A DNA stretch of 63,737 nt, filler included, from Collodictyon triciliatum (taxonomy: Eukaryota): assembly GCA_043381765.1 (NCBI GenBank). It is 7 parts of 7 records of this genome, joined end to end, with 100 filler letters (N's around TTAATTAATTAA, not from the genome) between each part and the next. Parts side by side here need not be neighbours in the genome. Positions count along the whole stretch, not along the records: positions 1 to 12,892 come from JBHJMP010000699.1; 6 more parts are not named here. One strand, written 5' to 3'. Every line of letters begins with the position of its first letter. Position 1 is the first letter of the stretch. Position numbers and translations under genes: made by a program. This document shows positions 1-63,737 of this stretch, piece by piece. The notes under the pieces are model-generated. The model was not told the DNA's origin and searched no databases. It worked only from the letters and a program-made list of their open reading frames with translations.

Positions 1-155
<155 letters not shown>

Positions 156-492
156 AAAAAACAAAAAGGGACTCTAAAACAAACTTCGCATGCCGAGGAC
201 AAGTAGCTTTGAGAGTGTATTGTTTTCTTTCCATGCCTGACGGGTTCATGAGAGGTTGAATGCTGAGGGAGCGTAATCCGCTCTAGCCCGGCTCTAAGTG
301 GGCCCGCTAGCAAAGTAGAGCCAAATGAAAAAAACATGGCAAAAGGGATGGAAAACAACAGAGTACGCCATACAAGTAACATTCCGATACTGAACGTTGA
401 CATTCACTAAACCTCTGGACAACAAAATAAACTCTTATCACGCAAGATCACGCGAGGAAAAGAGAAAAGAAAAGAGAAAGCGAAGGGAGAGG

Positions 493-3014
493 ATGTCGTG
501 GATTCGCTACCAATGCGTAGACGCACCGGAATCCCGAGGCGGACACAGCGCAGTTGTTCTCGGCCGCAAACATGTTGTCATCTTTGGAGGAAACGCGGAT
601 CCACGAAGGCAAACACAGGCCGCCGACGCAAACGGAGCCCGACGAGGCTGCATTCTTCGTGACGCGAGGGTTCTTGACTCAGGTTTCTTAGATGGCCAGA
701 TCTCTTTGCTTTTCATCACAAAAGCCTATGATTGTGCTTCCATACCGCTGTTATTCCATTCTATACGTCGCGGCTTTGGCTGGATCGCCACCAGACGCAG
801 TCCCGTTATTATTTTATGCCTCGGCCTCGCCCTCGGCCTTATGAACTCATACCTTACAAAGAGACAGTATGCATTGAGCAGCAGAGGAAAGGATCGTGTG
901 TGTTTAAGTTGCTTTGCATACCTCAATCTGCTCAATGCCACTTCACTCGCAGCAACTATGACCTGGGCAAGCCTCGAAGCGGTCGGCCAAATACCGACGG
1001 CTCGCTATGCGCATGCTGCATCGCCCCTTGGAGATGCGATGATGGTTATACACGGAGGTCATGACGGAGAAAAATGGTTAGATGACCTGGTTGTCCTGGA
1101 AATAGGTTTAGCTGACATCATGCAATACCCACTTCTTTAACTTATACAATCTACATAATTATCGTTTATCTAGTTCAGTTCATGACATTTTATAATGGAA
1201 TATATGAACAGGCGTGTCTGGGACACCAAGATGGATTTATCCTGTCGCCAGTGGACAGCCTCCCGGCGCGCGCCACGGACATACTTTGACTGAAATTGGG
1301 TCAAAGATTCTGCTTTTTGGGGGTTATTGCAATGAAATGTACTTCAACGACGTATTTATTTTGGAATTTAATGCAGGTACACGTCTTTATGGTTTTCTTC
1401 TTCTTCTGCTATCTTTGTTCATTTACTCTTTTTATTACCTAGATATGGATAGTCTATTTAGCCTTGAATATTCTTTATCGTCTTCGAAATGAAAACAGAA
1501 TCCAAAAAATAGTCATTTGTATTTATTTTTTTTACAGTTATTCAATTTTATACTCTTCACTGCCAAAGATAGAGCTCGATGGACAAAGTGCATCACAACT
1601 GGAACTCTACCTGCCCCGCGCGCATACCACACAGCTACACTTATCGATCGCAGATATGTAATCGTGTACGGCGGAAGGACATCAACCGGGCAGTACCTCC
1701 AGGTTTGTAATCATGCCAAAATGCTTCTGATTAATCATAAAAAATTGTTTACGTATTAGAAATGCAGCTAATCAAGGAGTAGTATAATATTGTCAAGTAA
1801 AACACACCAATGAACATAATTCAAGAATTGAATACCAACCAACGTATTTCATTTTACAGGATAGTGCTGTTCTTGATATAACGACTATGAACTGGAATTA
1901 CCCAAAGTTCGAGAACACGCCACCATCTGCCAGAGCACATCACAGCGCAACTCTTTGCGATACGAAGCATGCTTAAAACACTTTATCATCAATTATATTC
2001 ATCGTCCAAAACAATCCAGTCGCCTCGATAAGTATAAGTGCCTTTACACTTATCCTTTTTTTTTTTTTAGGCTTCTCATCATTGGAGGGCAGAGCAGTCC
2101 GACAAATTTCTTGAGTGATATACACATGCTTCATAATGGTAAATATCATTAATACTATCTTAAATTTTATTCAAAAGGAGATTTACCCCCAAAACGATAT
2201 CCTACAGGTAAGTGGCACGAGGTCACATTTTCTGGAATACCGCTTTCACCTCGTTCTCGTCATACCTCATGTCTGGTCAAAGGAAATAATCTGATAATAT
2301 TTGGGGGCTATGATGGAACTTCTTGGATGAATGATGTATTCGTCGTCGATATGGGTAATCAATCTGCGACCTAATTTTCGTATGAAAATGATTTGCAAAA
2401 AGAAAAGTACCCAGAATTTCATAAATTACCTCATACCATAAATTATAACCCCATTTTCATGTGTCGCTTAGATTACGCCCAACAAAAGACAGAGCTGAGT
2501 GCACTAAAAAGCAGAATCGAAATGCTTGAAGGGAAAAATCTCAGCATATTAACTTTGCAAGAGGTTCAAATTGATTTTCTCATTGATTTTTCTGTGTTTT
2601 ATACCCATATAACCTAAAAACTTGTAGATAAATCAATAAAAGAAAGGGAATTAAATTATATTAGAATGTTGAATGCATTTTTTTCCAAATAGTGTAATAA
2701 TAATAATGACATGACTACTCACAATAGATTGAGGAGTTGGAGGAGACATATCTTCGGTGTATAAAGCTGATTGGCAAGGCAAAAGTGGGATGTCTTTAAA
2801 AAAATATATATCGTGCAATTTTGCCAATAATTAAAAGTCAATATGCTTCTGAGGATAATACAAAACGAATAATGTAATCTAGTATGAAGCCATCCGCAGA
2901 GATGTGGAGCAGAAGGGAATCCCAACGATACCGCATTCACCCTCTGTAAAGACATCGTCAAGTTCATCCCCTCTCCTGTTGAGGCCATTGGGAGGGCAGT
3001 CGGACATGAAATAA
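493..3014 (+). CDS. Kelch-repeat beta-propeller protein with C-terminal coiled coil; multi-exon
   Basis: Spliced exons give repeated Kelch motifs: SRGGHSAVVLGRKHVVIFGG, TARYAHAASPLGDAMMVIHGG, GARHGHTLTEIGSKILLFGG, APRAYHTATLIDRRYVIVYGG, SARAHHSATLCDTKLLIIGG, SPRSRHTSCLVKGNNLIIFGG. Introns include 683-952 (GT-AG) and 1967-2070 (GC-AG). Stop TAA at 3012-3014. Confidence 0.88.
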
Positions 3015-3239
3015 ATTTATCCCTTATCTACATCGCTTTGACTCAAATGAAGGAATAATAGTCCCATACTCCTACATACCCATGCAGGTATTGGATATTT
3101 ATCTGTTTGCTATCTTATCACCGGTATCTTTTAAAGAAAGAAAATAATCATTATCGTCTGACTAACAGGAAGCTGTATGTATGACGGACGCGACAAAAAG
3201 CTGCTATCCTTCGCCTGGCTGCCTCGCTTTGGCGCGACC

Positions 3240-3314
3240 TCCCAAACTGCGCATCGCTTTTCCAGATATGGATATAATCTAGATTGTATCCATATGCGGA
3301 TGTAGTCCCAAACT
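3240..3314. repeat. 30-bp near-perfect palindrome (3266-3295) flanked by a 9-bp direct repeat TCCCAAACT
   Basis: ATATGGATATAATCT|AGATTGTATCCATAT pairs at 14 of 15 positions (one T-G). TCCCAAACT occurs at 3240-3248 and 3306-3314. Confidence 0.8.
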
Positions 3315-3993
3315 CGTGCAATTTAAATTTTCTTTTATTGTCTGGGGCGTCGTGGCTATCGTGATCAACCGGAGCCGCGTCGCAGATTATTTTCCAGTCG
3401 AAAGAACTGGCGATCAAAAGATAAGCAGTAGGCACGCCGATTCTCCCTAGCCAAGCGTTAAGTTGCGCAGAATCAAAATGAGCCTGGATCAAACCTCCAG
3501 CAATCAAACGCATTCTGCCCCAACCGATGTGTTCCATCTTGGCCTCCTCTGGTCTGCTCTTTGATCTTTTCGTCTTCTCTCAGCCTTGCACCAGAAACCC
3601 CCGCATTTACCTACTTGGCTTATCGTTACTGGCTTTCGATTGCAGTCGTTCTGTATGTTTTTTTTTTTTAGCTCAGGCAGTGTGCGATCTGAGTTGCTTG
3701 CTTCGGGCCCAAATCCTCCAACAAACTGTTCCTGTGTCACAATGCTCTGTACCACACACGAAATCGCTACAGAACTTTCATTATGAGGCACTCACAAACA
3801 AAGTCACAGCCTCCTGATGAAAACAAGCCATATCTTCTGAATATGCGGGGCAACCTGTTCCTTGGTTTAAAACAGACCTATTTATGCCGCTGTTTTTTTT
3901 CTTTTTCCTTTGCTGCGTACAGAAAAAAAAAGAGAGAAAAGAGAAAAGGTAAAGGCCTCGTGCGCCCCTTCCAAGCCGCTTCACTCGTTCGAA

Positions 3994-4121
3994 ATGTCCA
4001 CCTCGCAAATCCTCGGCAGCCGCGTTTCTGTCATCACCCGCACAAACATTCGCTATGAAGGTGTAATCCAAAGCATCGACCAAGTAACACGAAGTTTAAC
4101 CCTTCAAGACGGTACTATTCA

Positions 4122-4165
<44 letters not shown>

Positions 4166-7049
4166 CTTTTTTTTTTTTTTTTTGTTTTTTTTTTAGTTTA
4201 AATTNNNNNNNNNNNNNNNNNNNNNNNNNNNNNNNNNNNNNNNNNNNNNNNNNNNNNNNNNNNNNNNNNNNNNNNNNNNNNNNNNNNNNNNNNNNNNNNN
4301 NNNNCATAGCAGTCATTCCCAACCCCCCCCCAACAAAAAAAAAAATTTATCCCTAAAAAAAGCAAATTTCCCCTCTTTTTTTTTTTTTTTTTTTTACTTA
4401 TTTCTAGTTTTAGTTTCTCACTTTTAGGATTTGGGCTTTTGTTCAGCTGAAAATTCAGATTTCTATGGCCCTTTCTGTCAGACTGTGCTTCATATTTTCT
4501 ATTTCATTTTTTTCTCGAAAGCACACATATTAAGCCTTTTTTTTTTTTTTTTTTTGCCGCAACACAGTTCGCATCCATGGAACCGAAAATCGTCAACCGC
4601 CCAGTGGCCAAGTCGTCCCACCTTCTGCAGAAGTCTTTGACAGCATCGAATTCAACTCGGGCGATCTCAGCCACTTGGAGATCATTGAGGCCGTCCCTCA
4701 AGCACCGGTCAATACTTTCCCAGCCTCGGTCCCCACAACTCCCGCCGCTACTCAGCCCAATCCCGTGGCTGACCCGCCGGTTTGTCCACCAGTCTCTCAG
4801 CTCTGAAAAGAAGTTTTTTTTCATATCCCCCTTACTGGGTTGGAGTTTCAGTTTTTTTAAAGCATTTAATTCAATTACATTTTTTTCTCATACACTTATT
4901 CCATATTAGCTGCCCAAGCCGACAGAACCGATGGTGCAGCAGCCTCCAATGATGCCGAATCCGCAAGCACCTATGCCAGGTTATGGAATGCCGTACGGAA
5001 ATCCAATGGCCTATGGATACGGTCCGATGGGCTATCCCGGCCCCATGCAAGAAGTAATGCAGAATCACTACTTTCAATCTTATCTGCAATATCTTCATCG
5101 GCAAAAGGCCACTCCCGGGGGATATCCTTATCCTCCGATGAATCCCTTCCAGGTGAGTCACAGTCCATATAGCTTATCTAAAAAAAAAAAAAAGAAAGGA
5201 AATTGAACCCTGACATAATATTTTTATTGAACTTCAACGATATGCCTCGCATTCGACCCAATGGAACACCTGATCAATCTCTTCCGCTCATCGAACAGAA
5301 TCCTGCCTTTGAAAATTATATGGCGATGTACTCTCAACAACCAAGTATGAATCTAAATGGTATGTTCTTTCTAATTGTATATCTTTATGGTTTACCGTAT
5401 CCGCAAATGGTGCCTTCCTGTATTTGGTATGTATTCAATCAGGATATGTTTTACATCAGAATATGATACGGCCAACACCACTGAGGCAAAGCCTCCTGCA
5501 GCCACATCTGCAGCTCCAGCGTTCAATATGCCAGTTCCCGCACCTCCCCCATCCCTCTCACAGCCAGAAATTCCGACCTCTGCCATACCAACATCGGGAA
5601 ACCAGCCGTCAGCCTCTCCGTTTTCCAACCCGTTCTCCAATCCATTCTCCAAAGTAGAGGAAAGCCTTTCAGCTCTCTCCATTGCGGAGACCACTTCTCG
5701 AACAATTGAGCCTACCCAAGTTCCATCGCTCTCAACAAGTACTGTTCTGCAAACCGCACCCATCGCCACGCCCGCTGCTCTCCTTACTGCATCCTCCAAA
5801 GTAACTGCATCCTCCAACGCTCCCACTCAGAAACCTGCTGTGCAGCCCACTGTAGAAGAGAAACCCGAACCATCACCAGCTCCAATAACGGCTTGGAACA
5901 AACCAACTGCGAGTGTAATAACTACCAATGCAGCTCAGAGCGCCACCGAGACGTCGACGAAAGCAGAGCCGTTGCAGAAGGAGGCACCAAGGGCAAGCAA
6001 TCGCTCGGTTTTTGACCCTCCCAACAAACAACAACGCAACTATTCTTCCTTCGCAGGTCGCTCAGGTTTTACTTTGTTGTATAATTATCACTTATTTTGT
6101 ACGTTTGTTTATTTTATTCCTATCTTCATCCAGACCGACGTCATGAGGGAGGCTCGCATCACCATTACCACAATCACCATGGTCATCGCAGCGGCTCATC
6201 TAATTATAACTCATCTGGATACAATTCTCTACCAGTCGCGCGGGAATCTACGCCCTTGGGTGACTTTGACTACGTGGAGTCCACAGCATCATTCGATAAG
6301 GAGAAATTCTTTGAGGACATCAAAGTATAGCTATCTAACTTCTGGGGTTCTGCATCTGATTACAATATCTTCATTTAAGTAGCAGAGCAGAGAAAAAATA
6401 AAGTTGATATCAAACCACAAGTTGAGTTGTACTTACCGTGATTCTATTCCTTTTTTCTCATAAGGCCAAAGACGAAGAATCGAGCTTCACCGTCAGCACA
6501 GCTCCGTCTACTAATGTTTACCAAAAGTCGTCGTTCTTTGACAACCTTTCGGGCTCACAGAATCGTCCGGACGAGAACCGCAACCGCTTCGACCAGCGCC
6601 GTATGGACGTGGAAACCTTTGGGCAACAAAACTACAGCCATCGCGGTGGATATCGTGGAGGCCGCGGTGGGTATGGAGGATATAATCGTGGACGAGGCGG
6701 TTACAGCCATGGAGGAGGCCGCAGCTCCACCCAGACAGGCAGCTCAGAAGGATTTGGCGGGTCGTCCCAGCAACAACAATATGGCTCATCCTCGGGTCAA
6801 AGACAGAACGGCCTCGTGCCTCGCGGAAGGGCCAATGACCAAGGATTCCGTGGAGGACACAGGGTATATCATCGCACTGAAGTGCCTAATCCATGCTTTG
6901 TCTGCCTTCTGTTGAAAAATCTTTCACAAGCAACATTTTCATTTAACATAAGAAAGCAAATATGGCTGAATTGCTTATCTCTGTTGGCCGTCACTTAACG
7001 TAATCACAAAAATGTACCTTTTTTTTTTCAGAGATTCACTACGGATTAG
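3994..7049 (+). CDS. LSM14: LSM14/Scd6/RAP55 P-body translational repressor; multi-exon
   Basis: N-terminal LSm14 domain (ILGSRVSVITRTNIRYEGVIQSID...VRIHGTENR...VFDSIEFNSGDLSHLEI), then a Pro/Ser/Thr linker, FDF-like DFDYVESTASFDK, FFD box YQKSSFFDNLS, TFG box RRMDVETFG and RGG tail. The last short exon 7032-7049 is inferred; the unspliced stop is at 6998. Confidence 0.93.
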
Positions 7050-8072
7050 GTCAATTGTGTGGAGTGATTTGTTGTCCTTCATCGCCCGAGTCTTCTTGTC
7101 CCTTGTCATGTGTCTCGCTCGTTTCTCGTTTCATCTCCCTTTTGTCGCTTCCGTCGTTTTCCTCTCACTCCCTCCACCTCACACACCTCTGTGATGGGAT
7201 TTGTGATTGAAAGGTCATGTAACCGAAACGTAGCGCGCGTGTTTGGGCACAAAGGAGACACCAAAGTTCTAGGATTTCTCCATGTGATCCACTCGATATA
7301 ATTCATCCTTTTGTCGGCCGATGTAGATTAAGCACAATAATCCGCCAATAAAATATGCAACCGCGAAATGTCCTCTTGCTTCTGCAGTCTGCGGGTGAGT
7401 TTGTTGGCTCCTCCGTCGGTGCTAAAAAAAAAAAAGCAGTTAGAAACACGTGTATTCGTCATCATTTCTCATCGCACCAGACAAAACCACTCTCACTTCA
7501 AGATGAATTTCGCTTGGTGGTGAGATATCTCATCATCATTGCCTTAAAGCAGATTATGAGTCAGCTGTACCGCTCATCCGCAATACTGGACACGCAGCAG
7601 ACACATCTTTTTTTTTTTTTTCTTGTGACACCCGCCATGGAGACGGATTGGTAATGGCCTTGTGCCTTTGTTTTATTGAGCCCATGGAAATCGATACCAC
7701 TTGCGATGTGCGCGCACAAACGACGGCGGATGCGTATAGTGTCCAGGCAGGTGGGGTTGTGTGCTTCTGAGCTCCGAGGCCTGCTCAATATGCATTTTTG
7801 CTCATCAATCTGTTTCTTCGGGAGTCTCTGGTGTTTCCACCTCGATACCGAGAGAAGGAAGGGATAAAACCATAATCATATATCCATCGAGTCACTTGGA
7901 TTTGGCAGGTTTGTGAGCACTATTGGGTGCATACCGAAGCCATAGTAACAGCGCCATCCCCCTCTGCGCGGCAAGAATATCATATATTTTAAAGAGGGTG
8001 AGCGCCCGATTTGGCTGAACAAATCATATCACAGCCGCAGATGCCCCTGTGGCGCACTGGCTTTAATGACCG

Positions 8073-8230
<158 letters not shown>

Positions 8231-8320
8231 ATGTTGTCTTTATCTTATATTTTTTTATTCTTAGTTCTTTTGGTCATTGCTTCATCAGAAAAAAAGAAAA
8301 TGAAGAAAATGAAAGAAAGG

Positions 8321-11300
8321 TTATTGGGGGTTGGCAGAGAAGGCCGAGACCGACTTTTGCGAAAGACTCGTGGCATAGAAAGTGTCGTCGAGTCCGAAGC
8401 AGGCGCCCAGGCAGCCGTCCAAGAGGATGCGGTGCTGAACTTCTCCCTGGTAGTTGTAGAAAACAATTGTCCCGGTCTTATTCTCGCAAACACCAAAGAC
8501 ACCCGGATAGGCGCGGAATATATGCGACCAGGCCTCGACACTTGTTGGCACTTCCAGCTTGATTTCTTTTTCGAAAATACCGTCCTTTGAAAAGATGCGG
8601 ACTCTGTCAGAGCCGGCACAAAGAACTAGGAGCTTGTCCTCTTCATTAACGCAGACGCCATTGACAAGCGAGCTGATGGAGCCGCCACTTTCGCTCGCGC
8701 TTCCAATGACAGAGACAAATGCGCCCTTCTTGTCGAACTTCTGGACCCTTTGGTTCCCAGAGTCGGCCACGTATAGGTTTCCTGTACTATCAAAAGCAAC
8801 CGAGTATGGGCGATGGAGCTGGCCGTTCTCTTTACCCTTCTTTCCGCCGATGGTCTCGACAAGTGTGAGCTGGCCGGTGAAGAGCTTCACAGAGTGGCCT
8901 TCGCAGTCTGCAACCGCAATAAGACCGTCGTTGGAGATAGCGATTCCTCTTGGCCCGTGAAGAGCCTTTGGGATGATGAGTCCGGTGTGGTGGGAGGAAA
9001 TATGGCTGAGGTCTTTTCTAAAGATATGGACTTTTTGCGAGTCTTCATCCGTCACATAGATGTTACCGTTCTGTGGATGCACGCAAACCGCCCACGGACA
9101 CTCGATTCGAGGATTGCCAGTCGAAGAGTCAATCATGGCGTAGGAATTTGTGTTGATGCTTGCAGGCGGGGTGGTGATCGAGTGAAGCGACTCTGCTTCC
9201 GTCATGACCTCTTCTGTCACCGCTCCTTCTGCTTCCCCAGCAGTACTCAGGCCAAACATGAATGTCTCGTTCAGCTTCTTGAGGTCGTCCAGGATGAATC
9301 GCTGGTCTCTCGAGACGATGCTAAGTGGGGCAATCTCAATTGGTGTATCGTATTTGGAATAAAGGACTTGGTTGGCGAAGCGCAGTGCGTTGCCCATCTG
9401 AATCAGGGAGCGCTCGCCTTCGGGCTTTTCAATCAGCTTTTGCAGGGTTTGCTTGGCGATGCGGATTCGGTGCATTTGATCATGTAATTTTTTTCTGAAA
9501 ACACTGCAGCGGCTCAATTACAGACTGGTTCAAGGCATCGAGCTAGTTCGTTTTAAATTTTAGCTATATGCATTTTAATTATTTTTTTTCCTCCAAAAAA
9601 CAAGAACAAACGGAGATATGTAAGATGTGAATATTATACATTTCTCTTCGTTTCTTTCTTAAATTGTTCGATTTGTGCCTCGATGTCTTTGACAAATTCC
9701 TCGAGCTCCATATTTTTCCGCTCGTGTTGGTCAACGGCCTGAATTTTTTTTTTCGCGATTTTATAAATTAAATTTAGAAGCTCGCTTTGATTATTTTTGT
9801 AGGTAATCTTGGTATTGCTATTATTTAATATGTATTTATTGTTAACATTTCATTATTTTAATTCTTTTATAAATAACTATATAAAAACGAATTTTTGTAT
9901 TCACCTCCTTTATATTTCGCTGAATGTATTCAATATCTGGCGCAAGTATGTACTCTGCTGTGCAAAGTTCTTGAAATTTAGATGCGATCAATTTGTCGGT
10001 AGTGAAACCCTGCTGCTTCAGAGAAATCCTTAGCTTTTGATGACCTTCGTCTTCGAAAACACACTCAACGCATTTAAAAGGAGATTCTGCGCAAGAAGGG
10101 CAGAAGAATGCTATTTCACTTTGGTGAATCAAACAGTTATCTGACTTCTTTTGATTCAACAATGCTCCAAACTCTAATGGCCTATCAATATATAAAAATT
10201 AAAATGTAAAACTAGCACAATTTAAGTACAGCTTGATAATAGGCAACCAAAAAATGAATAGGAAGAGAGGTAAAAAAATAAAATAAAATAAAGAAGCCAA
10301 ATTCTTACTTGATCGTGTGATCCTCTAATGATTCTAAATGTAGTTCGCCGTGAGCCTCACAGTAAATCCCCTTTTCACCACAATTTTCGCAATAATGGGT
10401 AGCGTCCTTCTGGCATTTTCTTCCTTTGCATTCCGGGACTTTGGCGATTTCTTCATTCAAGGTTATTTCTAGCCCTGTGTTTGCCCCCGCCATAGGAGAA
10501 GGGTCGTATTCGAATGGTTTTAGCTCATGGGCTGTATTCTCATCTACATAAGCAGATTCAAGACACACTGGACATCGAAGCGGAGGTCCTTCTTTCGAAA
10601 ATGTGGTGGCTATCTTGATACAAGCGGAGCAAAAAATATGCTGACAGGGCAGAAAACACGGATTAATGTATTGACTATTGCACATGAAGCATAGTCTTCC
10701 ATCGAGACAGGCGTCGATCTGGACTCCAATATCGCAATCTTCTGACTCTCTCTAAAAGATTAAAAGAAAAAGGCCAAACAGTCGCATGGAATCTTTTTAT
10801 ATAATATTTTCCTTTATTCGACTCAAAGTAGAGATGGCTTATTAAAATAAAAATTACTGCGGCGTTGCCAGTGTCTATTTGAAGAGTTTGATATTGTTCT
10901 TTCTGGCGGGTGGGTTCTAGTTTCATGTCTAACTTACGCCTTCTCTTTTCTTGGTCTATGAGATATTATAAACGATTTTAGAGAAAATAGTAATGAGAAA
11001 AGAATAAGGAAGAAAATGGACTAAAAACGCTGATAAGATTCACCTCTAATGGACACATTTCTACAGTATCCATTCCCAAGATCATAAAAATATATCTTTT
11101 CAACGCAAAAGTTGCCTTTGTAATGGAACACTTCAAATGTGCTGTGTTTTAAATAGTTGAATTCAGTGTCTTTCTTTTGCAAGCATAGTCCAGGTGAAGA
11201 ATGATGGATGATATTAATTATGGAATTGGCTTACTTCTCAGCAGTGGAGAGTTTAACTTGAAACACTTCTCCTTCTGCATATGGCTCATGTCCTATTTTC

Positions 11301-11586
11301 GTTTTATCTATTCGCTGATTATCAGTTTCTGGGGCAGGTATAAAATTATCCATGTATGTAATAATTTAAAACCTGGATGGAGAGTCCTTTTTGCCTGAGC
11401 GTAATGAACCTGTCATTCAAACATTTGTTGATATCTCGAGTATAAGCAAATGTATAAATCACATTAAAATGCCCAAGGAATCATGATAACGTCACCTACC
11501 TGTTTTTCATACATTATTATCTCTTGGGCCTCTTTTGCCTTACGAGATATGGCTATGGCGCTAACCTAGAATAAATGGGCCCCATT

Positions 11587-11655
<69 letters not shown>

Positions 11656-12381
11656 GTTGTAATAGTACTAGTAATAGTAATAATAATATGAACGTGAACA
11701 AGAACAAGAATAATAAGAAATATAAAGGAACGCGTCACTCACTGGCTCGTAGAGCTGCAGGGCGCGCAAATGTTTATGATCACCGCCAGTATTGCTCCAG
11801 CAGGGAAGATTAGTGATGCCACACGGCGCCCTCTTTATCCACTGACCGCAGTTATTGTTTATCCAGAGCCATTGCAGATTCGTGAGTGCGGTGATTTGTG
11901 ACGGCAACTCTGCCATCTATGGGCGCATCACTGTTAGTCGCGTTTTCTGCGGCTATGTCAAAGGACAGAATTGCCTTACCGGATTGACATTGACCCAAAG
12001 CACTGCAAGGCCAGTCAGGCACGATATTTGTGGCAGTAGCGACGAGAGCTGGTTGTTGGAAACGCCGAGGAAGGTGAGCGCCGCCAAGTATGATATCTCC
12101 CGAGGCAACGACGAGAGAAGATTGTTGCTTAAGCCAAGCTCCTGAAGACCCGTCAAGCACGACACATGCGATGTCAACGAGGACAATGCGTTGTTGTACA
12201 GCCTCAGCCGAACCAGGCGACTCAGCAGAAAGACTCCGCACGGAACAGACGCCAGTGGGACGAATTGGAGATCCAAGGACGTTCGGCTCCGCACTGTGGC
12301 AGCGTCGCGATCTCTGGTTATTGTCCGCAGTTCTTCAACAAGTGTGGCCTCGTCAGCCATAGCAGCAGAGGCCGGACGCAT
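8321..12381 (-). CDS. LRR - linker - RING(C3HC4) - B-box - B-box - coiled coil - NHL-repeat protein (LRR-TRIM-NHL E3 ligase-like); one apparent frameshift near 9488-9494
   Basis: GT-AG exons join in frame: 12381-11980, 11916-11743, 11565-11500, 11409-11373, 11328-11235, 11141-11044, 10955-~10857, then the RING/B-box exons. Motifs: LRR (LRLYNNALSSL, LGLSNNLLSSLP); RING CFMC..CQHIFCSAC..CPVC; B-boxes CKGRKC..YCENC..YCEAH..H and CLIH..FFCPSC..KCVEC..H; NHL (GPRGIAISNDGLIAVAD, GQLHRPYSVAFDSTGNLYVADSGNQRVQKF). The domains are clear; the single-gene join is inferred. Confidence 0.75.
11584..11690. repeat. intronic (AAT)/(AATGAT)n microsatellite
   Basis: Direct tandem repeat inside intron 11566-11742. 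Confidence 0.9.
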
Positions 12382-12892
12382 GAGGACTCTGAGAGGCGGC
12401 TGCGCGGTTAGTTTATCGGCTGTGTGGGAGGCCAGAGAACGGATTGATCATCCATGACAACCCGTTCCCAACACATGTCACTTTGCCCCAGACAGAGGAG
12501 AATCAGACGTAAGCGCTTACTCATATTCATCGCACTGAGAGAGACAATATTGAGAGGGGCAGTAAATAGATACGATAAAATAAAAGCGTAGAAAACAAGG
12601 AAACGTCTCTTTTGCTGATAAATAAACACACTGGGAGAAAAAGCACATTCTCCGGAAAATAACAGTGTTGAACTGGCGTTCTTTCCTTTCTTCTTCCTAA
12701 ATCACCACACTCTGTTCAAAAGTTGTTTAAACCGATCAAGTAGCTAACACTACCTAATCAAAGAGAGAGAGAGGCGATCAAAATACTCTTGCTGATCTGC
12801 GACCCTGACCGCTCCTGAAGAAAAACCCTCTCAAGAGCTCGACTACCAGGTTTTCAACCAAGAACAATATATCGGAAAGTATCGTGTCCTTA

Positions 12893-12992
12893 NNNNNNNN
12901 NNNNNNNNNNNNNNNNNNNNNNNNNNNNNNNNNNNNTTAATTAATTAANNNNNNNNNNNNNNNNNNNNNNNNNNNNNNNNNNNNNNNNNNNN
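12893..12992. other. artificial scaffold spacer 44N-TTAATTAATTAA-44N
   Basis: 100-nt block with a stop-in-all-frames linker, identical at six places in the window. Confidence 0.97.
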
Positions 12993-13185
12993 CACTCACT
13001 CACTCACTCACTCACTCACTCACTCACTCACTCACTCACTCACTCACTCACTCACTCACTCACTCACTCACTCTCTCACTCACTCACTCACTCTCTCACT
13101 CACTCACCCACTCACCCACTCACTCACTCACTCACTCACTCACTCACTCACTCTCTCACTCTCTTACTCTCTCACTCACTCACTC
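12993..13185. repeat. (CACT)n microsatellite upstream of MED21
   Basis: Direct tandem repeat. Confidence 0.95.
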
Positions 13186-13247
13186 AGCCACCCACCATTC
13201 CAAAAAAATAAGGAAAAAAAAGGAAGCAGTTTTAAGTTTCTGGAGGC

Positions 13248-14034
13248 ATGAATCCCATTCCCAAGGGCTACGACCACGAGAAAAAGGAAGACGCTCTTGC
13301 ACCAGCACAAAAAGCCACGCACGACCTGATCACCCAGACCCAGGCGCACCTGCTTGGCCTGATCGACCTGATGCACAATTCTATTGGCTACCTTCAATAC
13401 GCAGCAACCGAGCGCGACCTATCCTGGCAAAGTGAAGCAGACGCTGGAACCACAACAAAGGCAGAACCGTCCGAAGGCTTTACCGACCAAGCCATAGAAT
13501 CCAAGCATGAAGAGCATTCTGTGCCTGCCGCACCAAATCCCACCCCAGCCGACTTTGCACATGATCTTGTAACTGTTCCACTTTGTATCTCTACAAGGCT
13601 GACTTTTGTGTAGGATGACATTCATTTGTTACTCAAAGAGCGTACCACTATTTATAGGTGCAGCGGTTTAAAGTGCTAGATATGCAATTCAATCAGCTCC
13701 CTGAGATGATTCCCTCTGAAGATGAGCATGTTGCAGTTCTACAGGAGCAAGAGGCTCACTTTCAGCAGCCAGTCCAAGAACTTACACATCAAGTTCAAAC
13801 AATAGGTCAGCACTCTACCCCAGTTTATGCATATCTGTTGCCGAAAATAGGTCATATGCGACTTATTACATATATAAACATATATATTTATATGAAGCCA
13901 TTTTTAATATCTAACGACTTGGTATAGAAGAACTCCTATGCAAAGTCCAAAAAACTATCGGATATATTCATGTACAACTCCTCGCTACGGATGGGATAAT
14001 CGTGACTGGTGATGTTGATTTACCAACAGATTGA
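13248..14034 (+). CDS. MED21: Mediator complex subunit 21 (Srb7); 3 exons
   Basis: DLITQTQAHLLGLIDLMHNSIGYLQ resembles MED21 DRLTQLQDAV...FCNAIGVLQ. Also FAHDLVQRFKVLDMQFNQLP (cf. DIDVLIDSLP) and EELLCKVQKTIGYI. Introns 13569-13657 and 13806-13927; TGA at 14032-14034. Confidence 0.85.
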
Positions 14035-14896
14035 TGCATGCACAGTCGTGATATCTTTGATTTAAGAGGATGTAATAAAAAAAAACCTACACAGATGATA
14101 ATCAAGTCTGATGGAGCATATATATTTTCCAATTTCCTATGATACAAATTTACAGTATTGATGTCAAGCACGGTTAAGCTAAAAACAAGGTGAAGAGAAT
14201 AGATTTCCTATTCACGAAAGCTTCNNNNNNNNNNNNNNNNNNNNNNNNNNNNNNNNNNNNNNNNNNNNNNNNNNNNNNNNNNNNNNNNNNNNNNNNNNNN
14301 NNNNNNNNNNNNNNNNNNNNNNNNNNNNNNNNNNNNNNNNNNNNNNNNNNNNNNNNNNNNNNNNNNNNNNNNNNNNNNNNNNNNNNNNNNNNNNNNNNNN
14401 NNNNNNNNNNNNNNNNNNNNNNNNNNNNNNNNNNNNNNNNNNNNNNNNNNNNNNNNNNNNNNNNNNNNNNNNNNNNNNNNNNNNNNNNNNNNNNNNNNNN
14501 NNNNNNNNNNNNNNNNNNNNNNNNNNNNNNNNNNNNNNNNNNNNNNNNNNNNNNNNNNNNNNNNNNNNNNNNNNNNNNNNNNNNNNNNNNNNNNNNNNNN
14601 NNNNNNNNNNNNNNNNNNNNNNNNNNNNNNNNNNNNNNNNNNNNNNNNNNNNNNNNNNNNNNNNNNNNNNNNNNNNNNNNNNNNNNNNNNNNNNNNNNNN
14701 NNNNNNNNNNNNNNNNNNNNNNNNNNNNNNNNNNNNNNNNNNNNNNNNNNNNNNNNNNNNNNNNNNNNNNNNNNNNNNNNNNNNNNNNNNNNNNNNNNNN
14801 NNNNNNNNNNNNNNNNNNNNNNNNNNNNNNNNNNNNNNNNNNNNNNNNNNNNNNNNNNNNNNNNNNNNNNNNNNNNNNNNNNNNNNNNNNNNNNNN

Positions 14897-17800
14897 CTCA
14901 CCCCCTCTCACGGGAATCACGCAACGCCAGCCACACAGCCCGACGACCCGCCGATCGGAATGCACGGGCAGCCCAGCACGCACGGGAGTCACGCAGCCGC
15001 CCCCGCAAAGGCCGCCTCCCCGCCGCCCCCGCCCGCTGCGACGCAGGGCACCCCCCTCCCGCCGACGGCACAGCGGACAACGCCCTTCAACGCGGGCTAC
15101 GCCGCCCCCTTCGCCCAGCACACGCACGCGCACGAGACGCCCTTCGCCCGCGGGGGGCCCTTCCGCCTGCCGCCGCACGACGAGACGCACGGGCCCGATC
15201 TGCTTGCCGACCCGCCGCACCTGACCGCCCTCGCCCTCGCCCACGACCCCCACCCCCACCCCCATGTGCACGCGCACGCGCACGCGCACGCACTCCCCCA
15301 CCCCTTCGGCCCGGCCTTTGCGCACCAACCCGCTCATCCGTTCCACCCCTACCACGTGCCGCAGCTGCACCCGCCCCACATGCTCGCCGCCCATCCGCCC
15401 CACATTCCGGGGTCGCATCAGCCCCACATTCCCGGGCCACATCAGCCCCACATTCCCGGGTCGCATCAGCCCCACGAGGCCCTGGAGCACTCGGAGGAGA
15501 GCGACTTCCTGCGCCACCCCACATCCACGCAGCACCCGCCCATGCTCACCGCGGCGCTCGACTACTTTGCCGACGAGGCCACGCATGGCCACAGCCACAG
15601 CCACAGCCACAGCCACAACCACACGCTCGCGCACACCATCTCGCAGATGTCCATGCAAGGCAGTTCGCACGCGCACGCGCACGCGCACGCGCACGCACCC
15701 GCCCGGTCGCAGAAGACCGCCCCCGCCCGGCCGCAGCACCCCCCGCTGGCACCCCTGCAGCCCGTGCAGCAGACCTACGCCGCCCGGCCCTTCTTCCAGC
15801 CCCTGCAGCCCGGCCACAGCTCCACCAGCCACTCCCTCGACGAGCCCGACCATCCCGAGCCACCGGCCACAGCTCGCCACAGCATCCACCACGCCCAGCC
15901 CCAGCTCCACGCCTTCCAGCCCGAGCACAATGTGGTCAGCCTCAACCTTAACCTTAACCACAGCCACAGCCAAAACCACAGCCACAGCCACACAGCCTAT
16001 TCCGCCCAGCACAGCGTCCCTCCGCATCCGGCAGCCGACCAGTACGTCCGGCACGTGTCTTCTGCTCGGTATGCGCAGCCGTCCTACCGTCCCCAACAAT
16101 CGCAGCAGATACTCTATCCGCAGCCGCAGCCACAGCCACAGCCACAGTCGCAGCACAAGCCACAACCACTACAACCACAGCCACAACAATCGCAGCCACA
16201 ACCCGTTAACTGGATTGCCCTGAATCCCGTCCCTGAAATGCGGCAGCCGTTGCCCGAATCGCTCCCGACTCCGCCCCGTGATGACGAGTTGGACACTGTC
16301 GCTCGTGTATGTTCTTAGTTTCTTCATTTGACTAGAAGTCTCGAAAGAAGAAAGAAATGAAAAAAAAAAAAGAGATAAAGAAAAAGAAAAGAAAACGAAA
16401 AGAAAGATGAAATCATAATGCGTTTCCTTTTTCCTCTTCTTTTACTTTCTCTCCTTGTTCACTTTCGTCATCTTTCTTGTAACTTTCCCTCTCCTCGTCA
16501 AAGAAAGATATGTACTTCAAATATCTACTCCAAAAAGGGAGAAACATAGAATACACTCACATATACACATATACACATATACACATATACACATATACAC
16601 ATATACACATATACACATATACACATATACACATATACACATATACACATATACACATATACACATATACACATATACACATATACACATATACACATAT
16701 ACACATATACACATATTCNNNNNNNNNNNNNNNNNNNNNNNNNNNNNNNNNNNNNNNNNNNNNNNNNNNNNNNNNNNNNNNNNNNNNNNNNNNNNNNNNN
16801 NNNNNNNNNNNNNNNNNNCTTTTTCCTTTTTCCTTTTTCCTTTTTCCTTTTTCCTTTTTCCTTTTTCCTTTTTCCTTTTTCCTTTTTCCTTTTTCCTTTT
16901 TCCTTTTTCCTTTTTTCCTTTTTTCCTTTTTCCTTTTTCCTTATTACTTTTTTTCCTTTTTTTCCTTATTCCGTTTTCCTTTTTCTATTTCTTGCTGTCT
17001 TTCTCTTGCATATTAGACCAACCAATCGACGAGAAGGGATATCCAGCGATATCAAAGCAAGAGCCCGTAATCGATGGTATCCTCCGGCAAAAAAATCACA
17101 AAGCTGTATGGAAAGAAATGAGCGATAAGATCCAGGTGAACTGAAATCCCATCATTTATATTTTACTTAGTTACTTTGTCACGATTGAACAGTTGATTAT
17201 CCATCAGTAATCTATATTTCTTTTTTTTTTTTCCAATCAGCGAATTAATATTTAACATACTATATCTAAACGTACATATACAGCGCTTTTTTTTTAATGT
17301 TGTAAATACTCATATGTATATACCATTTTACAATAACTCATCTTTCCACCCCAATAGGAAATTAAGAAAAGCATCGACATCGCTGTTTTCAACGAAATAA
17401 AGAAATTTGTGATACGTTTCTCAAACAAAGGTTACTTGGAAGTCGGCCACGAAATTCCAACCGCCGCACTTTTTGCAGGAATCAACGTCCAAGACCACCA
17501 ATCAACAGTTTCAAAGCTATCTGATTTTTTAAAGACCGAATGTGGAGCAATCACAGCTATTTTGCGATCGGTAACACACAATCCTTACTTATTTGTTTTT
17601 AATAAAGGAAAATAGATGTGGAAGTGTAAATAAACCTGCTGATTTTGAAGAAAAATTAGGTAAGTAAAAAATAAAAAATACCTATGTATGTAACTCATCA
17701 GAAAAACTGCCCCAATGTCTCTCTCACGGTTCGTTCCCTGATTGAATCGGTCATGCGACGCGAGTTTATCAGCGATGATTACGTATACTTTTGACAAACA

Positions 17801-20800
17801 TATGAATTTAATTATATCTTCTCCTAAATCACCAGTAGGCATCAATTTTTTCTATTCGGTAATTAAATTTAGTAAAACTGCACTCCTAACTCTGTTAATT
17901 TTCTTTCTTTCTTTCTTTTCCTTCCTGAATACCACATTCATAGGAAGATGAAAACGAAGTAACCACGCAGCGCCAAGATGTAATCCCCTCTATCCTCTTT
18001 AAGTTTCGTTATTATCATGACATATCTATTCTCATTTAACCTAACTGAAACTTTGCAGCTTGGACCTACTCAACCTTTCTTTAACCGCCCAGGTCAGTAT
18101 CACAGTTCCATCGATCGATCTCCTGACAAAATGGTACAGCGGTTCCTATCACAGCCACCAAGCGCATTGTAATTTAGTTCTTTAAATTCATTTTTTTAAA
18201 AGGCATTTTGTATAAGTAGTATTAATCTGTATCTTTGAAATGAATTCGGTGCTTATTTGCTTTTTTTCTTCTCCTTCTCTTTTAAATGTGACACGACGCA
18301 GACTTGACTCCGGTTGTAATAATTATGGAAGACTTTGAAAATTTCCTGCCAGCTGTCACCGAGCGCTTCATAATGGCGATTGCGTAATTTTTCTTCCTTA
18401 TAATCCTCATGACCGCAATGAACAAATTTTTACCAACTACTTCTTATCATAGGAGGTACCGTCACCAAATCCCATTCATCTTAATCCCAGCTGTATCATC
18501 ACCCGTCGATATTCTCCCAAAGTTACTTCCAAGGTGGTACATCTAATCATTTTCTTATAAAATTACCTCACATACTTCATATAAATCGTCTCACACAACT
18601 GACACTATCTTCCAACACGGTTACATTCACGTGTCATATGTCCTTTTCTCATAAACAGTTCTGTCACGTATGCAAAAAAAAAAAAAAAGTATTAAAAGAA
18701 GTAATTAATTCACATTCAACCCCTATCATAGGACAATCACGTCAAATTTGCTGATGGAAAAGTTCTTCATGGAGGCACCTTCTAGCTCGGTAGAGCGGAT
18801 CGTCTCAGAGGTAATGATTAGACCTTTTTACATAGATAAATGGATGCAATACGTGACCTTTTAGCCAATTATTTTCCCTTTCATCGTATATTATTTCTGA
18901 ATAACTGCAAACAAAAGAAACAAAACATGATTAAGCAATATATATATAAACAAAATAAACTAACGAAAAACTTACTGTATACCTTTACTCGTCCATTTGT
19001 CTCAACGCAAAACTTGCCAACCTATGCACCGAATGAATTAGCTCTTGATCTCTCCACACTTCCCCTTGAAACTGGGTCGCAAGGTTTCCCTCCAATTCTA
19101 GCGAATGCTTGGTCGCTACTCAACCCCTTTTCCTTTCACATATTCTCCTTTGTAATATCATTTTATCCATACTTTTTTCTTTTATTTTAGGAAAAGTCAC
19201 ATAATGTACTACATACTTCGTAAAGTTTAGTAGTTGACTACAAATTCTTACATATTCACAACTTCTTAGGCTATTAGTGTTCTTGTGAATGTCTTTGATA
19301 ATTACAACTTTTCCCTTCAAGGTTTTGTTCGTGGGCTTAAGGTGAATTACTTTATTTTTTTTCTTATTGTCATTTCGTTTCGTTTCGTTTCGTTTCGTTT
19401 CGTTTCGTTTCGTTTCGTTTCGTTTCGTTTCGTTTCCTTTCCTTTCCTTTCCTTTCGTTTCCTATTTTTGCAAATATAACATAGACTTAAATCTAATTAA
19501 TCACGAGGCTAAATTCAAATATTGAACTACAGTATGTTACCTTGCAACATTTTACAAAAACATCAGCTAGTATGTTGTGTTCTACATCCTCGGATGAAGT
19601 AGTCAGTTATTTATTTATTTTTTTATAGTATGTCACTTTCATTTTTAATACATGTGAAAAAAAAAATAAAAGTGATCTATGATCAAACATCATAATCTTT
19701 TTATGTGAGCTGATATTGTTCTGAATAAAACCTTGTCTTATAGCAATATTTTTAAGTCATAATATGAAAGCAATTGTAGCCTACATAACAGTCCGATGAG
19801 TTTATTTCTTTCACTTAACCTTTGCGTTTATTAGCTCCGTCAAATGAATCCTGAGACGATCCGCATGATTCGTCAGCTTCCATCATTTATGAAGTAATGA
19901 TTTCTGTTCCAAAATCATCATCAAGTAAACCAGTTTCTCAGTCGTGGTGAATCATCTTGTATAATAGTTATATTGAGACGTCAGACATCCCTGGGGACGA
20001 AAAGAGGAAACTTTTAGAAGATGACCAATATACTGCATTAATCATATCAAAGTGGATACATGATATTAAGGATTATCAAGGTTAGACTTCCTTTCTATCT
20101 TTCAAGGGGTGCGAAATAAAAATTTTAATATCACAAAATCATTCATCTGTCCTGCAATTTAGTTCGGTTCGCGAAGATATTCGGAATATTAGTTGGTTTG
20201 TTTTTTATATATGAATATTTTTGACCATAAATAAAATTAAGCGACAAATCGATTTGTAAAATTATGTGTTATCGTAAGTGGATTGAGTATATCTAATCGT
20301 ATACAAAATTAAACAAGCACACATAAACTCAATATATTCTAGAAATCAACCGAGCTCTACCAACACCATTCAACATAAGAAATATTTACATCGAGTTGAT
20401 GGATAGAGACTTTCGTAGCTCATTGATGTTTGCCACGTTCACAGACTCACTGAGGTATTGCGAAGCAGTTCCTTCCATTTCCAAGCAATTAAGTCATGGT
20501 GGAATAGATTTCACTTACTAGTTTGGGTCCCTGACTTACTCGTAAAGACACATTACATTCGTAAATCATACTCACATGAATATTCTTCAATGTTTTCACG
20601 AGCAGATGGATGAATTCCGGCCAATCAGCATCCCTTGTTCAAAAATGGCTGGACCTATTAAAGGATAACATAGTATGCTCTATTATAATATTTTTCTTCG
20701 GATAGCATCACACTTTTAAATTCATCCGAAGGAGGTTATCAGTTTTTCCTATCGATATGTTCACATTTTTCATGATTTTATGCGCATTTCTTAGTTTAAG

Positions 20801-22480
20801 TAGTCTGACATCCTTATTTATCATCATCATCATAGCCACACGGTTCTACACAATTCAGCTCTTTGCAATACTATGAAGAATATCAAACCCTCTTTAAATT
20901 GTACAATAAAATCAAGGATGGCATCCATGATAACATTCATGATGGCCGACGTAAGAGGAACCTTAGAAAATTTTATAGGCCATAATAGCTTTATCCATGT
21001 CCTTTTTATCGTATGACCATCGGTCACTTCCTTCAAAAATGTATTCTAAATTAGCACATAAATTAAAAATTGGACTATACTTAAATCAACAAAATTTAGG
21101 CATGAGGTCGAGGCGCAAAGGCGACGTGCGTGGTGCCTTCTTAGAGGATGAAAACGATCTTTCGACCATTGCCATGACATCTTCCATCGCAAAACGAAGG
21201 TTCAAAAAATATGCTGATTTCTCTCCTTAATTACATTTCCTCATTGTTTGCCGTGGGACTATTGTAACGGTCATTCACAACTATCGATGGTTAGGAGGCA
21301 TCTACAGGAAACCATTGAAAATTCTCGAAGTAAAGGGAATGAAACATCACTGGGGTCTATCCTCGTTAACATGATAAGGTTTGAACTCACATGCTTTACA
21401 ACGATGCAAAATAATCTCTTTTCAATCTTTCCTTTTTTAAAATGAGAGTCTTTTTTTTCTATGCCTTTTTTGATTTAACCGAACTTACATAAAAAATGTC
21501 GATAAATTCTGTCTAATACACATATAAACAGGAAACACTTCCGTTGTTACCAAGAATTTCCTCTACACGAAATATTCTACGCCAATTGCCCCCGCCTAGC
21601 TTCGGTAAATATGGAATAATTCACGATGCGTACTTTCTCTGCATTGCTCGAACAGAACGAATTAATGGAATATTTATTGCTTTGATTTTTTTTTTTTTTT
21701 TAAAAAAAACATGAACTTTTGAGATGGACATGATTTTTTTTTTTTTTATGTGTCACGAAAATTAAGAATTATTGTTATTTTTTTGTGGTCTTCATCGCAG
21801 CGTTCTTTTTGAATTTTTTTTTTTTAAAAAATATTAAGCTGATTTTGTATCATTTTTTTCTCACATTTGTTCCACAACACACAGATTCTTATTCCAAAAG
21901 CACGCGCAACAGTCCAGTCAGCATTGGTGTCTACAAACTACTACCTCAATGCAGAAGATTGTCGTTCAGATCACCTGACTCCAAACCATGAAGATTCGAC
22001 AATCATGTAATTTATGATTTGATGAAAAAATGTGCTCATCACCATGAAGAACTGAAGCAGCTTGCCATAGTATATCTCTCCCTTTTTTTTTTTTGAATCG
22101 CTTTGGAGCCATTTTATGAATTTTATAGCATCCACGATGTAATTTTATTTCAATGTTTGCTCCAGGTTCAAACTTTACCAAGAAAGTGGAAAAGTCATAA
22201 ACATCCGCGACTGGTTCGATGCCTTCTCTTCAGTCTTGTCGCTGGCAAAGCCCCCGATTCCTCCCGAAGCGATTCAGTAAGCCATGCGCTTCTCCTAAGC
22301 AACCCTTTCCATTTTTGTCCAGGACTAATCGGCCGCTTTATCATATATCTTCATCACTCCCTTTGCCGCTCCCGCTTCGCCAGAACTCGCTTCCAAAACG
22401 AACTCAAGTCCCTGCAATTCTTGGGGTACATCAAACCGGCTCGAGGAAAACCAAATATTGTGATTCGCTTGGCACTTTAA
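14897..22480 (+). CDS. ORC3: Origin recognition complex subunit 3, apparently with a long His/Pro/Gln-rich N-terminal exon (start lies in the N gap)
   Basis: Spliced exons 17017-22480 give ORC3 hallmarks: EIPTAALFAGINVQDH, PVVIIMEDFENF, IPFILIPAVSS, FDNYNFSLQGFVRGLK, FPLHEIFY, FKLYQESGKVINIRDWFDAF, RFQNELKSLQFLGYIKP..VIRL*. The core is high confidence. The link to exon 14897-16304 is inferred from a phase-1 GT donor at 16305 joining the acceptor at 17016. Confidence 0.88.
16557..16940. repeat. intronic (ATATACAC)n, N gap, then (TTTTTCC)n
   Basis: Direct tandem repeats within the first visible ORC3 intron. Confidence 0.93.
19372..19461. repeat. intronic (TTTCG)n/(TTTCC)n
   Basis: Direct tandem repeat. 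Confidence 0.93.
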
Positions 22481-23014
22481 ATACTTTTACTGCATCACAA
22501 AATCCGCATTGAATTGAATGCAAATCAACATTTATGAAATATAAANNNNNNNNNNNNNNNNNNNNNNNNNNNNNNNNNNNNNNNNNNNNNNNNNNNNNNN
22601 NNNNNNNNNNNNNNNNNNNNNNNNNNNNNNNNNNNNNNNNNNNNNNNNNNNNNNNNNNNNNNNNNNNNNNNNNNNNNNNNNNNNNNNNNNNNNNNNNNNN
22701 NNNNNNNNNNNNNNNNNNNNNNNNNNNNNNNNNNNNNNNNNNNNNNNNNNNNNNNNNNNNNNNNNNNNNNNNNNNNNNNNNNNNNNNNNNNNNNNNNNNN
22801 NNNNNNNNNNNNNNNNNNNNNNNNNNNNNNNNNNNNNNNNNNNNNNNNNNNNNNNNNNNNNNNNNNNNNNNNNNNNNNNNNNNNNNNNNNNNNNNNNNNN
22901 NNNNNNNNNNNNNNNNNNNNNNNNNNNNNNNNNNNNNNNNNNNNNNNNNNNNNNNNNNNNNNNNNNNNNNNNNNNNNNNNNNNNNNNNNNNNNNNNNNNN
23001 NNNNNNNNNNNNNN

Positions 23015-23173
23015 CGCCAAAGGTGACGAAGCACTACGGACACTCGGGCTGTATTTTGCACTTCCCTCATCATCAGAGTTGAAACTTTCCTCTCCGATGA
23101 TGTTTCCACCATCAGTGTCATCAGCATCATCCTCGTCATCATCGTCATAGCCACTGCTTGATTCTCTTTCCAT
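23015..23173 (-). CDS. acidic/Ser-rich coding fragment running into an N gap
   Basis: MERESSSGYDDDDEDDADDTDGG... is open up to the gap. It may be a separate gene start or a terminal exon of the upstream minus-strand gene. Confidence 0.35.
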
Positions 23174-23422
23174 AGACCCAAGAAATGTTTTCTTGGTGGT
23201 TGAATTGCGGGTGTTAGGGAAGGTTAAAACCAACAAGCATTTCTTGTGATTGGGTAGCGTAGTAATTCATAAGCATATGTCACATGCAGCAGGGAGGAAG
23301 TAAAAGAAAACACACAAGCTGCTCGAATTCTTGAATTTTCGTCGTTGATAGTGCGGATGAAATCTCTGTATAACCATGAAGCTATTAAGTATTCCAATTT
23401 TTTCTTTCATAGCTCTGGGCGA

Positions 23423-26400
23423 CTACACATGAGGGGTTTTGAAAGGAAACAAACGCGCAGCGTCGTGAGCTTCTCCATCGAGATTATCTTGACTTAAAAA
23501 ATCGCGGAAAAAGGCTTTGAGCATCATAGCTGGGCCATCATATGTGCGATGTGTAATGCTCGCAGCCCGAAATAGCGCCTGCATTTTTCTTTTTCTTAGA
23601 TACGTGTATCGATTGATAGCTCATAAAAAAAAAAACGACAAATATTAACGCACAGTGTATGCATTGGGCCACTGTTTGATAACCTCATCAAAAATGTAAA
23701 GAAAATATGTTATATTTCTTCAAAACTACGCCAAAAAATGTTCCGAATATATTCAAAATACTTCTTTGAACTCTCTGTACGTTACCTGGATGATAAATAT
23801 TAAAGTCAGAAAAAATAACAGCGGTACTCTGTCGCTTCGGCAAATGAATGCATTAGTACGGATTTTCGATATGATTGAAATATAAGAATGGGAACGAAAA
23901 ACATACGCCACTGTCTGACCTATCATACTCTCCGGTTGACAGTTCTGGAACCTTCGTGTGCGATTGCATGTAACAATAAATGGCGTGAGCTAGAGAGAGA
24001 CCTTTATCAATCACGCCAAAGTCCTAAAAAGAGAGCGAATTACTAAATGAGAGCCACGCACTTCATGCATAATATTCAAGCTGTATTGGGCCGCCATACA
24101 ATAATGAGCTTTAGAAACTGACGAAGACTCAGTAGAGAATCCTTTTGCGAAGATGATGTTGATGTATTAGATATGTTCTGGTCAATCGATTGTTGCGATT
24201 GGCTTGATGGCACGTCCAGGCCATCGAGGCCATATGACCTACTTCGACGACGAGTCCGTGTGAATTGGCGACAATAATCGTGAAACAACTTGAGCAATAC
24301 ACCATTATTTTCAATAAATAGCTCCTATGCGTAACAAGGAAAAATTTAAGCTGAAGTAAAGATTCATCTATCTGTGCATTCATCAAAGAAGCTCAAGAAG
24401 AAGAAATAAATATTGGATGANNNNNNNNNNNNNNNNNNNNNNNNNNNNNNNNNNNNNNNNNNNNNNNNNNNNNNNNNNNNNNNNNNNNNNNNNNNNNNNN
24501 NNNNNNNNNNNNNNNNNNNNNNNNNNNNNNNNNNNNNNNNNNNNNNNNNNNNNNNNNNNNNNNNNNNNNNNNNNNNNNNNNNNNNNNNNNNNNNNNNNNN
24601 NNNNNNNNNNNNNNNNNNNNNNNNNNNNNNNNNNNNNNNNNNNNNNNNNNNNNNNNNNNNNNNNNNNNNNNNNNNNNNNNNNNNNNNNNNNNNNNNNNNN
24701 NNNNNNNNNNNNNNNNNNNNNNNNNNNNNNNNNNNNNNNNNNNNNNNNNNNNNNNNNNNNNNNNNNNNNNNNNNNNNNNNNNNNNNNNATTCCAAAAATT
24801 GATCATAAGTTAAGAACCTTGAATAAACATGTGACCCCTTCTATACATAGTCGCAAATGAGTCAGCAAAACGAACCGAATTTTTTTCATGTTACTCTTCA
24901 TTTAAAAAGAACACCACAAATGTAGAACAATTAAGGATAAACTAATAGGAAATTAATATATTCGTCGAAGCAGAAACCAACAAGATATTCTTTTGCGTAA
25001 TCAAATCGACGGGAAGTTTTAATGAAGCAACGATCGATGGACCCTAAGCGTAATATATAATGGACAAAAAAAAAAAAATGATATACCTATGGTACATTAT
25101 CGTCGAAATTTTGCATCCATAAAATTTTAATTTGATTTATGATGGTTGACAATTATCACAATTAGTATGTTAACCGTGTGTGAAGACGGACAAATACATA
25201 TTGAGAAAAACGACCTGATGACATGTCTCCACCAAAAATATTACAATCTTTTACAAATCGATTAAATTGAGTCAGATTTAAACGGAGGTCGCGGTCTTCC
25301 ATTAGCTTAATTTCGCTGCATATTTTAATTATGTTGGTTTTAAAAGGTCATATAAAATGCTTAATTCATCACCCATCAATTCTTCCCGTCTAATGCTATT
25401 TTTGCTGTTTGTTTTCTATCTAACCTTGTGCCATACATGCAGTAATATCGGTAGATTTTGTTCAATGCATCTGAATAGTGTATATATAATTTTTTCTTTT
25501 TACTCAGTGCCCTTATTTTTCAACTAAATAAAATTATATATGAGTATTTATGCTAAAATTAAACAAACCTTTAAATCGATGAAAGTGGTCTTGAATGGAT
25601 AGATTCATATCGAGCTGTTCTTGATGTGAGAAAAATTCCAGCAAATCATCGATATTGATATCAACAATCTCCACTAAGGTGAAATATTTTTTTAAATAAG
25701 TGCGAAATAGAAAACCAAAAAAGTTTTATATAAAATCTTAAGCATCATTCGGATAAGGGATTTCTATTCATTTGTCCTTTTAGTTAAAAAGAAAAAAAAA
25801 CTCAACCAGAAAATTCTGTAACCTTTATCTATATCGGCAGTTAACCTATCATCATCAGAGCTTCGTGATTGGAGTCTTGATAACGTAAGGCGATATTGCC
25901 TCTGCAACTTCTCGACATTCGCCTATGATAATATATGATTAATTTTTTTTTTTTTTGTTCTTTTAAGCTATAGAAAGAGGTCGATCCGAACCTGTTCAAC
26001 AGTTAACGTAGACAACACATTTTCTCTCTTTTTTTGAAGCAAAATGACACTGAATAAATTCGAGTAGCGAATTTTAATTTTTTAAATTAAATATATATTA
26101 AACGCATTCAGTTCACAAGTCAATTAGTTCTGATTTTGTTACAACATTCGGCTCAAGTGTGTAAACCCTAAGTTGCATAATAAGAGATGGATAATTGCTC
26201 ACCGGGTCTCTAATCTCATGATTTGTTTCAGCAACTTATCCTATTCGTAATTAAAGAATAGTTTTTTTTTTTAGTACGCGCAGAAGAACAGGAAAATTTT
26301 ATTCATCCTTTCGCACTTTACCCTTTCTTTCAAATCAACTTGCATCGCCTGGTCAACTCGACTGAGCTCATTATTTAGGATTCGTAAATGTTTCATCGTC

Positions 26401-63737: not shown

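Follow-up and report, generated by a model that had tools for sequence, protein, structure and literature searches.

A Collodictyon triciliatum gene joining leucine-rich repeats to a TRIM-NHL-type putative E3 ubiquitin ligase

Does a locus in the genome of Collodictyon triciliatum encode, in one protein, leucine-rich repeats (LRRs) followed by the body of a TRIM-NHL protein, or do neighbouring or decayed genes only give that appearance? The locus was analysed in a window of 63,737 nucleotides, filler included, which is the whole stretch of DNA under study. The analysis shows that 12381..8321 on the minus strand holds one protein-coding gene, expressed and divided into 11 exons, with a product of ~995 aa that combines LRRs with the body of a putative TRIM-NHL-type E3 ligase; we regard our explanation as a whole, the mechanism proposed below included, as probable. 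Six LRRs and their cap stand at the N-terminus of the product; a linker of ~125 aa leads from these to a RING, which is followed by a pair of divergent zinc modules resembling B-boxes, then by a coiled coil and lastly by an NHL propeller with six blades. The exons, and one irregularity in the last of them, are as follows.

11980..12381, minus strand: exon 1, with the ATG at 12381; aa 1-134, comprising an N-terminal segment, LRRs 1-4 and the first half of LRR 5.
11743..11916, minus strand: exon 2; aa 135-192, comprising the rest of LRR 5, LRR 6 and the LRR C-terminal cap.
11500..11565, minus strand: exon 3, 66 nt; first linker exon, with joint 11743/11565 (cut +2) and GT and AG flanks.
11373..11409, minus strand: exon 4, 37 nt; linker, with joint 11373/11307 in an X1 contig and an AG acceptor, the 5' junction being supported indirectly.
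11235..11307, minus strand: exon 5, 73 nt; linker, with joints 11373/11307 and 11235/11141.
11044..11141, minus strand: exon 6, 98 nt; linker, with joints 11235/11141 and 11044/10955.
10858..10955, minus strand: exon 7, 98 nt; last linker exon (...DQEKRRRKLDMKLEP...NAA), with joints 11044/10955 and 10858/10751.
10309..10751, minus strand: exon 8; aa 317-464, comprising a C3HC4 RING (zinc ligands aa 337-379) and a B-box1-like module (C/H ligands aa 424-461).
9905..10181, minus strand: exon 9; aa 465-556, holding a B-box2-like module (C480-H511) followed by the first stretch of the coiled coil.
9640..9738, minus strand: exon 10; aa 557-589, coiled coil, with joints 9905/9738 and 9640/9542.
8321..9542, minus strand: exon 11; end of the coiled coil, L2 linker and NHL propeller (~aa 721-995), with a TAA stop at 8321-8323.
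9488..9494, minus strand: A-run that the assembly gives as 7 A; the transcript contig has one fewer, and the surplus A puts the coiled coil and the NHL in different frames as assembled.

An in-frame stop lies upstream of the ATG, at 12448-12450. The original prediction had started from four separate open reading frames, and Pfam places them where they had been drawn:

11953-12447, minus strand: LRR open reading frame, LRR_8 at E=3.8e-10.
10305-10751, minus strand: RING open reading frame, zf-C3HC4 at E=1.7e-5 (25 bits vs a cutoff of 21).
9842-10198, minus strand: B-box open reading frame, zf-B_box at only E=0.011 (16.3 bits, under the cutoff of 24.1).
8321-9517, minus strand: NHL open reading frame, NHL at E=1e-24.

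RNA-derived contigs of a public run (X1, X2 and X3) were mapped to the window. Nine of the ten introns appear directly as GT-AG joints in spliced contigs, with indirect support for the remaining one. Eight joints come from X1 contigs, all of them CT..AC on the plus strand and hence GT..AG on the strand of the gene; X3 record 14, aligned without mismatch, supplies the ninth, 10309/10181. Joint 11500/11409, the tenth, does not figure in the joint list and is only consistent with the contigs: X1 record 7 carries 24 unplaced letters past the 66-nt exon 3, and a second contig begins 4 letters ahead of exon 4. Exon 1 is covered without mismatch by X1 record 7 (12311-11980) and by X2 record 11 (12124-12354). 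The former also carries joints 11980/11916 and 11743/11565, which tie exons 1 and 2, with the LRRs, to exon 3 of the linker, and X1 record 6 carries 11044/10955 and 10858/10751 and continues through the RING exon, tying exons 6, 7 and 8. Other contigs connect exons 4-5 and 5-6, and X1 record 5 holds joints 9905/9738 and 9640/9542 together. The listed contigs are short (293-726 nt), and none of the records reaches from the LRR to the NHL.

These joints bear on the five small linker exons by which the LRR and the RING had been bridged. Four of the five (11565-11500, 11409-11373, 11141-11044 and 10955-10858) were placed exactly, while the third runs over 11307-11235 rather than 11328-11235. The proposed 44-nt intron (11329-11372), named as a weak point in the original prediction, accordingly falls away, since the transcript joint 11307/11373 gives an intron of 65 nt. 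This 21-nt shift of the exon 5 boundary preserves the frame. The consistency of the phases held, with entering phases of 0,0,0,0,1,2,1,0 as far as the RING exon, and the reading of ...DQEKRRRKLDMKLEP...NAA|RESEDC into the RING was recovered from the spliced exons.

The same layout is conserved in the transcriptome (EukProt) of Diphylleia rotans, where Pfam detects LRR, RING and NHL in two Trinity genes. These are DN445 (EP00002_P022733, here P0295; 918 aa, RING at 285) and DN9790 (EP00002_P040832/P040833, here P0293/P0251; RING at 199 in P0293, which also has a sub-threshold zf-B_box at E=0.0013 and 19.3 bits). The exons of the window are colinear with the D. rotans genes, and one BLASTP HSP against P0295 takes in the spliced model from its LRR through the whole of its NHL (59-988 vs 25-914, E=1e-60, ~23% identity). 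The architecture had been put forward as one not recognised from elsewhere, and it does appear to be rare: among the 22 long matches scanned from 52 relatives of the RING exon, only the D. rotans proteins have LRR, RING and NHL, and the same layout was found in no other. The comparison with animal or metagenome TRIM-NHL proteins comprised 4 sequences at ~25% identity. Trinity also gives D. rotans isoforms, P0244 without the LRR and P0294 without the NHL.

The LRR domain (LRR_8 at 3.8e-10 and LRR_4 at 5e-10 in Pfam) is of the 'LxxLxLxxNxLxxLPxxI' kind. Five repeats start exactly 23 residues apart, at aa 56, 79, 102, 125 and 148, as in the cytosolic 'typical/Ras-group' LRRs of 23-24 residues, and the first intron cuts LRR 5 in exact 23-residue register. 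The LRR exon finds its best matches among LRR proteins of the ROCO, SHOC2 and LRCH types. The cap motif AP.GI..LPCWSNT...L..L.LYEP, including its LPCWSNT core, is common to P0295 and, more loosely, to P0293. Selection on the LRR fold is evident from the conserved cap motif and the repeat register. The ~125-aa linker is poorly conserved and unrelated in sequence between the window and D. rotans. The maximal 19-residue Kyte-Doolittle mean is 1.6, within the LRR, and since the protein has no hydrophobic segment, it is probably cytosolic.

All eight zinc ligands of the C3HC4 RING are in place (C21, C24, C36, H38, C41, C44, C60 and C63 in exon 8 numbering), in columns nearly invariant in 22 aligned sequences, and the RING precedes the B-boxes as in TRIM/RBCC proteins. 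It begins at ~aa 337, after the LRR and linker, rather than near the N-terminus as in that class. Its best solved relative is TRIM2, both in sequence (E=3e-6) and in fold (Foldseek E=2.3e-4; VIA Z 7.9, rmsd 3.1, 71 aligned), and it is of the TRIM2 type, with flanking helices. In the AF2 model, pLDDT is ~78 for the RING and ~82 for the B-box1-like module. The residue past the last RING Cys, which we take to be the 'linchpin' position, is Leu here, Arg in TRIM2 and P0295, and His in P0293; with Leu in place of Arg, RING activity may be weak or reliant on another residue.

The two B-boxes are divergent and lie under the Pfam thresholds. The B-box1-like pattern C-x4-C-x7-C-x2-C-x6-C-x2-H-x3-H-x6-H is invariant in 5 family sequences. 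Its Pfam matches are sub-threshold (ANCHR-like_BBOX E=0.093, zf-B_box E=0.49), and it matches the B-box1 region of a Lingula TRIM2-like protein (P0254) by BLASTP at E=4e-4. The B-box2-like pattern C-x2-H-x7-C-x2-C-x6-C-x2-C-x6-H aligns with B-box2 of P0295 and P0293; its pairwise BLASTP match to P0254 (E=0.016) lands on B-box1 of that protein. No solved relative of exon 9 was found by sequence, and the fold searches were filled by RING matches, so that the B-box part was not reached. An alignment at E=1.35e-13 pairs model residues 337-517 with the RING, B-box1 and B-box2 of P0254.

The C-terminal six-bladed NHL is akin to those of TRIM2, TRIM3, TRIM32 and TRIM71, members of the TRIM-NHL subfamily (Marin subfamily C). 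Over the 275-aa domain, its best solved relatives are TRIM71 (2.6e-35), Thin (2.3e-33), TRIM2 (5.6e-33) and TRIM3 (2.8e-32), and a profile-profile comparison with animal TRIM-NHLs gives a probability of 99.6% over 167 columns. The domain has a pI of 6.2 and is not basic overall, so RNA binding gains no support. Fold and dimer predictions were made on P0295, the D. rotans homologue 23% identical to the window protein. Its predicted fold has pLDDT of 84-90 for the LRR, under 50 for the linker (128-274) and 82-92 for the RING, followed by a single helix (473-577), a return helix (581-613) and then ~24 strands. A two-copy model of P0295 425-630 reached an ipSAE of 0.61 vs 0.00 for the best control, which shows likeness only, because TRIM coiled-coil dimers have been solved and the pass may reflect structures already known to the predictor. 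Among solved homodimers, 21 of 30 from microbes and 17 of 29 from eukaryotes attained the ipSAE mark, as against 0 of 23 and 0 of 30 single chains, respectively. At least 97% of contacts agreed between the P0295 runs, with partner pLDDT of at least 83, and residue i contacts ~1053-i, which is antiparallel. By analogy with this model, the window protein may form an antiparallel dimer.

The reading of the locus as one gene must be weighed against two others. A small LRR gene could stand beside a separate TRIM-NHL gene, with the linker exons being UTRs or read-through and the fusion an artefact of contig assembly. The lack of a single listed contig from LRR to NHL would fit this, as would the D. 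rotans isoforms, P0244 beginning after the LRR and P0294 ending without the NHL. Mean depth in bins 11081-11527 is also above what the spliced contigs alone account for, and unspliced or other forms may thus exist there. Against these points, contigs join LRR exons 1-2 to exon 3, exons 4 to 5, 5 to 6, and 6 through 8; the phases at the seven junctions leave a single frame free of stops; the same fusion lies within one ORF in two D. rotans genes; and the entire spliced model is a single HSP against P0295. We therefore regard adjacent genes as very unlikely indeed, and the one-gene claim of the original prediction stands on the spliced contigs and on the frame open through all exons. The A-run raises the second question, and the break that it causes in the last exon is absent from that earlier account. 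With 7 A the frame is broken and terminates at ...CFQKKIT*, while with 6 A there is an uninterrupted ORF of 995 codons. The genomic copy could be a pseudogene or null allele, in which the 7-A run is real, the protein is truncated past the coiled coil with loss of the NHL, and the in-frame transcript comes from another allele or strain. Indeed, the sole X1 contig across the run (depth 4.71) is the only one with the shorter form; it omits one letter at 9488, and the tool warns that the contig may err. On the other hand, the NHL frame is open for 388 codons downstream of the break, which is unexpected in a decayed copy, and it remains strongly NHL-like (at the Pfam and TRIM71 E-values above) and colinear with P0295. 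Many N runs interrupt the assembly, a gapped draft, and homopolymer length errors are frequent in such assemblies; RNA contigs elsewhere show 0-3 differences per piece against the window (records 5-7). A decayed copy is hence quite improbable, if less so than a pair of genes.

For the intact, single gene that we prefer, the likeliest mechanism is that of a RING E3 ubiquitin ligase built on the animal TRIM-NHL plan. The coiled coil would dimerise in antiparallel fashion, so that both ends carry a RING along with its tethered LRR; the NHL propellers would hold a substrate, protein or RNA, and the flexibly tethered LRR would offer a second binding surface beside the RING. In the mechanism that we favour, binding of the LRR to a multivalent target would cluster dimers, so that RINGs pair and E2~Ub is activated; alternatively, the LRR may mask the RING. 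A related reading accepts the gene and sees in the LRR a regulatory lid or a localisation tag in place of a second target-recognition module, or takes an LRR-less isoform with an internal start as the main product. The LRR is short (six repeats) and on the side of the RING, the linker is unconserved and predicted to be disordered in P0295, and D. rotans has the isoform P0244 without the LRR, all of which would suit such a role, as would the bacterial IpaH/SspH ligases, whose LRR both binds substrate and autoinhibits. The selection shown by the cap motif and repeat register speaks for an LRR fold but is silent on its partner. We judge this reading unlikely on the whole, although it is the most credible of the alternatives, and retain the LRR as a putative recognition module. 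The paired recognition by LRR and NHL in the original prediction, and its candidate sensor role in immunity, xenophagy or RNA control, likewise stay putative.

Known systems share parts of this plan. Animal TRIM-NHL proteins (TRIM2, TRIM3, TRIM71/LIN-41, TRIM32/Thin, Brat and Mei-P26), which we take to be class VII, have the order RING, B-box1, B-box2, coiled coil and six-bladed NHL, which the window protein shares with B-box-like modules in place of the B-boxes; the RING of the window protein is closest to TRIM2 and its NHL to TRIM71, Thin, TRIM2 and TRIM3, and a long helix with a return helix and an antiparallel dimer are predicted for the homologue P0295. In the animal proteins the RING is near the N-terminus, whereas ~316 residues of LRR and linker precede it here; the window B-boxes are too divergent for the Pfam thresholds, there is no filamin domain, and the nearest full-length relatives come from the non-animal D. 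rotans. P0295 and P0293/P0251, which are Trinity ORFs, share the full layout over their whole length, but their linkers lack sequence kinship to that of the window protein, and P0295 is only ~23% identical. LRSAM1, which ubiquitinates cytosolic bacteria and consists of an LRR, coiled coils, a SAM and a C-terminal RING, is likewise a cytosolic protein in which a RING E3 module goes with an N-terminal LRR of the 23-24-residue 'Ras-group/ROCO' kind. Unlike the window protein, it has its RING at the C-terminus and neither B-box nor NHL, and no kinship beyond generic LRR and RING was found in the LRR-exon, RING-exon or solved-structure searches. In the bacterial IpaH/SspH/SlrP LRR-NEL ligases, the LRR serves both substrate choice and autoinhibition. 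The coupling of an LRR to a ubiquitin ligase module is a shared logic, by analogy and without homology, as these are secreted effectors whose NEL catalytic domain is unrelated to the RING.

The evolutionary setting gives these features their interest. Sections 9, 14 and 15 of PMC2533329 describe the tripartite motif as exclusive to metazoans, and Table 1 of PMC3503706 gives the TRIM-NHL subfamily (C) an animal origin, with only TRIM37 wider. In PMC3160408, no protein with both RING and NHL is recorded outside animals, and a Dictyostelium review (PMC5758549) names a TRIM37 orthologue as the sole TRIM identified in D. discoideum. The present locus has a complete, expressed body of RING, B-box-like modules, coiled coil and NHL, the only full-length relatives found for it belong to the CRuMs protist D. 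rotans, and an N-terminal LRR is set on that body in all three genes, that of the window and the two of D. rotans. At its most speculative, and with low expectation that it is right in full, this would mean that TRIM-NHL ligases are not an animal invention and that deep-branching phagotrophic protists (Diphylleia and the freshwater organism of the window) hold an LRR-bearing lineage of them. The protein would be a cell-autonomous sensor-ligase, its LRR on a foreign or polymeric target and its RING activated by clustering, as an early version of the 'recognise and ubiquitinate' principle at work in TRIM5, TRIM21 and LRSAM1. If the organisms are truly non-animal, one could test whether TRIM-NHL ligases arose there by descent, by transfer from prey or by convergence, and the locus would be a natural E3 with binding modules at either end of a TRIM scaffold.

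The window is eukaryotic in character, with short GT-AG introns, standard stop codons and numerous microsatellites and assembly gaps. The original prediction held that one gene fuses N-terminal LRRs to RING, B-box and NHL modules, and the domains it had noticed are real: Pfam placed them on separate minus-strand open frames between 12447 and 8321, the B-box below threshold.

Pfam matches between 12447 and 8321
Minus-strand ORF, LRR_8, E=3.8e-10
Minus-strand ORF, C3HC4 RING (zf-C3HC4), 25 bits against a cutoff of 21
Minus-strand ORF, B-box, sub-threshold, E=0.011
Minus-strand ORF, NHL repeats, E=1e-24

Sampled words of 8250-12700 were sought in public RNA runs, and 37% were present in one run, X1, with small shares in three metatranscriptome runs. 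Eight joints were found in X1 contigs, each skipping exactly a proposed intron and all reading CT..AC on the plus strand, i.e., GT..AG on the gene strand. A ninth was found in X3, a run labelled freshwater metatranscriptome. Because they skip introns, these contigs come from spliced RNA. Mismatch-free copies of the window sequence also occur in runs that carry the label freshwater metatranscriptome.

Splice joints in placed RNA contigs
11980/11916, gene on minus strand, X1 contig
11743/11565, gene on minus strand, X1 contig
11373/11307, gene on minus strand, X1 contig
11235/11141, gene on minus strand, X1 contig
11044/10955, gene on minus strand, X1 contig
10858/10751, gene on minus strand, X1 contig
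9905/9738, gene on minus strand, X1 contig
9640/9542, gene on minus strand, X1 contig
10309/10181, gene on minus strand, X3 record 14, 0 mismatches

X1 record 7 (598 nt, 0 mismatches) spans the two LRR exons and continues into linker exon 3, record 6 (726 nt) carries linker exons 6 and 7 into the RING exon and further, and record 5 runs from the B-box2 exon through exon 10 to the last exon. None of the placed contigs held the whole gene, and none covered sequence upstream of 12421. Contig placement skipped 11578-11726 and 10265-10301 as repeats; long (ATT/ATC)n-type microsatellites (11578-11726) occupy intron 2, and directly downstream of the gene there is a trinucleotide repeat (8063-8240). 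The tenth junction, 11500/11409, was absent from the joints listed for X1-X4 contigs. Past the 66-nt exon 3, 24 letters remain in X1 record 7, and the contig with the 11373/11307 joint starts four letters ahead of exon 4 with ACAG, which is the intron end and also the end of exon 3; we infer that these leftover letters agree with the spliced path. Four of the five linker exons originally proposed were exact, and the third was corrected by the 11373/11307 joint to 11307-11235. The 44-nt intron that had been doubted is thereby 65 nt long, the 21-nt difference being frame-neutral.

A frame break in the last exon had been overlooked. As assembled, this exon reaches a stop after ...CFQKK, and the NHL frame is +1. 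In the sole X1 contig there (depth 4.71), one letter is missing at 9488, within a run of seven A's (9488-9494), and with six A's the spliced ORF comprises 995 codons and no stop. We read the 7-A run as a homopolymer error of the draft assembly. The competing reading is a frameshifted (null) allele, which we judge improbable. With the homopolymer reading, the encoded protein is laid out as follows.

Layout of the encoded protein
aa 1-192, six LRRs and a cap, five repeats spaced exactly 23 residues
aa 193-316, basic linker from five small exons
aa 337-379, RING
aa 424-461, Cys/His module in the B-box1 place
aa 480-511, Cys/His module in the B-box2 place
about aa 515-650, helical region
about aa 721-995, NHL propeller

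The position of intron 1, within LRR repeat 5, matches the repeat register. No hydrophobic segment was found in the ~995-aa model, so the protein is probably cytosolic. AlphaFold2 gave two confident modules for exon 8, the RING (pLDDT ~78) and a second (~82), with a floppy stretch between them. Further copies of the gene were absent from the window, where tblastn with the model matched the gene itself only, and no RNA genes turned up when the window was scanned with Rfam and for tRNAs.

The RING is nearest human TRIM2 by sequence (E=3e-6) and by fold (Foldseek E=2.3e-4; VIA Z 7.9, rmsd 3.1, 71 residues), although VIA Z values below 8 are common and the fold match by itself is modest. At what we take to be the linchpin position, immediately following the final RING cysteine, this RING has Leu where TRIM2 has Arg, a reason for caution about ligase activity. 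The NHL domain is nearest TRIM71 (2.6e-35), then Thin, TRIM2 and TRIM3, and matched an animal TRIM-NHL profile with 99.6% probability. Profile-profile comparison of animal TRIM-NHLs with A2, a family alignment, returned the NHL region alone and left the B-boxes outside the alignment, while fold-search lists for exon 8 were filled by the RING. Model residues 337-517 aligned to the RING, B-box1 and B-box2 of a Lingula TRIM2-like protein (E=1.35e-13). The two zinc modules are termed B-box-like here, their matches being weak when taken alone.

An exhaustive HMMER search of 1.84 billion representatives with the RING/B-box1 exon (E<=1e-3) matched only 52 proteins, among them a 126-aa fragment at 98% identity and a 76-aa fragment at 55%, the rest being remote TRIM-like proteins. 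Thirty of at most 367 aa were too short to accommodate the full layout and were left out of the Pfam scan. Among the 22 scanned, one (P0251) combined LRR, RING and NHL, and five had RING and NHL without LRR. In the Diphylleia rotans EukProt transcriptome, P0251 and P0293 come from the same Trinity gene, and P0244, P0294 and P0295 from a second. The longest isoform of the latter, P0295 (918 aa), carries LRR_8 (7.8e-15), a RING at 285-327 and NHL by Pfam. The window exons are colinear with both D. rotans genes, the spliced model aligned to P0295 in a single HSP (59-988 to 25-914, E=1e-60, 23% identity), and the LRR cap motif AP.GI..LPCWSNT...L..L.(I/L)Y.P is common to both proteins. Recurrence of the same fusion in three genes from at least two organisms argues strongly that it is not an artefact of assembly or read-through. 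The second D. rotans gene also yields an LRR-less form of 689 aa that starts inside the linker (P0244) and one of 663 aa in which LRR and RING were matched and NHL was not (P0294), besides the full 918 aa; the three might reflect alternative start and end sites, or else incomplete assembly.

P0295 was modeled with AlphaFold2 from a 15-row alignment (mean pLDDT 61). The LRR was confident (pLDDT 84-90), as was the RING (82-92), and the linker (128-274) was of low confidence (<50). Two small beta-beta-alpha modules follow, with one 105-residue helix and a return helix, and about 24 strands. A pair of 425-630 chains was predicted to form an antiparallel dimer (score 0.61 against 0.00 for the best control), with contact agreement of at least 97% between runs and pLDDT of at least 83. 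Among microbial proteins, 21 of 30 solved homodimers and none of 23 single chains passed the mark used; for eukaryotes the counts were 17 of 29 and 0 of 30, respectively. Since TRIM coiled-coil dimers have already been solved, the predictor may simply be reproducing an arrangement already known; the model would indicate likeness of the D. rotans protein to TRIM dimers and is not proof of binding.

Word-index searches were swamped by repeat proteins. Among longer proteins, the NHL exon gave at least 120 multi-repeat NHL proteins with no RING or LRR among the matches listed, those with source names being bacterial or archaeal, and the LRR exon gave at least 120 generic LRR proteins with no RING, B-box or NHL among the matches listed. 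The at least 120 matches listed for A2 included only P0244, a RING, B-box and NHL protein without LRR (P0352) and a TRIM-SPRY protein (P0377). In metagenome contigs, 65 pattern matches to A5, a narrower alignment, and 148 to the NHL domain yielded no confirmed case; an earlier alignment had been too divergent. Within these limited searches, the full layout appears elsewhere in D. rotans alone. Whole P0295 retrieved from the ESM Atlas three metagenome clusters (63, 102 and 91 members, ~555-589 aa) with LRR_4/LRR_8 and zf-B_box, but the scores, only 0.76-0.78, make them leads rather than evidence; proteins with LRR and B-box may form a wider family in the environment. The LRR-less P0295 175-640 did not return these clusters; it returned RING and B-box clusters from animals and Ciliophora (0.90-0.91). 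In the Ciliophora clusters only a few members bear a label, and these are ciliates.

Eleven neighboring ORFs gave Pfam matches to Kelch, LSM14 and, weakly, Med21 only.

Neighboring open reading frames
394-1140, plus strand, Kelch repeats, PF24681, E=1.5e-14
3991-4170, plus strand, LSM14/Scd6-like Sm domain, PF12701, E=1.2e-8
6426-6998, plus strand, RGG/Gly-Tyr-rich, downstream of the Sm domain
13236-13613, plus strand, weak Med21-like, E=0.0016, below cutoff; upstream of and on the strand opposite to the LRR-TRIM-NHL gene
14183-16318, plus strand, His/Pro/Gln-rich low-complexity, 711 codons including an N gap; locally GC-richer with strong C skew (GC skew -0.33)

The Sm domain and RGG ORF probably form one intron-containing LSM14-type gene converging on the 3' end of the LRR-TRIM-NHL gene. 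The N gap at ~12890-12990, filler between two records that need not be genome neighbors, falls in the upstream region shared with the Med21-like ORF, so the LRR-TRIM-NHL promoter is incomplete in the assembly. Over 8303-9477, many contigs matched the NHL exon with no more than 90-99% identity. Of the 48 contigs placed from X1, 21 were 90-95% alike and 12 were 95-99%, with similar pieces in X2-X4. They diverge from the window at ~9477 and ~8303, with other letters beyond, and so are either close paralogues of the NHL part or sequences of sibling species, their upstream parts being different.

The gene is expressed and encodes LRR, linker, RING, two B-box-like modules, coiled coil and NHL in a conserved layout. 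By analogy with the TRIM family, the RING would activate E2~Ub, an antiparallel dimer would put the RINGs at its ends, and the NHL domain would be a substrate- or RNA-binding module. More speculatively, the LRR, on a flexible, unconserved linker beside each RING, might bind a second, possibly multivalent target and so favor clustering and RING pairing; equally speculatively, it might instead mask the RING.

No description of LRR combined with RING, B-box and NHL was found in the literature searched, and passages of four papers restrict both the tripartite motif and the TRIM-NHL subfamily to animals (PMC2533329, PMC3503706, PMC3160408, PMC5758549). Among LRR-less relatives with a named source, animal TRIM-NHLs are nearest (Lingula TRIM2-like and TRIM71-like, Ephydatia, Acanthaster), and the amoebozoan Endostelium zonatum has a RING and B-box protein (P0253, EukProt). 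RBCC-like modules may be commoner outside animals than older surveys say.
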